Assembly: GCA_964411395.1 (NCBI GenBank) | Contig: CAYPKX010000005.1 | Location: 2,958-50,530 of the forward strand | Reading direction: 5' to 3' | DNA: 47,573 bases | Source of the DNA: an uncultured Eubacteriales bacterium | GTDB lineage: Bacteria > Acidobacteriota > Aminicenantia > Aminicenantales > UBA4085 | Shown here: positions 1 through 47,573 of the stretch, piece after piece | Numbering within the stretch: position 1 is the first letter of the stretch | How the letters are laid out: every line of letters begins with the position of its first letter | The notes under the pieces: generated by a model | What the model saw: only the letters and a program-made list of their open reading frames with translations | What the model was told of the DNA's origin: nothing | Database searches by the model: none | Program-made: the position numbers and the translations under genes

Positions 1-188
1 GACCGGATCGGGGAAGCCTTCGTCCTGCATGCTGTTCTTTCATGGAAAGTCGCCGCCGGCCTGGATGTCCAGGTCGCCGTTCAAAATATTCTGGACGCCG
101 TGTATTATCATCCCTCCAACCTCCCGGCCGGCCGCTTCCGGCAGCCGCAGCGGCTCTTTCGGATTTCGGCGGGCTATTCCTTCTAGCC

Positions 189-767
189 ATGGCCATCTTC
201 TTCCGAATCGGGAAACCGTCGGCGGTTCTCCTGTCTCTTCTTCTCGCGCGTTCGGTTGTCGGACCGGTTTATGCCGATGTGCCGAAAGGAGCCCAGGCCG
301 AAGCCGAGGTCAAAGCCGTCTTCCTTTTTAATTTCATCCGGTACCTGACGTGGCCCGAGAAAAACGATTCGGCGGACTTCCTGATCTCCGTCCTGGGAGA
401 CAGCCCCATTTACGGGCCCCTCCGGGAAATCGCCGGAAAAAAATCGGCCGGGTCGATCCCGATTCGGGTTCAGCAGTCCGATCAATTCCAGACTATCGGG
501 ATTCCGCGAATCCTGTTCATCTCCGATTCCGTCTCTTCTCTTCTTCCCGAAATTCTGGAGAAGTTCCGGGGAACGGAAACTCTGATCGTCGGCGAGACGG
601 AGGGGCTGGCGGTTCGGGGAGCGGCGATCAATTTCGTTCTCCGGGATGACTCGGTCAAGTTCGAGATCAACGTCGCCGTCCTGAAAGCGGCCCGCATCCA
701 GGCCGGTTCGCAGCTCCTGCGCCTGGCGATTCTGGTTGACGGAGAAGCGGAGGGCTCCTGGCGATGA
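189..767 (+). CDS. YfiR-like periplasmic protein (DUF4154 family)
   Basis: ORF 42..767. The internal ATG at 189 gives a signal-peptide-like N-terminus MAIFFRIGKPSAVLLSLLLARSVVGPVYA. The motif AVFLFNFIRYLTWP and the C-terminal FEIN..A....I..GSQLLRLA match my memory of YfiR/DUF4154. The stop overlaps the ATG of the downstream kinase (ATGA at 764-767). Confidence 0.65.
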   Translation: MAIFFRIGKPSAVLLSLLLARSVVGPVYADVPKGAQAEAEVKAVFLFNFIRYLTWPEKNDSADFLISVLGDSPIYGPLREIAGKKSAGSIPIRVQQSDQFQTIGIPRILFISDSVSSLLPEILEKFRGTETLIVGETEGLAVRGAAINFVLRDDSVKFEINVAVLKAARIQAGSQLLRLAILVDGEAEGSWR

Positions 768-2662
768 AGTTCAAGGATTTGTCCCTGGCCCGGAAAATCA
801 TCCTTCTTCAGCTCCTGGTCGTGTTCATCATCGTCGGCCTGCTCAGCGGCTTCCATATCGCCAACGACGCCACTCTTTTTAAAAAAAACCTGAGGGCCAA
901 GCTCGTCTCGGTGGCCGAAATCCTGGGATACAATTGCATCTCCGCTCTCGATTTCCATGACCCGGTCGATGCCGCGACAACCCTCCGGTCTCTGGACGCG
1001 GAGGATCATGTGATCCGGGCCTGGATTCTGGATGCGGCCGGCCGGGTTTTTGCCTCTTACCGGGAAAACGGCACGGCCGAAGAATCCCCTCCGGCCCTGT
1101 CGGGAGAGGCCGAAATCGTCCGGGAGTCCTCCCTGTTTCTTTCCCGGCGCATTCTCAAGGACGGCGAGCCGATCGGTTCCCTGATCCTCCAGAACGATTT
1201 GACCGAATACCGGGAAATTCTGTACCGGGACATCGTCATCGCCGCGGCCGCCTTTTTGATCAGCATGGGGCTTGCCCTTTTTCTGACCATCTTCAGCCAC
1301 CGGGCCGTGTCGTTGCCCATCCGGCATCTGGCCGAGGTCATCAACCGGGTTTCCCGGACCAAAGACCTGTCGATCCGCGTCCGGGAGGAGCGGAAGGACG
1401 AGATCGGCTCGCTGTACCGCGGCTTCAACGACATGCTGACCGAGATTCACAGCCGGGAGACGGAGAGGGACGCCGCCGCCGCTGCGCTCCGCGAAAGCGA
1501 AGACAAGTACCGAACCCTGGTCGAGAGCGCCGACGATGCCATCGTCATCGTTCAGGACAACCGGATCGTCTATGCCAATACGAGCGGCCTCGCCCTGGCC
1601 GAGGCTCCCGCCGACCGGATCATCGGCGGGGACTTCTTTCACTTCATCGCCGACGGGGAAGTCGAGCGCCTGCGGACTTATGCGGAGCGCCGGATGAAGG
1701 GCCTCGAGGCTCCGTCGATGTATGAAACGATTTTCAAATCCGCGTCCGGCCGCCTGATTCCCGCGGAAGTCAACGCCGCCCGGCTTTCCTTCCAGGGGCG
1801 GGGGGCGAGCCTGGTCATCATCCGCGACATCACAGAGCGGAAGAAAATCGAGGAGGAGATCCGCAAGCTCAATGAATCCCTGGAACGGCGGGTCGAGGAT
1901 CGAACCCGCCAGCTGGCCGCGGCCAATGAGCGCCTGGTCGAATTGGACCGGCTGAAGAGCCTCTTTCTGGCCAGCATGAGCCACGAGCTTCGGACGCCCC
2001 TCAATTCCATCCTCGGCTTCACCGGGCTGCTGCTCATGGGGATGTCGGGAGACCTGACCCCGGAGCAGGCCAAGCAGCTGACCATGGTCCAGGGCAGCGC
2101 CGCCCATCTCCTGGAGCTGATCAACGAAATTCTGGATATCTCCAAGATCGAATCGGGCAAAGTGGATCTGTCCATGGAACGGATTCCAGTCGACGCCCTG
2201 ATCCGGGATACCGTGAAAGTCGTCTCCCCTCTGGCTTCAGCCAAGGGCCTGGAATTGAACGTCGACGCGCCCGAAGGATTGATCCTGCACTCGGATCGTC
2301 GGCGGATTAAACAGATCCTGGTGAACCTTCTCAGCAATGCGATCAAATTCAGCAAGACGGGCGGCATCCGCGTCGCGGCCGGGGCGGCGGACGGAATTCT
2401 TCGGGTCAGCGTCACCGATACGGGCATCGGCATTCGGCCGGAGGATCTCGGCAAGCTGTTCGCCCCGTTCCAACAGGTCGATATGACGGTGACGAAATCC
2501 TACGAAGGGACGGGGCTCGGGCTTTATATGTGCAAAAAGATCCTGGGCCTGCTCAAGGGCGAGATTTCCGTCGAGAGCGAATACGGCCGCGGCAGTACGT
2601 TCACATTCACGCTTCCCCTGGAGGAGAAGGAGTCTCTCCATGAAAACGGTCCTGATCATTGA
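764..2662 (+). CDS. Sensor histidine kinase (TM - CHASE8-like extracytoplasmic domain - TM - HAMP - PAS - HisKA - HATPase)
   Basis: 632-aa ORF. Two hydrophobic segments flank a ~130-aa region, followed by a PAS-like segment (ESEDKYRTLVESADDAIVIV). H-box is SHELRTPLNSI, N box LLSNAIKFS, G boxes DTGIGI and GTGLGL. The CHASE8 call is inferred from the architecture and the adjacent YfiR-like gene. Confidence 0.9.
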   Translation: MKFKDLSLARKIILLQLLVVFIIVGLLSGFHIANDATLFKKNLRAKLVSVAEILGYNCISALDFHDPVDAATTLRSLDAEDHVIRAWILDAAGRVFASYRENGTAEESPPALSGEAEIVRESSLFLSRRILKDGEPIGSLILQNDLTEYREILYRDIVIAAAAFLISMGLALFLTIFSHRAVSLPIRHLAEVINRVSRTKDLSIRVREERKDEIGSLYRGFNDMLTEIHSRETERDAAAAALRESEDKYRTLVESADDAIVIVQDNRIVYANTSGLALAEAPADRIIGGDFFHFIADGEVERLRTYAERRMKGLEAPSMYETIFKSASGRLIPAEVNAARLSFQGRGASLVIIRDITERKKIEEEIRKLNESLERRVEDRTRQLAAANERLVELDRLKSLFLASMSHELRTPLNSILGFTGLLLMGMSGDLTPEQAKQLTMVQGSAAHLLELINEILDISKIESGKVDLSMERIPVDALIRDTVKVVSPLASAKGLELNVDAPEGLILHSDRRRIKQILVNLLSNAIKFSKTGGIRVAAGAADGILRVSVTDTGIGIRPEDLGKLFAPFQQVDMTVTKSYEGTGLGLYMCKKILGLLKGEISVESEYGRGSTFTFTLPLEEKESLHENGPDH

Positions 2663-3014
2663 AGACAACGACAACAATCTTTACATGATGCAGTTCATCC
2701 TCAGCAAGCTGGGCCATACGGTCCGGGACGCCCGCGACGGGGCGAGCGGGGTCGCCCTGGCCAAAGACATCCGGCCGGACCTGATCCTGATGGATATCCA
2801 GCTGCCGGTGATGGACGGGTATACGGCCACGCGCCAAATCCGCGAGGATCCCCTCCTGGCCGCCGTCCCGATCATCGCCGTCACGTCCTATGCCATGGTC
2901 GGAGACCGGGAAAAAGCCCTCGAAGCCGGATGCACGGATTACGTCGAAAAACCGATCGATCCCGCCGCCTTCATTCAAATTCTGGACAAGTATCTGGGAA
3001 AGGAAATCCGATGA
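2640..3014 (+). CDS. Stand-alone response regulator receiver (CheY-like)
   Basis: 124 aa. Receiver signature: VLIIEDND, DLILMDIQLPVMDG, IIAVTS, EKPI. No output domain. Overlaps the kinase 3' end by 23 nt. Confidence 0.9.
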   Translation: MKTVLIIEDNDNNLYMMQFILSKLGHTVRDARDGASGVALAKDIRPDLILMDIQLPVMDGYTATRQIREDPLLAAVPIIAVTSYAMVGDREKALEAGCTDYVEKPIDPAAFIQILDKYLGKEIR

Positions 3015-4144
3015 GAGTTCTTGTCGTCGACGATCTGGACGCCAACCGGTATCTTCTCAAGAAGTTGCTCGCCGGAAGCGGTCACGAGGCCGTCGAGGCG
3101 GTTGACGGGAAAAACGCCCTCGAAATTCTCGAGGCCGGCTCGTTCGACCTGGTGATCTCGGATATTTTAATGCCGGTCATGGACGGCTACCAGTTTTGCC
3201 GGGAAGTCCGGGCCCGGGAAAGCCTGCGCGGTTTGCCGTTCGTTTTTCTGACCGCGACCTATGTCGACGAAAAGGATGAGGCCTTCGCCCTGAAGCTCGG
3301 GGCCGATGCCTTTATGCGCAAACCGTTCGACCCGAGGACGTTTCTGGAGACGATCCGGGCCTTGATGGAGCGAATCGGCGAGGGGAAGCGCAATCACCCG
3401 GAGCCCCGGGCCGACGAAAAGGAGATTCTGACCCTCTACAACGAGCGGTTGATCCACAAGCTCGAGGCGAAGATGATGCGGCTGGAGGAAGAGATCGCCG
3501 AGAGGGAGAAAGTCGAGACCGCGCTGCGGGCGACCCTCCGGGAAAAGGAATCTCTGCTTCGCGAGATCCACCACCGGGTCAAGAATAACCTGCAGATCGT
3601 TTCCAGCTTGATCAACCTTTCGTCCCGGGACCTCAAAGACCCGGCGACCCTGGATGTCCTCCGGCAGATCAAGCTTCGGATCCGCTCGATTTCCATGATT
3701 CATGAAAAGCTGCTGAAATCCGACAGCCTCGACCGGATCGATTTCGGCGAATTTCTCGAAGATCTGACCATCCATTTGTTCCAGTTTTTCCGTATCGAAG
3801 CCGGCCGGGTCGATTTGAAAATGAATTTGGAGAAGCTCTTCCTTCCGATCGAAACGGCCGTCCCTTGCGGACTGATCGCCGGCGAAGCGTTGTCCAACGC
3901 CCTTAAACACGCGTTTCCGGAGGGGAGAAGCGGGGAGATCGCGCTCTCTCTGGGGCGGGTGTCGCCGGAGGACGCCGTCCTGGGCGTCCGCGACAACGGG
4001 ATCGGACTGCCGGCCGGGCTCGATGTCGCCCGGTCCGAAACCATGGGACTGACGATCGTCAACACCCTGGTCGAACAGCTCGGCGGCCGGAGCGTTTTCG
4101 CTCCCGGCCCGGGAACGGATTTCCGGTTGACGTTCAAGGCCTAG
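3011..4144 (+). CDS. Hybrid receiver-histidine kinase (REC + HisKA_2-type H-box + HATPase)
   Basis: ATG at 3011 forms an ATGA overlap with the upstream stop; the ORF-track start at 2930 lies inside the upstream gene. Receiver: VLVVDDLDANR, DLVISDILMPVMDG, RKPF. A coiled-coil linker follows, then H-box EIHHRVKNNLQIVSSL and ATPase motifs DNGIGLP and GLTIV. Confidence 0.85.
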   Translation: MRVLVVDDLDANRYLLKKLLAGSGHEAVEAVDGKNALEILEAGSFDLVISDILMPVMDGYQFCREVRARESLRGLPFVFLTATYVDEKDEAFALKLGADAFMRKPFDPRTFLETIRALMERIGEGKRNHPEPRADEKEILTLYNERLIHKLEAKMMRLEEEIAEREKVETALRATLREKESLLREIHHRVKNNLQIVSSLINLSSRDLKDPATLDVLRQIKLRIRSISMIHEKLLKSDSLDRIDFGEFLEDLTIHLFQFFRIEAGRVDLKMNLEKLFLPIETAVPCGLIAGEALSNALKHAFPEGRSGEIALSLGRVSPEDAVLGVRDNGIGLPAGLDVARSETMGLTIVNTLVEQLGGRSVFAPGPGTDFRLTFKA

Positions 4145-4242
4145 CCCGTTCCGGCCGGGCCGGCGATCTTTTTACAATCGTTTTTCATTTCGGTGACACT
4201 CCCCCCGCGGCCTCCGTGTAATTTGGTCCTGGAGGTAACATC

Positions 4243-5382
4243 ATGAACACAACAACGACAAGCGTCCGCGGGCGGAAGGGCGGGGGAATCCTCTCGCTCG
4301 TCCCGGTTCTGCTTCTGGGTTTGGCTGTCGGAGCTCCGGTCTCCGGGAAGCTGCTTCCTCCCGGCGGCCCGGGTAACGCGAGGCCCGTCGCCTCCTTCAT
4401 TCAAGCGCTCGAAGTCGGCCGTCCGGTCGCTTATCGCGGCCTGACGATCGTCCCGGTTTACCGTTTCGACCGGTCCAAGTCCCGCGGTTTCGCCTTTCTG
4501 GACGAGGCGGTGAAAAACGGCTGGATCGAGATCACCGAAATCGACGGCGGAAGGGTTCCCCAGGTGAAGATCTCGAATCTGTCGACGCGGACGATCTTTC
4601 TCCTGGGCGGCGAGATTCTGACCGGGGCCAAACAGGACCGCATCCTGGCCTCCGACCTTCTGCTCGGTCCGGGAACGAAAAATCTGACCGTCCCGGTCTA
4701 TTGCGTCGAGCACGGCCGATGGACGGCCGTGACTCCGGCTTTTACCTCCAAGGGCAACCTCGGCACCTTCGAACTCCGGGCCAAGGCCATGGAAAAAAGC
4801 GGCGGCGCCCAGTCGGAGATCTGGGACAGCGTCGCCTCCCAGAACGCGAAAGTCGGCGTGGTATCGCCGACCGGAGCTTACCAGGACGCTTACGAAAGCC
4901 CGGCCAACAAAGCCCGCATCGAAGAATTCGAAAAGCAAATGGCCGCGATTCCGCGCCTCATGACGGACACGATCGGGGTCGTGATCGGGCTTTCCGGGAA
5001 AGTCGTCGGCGTGGATATCTTCGCCGATCCGGAGATGTTCCGGGTTCAGTGGCCCAAGATTCTCCGGTCTTCGGCGCTTTCGGCCCTGGCCGGGACATCG
5101 GAGGCAGGATTGAGCCAGGCGTCGGCTGCCGATTTTCTCAAAACCCTGGCCGGCCGGTCGCTTCAAATGAAAAAGGCCCTGGACCTGGGAATGGAGCATT
5201 TCAGCCTGGAGGGCGCGATCAACCTTCAAGCCCTGGTCCTCGATCGCGATGTCATCCACCTGGCCGCTTTTCCCCAAGTCAAAGGCACGGGAGCCGGAAA
5301 GGAGCCGGAACAACGCCTTCGCGTCATTCGGGAGGAAATCGACCGGTTTCTTCAGAACGAAGGACGGGAACGGATCCGTTGA
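4243..5382 (+). CDS. Exported DUF6569/ARPP-1-like protein (function unknown)
   Basis: 379 aa with SD GGAGG upstream. N-terminal hydrophobic signal/anchor ILSLVPVLLLGLAVGAPVSG. The core (LTIVPVY, FLDEAVKNGWIEITE, IFLLGGEILTGAKQDRIL, VPVYCVEHGRW) resembles the ARPP-1/DUF6569 family from memory (hallmark V.C.E.GRW). No search was run. Confidence 0.6.
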   Translation: MNTTTTSVRGRKGGGILSLVPVLLLGLAVGAPVSGKLLPPGGPGNARPVASFIQALEVGRPVAYRGLTIVPVYRFDRSKSRGFAFLDEAVKNGWIEITEIDGGRVPQVKISNLSTRTIFLLGGEILTGAKQDRILASDLLLGPGTKNLTVPVYCVEHGRWTAVTPAFTSKGNLGTFELRAKAMEKSGGAQSEIWDSVASQNAKVGVVSPTGAYQDAYESPANKARIEEFEKQMAAIPRLMTDTIGVVIGLSGKVVGVDIFADPEMFRVQWPKILRSSALSALAGTSEAGLSQASAADFLKTLAGRSLQMKKALDLGMEHFSLEGAINLQALVLDRDVIHLAAFPQVKGTGAGKEPEQRLRVIREEIDRFLQNEGRERIR

Positions 5383-5425
5383 CCCGGTATCTCCGTTGAT
5401 CAAAATCGGGTTATAATAAACCGCC

Positions 5426-7462
5426 ATGAGCGCCTGGGGGCAAACGAAACCGCTGCGGCTGCTGTTTTTCGCCGCCGTCGTCCTCCCCTGCCTCGTCCTG
5501 GCTGTCCTGGCTTTCCGGTCGCTCGACCGGGAGGAAGTGATCCTGGAGCGGCGTCTCCAGGGAACGCTGGATGCGGAGCTCATCCACGCCGTCTCCCTGA
5601 TGCAGGACGAGCTGGGGAGGATCCGGGAGGAATTGACCTCGACGGCTCCGGCCGAGACGAGTTTGAGCCCTCAGCGGGAACTGAGCGCCTGGAAATTAAA
5701 ATCCGCGCTCGTCGGCGCTCCGTTTGTCCTTTCGGCGGACTTCCGGATCCTCTGGCCGACGCGCGATCAGTTCCTGGCCCAAAGCGACCTGGATTTCCTC
5801 AATTGGAACCGGGAATTCGTCACCGACCGCACCCCCACTCCGATCTATGAAAATGCCGCCCTCGCTTTCAAGGATCAGATCGCGGATCCGTTCCCGGCCG
5901 GGGCCGGAAAGACGGACGTCCTCGGCGCCGGACAAAAAGCGGAGATGGCGGCCGCCCTCCCGGGGCCGGTCGCGGTTCAAGAGCGGGTCGCTTCGGACAA
6001 GAAGACGGAAGAAGCCAAACCCGCCCCCCCGGCCGCGGCCGGAAACCGGGTCCAAACCGGCGCGGCGCTTTCCGCTTCATCCGAAAAAGATGGCGCCGTA
6101 CGGGCCAAAGGGAAATCCAACGTCGCCGACGTCCAGGTGGCCCAGCAAGCCCTGGCCGAATTCGAGCAAAGCGACGAGCTCCGCAAGCGGGTTTACGACG
6201 AGGCCGCCCGACAGGGGAAAAAAACCGAATCCCGGACGGTGACCCCCGGCGCGGCCGCGGCCCGGAACGCCGCCCCTTCGCGATCCGAATCCGTCTTCAT
6301 TTCCGACTTGCTCCGCTTCAGCCAGATTACGGCCGGGAACGATGCCGGCCTCGTGCCCCGGTTCATCGAGGACCGGCTCACCCTTCTTTTTTGGCGAAAG
6401 GAGGCCTCCGGCCGGATCGTCGGATGCCTGGTCGAGGATCAAGCGGCCCGGGGACGGTTATTGTCCCGGCTGCCGGCGGCTTATTCGCCCGTCCGGATTC
6501 TGACCGTTCTGGACGAGAACGGCCGGCCGTTGGTCACGCCGGAGTCGGAATCCGGGCGGGATTGGCGGCGGCCGCTTGTCGCCCGCGAGGTGAGCGAGCT
6601 TTTACCCCGGTGGGAAGCGGTCGCCTATCCGACCGACCCGGGCGCGCTGGCCGCCCGGGCGAAAACAACCCGCCTTCTTCTGGCCGCCGTCCTTCTGGGA
6701 TTGTGCCTGCTCATCGCCGCCGCCGGACTGGTCATTCTCAACACGCTCCGAAGCGAAATGGTCCTGGCCCGGCAGAAGACGACGTTTGTGACCAATGTCT
6801 CCCATGAACTCAAAACGCCGCTGACCTCGATCCGGATGTTTTCGGAAATGCTCAAAGAGGGCCGCCAGCCGGATGTCGGAAAGCAGCGGGCATATCTCGG
6901 GCTGATGCTGGCCGAGACCGAGCGACTGACTCGCCTGATCAACAACGTTCTGGATTTTTCCAGGATGGAAAAAGGGAAAAGAGCCTATGCCAAAGGCCGG
7001 CTGGCGATCGGTCCGCGGATCGGGGAAATCGCGGCCAGGGAGAAAGTCCGGCTGGAACAGCTCGGTTTCGAGGTGACGTTCGCCGACTTCTCGGAGGGGG
7101 CTTTTGTCCTGGCTGACGAGGAAGCCCTGGGGCAAGCCGTCCTGAATCTCCTCTCGAACGCCGAAAAATATTCTCCCGAAACCAAGCGCCTTGAAATCGA
7201 GGTTTCGCGGTCCGGCGGATTCGTCCGCATCGAGGTCCGGGACCGGGGCGTCGGCATCCCGCCGGCTGCCGCCGGGAAGATTTTTAAGGAATTCTTCCGG
7301 GTCGACCAATCGCTGGCCGCTCCGGTTTCGGGTTCGGGGCTGGGCTTGACCATCGCCCGCCGGATCATCCGGGACCACGGCGGAGACATCGAATACCGGC
7401 CGCGCGAAGACGGAGGATCGATTTTTACGATGAGTTTGCCCGAAGCGAAGGACGCCTCATGA
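5426..7462 (+). CDS. Sensor histidine kinase with large extracytoplasmic domain
   Basis: 678 aa. N-terminal TM, then a ~380-aa region that includes an Ala/Pro/Lys-rich low-complexity stretch, then a second TM (LLLAAVLLGLCLLIAAAGLVIL). H-box VSHELKTPLTSI, N box LLSNAEKYS, G boxes DRGVGI and GSGLGL. Confidence 0.85.
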   Translation: MSAWGQTKPLRLLFFAAVVLPCLVLAVLAFRSLDREEVILERRLQGTLDAELIHAVSLMQDELGRIREELTSTAPAETSLSPQRELSAWKLKSALVGAPFVLSADFRILWPTRDQFLAQSDLDFLNWNREFVTDRTPTPIYENAALAFKDQIADPFPAGAGKTDVLGAGQKAEMAAALPGPVAVQERVASDKKTEEAKPAPPAAAGNRVQTGAALSASSEKDGAVRAKGKSNVADVQVAQQALAEFEQSDELRKRVYDEAARQGKKTESRTVTPGAAAARNAAPSRSESVFISDLLRFSQITAGNDAGLVPRFIEDRLTLLFWRKEASGRIVGCLVEDQAARGRLLSRLPAAYSPVRILTVLDENGRPLVTPESESGRDWRRPLVAREVSELLPRWEAVAYPTDPGALAARAKTTRLLLAAVLLGLCLLIAAAGLVILNTLRSEMVLARQKTTFVTNVSHELKTPLTSIRMFSEMLKEGRQPDVGKQRAYLGLMLAETERLTRLINNVLDFSRMEKGKRAYAKGRLAIGPRIGEIAAREKVRLEQLGFEVTFADFSEGAFVLADEEALGQAVLNLLSNAEKYSPETKRLEIEVSRSGGFVRIEVRDRGVGIPPAAAGKIFKEFFRVDQSLAAPVSGSGLGLTIARRIIRDHGGDIEYRPREDGGSIFTMSLPEAKDAS

Positions 7463-8160
7463 AAGAAACGATCTTGATCGTCGAAGACGACCCGTCCATT
7501 CTGACCGGACTGGAGGATCTCCTGGCCGGCGAGGGATTCGAAATCCGGACGGCCCGGGATGGAAAAGCGGCCCTTCGGGCCTGGCAGTCGGACAAGCCGG
7601 CCTTGATACTCCTGGATGTCATGATCCCGGAAAAGAGCGGCCTGGACGTCTGCCGGGAGATCCGCCTCAAAGACGCCCTGACGCCGATTATCATGCTGAC
7701 CGCCAAGGGGCGGGAAACGGACAAGGTCATCGGCCTGGAACTCGGGGCGGACGATTACATCGTCAAGCCCTTCGCCATCGGCGAGCTTCTGGCCCGGATT
7801 CGGGCCGCCCTTCGCCGGGCCGCGGCCCGGGAAGAGGGGAAGAAAGATACCCGCCCGATCGAATTCGGCGATGTCCGGATCGACCCCAAAACGTTCACGG
7901 GCTCGAAACGCGGAAAGATTTTCGACGTCACGGCCCGGGAAATCGAGCTCCTGCGGTATTTTTCCGTCCACGCCGGCGAGGTGGTCGAACGCTTTACTCT
8001 GTTGGACGAGATCTGGGGCGTCCGCTATGAAGGGACGACCCGGACTTTGGACCAGCATGTCGCCAAGCTGCGCCAGAAAATCGAAGATGACCCGGCCGCA
8101 CCGCGGTTCATCCTGACGGTCTATGGAGTCGGATACCGTTTTTTCCCGTCCGAATCCTGA
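7459..8160 (+). CDS. OmpR/PhoB-family response regulator
   Basis: 233 aa. ATGA overlap with the kinase stop. Receiver: LIVEDDP, LILLDVMIPEKSG, MLTAK, VKPF. Winged-helix output: TAREIELLRYF, LLDEIWG, TRTLDQHVAKLRQKIE, TVYGVGYRF. Confidence 0.9.
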   Translation: MKETILIVEDDPSILTGLEDLLAGEGFEIRTARDGKAALRAWQSDKPALILLDVMIPEKSGLDVCREIRLKDALTPIIMLTAKGRETDKVIGLELGADDYIVKPFAIGELLARIRAALRRAAAREEGKKDTRPIEFGDVRIDPKTFTGSKRGKIFDVTAREIELLRYFSVHAGEVVERFTLLDEIWGVRYEGTTRTLDQHVAKLRQKIEDDPAAPRFILTVYGVGYRFFPSES

Positions 8161-8176
8161 ACGCGATCTTGATTCA

Positions 8177-8206
8177 TTGACAGGGATGGACGGCCGAGTG
8201 TAAAGT
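8177..8206 (+). promoter_or_regulatory. Putative sigma70-type promoter (TTGACA-18-TAAAGT) for the cyclase gene
   Basis: TTGACA at 8177-8182, 18-nt spacer, TAAAGT at 8201-8206. The GTG start at 8218 lies only ~12 nt after the -10 element, and no SD is visible. Confidence 0.35.
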
Positions 8207-8217
8207 ATTTTCGTACC

Positions 8218-11200
8218 GTGTCTCACCCCCGGCGACGGAGTCTAAAAAACGCCTTCTTGATCGCCGGGTGTTTTGTCCTTTTTCCCCTGACCGCCGCGGC
8301 CTCCCTGCCGGAAGTCGAAGATCCGTCCATGGCTTTCGGATTCAAGCCGTATGGAGCCGATCATGGGCTCACCTCCACTTCGATAACGGCCCTGGTTCAG
8401 GATCCGGGCGGTTTTCTCTGGGTCGGGACCGAGGACGGCCTTTTCCGGCTGGAGGGCGAACGATTCCGGCGTTTCGGGACCGAGGAGGGATTGCCTTCCA
8501 ATTCCATCATCGATCTTTCCATCGCCCGGCCTCGCGGAATCTGGATTGAAACCAACAACGGCATCGTCCTGTGGGACGGAGGGCGTTTCCGCCGTCCCAG
8601 CAGCCTCGGGCTTCAGGGATTCGATGATCGTCCCGGCCTCCCTCTTCCGGCCGGCGGTATCATCATCTCCCATTACCAGTCCCAACAGAGATTTTTTTCT
8701 CCCTCCGACGGAAGCGATTTTCTCGAACTGAAAGGATTGCCCTGGGGGGGAGGGGCCTATTCCGCATTTTTCGACCCGGAGCGCAAACTCCTGGTCCTCG
8801 CCCTTATGGACGGGTTTTGGGAATGGAACGGCACAAATTGGAAGAGCCGCGTCCTGTTCGACGCCTCGGTTAAAAACAAAGCCGTCACCTCCGTCTGCAT
8901 CGATCGCCGGGGCCGCTATTGGCTCCGTCAGCCCGAACGGCTTTTTCGCCTCGACCGCTTCGATGCCCCCCTTGTCCAGGTTCCGACACCTGAGCCGTTA
9001 TCGGCGATCAATAGTACTTTTCTGGCCGAAGACGCGCTCGGCCGTATCTGGACGAATACCGCCCGGAGCCTGATCTGGATTTCCGAATCGGGGTCGGGCG
9101 TTCTCGGCGAGCGCCAGGGCCTGCCGCCCGGCGGAGCGTTTGTGTTTTTCATCGATTCCCAGGACACGCTCTGGGCCGGCGGCGACGGCGTCTTCAAGCT
9201 TCTTGGCGATTTTCTCTGGAAATCCTCGACCCGGGCCCAGGGACTTCCCGGCGAGGTCACCTGGTCCGTTTTGCGGACGCGGGACGGAAGGGTCTGGGCG
9301 GGGACGGCCGAAGGACTGGCCTACGGAACGCCGCAGGGATGGCGCATCGTTCCGGGGTCCGAACGGTTTCCGTTCATGGCCCTGTTTGAAGATGCCAAAG
9401 GCGTGGTCTGGGCCGGGCATTCTCCGCTGAGCGAAACGACCTCCGGTATTCTGAAAATTCTGCCGGGCCGGACCGAGGCCCGGCCCGTCGCGATCAGCGG
9501 CGGCAAGCTGACGAGCGTCGTTTGCGGAATCGCCCAGGGTCCCGGGGATTCGCTCTGGCTGGCAACGACTCTTTCCGGCTTGTACCGGGCTTTCCCGGAA
9601 CCGGGCGGCCTTAAGATCGAAGCCTTGGAAATCCCGGGCTGGCCGGCTTCCGAAGGGGCTATCTTGAATATCGCCGGCGACGGTTCCGGCGGGCTCTGGG
9701 TGGCCGGAGATCCGGGGGCCGCTCACTGGGACGGGAGGTCCTGGGCGGTACTTCCGAAACAAAGCCTTCGCGACCAGAATATGATCTCTGTTTTGCCGAT
9801 CGGTCCGGACAGCGCCTGGCTGGCGCCGAAAAACGGCAAGCAGCTCTCCCGCATTCTGAGGGAAGGATCCGTCCTTCGCCTGACCGAAACGCTTCCCCGG
9901 GCCCATCCGCTCTCCCAGGCGCTGATTTTCGGCCTGGGCCGGGACTCCCGGGGAGTGATCTGGGTGGCCACGGCCCGCGGACTCCTGCGCTGGGAAAACG
10001 GCCGGGTCGAGAAATACGGACGCAACGCCGGTCTCCCCGGCGAGGATTGCGCTCAGAACGCCCTCTGGGTGGACCCGAACGGCGATGTCTGGGCCGGCCT
10101 CAGCGTCGGACTGGCTCACGGGGAGATGAGACTCTGGAGCGAGCCGCAGCGTCCACCGCCGGCGGCCATACTGGACGCCAGGGATGGAGCCGATCGTTCC
10201 CTCTTCGATATCGGACCCGAGACGGCTATTCCCTGGAAAGTCAGCAGCGTGTTCTTCCGTTTCGCTGCGCGCGGCTCCAAGTGGACGGAGGGAATCGGCT
10301 TCCAGGTCCGGCTTGTGGGGCTGGAGGATGCCTGGCGGACCACGGATGTCAATGAAGCGCGTTATCCCAAGCTTCCCGCCGGGCATTACCGCTTCGAAGT
10401 CCGGACCTTCTCGGCGGCCAGGGAATTCGGTACCGCCGAGGGCGTCGATTTCTGGATCATCGCCCCATGGTGGCGGCGGTGGTGGGCTCAAGTGATCTGG
10501 AGCCTGCTCTTTCTTGGATTGGTCGGGCTTGTCTTTTGGCGCCGCACGAAGGTTCTCCGCCGCCGGAATGAATTTCTCGAGGCCATGATCGAAGCCCGGA
10601 CCGGGGAACTGGAGCAGGCTAACGAGGCGCTGCGTGAAGCCGTTCTGATCGATCCGCTGACGGGACTGTACAACCGCCGGTACCTGACCATCACCATGCC
10701 CGAAGAGGAAGCCCGTCTGCGCCGGATGTTCCGCAACTACTTCATGAAAGGCATCAGTCCGCTGAATCAGAACGAGGATTTGATCCTCTTCCTCGGCGAT
10801 ATGGATCATTTCAAGACGGTCAACGATACGCACGGTCATGCCGCGGGCGACCTGATGATCCAGGAGACGGCCAAGGTGTTGAAAAGCGTCTGCCGGACGG
10901 CGGATACTCTTGTCCGCTGGGGCGGCGAAGAGTTCATCCTGGTCGCCCGGCGCTCGGACCGGGAAAAAGCCGGATTGATCGCCGAAAAATTGTGCCAGGC
11001 GGTTCGAGAACATGAACTGACCCTGCCGGCCGGTCCCGTCCTCCGCTGTACGATTTCGTTCGGCTTCGCCGCCTTTCCCATCCTGGATCAGCACCCCGAA
11101 GCGTTCACCTGGGAAGACACGCTCCAGTTGGCCGACCAGTGCCTTTATGAAGCGAAGAACGCCGGTCGGAACGGATGGGTGGGTGTCCTGGCCACCGGTC

Positions 11201-11313
11201 CCCTGAATACTCCCGAGTATGCTCCCCGGCTCCGCTCCGACTTGAAGGGTTTGATCCGGGAAAGCCAGGTCCTGGTCGAATCGAGCTTCCCTCCGGATCG
11301 GGTTTTCCGCTAA
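8218..11313 (+). CDS. Membrane-anchored beta-propeller / Y_Y_Y sensor diguanylate cyclase (GGDEF)
   Basis: 1031 aa with a GTG start. N-terminal anchor NAFLIAGCFVLFPLTAAAS. Many propeller-type repeats (GFLWVGTEDGL, DTLWAGGDGV, GRVWAGTAEGL, GVIWVATARGL). Y_Y_Y-like segment YPKLPAGHYRFEVR, TM VIWSLLFLGLVGLVFW, coiled coil, then a GGDEF domain with GGEEF and an RTAD (RxxD) I-site 5 residues upstream. Confidence 0.85.
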   Translation: MSHPRRRSLKNAFLIAGCFVLFPLTAAASLPEVEDPSMAFGFKPYGADHGLTSTSITALVQDPGGFLWVGTEDGLFRLEGERFRRFGTEEGLPSNSIIDLSIARPRGIWIETNNGIVLWDGGRFRRPSSLGLQGFDDRPGLPLPAGGIIISHYQSQQRFFSPSDGSDFLELKGLPWGGGAYSAFFDPERKLLVLALMDGFWEWNGTNWKSRVLFDASVKNKAVTSVCIDRRGRYWLRQPERLFRLDRFDAPLVQVPTPEPLSAINSTFLAEDALGRIWTNTARSLIWISESGSGVLGERQGLPPGGAFVFFIDSQDTLWAGGDGVFKLLGDFLWKSSTRAQGLPGEVTWSVLRTRDGRVWAGTAEGLAYGTPQGWRIVPGSERFPFMALFEDAKGVVWAGHSPLSETTSGILKILPGRTEARPVAISGGKLTSVVCGIAQGPGDSLWLATTLSGLYRAFPEPGGLKIEALEIPGWPASEGAILNIAGDGSGGLWVAGDPGAAHWDGRSWAVLPKQSLRDQNMISVLPIGPDSAWLAPKNGKQLSRILREGSVLRLTETLPRAHPLSQALIFGLGRDSRGVIWVATARGLLRWENGRVEKYGRNAGLPGEDCAQNALWVDPNGDVWAGLSVGLAHGEMRLWSEPQRPPPAAILDARDGADRSLFDIGPETAIPWKVSSVFFRFAARGSKWTEGIGFQVRLVGLEDAWRTTDVNEARYPKLPAGHYRFEVRTFSAAREFGTAEGVDFWIIAPWWRRWWAQVIWSLLFLGLVGLVFWRRTKVLRRRNEFLEAMIEARTGELEQANEALREAVLIDPLTGLYNRRYLTITMPEEEARLRRMFRNYFMKGISPLNQNEDLILFLGDMDHFKTVNDTHGHAAGDLMIQETAKVLKSVCRTADTLVRWGGEEFILVARRSDREKAGLIAEKLCQAVREHELTLPAGPVLRCTISFGFAAFPILDQHPEAFTWEDTLQLADQCLYEAKNAGRNGWVGVLATGPLNTPEYAPRLRSDLKGLIRESQVLVESSFPPDRVFR

Positions 11314-12485
11314 TCGCTTGAAGGAATCTTCTCGCCGTATTTTTGAATAAAGCCGGCCAGGTCCCTGGCCGCCCGGCGGGCGATGTTTTCCAGGTAACCG
11401 GCCGCCCGGGCCATCGCGTCTTCGAGCGAGGCGGCTTCCGGAAGGATGGGATAGACAGCGGCGAAAAGATCCGGGACATAATCCGAAACCGCTCCGGCGA
11501 CGGAGCCGCAGTAAGCGATACAGGGGCGCTTCGTTTCCCGGGCCAGAGCGGAGATTCCCCAAACCGTTTTTCCCCGCCGGGATTGGGAGTCCAGCCGGCC
11601 CTCGCCGGTGATAATCAGGTCGGCCTGTTTTGCTTTCGATTTGATCTCCGCGGCTTCGATCAGGGCTGCGATTCCGGGTCGAAGATCGGCTCCGAGGAGA
11701 GACAACCCGGCGAATCCGAGCCCCCCGGCCGCGCCTGCACCGGGGACGTCGCGAAATTGATGTCCGACGGCCGCCTCGACCGCATCGGCGTATCGCCCGC
11801 CCGTTTCATCCAGAAATCGGACGGTTTCTGTGTCCGCCCCTTTTTGCGGGCCGAAAACCGCAGCGGCGCCGCGCGGCCCGAGTAGCGGATTATCGACATC
11901 GGCCAAAACGGTGAAGCGGATGTGGCGAATCCGGTCATCGAGCCCTCCAAGGTCGACGGATCGAACCGCGGCCAAATCGAACGGGCGGGGACTGAGGGAT
12001 TGTCCTCCGGCATCAAGAAAGCGGACCCCCAATTCAGCCGCCATCCCCGCGCCCCAGTCATTGGTCGCAGAACCGCCGAGTCCGATCCAAATCCGTTCCG
12101 GTTTCCGGTCGAGGGCGGACTTGATCTGCCGCCCCAGGCCTGCGGTGTTGGCGTGAAGGATGTCCGTCCTCGGCGCGACCAGAGTCAAGCCGCAGGTTTG
12201 GGCCGATTCGAAGAGAATGACCTTTCGGTCCGGCAGAAGGAGCGACTCGGCCCTCACGGGATCGCCGAACGGTCCCGGTGCGGCGGCAAAGAATATTTCT
12301 CCGCCGCAGGCCGAGGCAAAAGCGTCGATCGTTCCTTCGCCGCCGTCGGCCGTCGGAATAATCTCGATCTCCGCTTGAAGTCCGATTTCGGAAAAGCCGG
12401 AACGAATCCCGGCGGCGATCGCCGCTCCCGCTTCGGCCGAGCCGAGGGATCCCTTGAAGCTGTCGACGGCGATCAAAACGCGCAT
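11310..12485 (-). CDS. Glycerate kinase (Gly_kinase family)
   Basis: 391 aa. N-terminus MRVLIAVDSFKGSLGSAEAG and the overall pattern match the GlxK/GarK family as I recall it. SD GGAG ~9 nt upstream. Lies 18 nt downstream of the LarA-like gene. Confidence 0.85.
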   Translation of the reverse strand: MRVLIAVDSFKGSLGSAEAGAAIAAGIRSGFSEIGLQAEIEIIPTADGGEGTIDAFASACGGEIFFAAAPGPFGDPVRAESLLLPDRKVILFESAQTCGLTLVAPRTDILHANTAGLGRQIKSALDRKPERIWIGLGGSATNDWGAGMAAELGVRFLDAGGQSLSPRPFDLAAVRSVDLGGLDDRIRHIRFTVLADVDNPLLGPRGAAAVFGPQKGADTETVRFLDETGGRYADAVEAAVGHQFRDVPGAGAAGGLGFAGLSLLGADLRPGIAALIEAAEIKSKAKQADLIITGEGRLDSQSRRGKTVWGISALARETKRPCIAYCGSVAGAVSDYVPDLFAAVYPILPEAASLEDAMARAAGYLENIARRAARDLAGFIQKYGEKIPSSD

Positions 12486-12503
12486 CGGTCGAATCTCCGA
12501 CGG

Positions 12504-13817
12504 CTACGAGACGAGCGTCTCCGCTTCGGGAACGCAATACGGCCCCTCGGGAAAAACGGCCAGCCGTCCCCCTCCGGCCAAAGCTTCGTCGAGAACGGCC
12601 TGAACGGCCGGTCCGAGCCTGCCCCGCTCGGCGGCATGCCCGGTCAGGGTCAGCCCTGTTAGCGTCGAGGCCGACAGGCCGTCCGAGACGAAGTGCAGTC
12701 CGTGCGGCCCGACTTTTTCCAAAGCCCGGGCCTGCATCTGGAGCTCCCACTGGTCCCTGGTGAAGACACCCGGTTGGTTGATGTCGGCCAGGAAGTCGTT
12801 GAAGCGCCCTGCATATTTTTTTAAAAGATCGGCGTACTCGCGGCTCCCGAGGCCTTCAGAGCAGGTCCCGAAAGCGATGATCGTTCCGCCTTCACGAACG
12901 GCCGGGAGACACGAAACGAATCCCTTGACGCATTGGTAAAACGTCGCATCGAGAGGATATCCGCCGCAACCCGTCAGCACGATATCGGCCGGCTGCCGGA
13001 CCGGCCAGACGGCGCAGGACCGGACATAGTCGCAGGCCGCCTCGTGAGCCGGCTCGAGCGCCCCGGCATAGGCCCGGACCAGGCGGCGGGACCGGTCGAG
13101 AACGACATTGAGGGAGAAGTCGACGCCGGCGGCCCGGGCGACGGAAAGGGATTCTTCGTGAAGGGGATTTCCGGCCAGGACGGCGTTGGTCGCCCGCGGG
13201 TCGGCCAGCAGTTTCGCCCCGTGGAAGTTGCGGACGGTGTCGATCGAGGAAAGGCCGGGGCAGACCGCTTTCCTTCCCCCGGAGTAGCCGGCCATGAAAT
13301 GCGGCTCCACCAGACCAGTCACGAGACGGAAACCGGCTTCGACGAAACGCCGGTTCAGCCGGATGGTCGCCCCGGTGGCGCTCCGTCCGGCGACGGCGGC
13401 CAGGCCGAGGGGATCCTCCGCTCGGTGGTCTTCGATCCGGTAGCGTTCGATGACTTCCTCGCCGAACATTTCCCGCCGTTCTTCGCCGGTGCTCGGCCGG
13501 TGCATGCCCGTGGCCACAAGAACGAGGATTTCAGACCGGGGGACGCCGGCCGAGGCGATTTCGGCCAGAAGCGGCGCCAGAAAATCCCGGTAGGGAATGG
13601 GCCGGGTGAAATCCGAGACGACGACGACAACGTCTCCCGTCCGCCGGCCGGCCAACGCGGTCCGAAGCGGCGCCGTTCCGAGAGGAGCCCGGACGGCGTC
13701 CAGAACGAGGGAGACCGCCGGTTTGATCGTAACGGGGTAGGCTGTGACATACAGCTCGGCGTCGCCCGGAATCCGGAGGATGATCTCCTCCCGTCCGGCC
13801 GGCGCCCTCACGTCCAT
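12504..13817 (-). CDS. LarA-family nickel-pincer-nucleotide-dependent 2-hydroxyacid racemase/epimerase homolog
   Basis: 437 aa. Motifs ATGMHRP, EPH-x7-GGRK and NFHG. The His/Lys/His spacing (+10, +16) equals L. plantarum LarA His174/Lys184/His200 as I recall, and the upstream His sits 67 residues before it (66 in LarA). ATG is 5 nt after the valS stop. Confidence 0.8.
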   Translation of the reverse strand: MDVRAPAGREEIILRIPGDAELYVTAYPVTIKPAVSLVLDAVRAPLGTAPLRTALAGRRTGDVVVVVSDFTRPIPYRDFLAPLLAEIASAGVPRSEILVLVATGMHRPSTGEERREMFGEEVIERYRIEDHRAEDPLGLAAVAGRSATGATIRLNRRFVEAGFRLVTGLVEPHFMAGYSGGRKAVCPGLSSIDTVRNFHGAKLLADPRATNAVLAGNPLHEESLSVARAAGVDFSLNVVLDRSRRLVRAYAGALEPAHEAACDYVRSCAVWPVRQPADIVLTGCGGYPLDATFYQCVKGFVSCLPAVREGGTIIAFGTCSEGLGSREYADLLKKYAGRFNDFLADINQPGVFTRDQWELQMQARALEKVGPHGLHFVSDGLSASTLTGLTLTGHAAERGRLGPAVQAVLDEALAGGGRLAVFPEGPYCVPEAETLVS

Positions 13818-13822
13818 TGGTC

Positions 13823-16800
13823 TTATGATCCGATGTCCCGGAGGCCCGCGTCAAGGGCTTCGATCTGGGCCCGGCCTTCCTGGAGCTTTTTCCGCTCTTT
13901 TTCGACGACATCGGCCGGAGCCCGGGCGATGAATCCTTCATTGCCCAGCTTGGACTCGATCTTGTTGATGTCTTCGACGAGCTTGATCCGCTTGGCCGTC
14001 AAACGCTCTCGCTCCTTGGCCGGGTCGATCAGTCCGGGGACGAAAATCTCCTGGTTCCCGACGACTTGGACGGAGGCGCCGGACGGACGGGCGACGCCGG
14101 GACCGGCTTCGAGCGACTGGAGGTTGGCCAGGTGAAGGATCAGCGGCCGGAGCCGTCCAAGAACTTCCGCTTCTTTATCGGATGTCCGGACGGAGACGGT
14201 CAGCTTGATCCCGGGGGAGGTGCCGTGGCGGGCACGAAGGTCGCGGATGGCCCGGACGAGATCGAAGGCGAGGCCGAAATCCGCTTCGAGCGCGTCCTCT
14301 TCCCATTGGGGATGGGGAGCGGGCCAGGCGGCTTGGAGGAGCAGGGGGGACGTCGGGAGCGGGGCGATCAAGCCGCGGACCGGGCACTGGACGTTCAAAC
14401 GCTCCCACAGTGCCTCGGTGATGAACGGGACAAAGGGATGGAGGAGACGCAGAATATGATCGAAGGCCAGGGCCAGGACGGAGCGGGCCTTGGGGGCCGC
14501 CGCGTCGTCCCGCATCCGGGGTTTGATGATTTCGAGATAGCGGTCGCACAGGTCGCCCCAGAAAAAGTCGCGGGCCGCGCCGACGGCGGCCGAGGGATTG
14601 TAGGCCCGAAGCTCATCGTCCACCTTCCGGATGACCTTGGAAAGACGGGAGAGGATCCAGCGGTCCTCTTCAGCCAGTTCGGAGCCCGGGAGCGGCCGGA
14701 ACGGATGATCGCCCAGGTTTTGGAACATGAACCGGGCCGCGTTCCACAGCTTGGTGCAGAAGGCCCGGCCGATCTCGAAGCGCTCGCTGATGATCCTGGC
14801 CGCCGGCAGGTCGGGCATGGTTCCGAGAACGTCGAATTCCTTGCCGGTTTTCGGGTCGATGTAGGTGAAAATCGACCGGCCGTGCCTGGCCGTGGCCAGA
14901 TCGACGAGTTCCCCGGTGAAGGGGGAAACGGCCTGGACCGGGAGGCGGATGTCCTGAGTCCCCGTCTGCATATCGCACAGAACGTAGCGCATGGCGTCCG
15001 TCCCGTATTTTTCGATGATATCTTCGGGGTCGATTCCGTTGCCCTTGCTTTTGGACATCCGTTCGCCCTTGCCGTCCTGGATGTTGGCGTGAATAAAGCT
15101 CGCGGTGAAGGGGACGTCGCCGCGAAGATAGAGGCCCATGATCATCATTCGGGCAACCCAGAGGGTGATGATGTCGCGGGCGGTGACGAGGCAGGATCCG
15201 GGATAGTAGTAATTCAGGCAGTCGTCGAGGCCGGGTTCCGCGGCGGTAAGAGGGCGCTGCCCGGCGTCGACGGCCGCGGTAGCCGGATCGGGCCAGCCCA
15301 GGGTCGACATCGGCCAGAGGGCCGAACTGAACCAGGTGTCGAGAACATCGGGGTCCCGGGCCAGGCCGGCGGCGGCGAGCCGGTCGGCTTGCCCGGCTTC
15401 GGCCGCTTCGGTGCGGAACGAGACCAGGATCGAATAATTCCGATCGGGAACAAGGCCGGAAAGGGAAGAGGCAGGGTAGGAGTTGCCGGCGTCGTCGGCG
15501 ATCCAGGTGTGCATATCTTCCGTTTCGGTCCGGGCCAGGCCGGCGATGATTCCCGGAATTGCGGCTCCCGGAAAGGCGGCGTGCCAAATCGGGATGCGGT
15601 GGCCCCACCACAGCTGGCGGCTGATGCACCAATCGCGCTTTTCTCCGAGCCAGGCCCGAAAGGTGCCGCCGTAGCGTTCGTCGTCCGGGGCGAAAGCCAG
15701 TCGGCGTCCGGTCGCCGATCGATATCCGGGAAGAGAGGCTTCGATGGCCGCCTGGGCCAGGCCGTGGGCCTGGAATTCGTTGGCCGTGCCCTTGCCGCAG
15801 ACGATGCCTCCCGGAATATCGCCCATCCGGATGAACCACTGCTTGCTGAGGTAGGGCTCAATCGGCGTTTTCGACCTGTCGGAATGGCCGACTTCCATTT
15901 CCCGGTCCTCGACGGATTCGAGCCGTCCGGCGGATTTCAGGTCGGCCACAACCCGCTTGCGGACTTCGAAGCGGTCGAGTCCGGCGTAAGGCCCGGCGGC
16001 GGCGTTGAGCGTCCCGTCGGGATTCAGGATATTGATAATCCCGATCTCAGCCTTGTGGCGCTCCCAGACGGCGTAGTCGTTGGGATCGTGGGCCGGGGTG
16101 ATCTTGACACAACCGGTGCCAAGGGCGGGGTCGGCCCATTCGTCCAGGATGAGAGGAAGGGAGCGGTGAAGGAGCGGCAGGTCGATTCGGCGGCCGTTGA
16201 GGGCCATGTCCCGAAGCTTCAAGAGCCCGGGCAGGATGTCTTCGCGCCGGGCCAGGAGGTTTTCAAGCGACTTTTCCAGCTCGACCCGGTCTTTCTTCGA
16301 GGCGGTTTCGATCTTGTCCTGGAGCTCCGCGATCCGGCGTTCGATTTCGCCGTCCGGGTCCGGGTGGACGGCGACGGCCGTGTCGCCGAGCATGGTTTCG
16401 GGACGGGTCGTGGCCACGATGACGAATTCCGGCTCGCCTGGTTTGCGGTCGATGATGGGGTAACGGATGTGCCAGAAATGACCCCGAACGGTCTCGTGGA
16501 CGATTTCGTCGTCGGAAACGGCCGTCTGGAGCTGGCAGTCCCAGTTGACCAGACGATCGCCTCGGTAGATCAATCCGTCGGCGAAGAGGCGGAAAAACGC
16601 TTCCCGGACGGCTCGGGCGCAGACGGCGTCCATGGTGAAGCGTTGGCGCTTCCAGTCGCAGGAACAACCCATGCTCTGCTGTTGGCGGATGATTCGGGCC
16701 TGGTACTCGTCTTTCCAGGTCCAGATCCGGGCGACCAGGGCTTCCCGTCCCAGATCGTGGCGGGTTTTGCCTTCGAGCTCGAAGAGCCGCTTTTCGACGA

Positions 16801-17077
16801 CCGCTTGCGTGGCGATGCCGGCGTGGTCGGTCCCCGGCATCCAGAGGGTGTTGTCTCCGGCCATCCGGTGCCAGCGGATGAGGAGGTCCTGCATCACGTT
16901 GTCCATGGCATGGCCCATGTGCAGGGCGCCGGTGACGTTCGGCAGGGGCATCATGATGACGTAGCGGCCGGCCCGGCCGTCGGGGACGGCGGCGAAGGCG
17001 TCGGCTTCGAGCCAGCGTTCCGTGATCCGGCGCTCGTATTGAGCCGGCTCGTACAGTTTCGGGATCTCATCCGCCAT
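13823..17077 (-). CDS. valS: Valine--tRNA ligase
   Basis: 1084 aa. HIGH-type motif HMGHA in PNVTGALHMGHAMDN and KMSKS-type motif RMSKSKGN. ValRS-like N-terminus (KLYEPAQYERRITERW), DTWFSS, and a C-terminal coiled coil. Confidence 0.95.
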   Translation of the reverse strand: MADEIPKLYEPAQYERRITERWLEADAFAAVPDGRAGRYVIMMPLPNVTGALHMGHAMDNVMQDLLIRWHRMAGDNTLWMPGTDHAGIATQAVVEKRLFELEGKTRHDLGREALVARIWTWKDEYQARIIRQQQSMGCSCDWKRQRFTMDAVCARAVREAFFRLFADGLIYRGDRLVNWDCQLQTAVSDDEIVHETVRGHFWHIRYPIIDRKPGEPEFVIVATTRPETMLGDTAVAVHPDPDGEIERRIAELQDKIETASKKDRVELEKSLENLLARREDILPGLLKLRDMALNGRRIDLPLLHRSLPLILDEWADPALGTGCVKITPAHDPNDYAVWERHKAEIGIINILNPDGTLNAAAGPYAGLDRFEVRKRVVADLKSAGRLESVEDREMEVGHSDRSKTPIEPYLSKQWFIRMGDIPGGIVCGKGTANEFQAHGLAQAAIEASLPGYRSATGRRLAFAPDDERYGGTFRAWLGEKRDWCISRQLWWGHRIPIWHAAFPGAAIPGIIAGLARTETEDMHTWIADDAGNSYPASSLSGLVPDRNYSILVSFRTEAAEAGQADRLAAAGLARDPDVLDTWFSSALWPMSTLGWPDPATAAVDAGQRPLTAAEPGLDDCLNYYYPGSCLVTARDIITLWVARMMIMGLYLRGDVPFTASFIHANIQDGKGERMSKSKGNGIDPEDIIEKYGTDAMRYVLCDMQTGTQDIRLPVQAVSPFTGELVDLATARHGRSIFTYIDPKTGKEFDVLGTMPDLPAARIISERFEIGRAFCTKLWNAARFMFQNLGDHPFRPLPGSELAEEDRWILSRLSKVIRKVDDELRAYNPSAAVGAARDFFWGDLCDRYLEIIKPRMRDDAAAPKARSVLALAFDHILRLLHPFVPFITEALWERLNVQCPVRGLIAPLPTSPLLLQAAWPAPHPQWEEDALEADFGLAFDLVRAIRDLRARHGTSPGIKLTVSVRTSDKEAEVLGRLRPLILHLANLQSLEAGPGVARPSGASVQVVGNQEIFVPGLIDPAKERERLTAKRIKLVEDINKIESKLGNEGFIARAPADVVEKERKKLQEGRAQIEALDAGLRDIGS

Positions 17078-17142
17078 GGTCGTTTCCTTTATCGTCGATG
17101 GCGAACCCTGTTTTTACCCTAAGCGGGCCGGGTTGCCAAAAC

Positions 17143-17154
17143 GGGGGGGGGGGG
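17143..17154. repeat. Homopolymeric G12 (C12 on the valS strand) tract
   Basis: Counted directly: 12 consecutive G at 17143-17154. The tract begins 66 nt upstream of the valS ATG (17077) and ends 5 nt before the stop codon (17160-17162) of the nucleotidyltransferase-fold gene. Confidence 0.9.
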
Positions 17155-17159
17155 ATCGA

Positions 17160-17651
17160 CTATACTAATTTTTTTTTCCTGGCCGACTCCAGGTAAATCA
17201 GGTCTTCGCGGTCCTTTCCTCGGGAAACGGAGCGTTTGTTCTTTATCAAAGCGTCGAGGCCGATGTAGGGCACGGGAACGGTTTCTTCTCCCGCCTCAAA
17301 CGAGTCCATAACTTTCGTTTTCCATGCTTCGCCGAAGGATACGCCTGTTATCGAATTCATCAGATCAATCCGGTTTGGAGGGAGTCCGAATTGGAACACG
17401 GCGTGTGGTTCCCTCAGGTCCTCCGGTTCATCGATCCCCGGAATCGATCCGCCCCAGAATTCCCGAAGAGCCTGGAACATTCGACCGGCGTTGGTCTTGG
17501 ACGGTTCGAAAAAAAAGTCGACGTCGCCCGTCCCTCTCGCCAAACCGTGATAAATGACGGCTTCTCCCCCGACGATGAGAAAACGGACCTTATAATGGGA
17601 AAGAAGGCGGATAAACGCCCTCGTATCTCTCGAGAAGTGCCCGGGATTCAT
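17160..17651 (-). CDS. Nucleotidyltransferase-fold protein (minimal Pol-beta-like; DUF6036-like by recollection)
   Basis: 163 aa. The segment FLIVGGEAVIYHGLARGTGDVDFFF fits the hG[GS]-x(9-13)-DhD nucleotidyltransferase signature. The ATG overlaps the stop of a 56-aa upstream ORF (ATGA). Confidence 0.6.
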   Translation of the reverse strand: MNPGHFSRDTRAFIRLLSHYKVRFLIVGGEAVIYHGLARGTGDVDFFFEPSKTNAGRMFQALREFWGGSIPGIDEPEDLREPHAVFQFGLPPNRIDLMNSITGVSFGEAWKTKVMDSFEAGEETVPVPYIGLDALIKNKRSVSRGKDREDLIYLESARKKKLV

Positions 17652-17818
17652 GCCCTCGGCCGGACGGCCCGCACGTCGGGCTGATTTGCTCCGTACAGCC
17701 GTCGCTTGATGATCCGGGCCGCCCGTTGGCGTTGGGCCGGGGTCATCGAAATGTTTTGTTCGACATCCCGACGGCCGGCTTCAAGGAAACTTCGGGCGAT
17801 GATGACGACTTTTTTCAT
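17648..17818 (-). CDS. Small partner ORF (56 aa) of the nucleotidyltransferase-fold gene
   Basis: Not in the ORF track (<60 aa); translated by hand as MKKVVIIARSFLEAGRRDVEQNISMTPAQRQRAARIIKRRLYGANQPDVRAVRPRA. The 4-nt ATGA overlap with the downstream gene suggests translational coupling. The MTP..R...A......R.LYG pattern resembles small ORFs I recall upstream of (or fused to) such NTases. No SD at canonical distance. Confidence 0.4.
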   Translation of the reverse strand: MKKVVIIARSFLEAGRRDVEQNISMTPAQRQRAARIIKRRLYGANQPDVRAVRPRA

Positions 17819-17854
17819 ATGATCCGTCCGTCTTTGATTGTCTCCTCCCTGTTA

Positions 17855-18034
17855 TTATAGCAGAAACGGTGGAGACGGACGCCCGCTTTTTTCGACCCAG
17901 GCCCGCCTCCCCAGGTCCGTCAGGCGGGCGGCCAAGGCTTCTTCCTTGGATTTCAGATCGCCCTGTCCGCGGCTGAGCGATTTCCTCCGGATCCGTTCTT
18001 TTTTTCCCTCGGCGAAGATTTGCTTGAGACTCAT
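17855..18034 (-). CDS. Hypothetical small ORF (59 aa)
   Basis: Hand-translated as MSLKQIFAEGKKERIRRKSLSRGQGDLKSKEEALAARLTDLGRRAWVEKSGRPSPPFLL. Weak SD (GAAGG 7 nt upstream). Same strand as the two downstream genes. No recognisable family. Confidence 0.2.
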   Translation of the reverse strand: MSLKQIFAEGKKERIRRKSLSRGQGDLKSKEEALAARLTDLGRRAWVEKSGRPSPPFLL

Positions 18035-18105
18035 GGGAAGACCTTCAACTCAAACGGAATTGGACGACAACTACAGAATAATCTCCAAGGCGGCGTATCC
18101 CTGGC

Positions 18106-19242
18106 CTAAATCTTCGTCATGGTCTCCCGGTAGACGACGCCGCGTTCGCGGAGGCCGTCGAGCATGAATTTCACGCACTCCGGCCGGCGGCCGATGTATT
18201 CGGGCGGGATGATCCCCTTGTCGTTGAACAATCCGCCGGCCAGAAGCCGCAAGGCGCAGGAGGCGGTGTAGCCGGTCGTCCGGGCCATGGAATGAACGCC
18301 GGTGACGGGATCGCGCCGGTCGAGGAGGTCGTAGGTATAGCGCAGCGTCTCCTTGCCGCGGCGGCCTTCGACGATGATTTTCATGACGGTGAGGTCGGTC
18401 TCGCCCTCCTGGAGCTTCCATTTGGGAAAGAGAAGCCGGGAGGTGACGTCCAGAGGTTTGACCTTGACGCTGCCGACTTCGATTTCTTCGGTCCCGAAGA
18501 ATCCGGTTTCCCGGAGCATGGCCATCTTCTCGATGTGCCCGGGGTAGCGAAGCGTTTTCTCCTTCATGTCGGGAGCCGAGAGAGTTCGAGCGAGGGTTCG
18601 CAGCCCGTCGGTATTGAAGGCCTCGAGCGTCCCGACGCCCGGGAATTCCAGGCGTTCGGGTTCGGACAGGGCGGGTTTGACGATCAGGGCGCCGTTTTGG
18701 ATATACCGGGCCGGCCGGACGTATTCCTCGAGGACGTCGACCGGCGAGAACACGGCTTTGTATTCGAAGGGCCACTCACGGATTTCGGGGAGACCGCCGA
18801 CGTAGATCAGGACGGAATGGGTTTCGTCCAGGAGCGAAGAGACGTGGCCGGCGAGAAGATTCGACATTCCCGGAGCGACGCCGCAATCGACGATCGCGGT
18901 GACGCCGGCCGCCAGCGCCATATCCCGGAGGTCGAAAGGATCTTCGGGAAAGAAGGCGATGTCGACGACGCTTTTCCCGGCCGAAATGACGGCCTTGAGC
19001 GTCTGAAAACCCATGAAGCCGGGGACGGCGCTCAAGACCAGGTCGTGGCTCCGAACGAGCTTGGTGACCGTTTTGGGATCGGAGAGATTGACCTGGACGG
19101 TGGCAATGTTTTTCGCCCCGGCCAGCCGGGCGAACGCTTCGGAATCGTGATCGGCGACGGTGACGTTGAATCGGGAATCGGCGGCCAAATCCAGAGCGGT
19201 CGGGGCTCCGACGAGGCCCGACCCCAAGACGAGAATTTTCAT
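18106..19242 (-). CDS. Saccharopine dehydrogenase-family NAD(P) oxidoreductase
   Basis: The ATG at 19242 gives MKILVLGSGLVGAPTALDLA (Rossmann GxGxxG) with SD AAGGAG upstream; the ORF-track start at 19299 adds 19 residues with no support. The overall pattern resembles the Sacchrp_dh_NADP/_C family. Confidence 0.75.
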   Translation of the reverse strand: MKILVLGSGLVGAPTALDLAADSRFNVTVADHDSEAFARLAGAKNIATVQVNLSDPKTVTKLVRSHDLVLSAVPGFMGFQTLKAVISAGKSVVDIAFFPEDPFDLRDMALAAGVTAIVDCGVAPGMSNLLAGHVSSLLDETHSVLIYVGGLPEIREWPFEYKAVFSPVDVLEEYVRPARYIQNGALIVKPALSEPERLEFPGVGTLEAFNTDGLRTLARTLSAPDMKEKTLRYPGHIEKMAMLRETGFFGTEEIEVGSVKVKPLDVTSRLLFPKWKLQEGETDLTVMKIIVEGRRGKETLRYTYDLLDRRDPVTGVHSMARTTGYTASCALRLLAGGLFNDKGIIPPEYIGRRPECVKFMLDGLRERGVVYRETMTKI

Positions 19243-19412
19243 AATGACGCTCCTTTGCGAATCGAAGGGGAAAGGAAAGCTCCCGAGGGAGCCGCTCAAG
19301 GGAGGGAGAGGAAAGGGATTATAGACCGCTGAAGCGGTTGACGTAGAGGGCGCGGCGTTTATTCAAAGCCGGTCCATTGTAACTGATTCGGGAACTCCCG
19401 GCAATTCCTCCG

Positions 19413-19468
19413 ATAAAAACGAAGGGGTCGGGCCTCTTCTCAAGTATTAAAAATCGAGACCCGGCCCC
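19413..19468 (-). terminator. Rho-independent terminator after the Asp-box protein gene
   Basis: On the minus strand: a 13-bp stem (19456-19468 pairs with 19424-19436, with 2 G-U pairs), a 19-nt loop, then a U-rich tail (complement of 19413-19423, TTCGTTTTTAT). It starts 9 nt after the stop at 19477. Confidence 0.55.
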
Positions 19469-19476
19469 TTCCCGTT

Positions 19477-22400
19477 TTACTTGATATAGGGGAATCCGCT
19501 TGCCGCCAGGAGCTCGTTGAGCTCGCGAAGATCCTTGTCCTGAATCGCTTTCAGCCTGGCCGCCAACGGATCGACGAACGCCTTCAGGCTGTTCATCAGG
19601 TCGATGGACGTTTGGGTCGGACGGCCGATCGCGTTGAAGCTCCCGGCGATGCCCTGGACAAGCTCGGCGATCGTTCCGCCGCGGAAGGCGACGAGGATCG
19701 GCTTGCGGTACATCCCCATCCCGGGCGGGCTGACGAAGTAGACGCTTTTTATCGCCTCGAGGCCGGCCTTGACCTCTTTGAGTTTCGCTTCGGCCTTGCC
19801 CGTCGACTGGTTGGACAGAGCCTCGACTTGTTTGCTCAACGACTCGAGGGTGGAGAGCAGCGTCCGCCCTTTCTGAGCCAGGTCCTGCGCTTCCCGCAAA
19901 TACTTGCGGGCCGTCTCCCGGTCTTCGATGGTGATGTCCTGAAGCTCGTCCGGCTTGACGGTGACTTTAGTTTCGAGCTTTTTGCCGTTGACGTCCAAAA
20001 CGACTTTATAGTCGCCGGGAAGAATCCAGGGAGCCCCGCCCATTCCGCCCCGTCCTCCGCCTCCGCCGCCGAACGATCCTCTCCCGGCCGCCCCTCCGGC
20101 CGCCGGGCCGGGGGACACGCCTTCGCGCAGGTTCCAATAAACGCGATTGATCCCCGGTTCCTTGGAAGAAAACAGCGTTGCGACTTCGCGGCCGGAGCCG
20201 TCGGCGATCGAAATCCGGACCTTGGCGTCCTTGGCCGCAGCCGGATTCAGGTAATAATTGACGGCCGCTCCGAAAGGGGAATTCGGCCCGGCGTAGGCGT
20301 TGGTCGCGTCGGCCCAGCCGCGGTAGGAGAATATTTTCGCCGGTTTGATGTCGTAGAGGATCGCCTCCTGCCCCGCGGTTTCGGCGGTCATCTTCTCCAG
20401 CGGCCGGATGTCATCGACGATCCAGACGCCGCGGCCGTGGGTGGCGATCAACAGGTCGCGCTCCCGGGGATGAATCTGAATGTCGCGCACGGCGACGGTC
20501 GGAAAATCGGTTCTGTAGGGCGTCCAGGTCCGTCCGCCGTTCAAGCTGACGAACAATCCGAACTCGCTCCCGACAAAAAGGAGGTTGCGGTTCTCGACAT
20601 CCTCCCGGACGGTGTGCAGGTATCCGTATTCGGGAAGATTTCCGCGGAGCGAAACCCAGGTCTTTCCGAAATCCTCGCTCTTGAAGATGTAGGGCTTATA
20701 ATCGGCGACCTGGTGGCGGGACACCGTCAGATAAACCCCGCCCTCGATGAAATGGGAGGCCTCGATCCGGGTGATCCAGTTGTCATCGGCGGCGAAGCCC
20801 TTGACGTTTTTGGTCACGTTCTCCCAATGGGCCCCGCCGTCGCGGGTGACCTGGACCTGGCCGTCGTCGGTTCCGACCCAGATCAGGCCCTGCTTGAGAG
20901 GCGATTCGCTGATGGTCAGAATCGTGCAGTGATTTTCCGCGCCGGTGTTGTCCGGAGTGATTCCGCCCGAGTCGATGATCTTTTTGGGGTTGTTGGTCGT
21001 CAGGTCCGGACCGGCTTTTGTCCAGGACATTCCCCGGTCGGTCGACTTGAAGAGGTAATTTCCGCCGAAATAGAGGACATTCCGGTCATGGGGCGAAAGG
21101 TAGACGGGCGAGTCCCAGTTGAACCGGAAGGGCGGATCCGTCACCGGCGGTTCCGGCCGGATACGCTGGGATTCGCCCGTCTTCAGGTCATGGCGCTCGA
21201 TGCCGCCCATCTGGAGATTGCGGTAGTGGATCCACCACTCGACCGGGTCGAACTGGGCATAGTAGCCGTCTCCGCCGCCGGTGGACAGCCAATCGGAGTT
21301 GACGATGCCGGCCCGTTCGCGGGTATTGGACGGACCGACCCAGTTGCCGTTGTCCTGGAGTCCGAAGCCGACGTAATACGGGTCGCGCATGTCGAAGGCG
21401 ATGTTATAGAGCTCGGCCCAGGGCTGGGAGGCGACGGCGAAAAAGGTCCGGCCGGCGTTCCAGGAGATGTCGATTCCGCCGTCGTTTCCGTCAACGACGT
21501 GGTCGGAGTTTTGCGGATCGACCCAGACGGCATGATGGTCGGAGTGCGCTCCGCGGAAGACGTTTTCGAACGTCTTTCCGGCGTCGCGGCTGAGGTAGCA
21601 GGAGCCGGAATAAACGTAAACGACCAGGTCGTTCCCGGGATCGACGGTCATCCGGCTGTAATAGAACGGCCGGAAATTGACCCGGTCGTAGGTGGCTTCG
21701 TCGGCGACGCGCCGCCAGGTGGCGCCCTTGTCGTCGGACCGGAAGAGGCCGCTGTCTTCGGCTTCGATCAGGGCGTAGACGACGTTGGGGGCGCTCCGGG
21801 ACACGCCGAGCCCGATCCGTCCGTAAGGACCGGCCGGGAGACCCTGCTCCAATTTTTTCCAGGTCTCGCCGCCGTCGGCGGTTTTATAAACGGCGCTTCC
21901 CGGGCCGCCGCTTCGGAAATAATACGGCCAGCGGCGGTGGTCCCACATCCCGGCGTAGAGGATTTTGGAATTCGAGGGGTCCATGGCCATGTCGCAGGCT
22001 CCGGTTTCAGGGTTGACGTAGAGGACTTTTTTCCAGGTTTTGCCGCCGTCCTGAGTCCGGTAGACGCCGCGCTCTTCATTCGGGCCCCAGAGATGTCCCT
22101 GGGCGGCGATATAGACGATGTCCGGATCGACCGGGTCGATGGCGATCCGGCTGATGAACCGGGTTTCGGCCAGGCCCATGTTCGTCCAGGTCCGGCCGGC
22201 ATCCTCCGATTTATAAACGCCGTCTCCGGGGGCGACGGAATTGCGGGCGGTGGCCTCGCCGGTGCCGACCCAGACGATGTCCGGATGGCTCGGGGAAACG
22301 GCCACGGCGCCGACGGAGACGGTCGCTTCCTGATGGAATGAAGGCGTCCAGGTGATGCCCGCGTCTTCGGTTTTCCAGAGACCGCTCGGACCGACGGCCG

Positions 22401-22644
22401 CATACAGCACGGTCGAGCTTCCCGCCGGGGCGGCGAAGTCGACGGTTCGGCCGCCCATGTTGGCCGGACCGATGTTGCGCGGCTTCAAGGCTCGGAGAAG
22501 CGGGGCCGGATCGAGCGGGTCGGCCGCCGCAACGGCCGGAGAGGCCTTTGGCTTTTGTGCTTGGCCTGAGGCCGCGGGAAGAGAGACGAAGGTTAAAAGA
22601 ATGAAGACAAGAAAAAGGGAAAGACGGGCCCGACGATAAGACAT
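19477..22644 (-). CDS. Secreted Asp-box (BNR) repeat, sortilin/VPS10-like beta-propeller protein
   Basis: The ATG at 22644 (SD GGAGGA upstream) gives the signal peptide MSYRRARLSLFLVFILLTFVSLPAASG. About 9 Asp-box repeats of form S/T-x-D-x-G-x-T-W (SEDAGRTW, TQDGGKTW, TADGGETW, SDDKGATW, STDRGMSW, TRDGGAHW, SEDFGKTW, LNGGRTW). Gly-rich stretch near the C-terminus. The ORF-track start at 22779 lies upstream of the predicted promoter. Confidence 0.8.
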   Translation of the reverse strand: MSYRRARLSLFLVFILLTFVSLPAASGQAQKPKASPAVAAADPLDPAPLLRALKPRNIGPANMGGRTVDFAAPAGSSTVLYAAVGPSGLWKTEDAGITWTPSFHQEATVSVGAVAVSPSHPDIVWVGTGEATARNSVAPGDGVYKSEDAGRTWTNMGLAETRFISRIAIDPVDPDIVYIAAQGHLWGPNEERGVYRTQDGGKTWKKVLYVNPETGACDMAMDPSNSKILYAGMWDHRRWPYYFRSGGPGSAVYKTADGGETWKKLEQGLPAGPYGRIGLGVSRSAPNVVYALIEAEDSGLFRSDDKGATWRRVADEATYDRVNFRPFYYSRMTVDPGNDLVVYVYSGSCYLSRDAGKTFENVFRGAHSDHHAVWVDPQNSDHVVDGNDGGIDISWNAGRTFFAVASQPWAELYNIAFDMRDPYYVGFGLQDNGNWVGPSNTRERAGIVNSDWLSTGGGDGYYAQFDPVEWWIHYRNLQMGGIERHDLKTGESQRIRPEPPVTDPPFRFNWDSPVYLSPHDRNVLYFGGNYLFKSTDRGMSWTKAGPDLTTNNPKKIIDSGGITPDNTGAENHCTILTISESPLKQGLIWVGTDDGQVQVTRDGGAHWENVTKNVKGFAADDNWITRIEASHFIEGGVYLTVSRHQVADYKPYIFKSEDFGKTWVSLRGNLPEYGYLHTVREDVENRNLLFVGSEFGLFVSLNGGRTWTPYRTDFPTVAVRDIQIHPRERDLLIATHGRGVWIVDDIRPLEKMTAETAGQEAILYDIKPAKIFSYRGWADATNAYAGPNSPFGAAVNYYLNPAAAKDAKVRISIADGSGREVATLFSSKEPGINRVYWNLREGVSPGPAAGGAAGRGSFGGGGGGRGGMGGAPWILPGDYKVVLDVNGKKLETKVTVKPDELQDITIEDRETARKYLREAQDLAQKGRTLLSTLESLSKQVEALSNQSTGKAEAKLKEVKAGLEAIKSVYFVSPPGMGMYRKPILVAFRGGTIAELVQGIAGSFNAIGRPTQTSIDLMNSLKAFVDPLAARLKAIQDKDLRELNELLAASGFPYIK

Positions 22645-22696
22645 GGGATCCTCCATCCTCCGGGATAATGACGACGGCAATCGCCGCATGGGAGGA

Positions 22697-22725
22697 GATA
22701 TATCAGAAGGAAAATCATGCGTCAA
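22697..22725 (-). promoter_or_regulatory. Sigma70-type promoter (TTGACG-17-TATATC) of the Asp-box protein gene
   Basis: On the minus strand: -35 at 22725-22720, exact 17-nt spacer, -10 at 22702-22697. It lies ~50 nt upstream of the ATG at 22644. Confidence 0.5.
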
Positions 22726-22766
22726 CATGAATTCGGCGGAGGGGCGCCTTTTCCCTTCCGTCCTGA

Positions 22767-22795
22767 TTGATATCCGCAAAACCCCCCTTTATAAT
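22767..22795 (+). promoter_or_regulatory. Near-consensus sigma70 promoter (TTGATA-17-TATAAT)
   Basis: -35 at 22767-22772, 17-nt spacer, perfect TATAAT at 22790-22795. It sits back-to-back with the minus-strand promoter, 41 bp away. The next annotated ATG is ~190 nt downstream at 22990. Confidence 0.6.
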
Positions 22796-22989
22796 GGGCC
22801 TGATGGTTTGCCGAAAAAGGGAGGAGGATCGATTGAAATACGGGAAACCGGCCGCTTCATCCTGCCATGTCGGCGAGAATCAATAATCCGATATGGGCGC
22901 GGCCCAGGGTGTCCTCGCGATGAATCGGAAAAAAATCCTGATTCCGTCGACCGGACGCCGGGGCGGAACCGCCTGATCATTCATCGCCC

Positions 22990-23658
22990 ATGAAGACGAA
23001 CGCCTGCGAAATTGTCTCCTACATCACCCTCCGGCGGCTGATCGGTGTGTTGGGCATGATCCTGCCGATGATTTGCATCGCCGGGGGCGCGCTGTTTGCC
23101 GGAACGCCCGGCCAGCGCTCGATCAGCTACTACTACCACACCAACATGCGCGATTTTCTGGTCGGGCTACTGGTTGCCGTTTCGATGTTTTTCCTCACCT
23201 ACCGCGGATATGACCGGAAGGATCGCCTTGTCACCTGGATCATTGGTTTGGCCGGGATGGGGCTGGCGTTTTTTCCCATTCTCAGCGCCGAGAATCCGAA
23301 TGCCCCGGCCGGCCTTTTCCAGATCGAGGCCCGCTTCGCCAGCGCCGTTCACGTCGCCAGCGCGGGCGTTTTTTTCGTCCTTCTGGCCCTCAATTCGATT
23401 TTTCTCTTCACCCGGCATGGCGAAAAAAGCTCCCGGATGACGAAAAACAAAAAGATCCGGAACAGGATCTATGTCGTCTGCGGAGTCCTGATCCTGGCCG
23501 CGCTGGCGGCCTTCGTCCTGCTATGGTTTGTCCGGGGAGAAGCCTGGCTGAATCAAAGCCGCTGGGTGCTGGCTCTTCAGACCGTCATGCTCCTGGCCTT
23601 CGGCGTCTCCTGGCTGGTGAAAGGCGAAACGCTCTTCCGGGATACGAAATCCCTCTGA
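22990..23658 (+). CDS. Multi-pass integral membrane protein, family not assigned
   Basis: 222 aa with ~6 hydrophobic segments (e.g. LIGVLGMILPMICIAGGALFA, FLVGLLVAVSMFFL, WIIGLAGMGLAFFPI, VASAGVFFVLLALNSIFLF, IYVVCGVLILAALAAFVLLWF, LALQTVMLLAFGVSWLV). The conserved-looking motif SISYYYHTNMRDFLVG is not confidently placed in any family. Confidence 0.6.
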   Translation: MKTNACEIVSYITLRRLIGVLGMILPMICIAGGALFAGTPGQRSISYYYHTNMRDFLVGLLVAVSMFFLTYRGYDRKDRLVTWIIGLAGMGLAFFPILSAENPNAPAGLFQIEARFASAVHVASAGVFFVLLALNSIFLFTRHGEKSSRMTKNKKIRNRIYVVCGVLILAALAAFVLLWFVRGEAWLNQSRWVLALQTVMLLAFGVSWLVKGETLFRDTKSL

Positions 23659-23669
23659 GCCCGCGGCCG

Positions 23670-24449
23670 TCACTTCCTCAGCGAGGCTTTGGAGAAGACC
23701 GCCTCCGGGATCTCCGCGTCGAAATCGACCGACTCGATGACAAACTCCGTTCCGCCGCCTTCCTTGAGAACGTCGCGAAACAGCGCCCGCGTCTGCACCC
23801 AACGGCCTTCGATGCGTTTCACTTCGCCCACGTCCAGCGTTTTGAGAAGCCGGCCGCTCTTGCCGTACCGCTCCTCCTTGAGGACGAGGAAACGGGATTC
23901 GTCGACCCAGATCCGCCGGACTTCGTAGGCGACGTCCGGGGCCGTGGCCGTCAACTTGAGAATCCGGCAGGGCCGGTCGAGCACGGTCTCGGTCCCGTCG
24001 TCTGACGCGGCATAGATGGTCGACCATTTCCGGTTCTCCATCATGTCCTCGTAGGACAGATCCGAACCCATGACCGACTGGCGGAGCATGTTTCCGGAAA
24101 TGCCGATGACGCGATCGGCGGCGGGCGTGTACGTCCAGAGCTGTCTGCCGAGCTTCAGCATCTTGATTCCCTTGTCCCGGGGCGGCTCGAGATATTCGGT
24201 GAAGGCTTTGTTCTCGCCTTCGATCCAGGATTTAGACTTGACCGTTCGGTCGCCGCGGTGGCCGCGGATGGTCATGGACGAGACCATGATCTTGCTGCCG
24301 GGGACGGCGTTCTCGTCGATTTTATCGAGAAGCGCGGCGGCCGAACGGGCGGCCTGATTCCCGCCCGCCGTATCCGGATGCAGGACCGACGGAAAAATGA
24401 TCAACGAAAAGACGATGAAGAGCCAACCGGCGGGAAGCCAGCGTTTCAT
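23670..24449 (-). CDS. LolA-like outer-membrane lipoprotein-sorting family protein
   Basis: The ATG at 24449 (ATGA overlap with the upstream permease stop) gives the signal peptide MKRWLPAGWLFIVFSLIIFPSVL. The core (RTVKSKSWIEGENKAFTEYLEPPRDKGIKMLKLGRQLWTYTPAADRV, QSVMGSDLSYEDM) matches my memory of the LolA_like family. The ORF-track start at 24824 is an unsupported extension. Confidence 0.7.
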   Translation of the reverse strand: MKRWLPAGWLFIVFSLIIFPSVLHPDTAGGNQAARSAAALLDKIDENAVPGSKIMVSSMTIRGHRGDRTVKSKSWIEGENKAFTEYLEPPRDKGIKMLKLGRQLWTYTPAADRVIGISGNMLRQSVMGSDLSYEDMMENRKWSTIYAASDDGTETVLDRPCRILKLTATAPDVAYEVRRIWVDESRFLVLKEERYGKSGRLLKTLDVGEVKRIEGRWVQTRALFRDVLKEGGGTEFVIESVDFDAEIPEAVFSKASLRK

Positions 24450-25729
24450 GTTTCGAGCTCCTTGAAGAGCGAAGCGGTCGGGCGCTTGTAAATGCCCCGC
24501 CCGGCGATCGCCGTTCCGATGAGTGTGGACAGAATCCCCGGGATAAAGCCGATAAGATAGGATCCGGCCGTGACCCGGCTTCGCAGGTGGGAGGGCAGCA
24601 TCACGGCGGCGTTTTTCATAAAGCCCGAAATATTGATCCCATGGGCCTGAAGATAATACGACAGGGCCAATCCAAGGACGGTTCCGGCGATCGTCCCGAG
24701 CAGGCCGACCATGACCGCCTCGGCCAGCATCGCCCGGTAGACGCCGCCCTTGGATTCGCCCAGAGCCAGCCGGACGCCGATTTCGCCATAGCGGCGAAGA
24801 CTGCCGATCAATCCGGCATTCCACAGGACGAGCGACATGGCCAGGATGAAAATGGCCAGAATCGCCCCCTGGACCGCCCCGAATTGGTCGAGCATGGCGG
24901 CCAGATCGCTCTGGTCACGGATGGTTTTCATGACGGGGGTAAAAACGTCTCCGGCTTCCGCTTCACTCTTTCCGTTGAACCGGGCGGCGAGGCCTTCGAT
25001 AAATTCCCGTTCGTAGGGGCCGTCCGTCCGCCAGCCCAGGATCTCGCCGGCTGCATCCTCCATATCGAGGGCCGCCTGGGCGTCGGTGATGTCCATGACG
25101 AGTCCCGTCCGGTCAAGAGCGCGGACGCCGAAACGGACGATCCCGCTCACGGTGAAGTTGGCCGTGGCCATCGATCCGCTCATGGTCGAGCCGATCAGGG
25201 TGGCCGTTCCGCCCGGTTCGAGTTTGAGGCGATCGGCCAGGATTTCGCCGATGAGGATCTCTCCCGGCTTTTGCGGCAAGCGGCCCCTGGCGACGGTGTT
25301 CTCCAATCCGAGCCGCCGGATCTCGGCGCTTTCGGGCGTCAGGATATCGGCGGCGGTCCCGATGACCATGCCCTGGGCCCGGGTTTCTCCCGACGCGTCG
25401 GGAATGTCCAAAAGTCCGCCGAACCGGATACGCGGCGCCCAGGCCGTTCCCGGGTATTCCTCTCGAAGGCCGGCGACGAGCCGGCCGATCCTGTCCAGGG
25501 CCAGATCGTTGGGCAGGGTTTCCGGTTCGGCCGCGTAACCCCGGGTCATGACTTTTACGTGTCCGGTCAGGAGGTCGGCGTTGAATTCGACAATCTGGTA
25601 CTCGGCTCCTTTAATATAGCCGTACATGAAGACCGTCAGGAAGACGCCGATCGCGACCGTCAGGAACGGAAGTAGGATCCGGGAGCGGTCCCGGACCAGG
25701 CCCTTGAACAAAAATCGGATCATGACCAT
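24446..25729 (-). CDS. ABC transporter permease, FtsX/MacB-type
   Basis: 427 aa. N-terminal TM (ILLPFLTVAIGVFLTVFMYGYI), a large extracytoplasmic domain, then 3 C-terminal TMs with the FtsX-like RRYGEIGVRLALGESKGGV motif. Overlaps the upstream permease by 10 nt; an alternative ATG at 25723 gives a 4-nt overlap. Confidence 0.8.
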   Translation of the reverse strand: MVMIRFLFKGLVRDRSRILLPFLTVAIGVFLTVFMYGYIKGAEYQIVEFNADLLTGHVKVMTRGYAAEPETLPNDLALDRIGRLVAGLREEYPGTAWAPRIRFGGLLDIPDASGETRAQGMVIGTAADILTPESAEIRRLGLENTVARGRLPQKPGEILIGEILADRLKLEPGGTATLIGSTMSGSMATANFTVSGIVRFGVRALDRTGLVMDITDAQAALDMEDAAGEILGWRTDGPYEREFIEGLAARFNGKSEAEAGDVFTPVMKTIRDQSDLAAMLDQFGAVQGAILAIFILAMSLVLWNAGLIGSLRRYGEIGVRLALGESKGGVYRAMLAEAVMVGLLGTIAGTVLGLALSYYLQAHGINISGFMKNAAVMLPSHLRSRVTAGSYLIGFIPGILSTLIGTAIAGRGIYKRPTASLFKELET

Positions 25730-26886
25730 TTCCCTTTCAAGGCGTCGGTCGGTTTCAGAGTGACGATTTTCCTTGTGGGGATGAAGCTGACGACCGTGGT
25801 TGCGGCCAGGACGATCAGGATTGTCATGATGACCAGGCCGAGACTGTAAGCCGGATAAAGGGCCTGGTTGAGGGCCAGTCCGAAGCTGTCCGCCTGCCCG
25901 GCGGGGAGAACCCAGCCGTGTTTGGCCATGTAGATTAAAAGCGGCAAACCGTAAACGGCGCCGACGGCGGCCGCCAGGAAAGACAGCATCGAACCCTCCA
26001 GGGTGAAGAGCCCGATCACCCGGGCCCGGGGCATCCCCAGAGCGATGAGCGTCCCGATCTCCCGACGGCGGTGCCAGATCGACAGGATCTGGGTGTTGAA
26101 AATAGCCAGCAGGGCCATGGCCATCAGGGTGATGTAGAAAATGGAAAATCCCAGGGATTTGGCCTGGACGAAGCTCTTGATATCCTTGAGGAGAACATCA
26201 TGTCCTTGAAAGGTCCAGCCGGCGTGCGTCCCCGGGATTGACCCCTCGGGGACGGTGATGATGGTCGCCTGGTTCGTTCTCCCCGTCATCTGTTGAAGAC
26301 GGGCGAGAGGAATCCAAATTTGCCCGGCGTCCACCGTCTGGACCTGGGATCGAAAAATATCGACGATCTCGATATCGGCGGCGTCGAATGTCCCGGAGGC
26401 ATCCCGCCAACGAACGGTCACCGCGTCGCCGACAGACAGGCCGGCGCTTTTGGCCATGCGGGCTCCGATCAATCCGGGGATGTCGGCGCCGTTTCCGCCG
26501 CGAAGCCGGTCGAAGGGAAGTTGAAGAACGGATTGGGCCGGATCGATCCCCTTGAGTGAAATCGAAACCATCCGGCCCTTGGGATAGATCGTTCCGGGAA
26601 CCATCAGAATCGGCGCTGTCCGTCCGTCCGCCGCCAGTTCGGCGGGGATCGGAGCCGGGGCTTCATCGAGGGAGGTCGGATCGTAAGGATCATATGTCCC
26701 CGCCCAGTACTGGCCGCCTCCGGCTTCCTGGTCGATCGTGGCTTTGGACATCTCCTTGTCCATTCCCTCGAACAGGCTTTGTCCCCAGATGATGGCGACG
26801 AAGGAAAAGGACAGGACCAGGGCGTTGAGCCACGTTTTGGCTCCGTTTCCGATCAAGTTGCGGAGGGCGAGCTTGGGGATGATCAT
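25720..26886 (-). CDS. ABC transporter permease, FtsX/MacB-type
   Basis: 388 aa with the same architecture. FtsX-like motif RRREIGTLIALGMPRARV. N-terminus LALRNLIGNGAKTWLNALVLSF. Confidence 0.8.
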   Translation of the reverse strand: MIIPKLALRNLIGNGAKTWLNALVLSFSFVAIIWGQSLFEGMDKEMSKATIDQEAGGGQYWAGTYDPYDPTSLDEAPAPIPAELAADGRTAPILMVPGTIYPKGRMVSISLKGIDPAQSVLQLPFDRLRGGNGADIPGLIGARMAKSAGLSVGDAVTVRWRDASGTFDAADIEIVDIFRSQVQTVDAGQIWIPLARLQQMTGRTNQATIITVPEGSIPGTHAGWTFQGHDVLLKDIKSFVQAKSLGFSIFYITLMAMALLAIFNTQILSIWHRRREIGTLIALGMPRARVIGLFTLEGSMLSFLAAAVGAVYGLPLLIYMAKHGWVLPAGQADSFGLALNQALYPAYSLGLVIMTILIVLAATTVVSFIPTRKIVTLKPTDALKGKWS

Positions 26887-26896
26887 AGCCGCCTCC

Positions 26897-27595
26897 TTAC
26901 CCGGCGATCGCCTCGTCGGCGGCGACTCGGCCGTCGATCAAGGTGATCTTCCGCCTCAGGTGCTGGATGACTTTGGCGTCGTGGGTGGAAAACAGAAAGG
27001 TCGTTCCGAGATGGCGGTTGATGTCTTCCATGGTGTGAAGAATGTGGTGGGAATTTTCGGCGTCGAGGTTGGCCGTGGGTTCATCGGCTAAAACCAGGTC
27101 CGGTTTCTTGACGACCGCCCGGGCGATGGCCACTCGCTGGCTTTGACCGCCTGAGAGCTGGGCCGGCCGGGAGTGCTCCCGGTCGGCCAGGCCGACCCAG
27201 GACAGGGCTTCCCGGACGGCTTTGCGCCTTTCCGCGGCCGTCAGGCCCAGAAGGAGGAGCGGAAACTCCACGTTTTCATAAACCGTGTAGACCGGCAGGA
27301 GGTTGAACGTTTGGAAAATGAAGCCGAGGTGGCGGTTGCGAAGCCGGGCGGCCTTTTTATGGGAGAGCGTCTCGATTTTCTCTCCCAGGACTTCGACGCT
27401 TCCGGAGGTCGGCAGGTCGAGCGAGCCGATGATATTCAGCAGGGTCGTCTTTCCCGAGCCGCTGGGGCCGACGAGCCCGGCAAACTCTCCCGAGCCGAAG
27501 GAAAGGTTGACGTCGCGAAGGGCGGCGATCGGCTGCTCTCCGGACGGGTAGATTTTGGTCAGGTTTACGGTCTTGATCAAGGGAGATGTGTTCAT
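26897..27595 (-). CDS. ABC transporter ATP-binding protein (LolD/MacB-like)
   Basis: 232 aa. Walker A GPSGSGKTT, Q-loop, signature LSGGQSQR, Walker B LVLADEPT, H-loop STHD. Confidence 0.9.
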   Translation of the reverse strand: MNTSPLIKTVNLTKIYPSGEQPIAALRDVNLSFGSGEFAGLVGPSGSGKTTLLNIIGSLDLPTSGSVEVLGEKIETLSHKKAARLRNRHLGFIFQTFNLLPVYTVYENVEFPLLLLGLTAAERRKAVREALSWVGLADREHSRPAQLSGGQSQRVAIARAVVKKPDLVLADEPTANLDAENSHHILHTMEDINRHLGTTFLFSTHDAKVIQHLRRKITLIDGRVAADEAIAG

Positions 27596-27613
27596 GGGAT
27601 GATTTCCTTGAGG

Positions 27614-28882
27614 TCAATGATTCCAGACGACCAGGAGATAGACTCCCCGGCCGCCGAAGAGATTCGATCCGGACGAGAGGCCGTAGAGGCCGTACGTTTC
27701 CGGATTCCAGAAAGCGATGATGTTGAAACTCCAGCGGTCGGTTGTCCTCTGCCATGTCAGGAGGCGGTACCATTCCCCGCCGGACCAGTCGTGAAAGACC
27801 ACGGCCCGGATCCGGTCCAGGAGACCCAGCGGATAGTCGAGGGAAACGGCGCTGAGCGACCGGCTCAGGCCGCGTTCCCCAAGCTCCAGGGAGGATTGGA
27901 AGATCAGATGCTCGGCCAGAACGGTCAGGCCATGGCCCAGACCGAAGGTGTTTTCCGCACCGAGGTTGAGGGCTTTTTGAAAGCGGTAGGGAGAGACGGC
28001 GAAATCCTGAGTCGTTAAGACCGCTTCGAACCAGACCCCCGGCCCGAGGTCCCAATAGCCGTCCAAACCCAGCCGCGTCTCCGGAACGCTCGGGGACTCC
28101 TCGGGGGCGGCCGGCAGAAAGCCGCCGAAGGCATCCAACCGGCGCCGGTGGAAGGTGACGGCCAGCTCGCCGCCCAGCGCCGGAACCTGGGCCCTCCCGC
28201 CGAACTCGAAGGAGGCGTCGCCGCGGGTCGGGAATGATTCCCAGCCCTTGCGTTCGTGATTTCCGGTCAGGCCCCAACCCCAGATCGAGGCGTTGTTTTG
28301 AAAGGTGTATTTCAGGAGCAGGCCGGTCACGCCGTCGGTCAATTGAAGAGGATCGTTGGGATCGATCCGGTCAAACCACATCAGGGGACGAAGGAGCCGG
28401 GCCGAGCCGAATTCGATTTTCTGAAGCCCCAGACGGGCTTCGAACCGGTCGGTCATCATCCGCACCCAGGCCCGGTAGGGCTCAACCTCGGTTCGACGCG
28501 AACCCCAACCGTCGGAGAAGTCGACGGTAAAATAGGCGTTGGCCGACGCCTCGAGGTCGAAAGACCAATTCGTCCCGACGGGCATCTTGAGAGAAAACTC
28601 CGGAATGTAACGAAGCCCGGTCGGAAGGCCGCGGCCTTTTTCAAACGGGATCGTAAGCCAGGCCGAAAGCTGTCCCCGAAGGTCGGTTTCCTGGGCCGAA
28701 AGCGCCGGCCGCCCGGCGAGGAAAAACAGCGAGAGAACGGCCGCGATCCGGACGGTCCGGAGCGAGTTCGCTCCCGCGGGAAATTTCGAGCTCATGGGGA
28801 AAAGCATGAACCCGAAGCGGCGGAAAATCAAGCGGCCGCGTCGACAGAACGCCGGTCCGGCGGCGGTTGTCTTTCCGCTCAT
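27614..28882 (-). CDS. Putative outer-membrane beta-barrel protein, first gene of the ABC/LolA-like operon
   Basis: 422-aa ORF. Signal-like segment VRIAAVLSLFFLAGRPALSAQE. Alternating hydrophobic/polar beta-strand pattern rich in aromatics and Gly (WSFDLEASANAYFTVDF, LLLKYTFQNNASIWGWGL). The start is uncertain: ATG 28882 has a GGAG upstream, and alternatives exist at 28807 and 28795. No family recognised. Confidence 0.45.
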   Translation of the reverse strand: MSGKTTAAGPAFCRRGRLIFRRFGFMLFPMSSKFPAGANSLRTVRIAAVLSLFFLAGRPALSAQETDLRGQLSAWLTIPFEKGRGLPTGLRYIPEFSLKMPVGTNWSFDLEASANAYFTVDFSDGWGSRRTEVEPYRAWVRMMTDRFEARLGLQKIEFGSARLLRPLMWFDRIDPNDPLQLTDGVTGLLLKYTFQNNASIWGWGLTGNHERKGWESFPTRGDASFEFGGRAQVPALGGELAVTFHRRRLDAFGGFLPAAPEESPSVPETRLGLDGYWDLGPGVWFEAVLTTQDFAVSPYRFQKALNLGAENTFGLGHGLTVLAEHLIFQSSLELGERGLSRSLSAVSLDYPLGLLDRIRAVVFHDWSGGEWYRLLTWQRTTDRWSFNIIAFWNPETYGLYGLSSGSNLFGGRGVYLLVVWNH

Positions 28883-28955
28883 GCTCCGCTCCGCGTTCGG
28901 CGCCGCGGCGAAGCGCGATGATTTGCCGGCCGAAAATTCGTCGCGTAAACGAAAT

Positions 28956-31205
28956 TTATTCGGGCGATGTTTTTCCGTAAAACTCCCAGGCCAGGGGCAT
29001 TTCGGGCGAGAGCCTGGTGCCGTTCAGGGCGAGCCGGACCAGCGGGAACGGCATGCTCCCCATTTCGATGACCGCATCGTTGAAGGCCTTGAGGGACATG
29101 GTCCCCGATTCCACCAGCTCCCGGTTGATTTGGCGGAGCTGGAGGGCGCCGAGCTGGTAGGCGGCCTGGTAGAGCGGGCCGTACCCGCCGGCAAACGACC
29201 GCCGGACTTCGCCGATCGCGTTTTCGCGCTCGAAGTTGACCTTGTCGACGAGATAGTCGATGCATTCCTGGGCCGACCATTCCCCGAGGTGATACTTGAG
29301 GGAGAAGACGATCCGGGCGCAGCGGTGCATCCGCCAGAAGAGCGCCCCGATCTTCCTTTCGGGCGTGTCGTGGAAACCAAGGTCGTACATCAGCATTTCC
29401 CAATAGAGGCACCAGCCCTCGCCCCAGAACGAAGAGGAGGCGATGGGGCTGCGAAAGGTCGAGTAGCGCTGCGACATGTACGATTGCATGTTATGTCCGG
29501 GGATCATCTCGTGAAAGGCCGTGGCGTGGGAGATCGGGAGGCTGTTTCCCCGCATGCTCTCGAGCTTTTGTTTCGTCGTCATCGTGTCGGTGGGATAGGA
29601 GACGCTGATCAAGGCGCCGCCGGTGAAGAACGGGTTGACCTGTTGGCGTTCCGGCGACATCATCTCCATCCGCATCGTCTCATTCTCGATTTCCGGAACG
29701 GTGATCAAGTCCCTGGTCCGGAGGTAAGCCACGGCCTCGCGAAGAAGATCGCGAATTCCGTCGGGCTGGCCTCCCGGGGGGACGTGCATATCCTTGACCT
29801 TCTCCTGGGCTTGTTTCCATTCCCTTCCAAAACCCATCGCCTCGGAGGCCTTGATCATTTCGGCTTCGCACCAGGCATATTCGCGGAGCCCGATATCGAT
29901 GAGTTGTTCGGGCGTGTAGGGAATCATCTCATCGAACAAGTCCTGGAGCAGGCCCTCCCGGCCGATGGGCCGGCCGGAGATCCCGCTCGAGTCCGGTTTG
30001 GCCCGGGGACCGGGAGCCGCCGGATGCTCCAGGCGGCGGATGCGTCCGTCCAGGGAATGGCGAAGAGAAAGATACGTGATTTGAGCCGGGCGGCTGAGGC
30101 GGTCGAAGTCGAGCTTTTTCAGAGCCGTAAGCCACGACGTCCATAATTCTTTTGTCGGCGCGGGAGCGGCGGTTTGCGCGGCTGCGGGCGGCGCAGGCGT
30201 TGCGGAAGCCGCGGATGCGGCGGGGGAAGGCGCGCCGGCGGCCGGCCGGCCGCGCTCTCCCGTTCCCCGGGAGCGGCCGCTTCGCGAGGGATTGAGGAGC
30301 TTGGCGATTTCGCGCATTTCGTCCTGGGGGAGGCGGAGCAGCCGGTCGAGATCCGGAACTTCGTTGAAGGGAGGCGCCGGTGCAGGCTCGAAATCTTTGG
30401 CTGCCTTCGCCCCGGCCTGGGGATCGGCCGGCGCGGAAGCGGCGAACTTTTCCCGGAGGAAGACCGCATACTCCTTCAGGACCGCCTCAGCCTCTTCGTA
30501 CGGCTGGGCCATCCACCAGGTGAACAGCGGGTCATAACCGTTATAGAAATGGTGCCAGGCCTGAAGCGCCCGGCCAAGGGCCTCGACGGCGCTTGCGGCC
30601 TGCTCGATCCCGGCTTTGGATACGGCCGGCGGAGCCGAGGCGAAAGCCGCTTGCGCGGTTCGGATCCGGTCGATCGTGCCGGACAGGATGACGGCCGCTC
30701 GTTTGGCGTCCATGGATTCCATCCGCAACCGGGCTTCTTCCAATCCCTGGATGTCCGGAGCGAAAGGAATGAGCGGGGCGATTTCGGCGGCGGCGGCCGC
30801 GTCGAATCCCAGCGTCCGGATGTTTTCCGAAATAACCGCTTTGAGCTTCCGGAGATCGAGGCGGGCGGTTCGGCCGAGCTTGGCGGCATCCAGCTTTTCG
30901 AGGGCGGCGGACCAATCCAAGTCGAAACGCTTGAGACGGGCGAAGCGGGTCGGAGAAGGAAGATAATAAAAACGGCTCAACGCCTCCCGGTCGGCTTCGT
31001 ATCGTTGAAGGATGGGGAGCATCTCGCTTTGCCGGGGCGCGAGCAGGGCCTTGAGGTTCGCCGGGGCTTTTTGGGCCTGGGGCGCCTGGACGTCGCGAGG
31101 GAAGGGGCTCTGGCTTGCGGCCGGGGCCGGGCCGAAGGCGACAATCCATCCGAAGACAGCCGGAATGAGAAAACGGGACATTTTCGAAGGAGAGGCGGTT
31201 TTCAT
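28956..31205 (-). CDS. DUF885-family protein (putative secreted metallo-hydrolase-like)
   Basis: The ATG at 31205 (SD AAGGAGG upstream) gives the signal peptide MKTASPSKMSRFLIPAVFGWIVAFGPAPAASQ. The C-terminal half carries the DUF885 hallmark HEMIPGHNMQ and EGWCLYWE. An internal Ala/Pro/Ser low-complexity insert is present. Confidence 0.75.
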   Translation of the reverse strand: MKTASPSKMSRFLIPAVFGWIVAFGPAPAASQSPFPRDVQAPQAQKAPANLKALLAPRQSEMLPILQRYEADREALSRFYYLPSPTRFARLKRFDLDWSAALEKLDAAKLGRTARLDLRKLKAVISENIRTLGFDAAAAAEIAPLIPFAPDIQGLEEARLRMESMDAKRAAVILSGTIDRIRTAQAAFASAPPAVSKAGIEQAASAVEALGRALQAWHHFYNGYDPLFTWWMAQPYEEAEAVLKEYAVFLREKFAASAPADPQAGAKAAKDFEPAPAPPFNEVPDLDRLLRLPQDEMREIAKLLNPSRSGRSRGTGERGRPAAGAPSPAASAASATPAPPAAAQTAAPAPTKELWTSWLTALKKLDFDRLSRPAQITYLSLRHSLDGRIRRLEHPAAPGPRAKPDSSGISGRPIGREGLLQDLFDEMIPYTPEQLIDIGLREYAWCEAEMIKASEAMGFGREWKQAQEKVKDMHVPPGGQPDGIRDLLREAVAYLRTRDLITVPEIENETMRMEMMSPERQQVNPFFTGGALISVSYPTDTMTTKQKLESMRGNSLPISHATAFHEMIPGHNMQSYMSQRYSTFRSPIASSSFWGEGWCLYWEMLMYDLGFHDTPERKIGALFWRMHRCARIVFSLKYHLGEWSAQECIDYLVDKVNFERENAIGEVRRSFAGGYGPLYQAAYQLGALQLRQINRELVESGTMSLKAFNDAVIEMGSMPFPLVRLALNGTRLSPEMPLAWEFYGKTSPE

Positions 31206-31425
31206 CGTGGCCTCCTTGTTATGACTCCCACCTAAAATATCACATATCTTAATCCTCGATATAGAAATTTTTTCCCCGGACAATTTGCGAGTCGAGACGG
31301 CCCCGACACCTTCTCAACCAAAAAGAAAAGAGAAGGGACTCAATCGGGATATCCGGCGAGGAGATGCCGGTTTGGGAGTTGACCGAATGCGCTTCGAAGG
31401 ATCCGCATCCGGGAAAAACCCGAAC

Positions 31426-32598
31426 TCACCACGAGCCGCGGATAAATCGCTCGAAAACGGAGACGGCCGATTCGATCGGCGCTCCGGCTGCGGCCCGCTC
31501 GCTGTACCGCGTTCCTCCATCCCGGGCGACGCCGGGACCGCAGACGGCATAAGGGATCGGCCCGCCGGCGTGGGTTTTGCTGGCCAGCTTGGTTTCATGG
31601 TCGGGAGCGACGATGATCCGGACATCCGGCTTGCCGGCCGCCCAGAACAGGATTTCGCCGACAATGTTCAGGTCGAATTCCTCGATGGCCTGGATCTTCT
31701 TGGACAGGTCGCCTTCGTGGCTGGTTTCGTCGGGCGCTTCGACATGGAGATAGATAAAGTCTTCCTCGGCTAAAGCGGCTTTGGCCGCCTCGATTTTTCC
31801 GGCATAATTCGTTCCGAGATATCCGGTCGCTCCAGGAACCAACCGGACTTTAAGACCGGCCAGGATGCCGAGGCCGCGGACGAGGTCGACGGCTGAAATG
31901 ACCGAACCCCTCAAACCGAAACGTTGCTCCAGTGTTTCGAGCTTCATTGCCCGGCCCTGGCCCCAGGGCCAGATATCGGTCGCCGGAGTCGTCCGCTTCC
32001 GGTTGATTTCGTTCGCGGCCAGGACCGGTCGCGCTTTTTCCATCAGGTCGAGAATGATGTCCCGGCCCGCGCCTTTCGGAAGATGGGGAAGCCATTCCTG
32101 TCCCGAGATGTCATGGGGCGGAGTGCAGTCCAGTCCGGCCGGAAAATCCTTGATGATTAAAAGATGCCGGTAACTGATGCCCGGGACGAACCGGAAGCGT
32201 TCCGTTCCCAGGGCGGCCTGGAGTTCGCGCATCATCGGTTGGGATTCTTCCGTCTTAATGTGGCCGGCTGAATAATCGGCCATCCGCTCGCCGCCCAGAG
32301 TGACCAGGTTGCAGCGGAAGGCGGTGTCCTCCGGGGCGAGAGAAACGCCGATGCTGGCCGCTTCGATCGGTCCGCGGCCCTGGTAGTTGGCCGAGGCGTC
32401 ATATCCCATGAGCGAGAGATTGGCCACATCGCTGCCGGGCGGGAGTCCCGTCGGGACGGTCAGAATCCGCCCGATCCGGCCGTCGGCGGCGATCCTGTCC
32501 ATGTTCGGAGTGGAAGCCGCTTCCAGCGGGGTTTTCCCGCCGAGGGCGGGCTGGGGGTCATCGGCCATGCCGTCGCCGACCAGAAAAATGTATTTCAC
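31426..32598 (-). CDS. Cofactor-independent phosphoglycerate mutase-like metalloenzyme (ApgM type); 'proposed homoserine kinase' subgroup by context
   Basis: 390 aa. N-terminus MKYIFLVGDGMADDP, TPNMDRIA and GSDVANLSLMGYD are typical of the archaeal-type iPGM family. Starts 11 nt downstream of the thrC stop. Confidence 0.8.
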   Translation of the reverse strand: MKYIFLVGDGMADDPQPALGGKTPLEAASTPNMDRIAADGRIGRILTVPTGLPPGSDVANLSLMGYDASANYQGRGPIEAASIGVSLAPEDTAFRCNLVTLGGERMADYSAGHIKTEESQPMMRELQAALGTERFRFVPGISYRHLLIIKDFPAGLDCTPPHDISGQEWLPHLPKGAGRDIILDLMEKARPVLAANEINRKRTTPATDIWPWGQGRAMKLETLEQRFGLRGSVISAVDLVRGLGILAGLKVRLVPGATGYLGTNYAGKIEAAKAALAEEDFIYLHVEAPDETSHEGDLSKKIQAIEEFDLNIVGEILFWAAGKPDVRIIVAPDHETKLASKTHAGGPIPYAVCGPGVARDGGTRYSERAAAGAPIESAVSVFERFIRGSW

Positions 32599-32609
32599 GG
32601 AGGGTCCTT

Positions 32610-34100
32610 TCAGGCTCGATTCTTGACGCCTTCGGCAAATCCGATGACGGCTTCGCGCATCTGGGAGATCGAGAGAACGCCTTCATGGAGAACCCGGCGT
32701 TCCTGGAGCCCGCGAACGGCCCGGTGGGCGGGTTCTTTGGCGATTTCGCTCAACAGGTCGATGGCCTTGAACTCGTCCGGCTCGGTTTTCCCGGTGATCG
32801 CGGCGTAGACGTCTCCGGAAAATTTGAACGGGCTGGCCGTCGAGGCGATGATCACGGCCGGGCCGTCCTTGGGGCCGGCATCCCGGGAAACGGCTGAAGC
32901 GACCGCGGTGTGGGTGTCGATGACCTTGCCCGTTTCCTCGTAAACTTTTTTGATCTCGGCGAAAACCCGGGGCTCGTCGGCCCAGCCGGGGATGACGAGC
33001 TCGTCGATCGCTTTCTTCGTGTCGGCGTCGACCTCGAATCGCCCGGTCCGGAAGCGGTCCAGGAACCAGGGTTTGATCCGTTCGGCGTCCCGCCCGGCGA
33101 TTTCGAACAGGAACCTCTCCAGGTTGGAGGAGATCAGGATGTCCATTGAGGGCGAGGACGTCCGGTAGAATTCGCGGTGGGTGTCGTAAACGCCGGTCCG
33201 GAAAAAATCGGTCAGGATGTTGTTCCTGTTGGAAGCGCAGAAAAGCTTCCGGACGGGCAGGCCCATGGCCCGGGCATACCAGGCGGCCAGAATGTTGCCG
33301 AAATTGCCCGTGGGGACGCAAAGATCGACCTCGTCGCCCGTCTTGATCTCGCCCCGGGCAACCAGAAGCGCGTATGCCCGGACGTAATACACGACTTGCG
33401 GCGCGAGCCGGCCCCAGTTGATCGAATTGCCGGTCGAGAGCTTGATCTCCAGTCCGGCCAGGTAGTCGCGGAGATTCGTATCCATGAACAGGGCTTTGAC
33501 TCCGGTCTGGCAGTCGTCGAAATTTCCCCGAACCGCGAAGACCTTCGTGTTCCGGCCTTCGGTCGTGGCCATCTGGAGCCGCTGGACTTCGCTGACGCCG
33601 CCGTGGGGGTAGAAGACGACGATCGAGATGCCGTCGGCGTTTTTATAACCCTCCAGGGCGGCTTTGCCCGTGTCGCCGGAGGTGGCGACCAGGATGAGGG
33701 TATGGGTTTTGTCGCCGGTCAGGGTTTTCGCCGTGTTGGTCAGGTGCGGCATCAGCTGCAGGGCGAGATCCTTGAAGGCGGCCGTCGGCCCGTGGTAGAG
33801 CTCGAGGAGGAAGCGGCGCCGTCCGACGGGGGTGAGGGCAACCACGTCGGGCGTATGGAAGTTGTCCGCGTTGTAGGCCTTACGGAGACAGGCGTCGAGA
33901 ACGTCCGGCGCAAAATCGGTAAAATAAGCGGCCATGATCCGCCGGGCGGTTTCCAGGTAATTCGGCCGGGATAATGTATCCGGTTCGAGCTTCGGAAGAA
34001 ATTCGGGAACGAAGAGGCCGCCGCGGGGGACCATTCCCAGGAGAACCGCTTCCGACGCCGAAGCAAAGGGGTGATTGGCATGGGTGCCGATGTAGCGCAT
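32610..34100 (-). CDS. thrC: Threonine synthase (long form with N-terminal domain)
   Basis: 496 aa. Thr_synth_N-like start (GMVPRGGLFVPE), PLP-lysine motif GPTAAFKDLALQ, and SGDTGKAA. Confidence 0.9.
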   Translation of the reverse strand: MRYIGTHANHPFASASEAVLLGMVPRGGLFVPEFLPKLEPDTLSRPNYLETARRIMAAYFTDFAPDVLDACLRKAYNADNFHTPDVVALTPVGRRRFLLELYHGPTAAFKDLALQLMPHLTNTAKTLTGDKTHTLILVATSGDTGKAALEGYKNADGISIVVFYPHGGVSEVQRLQMATTEGRNTKVFAVRGNFDDCQTGVKALFMDTNLRDYLAGLEIKLSTGNSINWGRLAPQVVYYVRAYALLVARGEIKTGDEVDLCVPTGNFGNILAAWYARAMGLPVRKLFCASNRNNILTDFFRTGVYDTHREFYRTSSPSMDILISSNLERFLFEIAGRDAERIKPWFLDRFRTGRFEVDADTKKAIDELVIPGWADEPRVFAEIKKVYEETGKVIDTHTAVASAVSRDAGPKDGPAVIIASTASPFKFSGDVYAAITGKTEPDEFKAIDLLSEIAKEPAHRAVRGLQERRVLHEGVLSISQMREAVIGFAEGVKNRA

Positions 34101-34225
34101 GGTCGCCTCGATTCCGAAACGTTGGGATGCTGTCCGATGTTATCCAATCGTCCCGAGAGGTGTCAAATGGGAGTGCGCGGACCGGTTCCGTGATAGAATA
34201 AAACAATCGACCAGGAGGACCGCCC

Positions 34226-35959
34226 ATGGAACATGAGGATTCTCTCTCTCTGAACCGCCGCCGATTCATCGAATATTTTTCCTCGATCGGATTGGGCGCG
34301 ACGCTGCTTCCCGGCGCGCTTTTGGCCCAGGCCCAGGCCGCTCCGCAGATCACCCTGGGGATGGTCGATGACGCCGCCCGGATCGCCGGGATCGTCCTGC
34401 CTCCCGAAGCGGAAAAGAAAATCGCCGAGGATCTGAGCCGGCCGAACGGCCTGACGGCGAATTTCAGGGCGATCCGGGAGATGAACCTGGGAAACGACAC
34501 GCCTTCGGCCCTGGTTTTCAATCCCGTCCTTCCGGGATGGAAAAGGCCGGCCGGCCGGAATGTTTTCAAATACACGCGGCCGCGCGCCGCCCGGCCGAAA
34601 ACCGACGAAGACCTGGCCTTTCTGCCCGTCACTCACCTGGCCTCGCTTCTCCGGGCCCGGACGATCTCGTCGGTTGATCTGACCAGGCTTTATCTCGAAC
34701 GGTTGAAAAAATATGATCCTGTTTTAAAGTGCGTCGTCACGTTGACGGAAGACCTGGCCCTGAAGCAGGCCGCCCGGGCCGATTCCGAGATCAAGGCCGG
34801 GAATTACCGCGGGCCGCTCCACGGCGTCCCTTGGGGAGCCAAGGATTTGCTCGCGGTCAGAGGATACAAAACGACGTTCGGAGCTTCTCCGTACAAGGAT
34901 CAGACGATCGATGTCGACTCCACCGTCTTCACTCGTTTGACCGAGGCCGGCGCGGTGCTTGTCGCCAAGCTGACCCTGGGCGCTCTGGCCATGGGCGACC
35001 GCTGGTTTGGAGGCCAGACCAAAAGCCCTTGGGATCCCCAAAACCCGAACAATGGATCGAGCGGTTCCTCGGCCGGCCCGGCTTCGGCCACGGCCGCCGG
35101 TCTGGTCGGTTTTTCGATCGGGAGCGAAACTCGCGGCTCGATCATGTCCCCGTCGGCCCGCTGCGGCGTGACCGGCCTGAGGCCGACGTTCGGACGGGTC
35201 AGCCGCTACGGGGCGATGGCTTTGAGCTGGACGATGGACAAGATCGGACCGCTCTGCCGGACGGCTGAGGACTGCGCCCTGGTCCTCAAAACGATCAGCG
35301 GACCCGACGGCCTGGACAATCATGTGATCGACGTCCCGTTCGACTGGGATGCGGGAAGGGACGTCAGGACGCTTCGGGTTGGGTACGTGAAGGAGGATTT
35401 CGACGATATCCCCGATGATCCGCAGAATGCCGAGCGTCTCAAACGGGCCCGGGAAGCGTTGGAAATCAGCCGGAAGGCCTTGGAGACGTTTAAGAGTCTG
35501 GGCGTCCGTCTTGTTTCCGTCGAAAGGCCCAAGGTCGATTCCGGTCCGATCGATTTTATCCTGTCGACCGAGGCGGCCGCCGCCTTCGATGATTTGGTCC
35601 GGAGCGAAAAGTTCGACCAGATGACCGCCGATCCCGAACGGAGCGCCTGGGTCCGATCGCTTCGGGCCCATGAGTTTGTCCCCGCCGTTTCCTACATTCA
35701 GGCCAACCGGGCGCGGTACCGGCTCATGGAGGCCTTTTCCGCCGTCTTCAAGGACATCGATGTGCTTCTTGGGAGCCGGCTGGGGATCACGAATCTGACC
35801 GGGCATCCGGAAATCAGCCTGGTTTCCGGATTCAATTCCCAGGGACAACCGGCCGCCTTCCGCCTGACCGGAAAACTTTTCGGCGAGGAAGATCTCCTTC
35901 TTCTGGCTTCGGCTTATCAGGCCCGTACGGAAAATCATCTGCGACGGCCGGTCCTGTGA
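34226..35959 (+). CDS. Tat-exported amidase-signature family protein
   Basis: 577 aa with SD AGGAGG upstream. Twin-arginine signal NRRRFIEYFSSIGLGATLLPGALLAQAQA. Amidase signature region GAKDLL and NNGSSGSSAGPASATAAG. Confidence 0.85.
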   Translation: MEHEDSLSLNRRRFIEYFSSIGLGATLLPGALLAQAQAAPQITLGMVDDAARIAGIVLPPEAEKKIAEDLSRPNGLTANFRAIREMNLGNDTPSALVFNPVLPGWKRPAGRNVFKYTRPRAARPKTDEDLAFLPVTHLASLLRARTISSVDLTRLYLERLKKYDPVLKCVVTLTEDLALKQAARADSEIKAGNYRGPLHGVPWGAKDLLAVRGYKTTFGASPYKDQTIDVDSTVFTRLTEAGAVLVAKLTLGALAMGDRWFGGQTKSPWDPQNPNNGSSGSSAGPASATAAGLVGFSIGSETRGSIMSPSARCGVTGLRPTFGRVSRYGAMALSWTMDKIGPLCRTAEDCALVLKTISGPDGLDNHVIDVPFDWDAGRDVRTLRVGYVKEDFDDIPDDPQNAERLKRAREALEISRKALETFKSLGVRLVSVERPKVDSGPIDFILSTEAAAAFDDLVRSEKFDQMTADPERSAWVRSLRAHEFVPAVSYIQANRARYRLMEAFSAVFKDIDVLLGSRLGITNLTGHPEISLVSGFNSQGQPAAFRLTGKLFGEEDLLLLASAYQARTENHLRRPVL

Positions 35960-36020
35960 AGCCGGGAGATTAGCCGCGGGCGTCCGGAGGGGTGATTTTT
36001 CGGCGGTCAGGCGCAAAAAG

Positions 36021-36049
36021 TTGACAGAAGTTCTTTAAGACTCTATATT
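36021..36049 (+). promoter_or_regulatory. Sigma70-type promoter (TTGACA-17-TATATT) for the HAD/hemW genes
   Basis: -35 at 36021-36026, 17-nt spacer, -10 at 36044-36049. The TTG ORF-track start (36049) falls inside the -10 element, which favours the ATG at 36070. Confidence 0.55.
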
Positions 36050-36069
36050 TGAATCCCTCGAAGTGTATC

Positions 36070-36756
36070 ATGCTTGATCTATCGATTTTGTCCGAACGGG
36101 ATTCCGAAACCGGAACCTCGTCCGGAAAAAAGGACCTGACCCTCATTTTCGATTTCGACGGCACGATTGCCGATACCATGGCGGCTATCGTCCGTCTGGC
36201 CAACAAGTACAACGCCACTCTCGGGATTCCGCCGCTCGATCAGGACGAAATCGAAGCCATGCGGGGGATGTCGAGCCGGGAGATTCTGAAAAAGCACCGG
36301 ATCCCGCTGGCCAAGCTGCCTTACCTCCTCATCCACTATCAGAAGGAGCTGGGCCGCGAGATCGACAAGCTCGGTCTTTTCCCCGGCATCCGCGAAGTCC
36401 TGCTCGAGCTCAAATCGTTGGGCGTGAAACTGGGAATCCTGACCTCCAATTCGACGGAGAATGTGGAAAAATTTCTCCAGGCCCGGGAGATCGAGGTTTT
36501 CGATTTCGTTCATTCCGAGCGGAACTTCTTCGGCAAAACCCGGGCCCTCAAGCACGTCTTGAAGGAAGAGGATGTCCGCAAGGACGATGTCATCTATGTG
36601 GGCGATGAAGCCCGGGATATCGAGGCCTGCCGTAAAGCCAAAGTCCCGGTGATCGCCGTGAGCTGGGGCTTCCAGCGCCGCGATTTTCTGGCCGACCAGG
36701 GTCCGACGTACATCGTCGATTCGCCCGACGAGATCCTCGAAATCGTCACGGCCTGA
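36070..36756 (+). CDS. HAD-superfamily phosphatase (phosphoglycolate phosphatase-like)
   Basis: Motif I IFDFDGTIADT (DxDxT), motif II LTSN, motif III/IV K...YVGDEARDI. Start chosen downstream of the predicted promoter. Confidence 0.8.
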   Translation: MLDLSILSERDSETGTSSGKKDLTLIFDFDGTIADTMAAIVRLANKYNATLGIPPLDQDEIEAMRGMSSREILKKHRIPLAKLPYLLIHYQKELGREIDKLGLFPGIREVLLELKSLGVKLGILTSNSTENVEKFLQAREIEVFDFVHSERNFFGKTRALKHVLKEEDVRKDDVIYVGDEARDIEACRKAKVPVIAVSWGFQRRDFLADQGPTYIVDSPDEILEIVTA

Positions 36757-36761
36757 CGACC

Positions 36762-37940
36762 ATGGCGTCCGGCGAATCCCAAAAAGCCGGACTCTACATC
36801 CACTTTCCCTTCTGCCGCCGCAAATGCCCTTTTTGCCATTTCGGCTCCGTTCCGGTCGATGCCCATCTGCTGAGATCCCATGTCGCCGCCTGGCGGAAGG
36901 GAATCCTTGCGGAGGCGGAGCTGTTTTCGGCCGGGGCCGCCGTGCCGCTTCCTTCCGGGCTCGAATTCGACACGCTCTATATCGGTGGCGGGACGCCCTC
37001 GTTGATGACGGCGGAGGAGCTGGCCGGATTGCGCAACGACCTGGCCGCCCGCCTTCCGCTCCGGCCGGCCGAGTTCACCCTGGAGGCCAATCCCATCGCC
37101 AGCGCCGGTCCGGAAACGTTCCGGGGTTGGATTCGAGCCGGAGTCACCCGCTTGAGCGTTGGGATTCAGTCCTTCGAGGACGGCGTCCTGCAAATGCTCG
37201 GACGGGAAGCTTCGGCCGCTCAGGCCGAAGCGTTTCTTCTCGGAGCGCGGGAAGCGGGATTTTCGTCGCTGGCCCTGGACCTCATGGTCGGCGTACCGGG
37301 GGAGACGTCCCGGGCCGTCGAACGGACGATCGAAGCCGTTCGCCGGATCGCTCCCGATCACGCCTCCGTCTATTTTCTGGAAAATGTCGAGGGACTGCCG
37401 ATGGAGCGGATCGTCCGGGAGAATCCGGTCGATGACGATGCGGCCGTCGAGGCCTTCGACGAGCTGGCCGCGGCCCTGGCCTCCATGGGCCGGCCGCGTT
37501 ATGAGATTTCCAATTTCGCCCGTCCCGGCCGCGAGTGCCGCCACAATCTGAAATATTGGCGGTACGAGCCGTTCGCCGGTTTCGGCCCTTCGGCCGCTTC
37601 TCATCTGGGCGGGAAGCGCTGGGCAAATGCCGCGGATTTCGAATTCTGGCGGACAGGGGCGGCGGAAGGTCGCCTCCCGGTTTCCGAAGTCGCCGCGCTC
37701 GATCCGGTCGCGGCTGCCCGCGAAGCCCTGGCCGCGGGACTTCGTCTCGTCGAGGGGATCGACCTCGATGTCTTTGCCGAGCGCTTCGGCCTCGACCTGA
37801 TGTTCCGGATCCGGAAGGAAATTGATGAGTTGGACGGCGACGGCCTGATCGAGCGGAAAGGCCGGACGATCCGCATTCCGGAAACGATGCTCAACGTCTC
37901 CAATTCGATTATCGGCCGGCTGGTCGACGCCCTCGCCTGA
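36762..37940 (+). CDS. hemW: Radical SAM heme chaperone HemW / oxygen-independent coproporphyrinogen oxidase-like
   Basis: 392 aa. LYIHFPFCRRKCPFCHF contains CX3CX2C. YIGGGTPS and a C-terminal HemN_C-like region are present. Starts 5 nt after the HAD stop. Confidence 0.85.
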   Translation: MASGESQKAGLYIHFPFCRRKCPFCHFGSVPVDAHLLRSHVAAWRKGILAEAELFSAGAAVPLPSGLEFDTLYIGGGTPSLMTAEELAGLRNDLAARLPLRPAEFTLEANPIASAGPETFRGWIRAGVTRLSVGIQSFEDGVLQMLGREASAAQAEAFLLGAREAGFSSLALDLMVGVPGETSRAVERTIEAVRRIAPDHASVYFLENVEGLPMERIVRENPVDDDAAVEAFDELAAALASMGRPRYEISNFARPGRECRHNLKYWRYEPFAGFGPSAASHLGGKRWANAADFEFWRTGAAEGRLPVSEVAALDPVAAAREALAAGLRLVEGIDLDVFAERFGLDLMFRIRKEIDELDGDGLIERKGRTIRIPETMLNVSNSIIGRLVDALA

Positions 37941-38235
37941 GCCGGCCCGGTCCCGGTTATTTACCTCTTGACTCCCTTTTTTCTCCTCGCCGGAGAAAAT
38001 CCGGTTCTCCTCCAAATGGGGTGGGTGGAGCAAGCGAATTCATGACGACCTCCGCTCACGCGTCCGGATTTTCTAAGTCTTGCGCAGGCCCTACGTCGAC
38101 TTTGTCGACAAGGGTTACGGCTTTTCGCGTTTGGCCTGGGGTCGGCCCGGCCGGCAGGTGCCGGCTCGAAAGAAGCCGGCGCTTGCCATCGGAAGAGGAC
38201 CTGAAAGGAGAAATCGCGATGGAGACGATCGGCCG

Positions 38236-38264
38236 TTGACAGCCGGCCGGCGCGGGGATAGAGT
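38236..38264 (+). promoter_or_regulatory. Sigma70-type promoter (TTGACA-17-TAGAGT) for the MFS gene
   Basis: -35 at 38236-38241, 17-nt spacer, -10 at 38259-38264. SD GGAGGAGG lies 5 nt before the ATG at 38295. Confidence 0.5.
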
Positions 38265-38294
38265 TCCGTTCACCGATTCGCGGAGGAGGCGGAC

Positions 38295-39515
38295 ATGGCC
38301 GACGCGTCGAGGGGCAGGGTCTATGGGCGGCGCTGGCTGGTTCTGGCCGCCTTTGTTCTGGTCGGCGGTATGTGTCAGGTTCTCTGGATCACGTTCGCTC
38401 CGATCACCGGGCCTGCGGCCGCGTTCTTTCGGACATCCGACTTGATGATCGGGCTTCTGTCCATGAGCTTTATGGTCGTTTACCTCCCTCTGTTTTTCCC
38501 CGCGGCCTGGATGATCGATACCCTGGGGTTTACGAAAGCCGTCGGTCTGGGAGCGATCCTGACGGCCGTCTTCGGCCTGAGCCGGGGAGTTTTTGCCTCG
38601 AATTTCATCCTGGTGTTCATCTCGCAGATCGGGCTGGCCGTCGCCCAGCCGTTCATCATCGGGTCGATGACGACGATTGCCGCCCGCTGGTTTCCCGTTC
38701 GTGAGCGGGCAACGGCAACGGGGCTGGCGACCCTGTCCCTTTACCTCGGCCCGCTGGCCGCCATGATTCTCACCCCGGCGCTTCTGCTTCGCGTGGGAAT
38801 GGAAAACATGCTCTGGATCTACGGTGTCGCCGCCGCGGCGGCGGCCTTTGTTTTCCTGGCGATCGCCCGTGAGCATCCTCCGACCCCGCCCGAGCCCGGC
38901 GCCGGGGAGGAGCGAACGCTGATGCTGGACGGATTCAAAGCGATGATCCGCCGCCGCGATTTTCTCATTCTTCTGGCCGTCTTTTTCGTCGGTCTCGGCA
39001 TGTTCAACTCCGTTTCGACCTGGATCGAGGATATCGTCCGGCCGCGCGGCTTTACGATCACCCAGGCCGGGTGGCTGGGCGGGATCATGTTGATCGGCGG
39101 GATCCTCGGAGCGGTGATCATCCCGGTCATTTCCGATAAGATCCGCCTCCGGAAGCCCTTTATCCTGATGGCCCTGAGCGGGCTTTTGCCGGGGCTCGTC
39201 GGGATGACCTTCGCCCGGAGTTACGCCGTCCTTCTGGCCTCCGGATTTGTTTTTGGATTTTTTCTTCTGAGCGCCGGTCCGATCGGCTTCCAATATGCCG
39301 CTGAAATCACCCGTCCGGCGCCGGAAGGGACGTCCAATACGCTTCTCCTCCTGATGGGGCAGATTTCCGGGATCGTGTTCATCCTGGGGATGGATGCTTT
39401 CAAATCGAAGGCGACGGGCTCGATGACCGGGTCGATGCTGGTTCTGACGGCTCTCGGCGTCGTCGCTTTCAGTTTAGCCCTGTTTTTACCCGAATCGCTG
39501 AAACGGTCGGATTAA
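38295..39515 (+). CDS. MFS transporter
   Basis: 406 aa with ~12 hydrophobic segments and an MFS-like loop motif between TM2/3 (GLSRGVFA region). Substrate unknown. Confidence 0.8.
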   Translation: MADASRGRVYGRRWLVLAAFVLVGGMCQVLWITFAPITGPAAAFFRTSDLMIGLLSMSFMVVYLPLFFPAAWMIDTLGFTKAVGLGAILTAVFGLSRGVFASNFILVFISQIGLAVAQPFIIGSMTTIAARWFPVRERATATGLATLSLYLGPLAAMILTPALLLRVGMENMLWIYGVAAAAAAFVFLAIAREHPPTPPEPGAGEERTLMLDGFKAMIRRRDFLILLAVFFVGLGMFNSVSTWIEDIVRPRGFTITQAGWLGGIMLIGGILGAVIIPVISDKIRLRKPFILMALSGLLPGLVGMTFARSYAVLLASGFVFGFFLLSAGPIGFQYAAEITRPAPEGTSNTLLLLMGQISGIVFILGMDAFKSKATGSMTGSMLVLTALGVVAFSLALFLPESLKRSD

Positions 39516-39591
39516 TCCGCCCGGCGGCGCCCCGCCCTCCCGATCCCGGGCGATCTTCGGCCCGTCTTTTCTCACTTTGTCGCTTTTCCGG

Positions 39592-39636
39592 GCCGCTCGT
39601 GATAGCAATTTCCCGGTGAGCGGCGTATTCTTTTTT
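39592..39636 (+). terminator. Possible rho-independent terminator after the MFS gene
   Basis: 7-bp stem GCCGCTC (39592-39598) pairing with GAGCGGC (39618-39624), a long 19-nt loop, then GTATTCTTTTTT. The long loop and the closeness of the next ATG (39647) make this weak. Confidence 0.3.
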
Positions 39637-39646
39637 GAAACGAGCC

Positions 39647-40843
39647 ATGATGAAAACGAACATTTTTTCTCTTCTTCCGGCGTCGGCGCTTTTGGCTGTT
39701 CTGATCCTCCCGGCCCCGGCCCAAGACCCGGCCGGTCTTTTCCGGACGGGCCGGATCCGGCTGGTCGAGGACGTCCGGGTTTCGGACGCCGATCTTCCGG
39801 ATGAGGCGGTTTTTCGCAATCCAAGGAATATCGCAGCAGATGCGAAGGGAAACATTTACGTCTCCGACTGGGCCTCGAATCACATCAAGGTCTTCGGTCC
39901 GGATGGGAAATTCATCCGGACGATCGGCCGTCCCGGAAACGGTCCGGGCGACCTCGGCGGGCCGGCCGCTCTCGACGTCTCAGGGGACCGTTTGGTCGTT
40001 TGGGAGAGCATGAACGGACGCTTCACCATCCTAAAGCTGGACGGGACAGTCATTCGAACGGCCCCCCGGCTGCAAGGCGCCTGGGCGGACATCTACGACT
40101 TGAGGGCTTTGCCCGACGGGAGATTCGTCGCCTTTCTGGACAGGGGACTGCCTCCGGATTTTCAAGGCCGGCTCCCGAGCGAGAAAAACTACGCGGTCCT
40201 TCTCCTGTCTCCGGATTTAACGGCCGTCAAGACGATTTTCGAAAAATCCATCCGCCGCCGGAACTGGTTCCGCGATCCTCAAACCCAGGCGGTCGGGCAG
40301 GCGTCCTTCCCCTTTCATCCGAATATCGTCTTCGACCTGTCCCCGACGGGAGTCGCGGCCGTGGGGTACAGCCAGGCTTATCATGTCGGTTTCTATGATC
40401 CTGACAAGGGACGCCTCTCCGAAATCGTCCGGTCTTATGATCCGGTAAAAATCCAGGAAAAGGACCGTAAAGACCACTTCGACGCTTTCACCATGAGGGT
40501 GATGGTCGGTAACAAAATGGATTTGGTTCATGGGGCGCCCGATTTTGTCATTAAAGCCACGGAATTCCCCGAGCATTTTCCTCCTTACCGGGGGATCGCC
40601 TTCGACGACAAGGGAAATCTTTGGGTGCAGATCCATACCCCCGAACGGACGACGAACGTCTTTGACGTCTTTTCCTCCGACGGCCTTTATCTCAACCGAA
40701 TCACCGTGGAGGGGGCGCCGATCGAAGCGTCCTTTTCCTCTCACGCCCAGATGAAATTCTCTACCGGCTTTCTTTGGAAAATCGAAAGGGATGCGGACGA
40801 TTTCGCTTCGCTCGTAAAATACAAGCTGACCGCGGCCAAGTGA
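39647..40843 (+). CDS. Secreted 6-bladed beta-propeller (NHL-repeat-like) protein
   Basis: The ATG at 39647 gives the signal peptide MMKTNIFSLLPASALLAVLILPAPAQD; the ORF-track TTG at 39635 lies in a T-tract. NHL-like repeats: GNIYVSDWASNHIKVFGPDGKFIRTIG and GNLWVQIH. Confidence 0.6.
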   Translation: MMKTNIFSLLPASALLAVLILPAPAQDPAGLFRTGRIRLVEDVRVSDADLPDEAVFRNPRNIAADAKGNIYVSDWASNHIKVFGPDGKFIRTIGRPGNGPGDLGGPAALDVSGDRLVVWESMNGRFTILKLDGTVIRTAPRLQGAWADIYDLRALPDGRFVAFLDRGLPPDFQGRLPSEKNYAVLLLSPDLTAVKTIFEKSIRRRNWFRDPQTQAVGQASFPFHPNIVFDLSPTGVAAVGYSQAYHVGFYDPDKGRLSEIVRSYDPVKIQEKDRKDHFDAFTMRVMVGNKMDLVHGAPDFVIKATEFPEHFPPYRGIAFDDKGNLWVQIHTPERTTNVFDVFSSDGLYLNRITVEGAPIEASFSSHAQMKFSTGFLWKIERDADDFASLVKYKLTAAK

Positions 40844-40873
40844 AGGGCTCTCCCCGTCGTTCTCGGTCGGCGG

Positions 40874-41677
40874 TCAGCGATGCTTCGGCTCGTAGATCCT
40901 TCGGGTCGCCCGGAGGGTGTTCCGTTTCGTCGTGAGGCGCTGGGCCAGAACGGCCGCCTTGTTGAGAAGACCGGGGACACAGACTAATTTTCCCCGCTTG
41001 AAGGCCCGAAGCGCCAGGGCGGCGGCCTTCTCCGGGGGCATCAGCAGACGGCTGTCCATCCGGAAATGCCGATCCAGTCCGGATTTGGCGATCATCTCGG
41101 TCGCGATCCCTCCGGGAGCGTAGGTGCAGATCGCGATTCCGTTTCCGCCGTATTCGGACCGCAATCCCTCGCTGAAAGCCTGGACCGCATGCTTGGTCGC
41201 GGCATAGACATTTTGATAGGGAAGGGAAATGAGCCCGCCGAGGCTGGTCACGTTGAGGATCGCCCCGCCGCCCTTCTCCAGAAAATAGCGGAGGAAGGCG
41301 GCCGTTGTTTCGAAAACCGTCAGGCAGTTGACCTGGATGAGCTCCCGGTATTCCTCGAACGGACGGTCGAGCGTTTTTCCGTAAAAGCTGAGTCCGGCGT
41401 TGTTGACCAGGGCAAAGACGTCTCCGCCGGACGTGGCCTTTTCGAAAAGGGTTTTCGCCCCGCCGGGAGAGCCCAAGTCGAGGGCGAGGGCTCGCACTCG
41501 GGCCGGGCAGGCGGTCTCGATCTCGGTCTTCAGGGTTTCGAGCCGATCGGCCCGGCAATCCGCCAGGATGAGGTCGGCCTTTTCCTTGACCGCCAGAAGC
41601 CGAGCCAGGGCCCGTCCAAGGCCTGAGGCGGCCCCGGTGACGACCACCGTCCGGCCGGCAAACGAGAGATGTTTCAT
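40874..41677 (-). CDS. Short-chain dehydrogenase/reductase (SDR)
   Basis: 267 aa. Cofactor motif VVTGAASGLGRALA (TGxxxGxG), NNAG, catalytic YAATKHAV (YxxxK). Confidence 0.85.
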   Translation of the reverse strand: MKHLSFAGRTVVVTGAASGLGRALARLLAVKEKADLILADCRADRLETLKTEIETACPARVRALALDLGSPGGAKTLFEKATSGGDVFALVNNAGLSFYGKTLDRPFEEYRELIQVNCLTVFETTAAFLRYFLEKGGGAILNVTSLGGLISLPYQNVYAATKHAVQAFSEGLRSEYGGNGIAICTYAPGGIATEMIAKSGLDRHFRMDSRLLMPPEKAAALALRAFKRGKLVCVPGLLNKAAVLAQRLTTKRNTLRATRRIYEPKHR

Positions 41678-41769
41678 CGTCCTCGATGGTACGTCAACAG
41701 GCCTCCCGGTTCAATGTCCGGCTGCGTTCCCCCTCTTGCGGGGGGGATAAGGAAATCCCCCGAAGGTTA

Positions 41770-41798
41770 TTGACCTTGGAGAAGATATCGAGTATCAA
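41770..41798 (+). promoter_or_regulatory. Sigma70-type promoter (TTGACC-17-TATCAA) for the glycyl radical enzyme operon
   Basis: -35 at 41770-41775, 17-nt spacer, -10 at 41793-41798. SD AAGGAG at 41815-41820 precedes the ATG at 41827. Confidence 0.45.
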
Positions 41799-41826
41799 GG
41801 AAAGACCGGATCAAAAGGAGAAGTCG

Positions 41827-44328
41827 ATGGCTGCCAAAAAAGAATCGCCGTTCGGCGAACGGGAAATCCGCAAGCGTCCGTCGACCCGGCGGGTTCGGCT
41901 GATGCTTGAACGCTACCTGGCGTCTCCCCTGACGATCGATGTTGAATACATCCGCTTTTATACGGAGGCCCATCGCCGGAGCGAAGGTCGGGGCGCCCTG
42001 GCCCGCCGGGCCGAAGCCCACGCCTCGGCTCTGGAACGGCTGACTCCCGTCATCCGGGAGGGCGAGCCGTTTGTCGGAAGCAAAACACGGTTTGTCCGCG
42101 GAGCCATTCCGTACTGCAATTATGCCAGCCGGTTCGTCCTGAGCGAGTTCAAGCGCGAGGACGCCGAGCATCAGGATCGGGTGATCGATCTCGGGACGGG
42201 CGGAGGAATCGCCAAAACCCGGGAGCTTTCTTCAGCCGGCGACTATGAACTTTTCGGAAGGAAATTTCTTCTGGCCAAAGCGGACAAACCCGTTCTCAAG
42301 GCCTGCGCCGAGTATTTCCAGGGCAAGTGCATGCAGGATGTCGGAGACGCGCTCTGGAAAGCGGAGAAGGCCCGGGCCGAATACATCGAGAAGGGATGGA
42401 AGGCCGGCCTCTACACCGCCCCGCACGACCCGGCCCCGGAGGGGCGCTATGTTCTGGATTTTGAAACCGCCCTGAAGGACGGCTTCGATAAGATCATCAG
42501 CCGGATGAAGAAAAAAATCGCCTCGACCGATCCGGCGGCCCCCGGCGCGGCGGATCAGATCGCCTTCTGGCACGGCGGCATCCGGGTTCTCGAGGCAACC
42601 GTCCGCTGGGCCCGAAATTATGCTTCCGAAGCCCGCCGCCTGGCCCGGACGGAAATGAATCTCCGGCGCCGGGCCGAGCTTCTGGAGATGGCCCGGATCT
42701 GCGATAAAGTGCCGGCCAAACCTCCGAAAACTTTCCGCGAAGCCATGCAGGCCTTCTGGTTCACGTACCTGGCCGGCCACATCGAGGGGGCCCATCTCGG
42801 ATATTCCCCGGGCCGGTTCGATCGGTACATGTTTCCGTTCTTCCGAGCCGATCTCGAAGCCGGGAAAATCACCAGAGCCGAAGCGCTCGAGCTTTTGGAA
42901 GCCCTCCGGGTCAAGATGACCGAGATCGAATACGTCGCCTCCTTTTCCTGGGAAGGCCTGGGCTCGGGAAACTTGTTCCAGAATATGATTCTCGGCGGCT
43001 TGGATGAAAAGGGCCGCCCGGCCGCCAATGCGCTTTCCCTCCTTGTCCTCCAGTCGGCCATCAACTGCCAGACCACTCAGCCGACGCTTTCGATCTGGTA
43101 CGACGAGCGGCTGCCGCAGGCCTTCCTTCGGAAAGCGGTCGATTGCGTCAAGACCGGGTGCGGTTTTCCGGCCTGGTTCAACACCAAGGTCTATATCGAG
43201 CATGAAAAGAGAAAAAGCGGCTTGCCCGAGTCGATGATCCGGAAATATGCAGCCATGGGCGGCTGCACCGAACCGACGATGGAGGGGATGAGCTACGGCA
43301 TCGTCCAGGCCGGTTTCATCAACCACGGCAAGCTTCTCGAGCTGGCCATGTCCGGCGGGACCGATCCCCGGACCGGAGTGGAGTTTGAAAAAACGCCGCG
43401 GCCGTCCGATTATGCGGGCTTGAAGGCGGCCTACAAGGTCCACCTCAAAAGCGCCGTCGACAACTGGCAGAAATACTGGAACCAGGTCATGGCCGGCCAC
43501 CGGCAAACCTGCACCCTGGTCTATTCGTCCACTCTGGTCCGCGATTGCATCGAACGCGGGAAGTCGCTCGACGACGGCGGAGCCCGGGTCAACGGGACGC
43601 CGACGACCTTGAGCAGCGGCCTGGTCAATGTGGTCAATGCCCTGGCCGCCGTCAAACACATCGTCGATGACAACAAGACCGCGTCCTTCGACGAGCTGCG
43701 CGAGGCCTGCGCGAAAAACTGGAAGGGATTCGGACGGCTCCACCGTCGGGCTCTCGACGCTCCGAAATGGGGCAACAACGATGACGCGGCCGACCGGATC
43801 TACGACGAGCTTTACCGGGATTATTGCGATATCGTCGAGCGCGGTCTCAATTACCTGGGCCGGCCCTATGATCCGTCGATGCTGGCCATCAGCACCCACA
43901 CGCCATTCGGCAAAGTCTGCGGGGCGACGCCCGACGGCCGGACGGCCGGCGAGTCTCTGGCCGACGGCGTCACTTCGCCGATGCCCGGGACCGATGTCCG
44001 CGGCCCGCTGGCTGTCCTTCATTCGGCCGGCAAGATCGATCATACCCGCATCCGCGGCGGCCTGCACAACATGAAGTTTCATCCCTCGGTTCTTCACGGG
44101 AGCGCGGGATCGCGAAAGCTCCTGGACCTGATCCGGACATATTTTCAGACTCCCGGTTTCCAGATCCAGTTCAATGTTGTCGACAGCCGGATGCTCCGTG
44201 ACGCTCAGGACCATCCGGACCAATACCGCGATTTGATCGTTCGGGTGGCCGGTTTCTCCGCCTTTTTCGTCGAGCTCGGCAAATCGGTCCAGGACCAGAT
44301 CATCGCCCGGACCGATCACCGGTGGTAA
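41827..44328 (+). CDS. Glycyl radical enzyme, PFL2/eliminase-like class, substrate unassigned
   Basis: 833 aa from the ATG at 41827; the ORF-track start at 41686 is upstream of the promoter and SD. C-terminal glycyl radical fingerprint LIVRVAGFSAFFVELG (Gly codon 44251-44253). Single thiyl-loop Cys in AAMGGCTEP (Cys codon 43264-43266) with Glu two residues later. FQNMILGG is present. Confidence 0.9.
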   Translation: MAAKKESPFGEREIRKRPSTRRVRLMLERYLASPLTIDVEYIRFYTEAHRRSEGRGALARRAEAHASALERLTPVIREGEPFVGSKTRFVRGAIPYCNYASRFVLSEFKREDAEHQDRVIDLGTGGGIAKTRELSSAGDYELFGRKFLLAKADKPVLKACAEYFQGKCMQDVGDALWKAEKARAEYIEKGWKAGLYTAPHDPAPEGRYVLDFETALKDGFDKIISRMKKKIASTDPAAPGAADQIAFWHGGIRVLEATVRWARNYASEARRLARTEMNLRRRAELLEMARICDKVPAKPPKTFREAMQAFWFTYLAGHIEGAHLGYSPGRFDRYMFPFFRADLEAGKITRAEALELLEALRVKMTEIEYVASFSWEGLGSGNLFQNMILGGLDEKGRPAANALSLLVLQSAINCQTTQPTLSIWYDERLPQAFLRKAVDCVKTGCGFPAWFNTKVYIEHEKRKSGLPESMIRKYAAMGGCTEPTMEGMSYGIVQAGFINHGKLLELAMSGGTDPRTGVEFEKTPRPSDYAGLKAAYKVHLKSAVDNWQKYWNQVMAGHRQTCTLVYSSTLVRDCIERGKSLDDGGARVNGTPTTLSSGLVNVVNALAAVKHIVDDNKTASFDELREACAKNWKGFGRLHRRALDAPKWGNNDDAADRIYDELYRDYCDIVERGLNYLGRPYDPSMLAISTHTPFGKVCGATPDGRTAGESLADGVTSPMPGTDVRGPLAVLHSAGKIDHTRIRGGLHNMKFHPSVLHGSAGSRKLLDLIRTYFQTPGFQIQFNVVDSRMLRDAQDHPDQYRDLIVRVAGFSAFFVELGKSVQDQIIARTDHRW

Positions 44329-45233
44329 CCGGCCGGATCTTCAACATCCAGGACCTCTCGGTCCAGGACGGTCCCGGCATTCGGACGACCGTTTTTCTCA
44401 AGGGCTGCCCGCTCCGCTGCGCCTGGTGCTGCAATCCGGAAGGACAAGCCGAGGCCTTCGATCTGCAGCATATCGAGGGCTTGTGCCGGCAATGCCGGCA
44501 GTGTCTGGCCGTTTGTCCTTTTTCGGCGGTCCGGATCGGAGCCGACGGGAGGCCTCGGTTCCGCAGATCGATCTGCCGCACCTGCCTGAAGAAACCGTGT
44601 CTGGACGCCTGTCACGGCCGGGCCCTGCGTTCGTCCGGCCGGGAGGCGCGGGCGGACGAAATCGTCCGCCTCGTGGACGCCAATCTGGCGTATTTCCAAA
44701 ATTCCGGCGGCGGCATCACCCTCTCCGGCGGAGAGCCGCTCCGTCAGCCGGATTTCGCCCGGTCGATTCTTGCGGCTTGCCGCGGTCGGGGGGTATCCGT
44801 CGGACTGGAAACGTGCGGGGGATTCGAATGGGCCAGGGTCGAGGATTTTATCGGCGGCTTCGATTTCTTCTATTTCGACCTCAAGTGTTATGACCCGGCC
44901 CGCCACCGCCGTTTGACCGGCCGGGTCAACGCGCCCCTTCTGGCAAATTTCCGCCGTCTGGCGAAAATCGCCGGCCCGCGGATCATCGTCACTTTGACCC
45001 TCGTCCCCGGCGTCAACGACTTGCCGAAAGAGTGGTCGACGCTGGCCCGGCTTTGCCGCGAAACCGGCGTTCGGCGGATCCGGCTGCTCGAATATCATGA
45101 CCTCGGACGGGAAAAATACCGGTCGCTCGGCCGGACCTATCCCCTTCCCCCTGGCCTCGAGCTCGAGAAAGGGATCAAGGCGGCCTGCGGAAAATTCCTC
45201 CGCTCCAAGGGTTTGAAGATCGAACGGGAATAA
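44322..45233 (+). CDS. Glycyl radical enzyme activating enzyme (radical SAM, with auxiliary ferredoxin-like clusters)
   Basis: 303 aa. The GTG start overlaps the GRE stop by 7 nt. GPGIRTTVFLKGCPLRCAWCCNPE contains CX3CX2C. Extra Cys motifs CRQCRQCLAVCP and CRTCLKKPCLDAC. SAM-binding LSGGEPL. Confidence 0.9.
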   Translation: MVTGRIFNIQDLSVQDGPGIRTTVFLKGCPLRCAWCCNPEGQAEAFDLQHIEGLCRQCRQCLAVCPFSAVRIGADGRPRFRRSICRTCLKKPCLDACHGRALRSSGREARADEIVRLVDANLAYFQNSGGGITLSGGEPLRQPDFARSILAACRGRGVSVGLETCGGFEWARVEDFIGGFDFFYFDLKCYDPARHRRLTGRVNAPLLANFRRLAKIAGPRIIVTLTLVPGVNDLPKEWSTLARLCRETGVRRIRLLEYHDLGREKYRSLGRTYPLPPGLELEKGIKAACGKFLRSKGLKIERE

Positions 45234-45400
45234 AACCGGCGGGTCGGCGGCGCCCCTTCTTCCGGAGCCGAAGATATCGGCTTCATTCCACGCCGCAGAG
45301 AGAAGCGAATCACGGTTTTAGGTGCTATCCGTCTCCCCGACCAATTCCGGCGCTTGACTTTGACAGGGATTGGGCTCTATCCTCACCCCAAGGAGGGTTC

Positions 45401-46279
45401 ATGAAAACGAAAAACCTGTTTATTCTTCTCTCCTGTGTTCTTTTTCTTCTGATCCCGTCGGCCGCCTTTCCGTCCGGGCTTTCCCTCGGATTCCGGTTTT
45501 ACGGCGGTCTCCACTCCCTTTCGGGCGGAGACCTGAACACGGGAATGGCCGGGCAGAGCAAGCTCTTTGAGATCCAGGCCGGCCTGGCCGGGATGGATGT
45601 TGACGGGGAATTTGAGGATGTTCGCTGGGGTTTCATCGGGGGAGGGGACCTGATGATTTCCTTCGCCCCTTGGCTCGGGCTGGAAATCGGCGGCGGATAC
45701 GTCTCGGCTTCCAAGGAATCGGTCATCGCCTATGAGGGCGCGCCGGACGAGGGCTCGTGGACGGTCAAGCCTTCCGCCGCGGCCGTGCCGATCCGGGCGG
45801 GATTGTTTGTTCTTTTCCCGATCGGCTCCGGTTTATCCGTGTCCGTCCACGGAGGCGCGGCGTATCACCTGGCTACGGTGGAAACTGCGTTTCGTGTCGA
45901 AAGCGAAGTCTCCGGGCTATGGCGCGGGGAGAGCGTGAAGGCCTCCGCCGAGGGAATCGGCTTCTACGGCGGCTTGGGGCTGGAGCTTCGGATCGCTCCG
46001 GGCGTCTTCTTTCTCCTCGAGGCTCAGGGCCGGCTGGCCCGCCTGGATGGATTCGAAGGCGACCTTGCGATGACCGACAGCCTCGGTTCGGCGGACGGGC
46101 GTTCGGGCAAGCTCTACCATTTCGCGGTGGATCTTCCCTCGGGGCTTTCGGAGTCCGGCCTGAATTGGCTTTCGATTTATGAGGAGGCGCCTGCCGGATA
46201 CGGTCTTTCCGAGGTCCGGCCGGCTCAAGTGGATTTCGGCGGCCTCGGATTCGCGGCCGGCTTCGTCATCCGGCTTTGA
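45401..46279 (+). CDS. Putative outer-membrane beta-barrel protein (hypothetical)
   Basis: 292 aa with SD AAGGAGGG. Signal peptide MKTKNLFILLSCVLFLLIPSAAFP. Gly/aromatic-rich alternating strands (GLSLGFRFYGGL, GFYGGLGLELRI, GGLGFAAGFVIRL at the C-terminus). Confidence 0.5.
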   Translation: MKTKNLFILLSCVLFLLIPSAAFPSGLSLGFRFYGGLHSLSGGDLNTGMAGQSKLFEIQAGLAGMDVDGEFEDVRWGFIGGGDLMISFAPWLGLEIGGGYVSASKESVIAYEGAPDEGSWTVKPSAAAVPIRAGLFVLFPIGSGLSVSVHGGAAYHLATVETAFRVESEVSGLWRGESVKASAEGIGFYGGLGLELRIAPGVFFLLEAQGRLARLDGFEGDLAMTDSLGSADGRSGKLYHFAVDLPSGLSESGLNWLSIYEEAPAGYGLSEVRPAQVDFGGLGFAAGFVIRL

Positions 46280-46324
46280 GGGCGGCGGCCGGAAGGATTT
46301 CAGATTGCCAGCAAGGAGGAAAAA

Positions 46325-46852
46325 ATGAATAAAACGACAAAGGGAATCGTGATGGGGTTTGTTTTCATCGGTTTGAATCTCGGGCTGGGAGCGGATTTCG
46401 GAAGCGGAGTTGTCTCCGTTTCGCCGGCCGCGATGCAGCCGAACGATTACCAGATGGGATCCCTCAACTGGTATACCTATCCGCATGAGGCGTTTTACAA
46501 CAGCGGTTATCCCAACAGCGCGTATATGGAAGCCCCGATTTCGTTGCCGCACATGGCGACGATAACCGGCTTTTCGGCCGTGGTCACGGATAACGGTTCC
46601 GGACCCGACGACGAAATCTGGGTGATTCTCCGTCGGCAGAACATCGCCACGGGCGTGCTGGAGAGCATCGGGATGGTGCAGACGACGGCCGGCTTCTCGT
46701 CGTCCATCCGCCAGACCCTGACCGACTCTTCCCTCTACTACACGACGATCGACAACGAGAATTACACCTATTCCGTCCTGGTCAGGTTTTACCTTCCCCG
46801 CTCCTATATCAAGTTCCATGGGGCGAAGGTCCAGTACTGGTCGGTTCTTTGA
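46325..46852 (+). CDS. Hypothetical small secreted/anchored protein
   Basis: 175 aa with SD AAGGAGGA. N-terminal hydrophobic segment GIVMGFVFIGLNLGL. Beta-rich, Tyr/Thr/Ser-rich. No family recognised. Confidence 0.45.
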   Translation: MNKTTKGIVMGFVFIGLNLGLGADFGSGVVSVSPAAMQPNDYQMGSLNWYTYPHEAFYNSGYPNSAYMEAPISLPHMATITGFSAVVTDNGSGPDDEIWVILRRQNIATGVLESIGMVQTTAGFSSSIRQTLTDSSLYYTTIDNENYTYSVLVRFYLPRSYIKFHGAKVQYWSVL

Positions 46853-47018
46853 CCGCGGCGGCTGGGCGCCGCAAGGGAAGGTCGGAATTTCGCCTCGAGG
46901 GCGTGTTGAAGGCGCCCCGGTCTTCGAATTGCCGATGGACTTTTTCTGAAGATTTGTGAATAATGCGGGCGAGCGCGAGGGCGCTCGCCATGACCGTCCG
47001 AAATTGCGAGGAGATCCC

Positions 47019-47573
47019 ATGAGAAAATCCGCCGGGTATTGTTTTCTGTCTTTGGCCCTTCTCCTTTCCTTCGCGGCTGCGGCCGCCGCGGCACCCGTCA
47101 AGTTCGCCCGCACACCCCATATCGCCGGAGAAAAAATCGCTTTCTCCTATCACGGCGACATCTGGATCGCCGGGGCCGACGGCTCCGACCCGCGCCGGCT
47201 GACGGCCCACGTCGGGATGGACATGTCCCCGCGCTTCTCTCCCGACGGAGCCTCGATCGCTTTTACGAGCGACCGCATGGGCAATAACGACGTCTATGTC
47301 ATCCCGGCCTCCGGCGGCGAGCCGGTCCAGCTGACCTTTATGACCGGAGATGATTCGGCTCTTTATTGGACTCCCGACGGCTCGGGCGTGCTCTTCGCCA
47401 CGAACCGGGGATCTCGGGCCTGGGGAAGCCCCTTGCACACGGTTTCGATCAAGGGCGGATTGCCGCTTCCCCTTCCCATGGACCAGGCCGCCCTGGGCAT
47501 GATTTCCCAGGATGGCAAGAAGATCGCTTTCAACCGGATCGCCCCGCGCTACTGGCGCAAGGGCTATAAAGGC
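47019..47573 (+). CDS. Tricorn-protease-like / TolB-like beta-propeller peptidase, N-terminal fragment (runs off the window)
   Basis: Hand-translated open frame from the ATG at 47019 (SD GAGGAG upstream). Signal peptide MRKSAGYCFLSLALLLSFAAAAAA. Then PHIAGEKIAFSYHGDIWIAGADGSDPRRLTAH, SPRFSPDGASIAFTSDRMGNNDVYVIPASGGEPVQLTF, and RYWRKGYKG, typical of tricorn-like N-termini as I recall. No stop before the window end. Confidence 0.7.
   Translation, partial: MRKSAGYCFLSLALLLSFAAAAAAAPVKFARTPHIAGEKIAFSYHGDIWIAGADGSDPRRLTAHVGMDMSPRFSPDGASIAFTSDRMGNNDVYVIPASGGEPVQLTFMTGDDSALYWTPDGSGVLFATNRGSRAWGSPLHTVSIKGGLPLPLPMDQAALGMISQDGKKIAFNRIAPRYWRKGYKG

What the first reader, a model, noticed from the sequence alone, without database searches (positions are those of the whole stretch)
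11310..13817. LarA homolog with intact nickel-pincer residues, coupled to glycerate kinase and co-transcribed with valS
The 437-aa protein keeps the residues that I recall define functional LarA: His in ATGMHRP, then EPH-x7-GGRK-x15-H. The spacing reproduces His174/Lys184/His200 of the L. plantarum lactate racemase (NPN-tethering Lys and Ni-binding His).

Its ATG lies 5 nt after the valS stop, and glycerate kinase follows 18 nt later. This implies one valS-larA-like-glycerate kinase transcript.

LarA homologs are known to racemise or epimerise various 2-hydroxyacids. Pairing with a D-glycerate-specific kinase suggests a glycerate (or related 2-hydroxyacid) racemase/epimerase that feeds the kinase. 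I do not recall this activity being described. No larB/larC/larE cofactor-synthesis genes are in the window.
Basis: partly seen in the sequence, partly recalled or inferred. Interest (0 to 1): 0.6.

Follow-up and report, generated by a model that had tools for sequence, protein, structure and literature searches.

The report
Nickel racemase paired with glycerate kinase
An intact nickel-cofactor hydroxy-acid racemase sits in a conserved gene pair with a glycerate kinase behind the valine-tRNA ligase gene, and probably turns L-glycerate into the D-form that the kinase feeds into glycolysis; the chemistry was shown in vitro in 2024, so only the natural role is new.

Summary
valS (13823-17077), a 437-aa LarA homolog (12504-13817) and a class I glycerate kinase (11310-12485) lie head to tail on the minus strand, with 5-nt and 18-nt gaps. 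All catalytic and nickel-pincer (NPN) binding residues are intact.

The genome carries larC, larE and larB on other contigs; larB is split by an assembly gap. The protein belongs to LarA Group 2 (short-chain racemases). It sits in an uncharacterised subclade, sister to the Isosphaera pallida enzyme (39% identity).

The LarA-kinase pair looks like a real unit:
- It is kept in every close relative examined (LarA at 67% identity or more), with and without valS.
- Of 151 genomes of the same class, only this genus has either gene.
- The kinase forms its own clade, and every member of known context is LarA-linked.
- Unrelated glycerate kinases pair with LarA homologs in Bacteroidota and Lentisphaerota.

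Glycerate racemisation by LarA homologs was published in 2024-2025.

Best reading: an L-glycerate to D-glycerate to phosphoglycerate route. A main role on lactate or another small 2-hydroxyacid is not excluded. Interest is moderate.

The parts
13823..17077 (-). valS, valine-tRNA ligase (1084 aa), first gene of the inferred transcript
   Evidence: NCBIfam PRK05729 949 bits against a cut-off of 704; TIGR00422 821 bits. Pfam tRNA-synt_1, Anticodon_1 and Val_tRNA-synt_C. Relatives at 79-85% identity keep it directly upstream of LarA.
13818..13822 (-). 5-nt spacer (GACCA) between the valS stop codon TAA and the LarA start codon ATG
   Evidence: Sequence read. The same junction is 5-44 nt long in relatives. 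That leaves no room for a terminator plus a promoter.
12504..13817 (-). LarA-family NPN-dependent 2-hydroxyacid racemase (437 aa), Group 2/SAR-like. Own numbering: His106, His173, Phe174, Met175, Lys183, His199, Tyr294, Gln295, Lys298, Arg354, Trp357, Glu358.
   Evidence: Pfam Lar_N plus LarA_C. NCBIfam Ni_dep_LarA 339 bits, below the 460 cut-off. Best solved structure is 9eia, I. pallida LarA, E 1e-85. Residue table, tree, identities.
12486..12503 (-). 18-nt spacer with a GGAG ribosome-binding motif before the kinase start codon
   Evidence: Sequence read.
11310..12485 (-). Class I glycerate kinase (GlxK/GarK family, 391 aa), last gene of the unit
   Evidence: Pfam Gly_kinase 399 bits over profile positions 1-370 of 372. 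TIGR00045 366 bits against a cut-off of 168. Below the equivalog cut-offs for both the 2-kinase and the 3-kinase. No MOFRL-class glycerate kinase was found in the genome, so no second glycerate kinase was detected.
8218..11313 (+). Convergent Reg_prop/GGDEF diguanylate cyclase whose stop overlaps the kinase stop by 4 nt. It marks the 3' boundary of the unit and is not part of it.
   Evidence: The same convergent gene follows the kinase, directly or after one short gene, in relatives L095, L097, L100 and L103.

Best explanation
The 437-aa protein is a functional nickel-pincer-nucleotide (NPN) dependent 2-hydroxyacid racemase of the LarA superfamily (Group 2, short-chain type). With the glycerate kinase downstream it forms a two-gene unit. 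The racemase interconverts L- and D-glycerate by proton-coupled hydride transfer to the NPN cofactor. The D-specific kinase then pulls the equilibrium by phosphorylating D-glycerate to 2- or 3-phosphoglycerate, which enters lower glycolysis.

The pair was acquired as a unit by an ancestor of this genus of Aminicenantes (class Aminicenantia of Acidobacteriota). It was inserted directly behind valS and is most likely read from the valS transcript, so it is expressed constitutively and not as an inducible catabolic operon.

Shown here: gene order, intact residues, presence of the cofactor genes, conservation of the pair, and its independent recurrence.

Inferred: that glycerate is the main substrate, the direction of flux, D-specificity of the kinase, and co-transcription.
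For: 1. All defining LarA residues are present: Asp72, Arg75, His108, His174, Lys184, His200, Tyr294, Gln295 and Lys298 in L. plantarum numbering.

2. The cofactor genes are in the genome:
- larC at C55, 433 bits.
- larE at C80, 322 bits against a cut-off of 150.
- larB in two pieces at the end of C262 and the start of C72, 159 + 87 bits against a cut-off of 175.

3. This is the only Lar_N gene found in the genome. No second glycerate kinase was found either: there is no MOFRL-class kinase and only one class I hit.

4. The pair is kept in every close relative with enough flanking sequence: L015, L016, L040, L095-L098, L100-L105 and G125. Their LarA identity is 67-86%. Three of them lie in contexts without a detectable valS: L098 next to fucosidase and SSF-transporter genes, L105 with a 4-nt LarA/kinase overlap followed by rpmB, and L040.

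5. Phyletic co-occurrence: of 151 genomes of the class, only the window's genome and G125 (same genus) have this LarA, and only these two have a close kinase. Three others have a kinase at 36-38% identity and no LarA homolog at E <= 1e-30.

6. On the kinase tree, a 99%-supported clade of 10 holds only LarA-linked kinases wherever the context is known.

7. Kinases from other branches pair with LarA homologs of the same LarA clade in Tannerellaceae (L027, convergent), a Bacteroidetes MAG (L039, same strand) and Lentisphaerota (L031, kinase upstream). Well-supported branches force at least two independent pairings.

8. Glycerate kinase is the most frequent neighbour in the clade: 7 of about 40 members including the window, against 0 of 39 in the sister clade.

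9. Glycerate racemisation is a measured activity of LAR and Group 2 enzymes (PMC11770544, PMC11851776).

10. The residue that contacts the C-alpha substituent (Gln357 in I. pallida) is Glu358 here. It could accept a hydrogen bond from a CH2OH group.
Against: No assay exists for any member of this subclade among the references I could obtain.

The characterised enzymes nearest in sequence prefer lactate or 2-hydroxybutyrate over glycerate (I. pallida LarA, PMC11851776). LarAH51, which also has Glu at the position equivalent to Thr359, prefers lactate tenfold (PMC11770544).

Most members of the wider clade (about 33 of 40) have no glycerate kinase within 10 kb, and one relative at 65% identity lacks it (L099). 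The clade as a whole is therefore not tied to glycerate.

No source of L-glycerate and no transporter is encoded nearby. In L039 the pair sits in a hexuronate/KDG operon, where a larger sugar acid could be the substrate.

Co-transcription with valS is untested. A weak promoter-like match (9 of 12 positions) lies at 13854-13825 inside the valS 3' end, but such matches were no more frequent than in shuffled sequence.
Confidence: 0.55

Rival explanations
1. The enzyme is mainly a lactate or broad short-chain aliphatic 2-hydroxyacid racemase, like I. pallida LarA. The kinase link would then reflect only a side activity on glycerate or shared regulation.
For: Best matches are lactate racemase models and I. 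pallida LarA. The pocket signature F-M-W-E is the LAR/SAR type; PMC11770544 states that LARs usually have F, F, W, E/Q. I. pallida LarA and LarAH51 both prefer lactate (PMC11851776, PMC11770544). Most clade members lack a kinase neighbour.
Against: No lactate permease was found in the 90%-complete genome, and no lactate-related gene lies beside the racemase. The pair is co-inherited, co-transferred and re-formed with unrelated kinases. That is hard to explain if glycerate were incidental.
Confidence: 0.25
2. The enzyme is a C2-epimerase or racemase of a larger polyhydroxy acid (a C4-C6 aldonate such as threonate/erythronate, or mannonate/gluconate). The kinase would act on glycerate released further downstream, or on that acid itself.
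For: In the Bacteroidetes MAG L039 the pair lies within RraA-like aldolase, UxuA, LarA, Gly_kinase, PfkB kinase, KDPG aldolase and MFS transporter genes. The own clade carries a conserved Lys/Arg at the position of L. plantarum Pro355, absent from the characterised Group 1 and Group 2 enzymes compared. LAR enzymes epimerise 4-deoxy-threonate and 4-deoxy-erythronate weakly (PMC11770544).
Against: In the window and its close relatives no sugar-acid gene accompanies the pair. The pocket residues match short-chain racemases and not the gluconate epimerase signature E, V, A, H (PMC11770544). The NCBIfam hexonate-epimerase model scores only 21 bits.
Confidence: 0.12
3. The adjacency has no functional meaning. 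Two unrelated genes landed behind valS and have since been inherited together.
For: The valS context is limited to one genus-level group. No regulator or transporter ties the genes together.
Against: The pair persists in contexts without a detectable valS (L098, L105, L040). It was formed independently with distantly related kinases in at least two further lineages. Glycerate kinase is the top neighbour in the clade and is absent from 39 sister-clade loci.
Confidence: 0.05

Closest known systems
LarA of Isosphaera pallida (LarAH2 / Sar; PDB 9EIA, 9EID, 9EIF; Group 2 of Desguin et al. 2020)
   Same: Same two-domain fold family, the same catalytic and NPN-binding residues, and Met at the second pocket position after the catalytic His. 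It is the best solved-structure match (E 1e-85) and sits in the same 97%-supported Group 2 clade. It racemises L-glycerate in vitro (PMC11851776).
   Different: Only 39% identical and in the sister subclade. The pocket has Phe174 and Glu358 where I. pallida has Leu174 and Gln357, and Arg354 where I. pallida has Val. The 2020 survey found no conserved gene context for Group 2, whereas this protein is locked to a glycerate kinase.
LarAH43 of Enterocloster asparagiformis (LAR group; PMC11770544)
   Same: An NPN-dependent racemase for which glycerate is at least as good a substrate as lactate (kcat/KM 1.1e5 against 0.8e5 M-1 s-1). It is the published precedent for the proposed reaction.
   Different: It belongs to the LAR group, whose usual pocket is F, F, W, E/Q, with Gln at the Thr359-equivalent position. 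The window protein has F, M, W, E and lies in Group 2. I could not obtain the LarAH43 sequence, so the distance between the two was not measured.
Lactate racemase LarA of Lactiplantibacillus plantarum (PDB 5HUQ; NCBIfam NF033504)
   Same: Mechanistic archetype: His108/His174 acid-base pair, Lys184-tethered NPN and His200 nickel ligand. All are conserved here.
   Different: 34% identity. Scores 339 bits against the 460-bit equivalog cut-off. A different clade. Not encoded in a larABCDE operon; here the lar genes are scattered over other contigs.
Class I glycerate kinases GlxK/GarK (PF02595, TIGR00045)
   Same: Full-length member of the family, above the curated cut-offs.
   Different: It belongs to a separate, LarA-linked clade at 48% identity or less to Pseudomonas and Bacillus kinases. 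It is not next to glyoxylate, glucarate or allantoin genes as in E. coli (general knowledge). Whether it makes 2- or 3-phosphoglycerate is unresolved.

Membership tests
LarA superfamily (NPN-dependent 2-hydroxyacid racemases/epimerases) | Lar_N plus LarA_C domain architecture | tested here: met
   PF09861 170 bits and PF21113 66 bits, both above their cut-offs.
LarA superfamily (NPN-dependent 2-hydroxyacid racemases/epimerases) | Two catalytic histidines (His108, His174 of L. plantarum) | tested here: met
   His106 and His173 align to them.
LarA superfamily (NPN-dependent 2-hydroxyacid racemases/epimerases) | NPN-binding residues: Lys184 tether, His200 nickel ligand, Arg75, Asp72. Substrate-binding residues: Tyr294, Gln295, Lys298. 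| tested here: met
   All are conserved in the MAFFT alignment with 15 reference sequences from Desguin et al. Dataset S2.
LarA superfamily (NPN-dependent 2-hydroxyacid racemases/epimerases) | Cofactor-synthesis genes larB, larC and larE present in the genome | tested here: met
   larC at C55, 433 bits. larE at C80, 322 bits against a cut-off of 150. larB split over the end of C262 and the start of C72, 159 + 87 bits; neither piece alone reaches the 175-bit cut-off.
LarA superfamily (NPN-dependent 2-hydroxyacid racemases/epimerases) | Covalent NPN loading and racemase activity | not testable with these tools
   Needs purified protein.
Lactate racemase sensu stricto (Group 1; NCBIfam NF033504 equivalog) | Score at or above the curated 460-bit cut-off | tested here: not met
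   339 bits.
Lactate racemase sensu stricto (Group 1; NCBIfam NF033504 equivalog) | Placement with the Group 1 sequences and a Phe175-Phe176 pocket | tested here: not met
   Group 1 is a separate 100%-supported clade. The pocket here is Phe-Met.
LarA Group 2 / SAR (Desguin et al. 2020) | Phylogenetic placement among the Group 2 reference sequences | tested here: met
   Lies inside the 97% SH-aLRT clade bounded by Pmob_0129, Mahau_0818 and I. pallida LarAH2. It sits in a 99-100%-supported subclade that contains none of those references.
LarA Group 2 / SAR (Desguin et al. 2020) | Pocket signature [F/L]-M ... W-[E/Q] | tested here: met
   F174, M175, W357, E358.
Glycerate-preferring LAR (LarAH43 type) | Gln at the Thr359-equivalent position, proposed to favour glycerate | tested here: not met
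   The residue is Glu358, as in the lactate-preferring LarAH51 (PMC11770544). The rule rests on one enzyme, so it is weak.
Class I glycerate kinase (PF02595 / TIGR00045) | Full-length match above the curated cut-offs | tested here: met
   PF02595 399 bits over profile positions 1-370 of 372; TIGR00045 366 bits against a cut-off of 168.
Class I glycerate kinase (PF02595 / TIGR00045) | Assignment as glycerate 2-kinase or 3-kinase | tested here: inconclusive
   284 bits against a cut-off of 625 (3-kinase) and 260 bits against 686 (2-kinase).
Class I glycerate kinase (PF02595 / TIGR00045) | Specificity for D-glycerate | not testable with these tools
   Assumed from characterised family members (general knowledge).

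The most novel reading that the evidence does not exclude
The LarA-glycerate kinase pair is a mobile two-gene L-glycerate salvage module. It would be the first physiological pathway built on NPN-dependent glycerate racemisation. Its fusion to the housekeeping valS transcript in this genus would mean that it clears L-glycerate formed by side reactions (for example reduction of hydroxypyruvate by L-lactate dehydrogenase-type enzymes) and is not a route for consuming an external nutrient. The clade-specific Lys/Arg at the Pro355-equivalent position (Arg354 here) may tune the pocket for a hydroxylated substituent.
Probability: 0.35. Interest if true: 0.55.

Novelty: new variant of a known kind. 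Interest (0 to 1): 0.42.

Why it matters
LarA homologs are widespread, but for most of them only in-vitro substrate lists exist. The 2024 paper that reported glycerate racemisation states that the physiological meaning is unknown.

A conserved, horizontally mobile and independently re-formed racemase-kinase pair gives a concrete, testable role. It would let bacteria that have only a D-specific kinase use or clear L-glycerate.

It also marks an uncharacterised Group 2 subclade, with Lys/Arg at the Pro355-equivalent position, as a target for assays. And it shows a nickel-cofactor enzyme expressed from a housekeeping aminoacyl-tRNA synthetase operon.

The gain is a pathway assignment. It is not new chemistry.

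Tried and rejected
1. The supplements of Desguin et al. 2020 contain no mention of glycerate kinase, COG1929 or COG2379. Group 2 is listed there with no associated COG.

2. I could not obtain sequences of LarAH42, LarAH43 or LarAH51. The supplement of PMC11770544 holds no accessions, so they are missing from the tree.

4. An empty-site comparison failed. In five genomes of four other genera of the same family, none of the window's flanking genes (LarA, glycerate kinase, GGDEF protein, saccharopine dehydrogenase) is found beside valS. No pre-insertion site could be shown.

5. The promoter and terminator scan of 10800-18500 gave counts no higher than shuffled sequence. I place no weight on the promoter-like match inside the valS 3' end.

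6. The only AIRC-domain hit from the Pfam search (C105) is purE next to purD, not larB. The real larB appeared only with the NCBIfam model.

7. I did not predict a structure. The tools return no coordinates, so the position of Arg354 relative to the substrate could not be measured.

8. I looked for a second conserved partner across the clade. Nothing beyond a glycerol-kinase-type FGGY gene in 4 loci was recurrent.
Full report
**Observation.** The three minus-strand ORFs are as described:
- valS, 13823..17077, 1084 aa.
- The LarA homolog, 12504..13817, 437 aa.
- A glycerate kinase, 11310..12485, 391 aa.

The valS stop and the LarA ATG are separated by the five bases GACCA. The LarA stop and the kinase ATG are separated by 18 bases that contain GGAG. 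The kinase stop overlaps by 4 nt the stop of a convergent Reg_prop/GGDEF gene (8218..11313, + strand), so the unit ends there.

Pfam and NCBIfam confirm the three identities. The LarA homolog scores 339 bits on the lactate racemase equivalog, whose cut-off is 460. It is also below the cut-offs of the malate, LarAH10, LarAH14-16 and hexonate models.

**Is the racemase intact and can it be loaded?** I aligned it with 15 reference sequences of Groups 1-7, taken from Dataset S2 of Desguin et al. 2020. The protein keeps Asp72, Arg75, His108, His174, Lys184, His200, Tyr294, Gln295 and Lys298 (L. plantarum numbering). In its own numbering the key residues are His106, His173, Lys183 and His199.

The genome has 3.6 Mb in 357 contigs and is 89.7% complete. 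It holds one Lar_N gene only. The cofactor genes are present:
- larC on C55, 433 bits.
- larE on C80, 322 bits against a cut-off of 150. It has the SGGVDS PP-loop and three cysteines, CYYC and ACLASR.
- larB in two pieces, one running off the end of contig C262 and one off the start of C72. This is one gene broken by an assembly gap of about 15 residues.

The single AIRC hit found first (C105) is purE, next to purD.

**Which LarA group?** The best solved structure is the broad-spectrum LarA of Isosphaera pallida (9eia, E 1e-85). Identity is 41% to Mahau_0818, 39% to I. pallida LarAH2 and 34% to L. plantarum LarA.

I built a maximum-likelihood tree of 93 sequences. The window protein lies inside a 97%-supported clade bounded by the Group 2 (SAR) references. 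Within it, the protein sits in a 99-100%-supported subclade of 37-40 sequences. Those come from Planctomycetota, Verrucomicrobiota, Lentisphaerota, Bacteroidota, Thermodesulfobacteriota and others, and the subclade contains none of the references. Its sister subclade holds I. pallida LarAH2 and Mahau_0818.

The four positions used by Urdiain-Arraiza et al. to predict specificity (F175, F176, W358, T359) read F, M, W, E here. That is the LAR/SAR type. It is not the malate (H/Q, K), hydroxyglutarate or gluconate type. One feature separates the own subclade from the characterised enzymes compared: Lys/Arg at the position of L. plantarum Pro355 (Arg354 here). Its role is unknown.

**Is the kinase link real?**

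1. *Close relatives.* Every relative with LarA identity of 67% or more and enough flank has the kinase directly downstream. These are L015 (86%), L095/L096 (84%), L103/L104 (79%), L016, L097 and L100-L102 (75%), L105 (69%), L098 (68%) and L040 (67%, with the kinase cut off by the contig end). L098 sits among fucosidase, URO-D and SSF-transporter genes. In L105 LarA overlaps the kinase by 4 nt and is followed by rpmB. No valS is detectable in either, but both contigs are truncated just upstream of or within LarA. One relative at 65% (L099) lacks the kinase.

2. *Phyletic pattern.* Of 151 genomes sampled across the class, only the window's genome and G125 (same genus) carry this LarA. All other LarA homologs there are 43% identical or less. 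Only these two carry a close kinase, and in G125 it is adjacent to LarA. Three other genomes have a kinase at 36-38% identity and no LarA homolog at E <= 1e-30.

3. *Reciprocal view.* The kinase's nearest database relatives (about 45-72% identity) form a block, below which come ordinary Pseudomonas, Bacillus and Desulfitobacterium kinases at 41-48%. All those looked up are LarA-adjacent. On the kinase tree they form a 99%-supported clade.

4. *Independent pairings.* LarA homologs of the same LarA clade are next to kinases from other parts of the kinase tree. In Tannerellaceae (L027) the two genes are convergent. In a Bacteroidetes MAG (L039) they are on the same strand. In Lentisphaerota (L031) the kinase is upstream. 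Well-supported branches force at least two origins of the pairing.

5. *Neighbour census.* Glycerate kinase is the most frequent neighbour in the clade (7 of about 40 members including the window). It is absent from all 39 loci of the sister clade.

The valS-LarA-kinase arrangement itself is confined to the genus-level group. In five genomes of four other genera of the family, none of the window's flanking genes lies beside valS.

**What is already known.**
- Urdiain-Arraiza et al. (J Biol Chem 2024, PMC11770544) measured L/D-glycerate racemisation by LarA1, LarAH51, LarAH43 and LarAH42. LarAH43 is slightly better on glycerate than on lactate. The authors state that the physiological significance remains to be determined.
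- Gatreddi et al. (ACS Catal 2025, PMC11851776) rank L-glycerate third among 14 substrates of I. pallida LarA.
- Desguin et al. 2020 had already named glycerate as a candidate substrate. They found no conserved context for Group 2.

A full-text search found no paper containing "glycerate racemase", and none linking a lactate racemase to a glycerate kinase. Earlier notes of this scan report LarA-kinase pairs in other phyla. They agree with this reading, but they are unchecked and I did not use them as evidence.

**Mechanism proposed.** NPN-loaded LarA abstracts the C2 hydride of L-glycerate onto the pyridinium C4 while His106 or His173 takes the hydroxyl proton. It then returns the hydride to the opposite face of hydroxypyruvate. 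This is the proton-coupled hydride transfer established for the family. The kinase, assumed D-specific like its characterised relatives, phosphorylates D-glycerate and draws the equilibrium towards phosphoglycerate.

In I. pallida LarA the C-alpha substituent points at Leu174, Met175, Trp356 and Gln357. Here these are Phe174, Met175, Trp357 and Glu358. The pocket is small, with a carboxylate that could accept a hydrogen bond from the C3 hydroxyl.

The genome shows no MOFRL kinase and no lactate permease. No transporter lies beside the pair. Together with expression behind valS, this suggests an internal salvage role more than nutrient uptake, but that is inference.

**Weak points.** No enzyme of this subclade has been assayed, as far as I could find. 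LarAH51, which has Glu at the same position, prefers lactate tenfold. Most members of the wider clade have other neighbours. In L038, L045 and L050 these are a radical SAM enzyme (with a weak B12-binding match in L045), a U32 peptidase-like gene, an FGGY kinase and a BNR_2 gene. In L039 the pair is embedded in a hexuronate/KDG operon, which leaves room for a larger sugar acid as substrate.

**Verdict.** This is a new, uncharacterised Group 2 LarA homolog. It is wired to a glycerate kinase as a conserved, mobile pair, which makes it a new variant of a known kind.
- Confidence that it feeds the kinase by racemising glycerate: about 0.55.
- Confidence that it is mainly a lactate or short-chain racemase: about 0.25.
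- Interest: 0.42.

Noticed in passing
genome contigs C262:3049-3207 and C72:1-575 (not in the window): larB is split between the end of one contig and the start of another. The N-terminal part (MKSQLEDLL...ITCAG) runs off the start of C72, and the C-terminal part (VPIIAVPTSVGYG...) begins at the end of C262. This looks like an assembly gap of about 15 residues and not a pseudogene. The two contigs are probably neighbours.
   Followed up: yes
genome contig C80:2619-3833 (not in the window): LarE carries the PP-loop SGGVDS and three cysteines (CYYC and ACLASR). From general knowledge this pattern fits the iron-sulfur-cluster type of LarE, not the sacrificial single-cysteine type of L. plantarum.
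   Followed up: partly
L039:45-7701: A Bacteroidetes MAG has one co-directional cluster: RraA-like aldolase, UxuA-type dehydratase, LarA homolog, glycerate kinase, PfkB kinase, KDPG aldolase and MFS transporter. This places a LarA-kinase pair inside a hexuronate/sugar-acid route.
   Followed up: partly
L045:8463-14034; L038:132-5458; L050:3286-10852: In a KSB1/Calditrichota/Cytophagia subclade the LarA homolog sits with a radical SAM enzyme (L045, L050; weak B12-binding match in L045), a U32 peptidase-like protein (L038, L050), a glycerol-kinase-type FGGY kinase (all three) and a BNR_2 protein (L038, L045). This context is different and unexplained.
   Followed up: partly
window 12756-12758 (codon of Arg354 of the LarA homolog): Lys or Arg at the position of L. 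plantarum Pro355 is nearly invariant in the window's own LarA clade (the exceptions are one Val, one Gln and the poorly aligned L040). In the characterised Group 2 enzymes compared it is Val or Ser, and in Group 1 it is Pro. This is a clade signature of unknown function near the substrate helix.
   Followed up: partly
window 5426-11313 (+ strand): A histidine kinase, an OmpR-type response regulator and a 1031-aa Reg_prop/Y_Y_Y/GGDEF protein form a conserved block convergent on the kinase. The GGDEF gene overlaps the kinase stop by 4 nt. The GGDEF gene and response-regulator genes lie at the same place in relatives; in L095 a peptidase S41 gene is inserted between the kinase and the GGDEF gene.
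   Followed up: partly
window 17160-17651 (- strand): A 163-aa ORF 82 nt upstream of valS on the same strand has no Pfam match. An ORF of identical length occupies the same position in L015.
   Followed up: no
window 13823-17077: valS is long: 1084 aa against model lengths of about 860. The NCBIfam match is broken into 3-4 stretches, which suggests lineage-specific insertions in the catalytic or editing region.
   Followed up: no

Follow-up and report, generated by a model that had tools for sequence, protein, structure and literature searches.

A glycyl radical enzyme and activase from an Aminicenantes bacterium form a free-standing unit of a widespread GGCTEP family related to indoleacetate decarboxylase

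We analysed a stretch of Aminicenantes DNA (47,573 nucleotides, hereafter the window) and find that it encodes a glycyl radical enzyme (GRE) together with a radical SAM activating enzyme. The two genes form a genuine stand-alone unit for an oxygen-sensitive radical enzyme and its activator. The GRE belongs to a widespread family marked by the motif GGCTEP, and its predicted substrate pocket nearly matches that of the skatole-making enzyme indoleacetate decarboxylase (IAD), so that its probable reaction is the decarboxylation of an aromatic acid.

The GRE open reading frame (41686-44328, forward strand) contains an internal ATG at 41827 that yields an 833-aa protein (41827-44328). Homologues of matching length (826-835 aa) align from residue 1, which identifies 41827 as the real start, and an AAAGGAG ribosome-binding site lies upstream of this ATG at 41814-41820. 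Pfam detects PFL-like (E 1.4e-150) and Gly_radical (E 1.2e-29) domains, and an AlphaFold2 model (pLDDT 88, pTM 0.92) adopts the GRE fold. The glycyl radical loop RVAGFSAFF (residues 806-814; 44242-44268, forward strand), recognised by Pfam Gly_radical, carries Gly809 (44251-44253). The Cys loop AAMGGCTEP (residues 475-483; 43249-43275, forward strand) aligns to IAD Cys500 and Glu502 and holds the thiyl radical site Cys480 (43264-43266) and the proposed proton relay Glu482 (43270-43272), with a Cys480-to-Gly809 spacing of 329. Translation and Pfam agree with the first-pass annotation on both motifs and their spacing, and the 833-aa sequence contains no Cys-Cys pair, in line with its description of a single loop Cys in a Cys-x-Glu arrangement that is not a formate-lyase.

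The 303-aa activase (44322-45233, forward strand) scores 284 bits against TIGR02494, above the cut-off of 174, and begins at a GTG at 44322 that overlaps the GRE stop codon by 7 nt, with no ORF between the two genes. It harbors a CX3CX2C motif (C29/C33/C36; 44406-44429, forward strand) and two auxiliary four-Cys clusters (C55/58/61/65 and C85/88/93/97; 44484-44612, forward strand), bearing out the earlier call of a GRE paired with its cognate activase. The activase gene lies directly 3′ of the GRE gene in 41 of 45 related loci, and in protist members of the family the GRE is fused to the activase. On the other side, a 149-bp spacer (41678-41826) separates the GRE gene from a divergent short-chain dehydrogenase/reductase (SDR) gene (40874-41677, reverse strand). 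Both hexamers previously read in this spacer were located, TTGACC at 41770-41775 and, after a 17-nt gap, TATCAA at 41793-41798; as a sequence match, they form a candidate promoter that a consensus promoter scan passed over because TATCAA is missing its closing T. An Rfam search of the 149-bp region gave no match.

Sequence comparison places the GRE in a tight family comprising at least 120 sequence clusters, with members 55-85% identical to it and hosts among bacteria, Asgard archaea, Methanoperedens archaea and anaerobic protists, and GGCTEP occurs in all 121 members examined. Identity outside the family reaches at most 42%. Among 1.84 billion representatives, the sole full-length sequence above 42% identity was P0017 (69%), the remaining matches listed at 50% identity or more were fragments or partial, and the next full-length matches fell at 41-42%, including P0123, which scores 1188 bits with the IAD model, above its cut-off. 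The nearest characterised relatives are IAD (35-41% identity) and 4-hydroxyphenylacetate decarboxylase (HPAD). Of the NCBIfam profiles, IAD is the best curated match (777 bits, full-length; cut-off 1100), followed by HPAD (544 bits; cut-off 1150) and eliminases (~400 bits); the GRE misses both curated decarboxylase thresholds and, as the first-pass annotation implied, has no characterised orthologue. A neighbour-joining tree, built without bootstrap and leaving out the PhdB sequence, positions the GGCTEP family, joined by a single sister sequence, adjacent to the IAD/HPAD clade, and the N-terminal ~140 residues of the GRE align only with decarboxylase-type GREs. We thus rejected a description of the GRE as an unplaceable orphan, as it sits in a tight family beside the IAD/HPAD lineage. 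The Thr of Cys-Thr-Glu, initially singled out as unusual, is present in 121 of 121 members and in a 39%-identical sister sequence, and conservation at this level marks it as a clade signature and not as evidence for new chemistry.

To compare substrate pockets, we took IAD pocket residues from a cryo-EM study (PMC13232127) and mapped them through Faecalicatena contorta IAD onto the GRE by sequence alignment, not by coordinates. Of the ten IAD residues reported to contact or gate indole-3-acetate, nine are identical in the GRE (IAD Arg226, Trp392, Phe401, Cys500, Glu502, Phe517, Leu616, Leu730 and Ile73x), and these nine are invariant across 114-119 family members except at position 384, which is Phe or Tyr. 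Arg207 (42445-42447, forward strand) is the family-invariant equivalent of IAD Arg226, which stacks against the indole ring. The four hydrophobic wall residues of the IAD pocket are common to the GRE family and missing from HPAD and other neighbouring clades. The single mismatch lies at the polar end of the pocket, in the second half of the Cys-loop hairpin (43294-43317, forward strand), where Tyr490, Gln494 and Phe497 occupy the positions of His, His and Phe in IAD: Gln494, present in 114 of 114 members, replaces IAD His514, and Tyr490 replaces the nearby His in 111 of 114. In IAD, an H514A substitution cuts kcat 66-fold and increases Km 70-fold (PMC9248008), and the invariant Gln494 therefore argues against plain indoleacetate specificity. 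Across the whole protein, 30 positions are conserved both in the GGCTEP family and in IAD but with different residues, and several of them fall on pocket-forming segments (T481, Y490, Q494, S684, A687 and G744-L746). Fold comparison of the AlphaFold2 model gave no discrimination, with propanediol dehydratase and HPAD tied.

The activase is the only conserved neighbour of the GRE across ~45 related loci. Pfam-scanned ORFs of the 47.5-kb window include no microcompartment, aldehyde dehydrogenase, phosphotransacylase or small-subunit genes, confirming the lack of pathway context noted earlier; this lack is not distinctive, since it extends to the whole family and IAD likewise has no small subunit. 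In a census of 131 flanking proteins, no Pfam family occurred in more than five, and adh_short, aldehyde dehydrogenase and microcompartment families were absent. IAD requires no small subunit, and its sole extra neighbour reported is an MFS transporter in some clusters (PMC6181972). A free-standing terminal step without downstream enzymes would explain the missing conserved neighbours. The SDR, suggested by the first-pass annotation as a partner, did not hold up in homologous loci: an 85%-identical relative keeps the SDR-GRE-activase order within rearranged flanks, a 79%-identical relative has a SAM synthetase gene at the SDR position, and no SDR homologue adjoins the GRE in 60 other loci. We conclude from this absence of conserved synteny that the SDR is not the GRE partner.

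We favor, with moderate confidence, a reading of the GRE as an IAD-type (Kolbe-type) arylacetate decarboxylase, with a substrate class and chemical steps modelled by homology on IAD and HPAD. The GRE and activase are a self-contained cassette in which the activase [4Fe-4S] cluster and SAM would abstract a hydrogen from Gly809 to leave a stable glycyl radical, and the radical would move from Gly809 to Cys480 in each turnover. An arylacetate would be bound with its carboxylate beside Cys480 and its aryl ring in a hydrophobic pocket lined by Phe/Tyr384, Phe497, Leu595, Leu686 and Ile688, capped by Arg207 and gated by Trp375. The thiyl radical would oxidise the carboxylate by one electron, CO2 would depart, Glu482 would re-protonate the Cys480 thiolate, and Cys480 would quench the benzylic-type radical to yield a methyl-arene that diffuses off, such that no downstream genes would be needed. 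The substrate may be indole-3-acetate or another arylacetate, with Gln494 and Tyr490 in place of the one polar contact of IAD, His514, and its nearby His.

A possible but clearly less probable explanation is that the clade runs a reaction other than arylacetate decarboxylation on a common metabolite. This would be new to GREs as a reaction type or as a substrate class, and the IAD-like pocket would be an inherited scaffold that says little about specificity. The family is sharply set off from every characterised GRE at no more than 42% identity, carries invariant signatures of its own (GGCTEP, Tyr490, Gln494 and the 743-746 loop) and is unusually conserved over three domains of life, and according to a 2026 review entire GRE clades are still uncharacterised, as are all archaeal PFL-like GREs (PMC13450708). 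Against this stand the nine identical and invariant contact or gate residues, including the ring-stacking Arg and four hydrophobic wall residues, and the absence of any conserved neighbour hinting at another pathway.

We consider it unlikely that the GRE is a 1,2-eliminase (dehydratase or lyase) working with the divergent SDR, which would reduce or oxidise the carbonyl product, as the first-pass annotation tentatively proposed. In an alignment to glycerol dehydratase (1r8w), His164, which protonates the leaving hydroxyl, corresponds to Arg207, Asp447 to Gln494 and His281/Ser282 to Leu324/Gly325, and the GRE pocket is hydrophobic. A Cys-x-Glu loop like that of all eliminases (PMC13450708), glycerol dehydratase and CutC as top PDB matches by single-sequence search, and the gene order kept in the 85%-identical relative favor elimination, but the SAM synthetase gene at 79% identity, the 60 loci lacking an adjacent SDR and the flank census weigh against it. 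Of the "eliminase/decarboxylase branch" originally named, the decarboxylase part is supported by lineage, N-terminus and pocket, and the eliminase part is made unlikely by the replaced His164 and Asp447. An X-succinate synthase that activates a hydrocarbon by adding it to fumarate, a role suggested for some archaeal GREs, is more improbable still. In BssA the loop Cys is followed by Ser in place of Glu (PMC7079210), the overlap of GRE and activase genes leaves no beta or gamma small-subunit ORFs in the cassette, and BSS/MASS structure matches of 262-266 bits are among the weakest for PFL2-type GREs. Features in common with this class are a single loop Cys preceded by Gly, two auxiliary activase clusters and Asgard archaeal members, and Hermodarchaeota GREs have been annotated as Ass/Bss on similar grounds (PMC8163825); however, GGCTEP was not found in the supplementary sequence files of that study, and the Hermodarchaeota proteins are thus probably a different family.

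Compared with known systems, the B12-independent glycerol and propanediol dehydratases (PDB 1R8W, 5I2G), the top single-sequence PDB matches, share the GRE fold, Cys-x-Glu loop and similar Cys-to-Gly spacing, but differ in catalytic His164 and Asp447, in an N-terminal region that does not align and in the aldehyde-processing or microcompartment genes that the GRE locus lacks. Toluene-forming phenylacetate decarboxylase (PhdB/PAD) from Acidobacteria strain Tolsyn resembles the GRE as a stand-alone enzyme with activase, in length and Cys-to-Gly spacing (333), and in its environmental acidobacterial host; the ValRS of the GRE host has its best matches in Aminicenantes MAGs. PhdB has a Cys-x-Gln loop with essential Gln484, Trp495 and Tyr691 (PMC7079210, PMC13450708), whereas the GRE has Cys-x-Glu and, by offset rather than alignment, Val493/Gln494 and Leu686 at matching positions. 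HPAD (HpdBC; PDB 2Y8N/2YAJ) falls in the same lineage in the tree, gives the highest TM-score and longest structural alignment to the GRE model, and has in common the Cys-x-Glu loop and an Arg at position 207, and IAD appears to bind carboxylate to Cys as HPAD does (PMC13232127). HPAD differs in its small subunit, for which the GRE locus has no gene, in phenol-binding Glu637 (Leu595 in the GRE) and in two Cys-loop hairpin insertions absent from the GRE. IAD (Olsenella uli / O. scatoligenes; NCBIfam NF033718; cryo-EM PDB 10AL) differs in His514, the neighbouring His and Val (Gln494, Tyr490 and Thr481 in the GRE), in being 35 residues longer with a Cys-to-Gly spacing of 353 versus 329, in the MFS transporter of some of its clusters, of which no counterpart is linked to the GRE, and in its Clostridia/Coriobacteriia hosts, compared to environmental bacteria, archaea and protists. 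IAD is nonetheless the best curated model over the full length, including the N-terminal region; its clade with HPAD is the sister lineage of the GGCTEP family, and it shares with the GRE the stand-alone form, two auxiliary activase clusters, the Cys-x-Glu loop and conserved Arg226, Trp392, Phe401, Phe517, Leu616, Leu730 and Ile73x.

The glycyl radical enzyme (GRE) gene runs on the forward strand from an ATG at 41827 to a stop codon at 44328 and, by ORF listing and translation, encodes an 833-aa protein with PFL-like and Gly_radical Pfam domains (E 1.4e-150 and 1.2e-29, respectively). Translation recovers the motifs described in the first-pass annotation: the RVxG[FY] radical motif is present as RVAGFSAFF with Gly809, the Cys loop AAMGGCTEP contains Cys480 and Glu482, 329 residues separate Cys480 from Gly809, and the loop reads GGC with one Cys and no Cys-Cys pair. 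This single loop Cys and a score of only 125 bits on the formate-lyase model TIGR01255 agree with the earlier statement that the enzyme is not a formate-lyase. The 303-aa activase gene starts at a GTG at 44322, ends at 45233 on the same strand and overlaps the GRE gene by 7 nt; its product carries a CX3CX2C motif (C29/33/36) together with the two auxiliary Cys clusters first described, each a four-Cys motif, and its TIGR02494 score of 284 bits exceeds the curated GRE-activase cut-off of 174. The 149-bp spacer shared with the divergent SDR gene (40874-41677, reverse strand) contains the reported TTGACC, 17-nt gap and TATCAA as well as an AAAGGAG ribosome-binding site; the promoter is putative, a consensus scan of the spacer having called none, and an Rfam scan of the window returned no RNA element. 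Extending the GRE ORF upstream to an ATG at 41686 would give 880 aa, and because the added segment (41686-41826) lacks a counterpart in any homologue and overlaps the promoter-like site, it is almost certainly untranslated.

Across the 47.5-kb window, the scanned ORFs include sensor kinases, a GGDEF protein, ValRS, an ABC/FtsX transporter, threonine synthase and an amidase, and none among them is a microcompartment, aldehyde dehydrogenase or small-subunit gene, an absence already noted in the first-pass annotation. Upstream of the GRE gene, a HAD-family hydrolase gene stands in tandem with a HemN-like (oxygen-independent coproporphyrinogen oxidase-like) radical SAM gene at 36049-37940, a pair kept in an 85%-identical relative and not elsewhere. 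Downstream of the activase gene lie an outer-membrane beta-barrel protein gene (45401-46279) and a 175-aa ORF with no Pfam match (46325-46852), neither of which is conserved beside the cassette in relatives. Adjacent glycerate kinase and LarA-like (lactate racemase family) genes on the reverse strand at 11310-13817 bear no relation to the GRE.

The profile search and phylogeny proposed in the first-pass annotation point to the indoleacetate decarboxylase (IAD) side of the GRE superfamily, but the score stops short of an IAD assignment. NCBIfam ranks the IAD model first with an end-to-end match of 776.9 bits, below its cut-off of 1100 (NF033718), followed by the generic PFL2 model (547 bits), the 4-hydroxyphenylacetate decarboxylase (HPAD) model (NF033715; 544 bits against a cut-off of 1150), and the HypD, HpsG and CutC models at about 400 bits each; the N-terminal ~140 residues align with decarboxylase-type GREs only. 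Among the nearest representatives are a true IAD (P0123, 1187.7 bits) and a true HPAD (P0133, 1725 bits). In a neighbour-joining tree of 147 sequences, built without bootstrap support and without the phenylacetate decarboxylase PhdB, the GRE and its close relatives form a monophyletic family, named GGCTEP after its Cys-loop motif, with the protein P0125 as sole sister, and both adjoin the IAD/HPAD clade. P0125 (847 aa, 39% identical) shares GGCTEP, a Gln at the position of GRE residue 494 and the same pocket residues, and has an unusual glycyl loop, RVSGFTAKW. The AlphaFold2 model (pLDDT 88, pTM 0.92), read with the Pfam match, positions Cys480 in the PFL-like ten-stranded barrel. Foldseek does not separate the GRE classes with this model, since all solved GREs match at TM 0.83-0.90, with HPAD giving the top TM-score and longest alignment, and a PDB search with the C-terminal half returned nothing further.

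The GGCTEP family is discrete and tightly conserved. A search of 5.8 billion proteins recovered at least 120 clusters 55-85% identical to the GRE over full length, and a second search, using HMMER without filters against 1.84 billion representatives at 50% identity, found one full-length representative above 42% identity (P0017, 69%); the rest of the matches listed at or above 50% identity are fragmentary or partial, and the next full-length matches fall to 41-42%. Bacterial genome loci, mostly 58-70% identical to the GRE, belong to Ignavibacteria, Brocadiaceae (anammox), other Planctomycetota, Synergistaceae, Cloacimonadales, Thermotogaceae and Kapaibacterium, and a cultured carrier is Anoxybacter fermentans (WP_127016394.1). 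In archaea, Methanoperedens and Asgard MAGs (Hermod-, Hod-, Heimdall- and Promethearchaeota; loci L002, L011, L017, L020-L022, L024, L026 and L027) carry a cassette 66-69% identical to the GRE. The protists Paratrimastix pyriformis, Pelomyxa schiedti and Hexamita inflata (P0064, P0065 and P0086) encode versions 57-61% identical to the GRE in which GRE and activase are fused in one polypeptide with the domain order of the bacterial operon; in the Paratrimastix fusion, residues 840-1119 make up the activase domain, which shares 43% identity with the activase of the window. Hermodarchaeota genes designated 'Ass/Bss' (PMC8163825) were considered as family members and set aside, because the supplementary sequence files of that paper contain no GGCTEP and the single sequence it displays is different.

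Comparison with a housekeeping gene suggests that the cassette spreads by horizontal transfer. The ValRS of the window is 85% identical to proteins of Candidatus Aminicenantes MAGs, indicating an Aminicenantes host, and its taxon-named matches are almost all from Aminicenantes/Acidobacteriota, at identities comparable to those that the GRE shares with distant groups. Because the archaeal cassette is as similar to the GRE as ValRS is to its matches within Aminicenantes/Acidobacteriota, these identities would imply transfer between domains.

Throughout the family the activase is the only constant partner. When all neighbours from ORF calls at 45 close loci were clustered, only the activase family recurred across taxa, lying directly downstream of the GRE gene in 41 of 45 loci; the other four are mostly cut by contig ends. 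At L081 (P0006, 71% identical), no activase gene occurs within the ~1.1 kb between the GRE gene and the contig end; upstream stand genes for a B12-binding radical SAM protein and a polysaccharide deacetylase. Loci L043-L062, which belong to other GRE clades, were left out of this context analysis; they include the P0127-like clade of Syntrophus, Syntrophobacter and Thermoanaerobacterales MAGs (L043-L045 and L062; 36-38% identical), in which Cys-Val-Asp replaces Cys-x-Glu and several neighbour families are common among members.

We considered the SDR, MFS and NHL genes as functional partners and rejected them. When the SDR, MFS, NHL, HAD, HemN-like and outer-membrane proteins of the window were compared by BLAST with every ORF of 62 related loci, none had an adjacent homologue in 60 other loci. 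The MFS protein has no similarity to anything in IAD loci, and the Pfam matches of 131 flanking proteins fall into 178 families, none in more than five proteins and none enriched. The SDR, suggested as a partner in the first-pass annotation, is retained only in the 85%-identical relative, which keeps the HAD, HemN, MFS, SDR, GRE and activase genes and has its NHL gene elsewhere; in a 79%-identical relative (P0003, L080:3-785) an S-adenosylmethionine synthetase (MetK) gene on the same strand takes its place directly upstream. By this gene-order comparison, SDR adjacency reflects recent shared ancestry and not functional partnership. The MetK gene, seen in a single relative, may be there by chance or may provide SAM for the activase. 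Missing pathway context is a property of the whole family, and it is the pattern expected of a decarboxylase that acts as a terminal step and releases a volatile product.

A cryo-EM structure of IAD provides a template for the active site: Phe401, Phe517, Leu616, Leu730 and Ile731 form a hydrophobic wall around indole-3-acetate, Arg226 stacks on the ring, Trp392 gates the pocket, His514 hydrogen-bonds the indole N-H, and Cys500 and Glu502 form the catalytic pair (PMC13232127). We mapped residues through the Faecalicatena contorta IAD taken from a genome scan, in which numbering is offset by +1/+2 from the O. uli enzyme and Ile731 maps 1-2 positions off the expected site. The alignment places Arg207, Trp375, Phe384, Cys480, Glu482, Phe497, Leu595, Leu686 and Ile688 of the GRE at IAD sites, with pocket residues identical to IAD Arg226, Trp392, Phe401, Phe517, Leu616, Leu730 and Ile73x, and these pocket and catalytic residues are invariant in 114-119 family members except at 384 (Phe/Tyr). 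The sole differing contact is IAD His514: all 13 IAD-clade sequences (13/13) have His there, whereas all family members compared (114/114) have Gln, which is Gln494 in the GRE. Tyr490 stands in place of another His of the IAD Cys loop.

By analogy with IAD and HPAD, the GGCTEP family probably decarboxylates an arylacetate. Extrapolating from these two enzymes, the activase would install a radical on Gly809 that passes to Cys480, and the Cys480 thiyl radical would take one electron from the carboxylate of the bound arylacetate, upon which CO2 would leave; Glu482 would then re-protonate Cys480, probably via a water molecule, and the product radical would be quenched by a hydrogen atom from Cys480. 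The H514A mutation in IAD causes a 66-fold loss of kcat and a 70-fold Km cost (PMC9248008), which together with the invariant Gln494 and Tyr490 suggests a preferred arylacetate other than indole-3-acetate; indole-3-acetate itself is a possible substrate because Gln can accept an N-H hydrogen bond.

Other characterised GREs differ from this enzyme at their defining residues or genes. The phenol-binding Glu637 of HPAD, a Glu also in P0133, corresponds to Leu595, and the small [4Fe-4S] subunit gene that HPAD loci carry between large subunit and activase is absent, the 7-nt overlap leaving no room for such an ORF; IAD works without a small subunit (PMC6181972). PhdB has a Cys-x-Gln loop with an essential Gln484 (PMC7079210) in contrast to Cys-Thr-Glu, and its Trp495 and Tyr691 are also essential (PMC7079210, PMC13450708). 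Located only by their distance from the loop Cys and radical Gly, the latter two positions would be Val493/Gln494 and Leu686 in the GRE. A protein with the loop GGCLQP, P0253, was examined as a PhdB homologue and discarded, since it matches PhdB at no marker residue. An eliminase of the glycerol/propanediol dehydratase type would share the Cys-x-Glu loop (Cys480, Glu482), but by alignment the glycerol dehydratase residues His164, hydroxyl-binding Asp447 and His281/Ser282 become Arg207, Gln494 and Leu324/Gly325, and the aldehyde-processing or microcompartment genes linked to dehydratases appear neither among the window ORFs scanned nor in the flanks of relatives. His164 is the general acid of glycerol dehydratase (PMC13450708). 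An X-succinate synthase (BSS/ASS/MASS) would bring beta and gamma small subunits, whereas the GRE locus has no small ORFs, and BssA has Ser where Glu482 stands (PMC7079210). Elimination and succinate synthesis are, even jointly, highly improbable. That the family carries out a different reaction is unlikely but carries more weight than those two readings; the polar end of the pocket is altered at Gln494 and Tyr490, and the hydrophobic wall and catalytic pair match those of IAD. With IAD-like residues present and HPAD Glu637, the loop Gln of PhdB and dehydratase His164 and Asp447 missing, the predicted pocket is of the hydrophobic aromatic-acid type found in IAD, with its polar end remodelled.

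Known GRE decarboxylases yield toluene, skatole and p-cresol, volatiles of toxicological, ecological and biotechnological interest. We entertain, as a tentative reading, that the clade uses a substrate foreign to all four characterised GRE decarboxylases or else is a missing widespread source of the biogenic toluene-, skatole- or cresol-type volatiles of protist hosts, digesters and anoxic sediments. Were either true, a PFL-like GRE would for the first time have a documented function in archaea and eukaryotes in addition to bacteria. Interest lies in the breadth of the family and its near-IAD pocket; neither the SDR nor the middle Thr stressed in the first-pass annotation adds anything, GGCTEP occurring in 121/121 family sequences (120 listed clusters and one further member of the GRE's own cluster).

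A June 2026 review counts four GRE decarboxylases, HPAD, PAD, IAD and AAD, and no archaeal PFL-like GRE with a characterised function (PMC13450708), a gap that one characterised member would address. Our literature search found no paper on the GGCTEP clade and none tying it to a function, and a Preaxostyla genomics paper mentions neither glycyl radical enzymes nor HPAD; the GRE/activase pair is thus an uncharacterised representative of a known enzyme class and not a new kind of system. As of 2018, PhdB was known only from uncultivated bacteria of two metagenomic samples, and IAD is known from a few Firmicutes and Coriobacteriia of gut and sediment (PMC6181972). The GGCTEP clade is much more widespread than either and has an IAD-like predicted pocket. 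A function established for one member would extend to 120 or more sequence clusters and would show whether a single His-to-Gln change relative to IAD retunes specificity.
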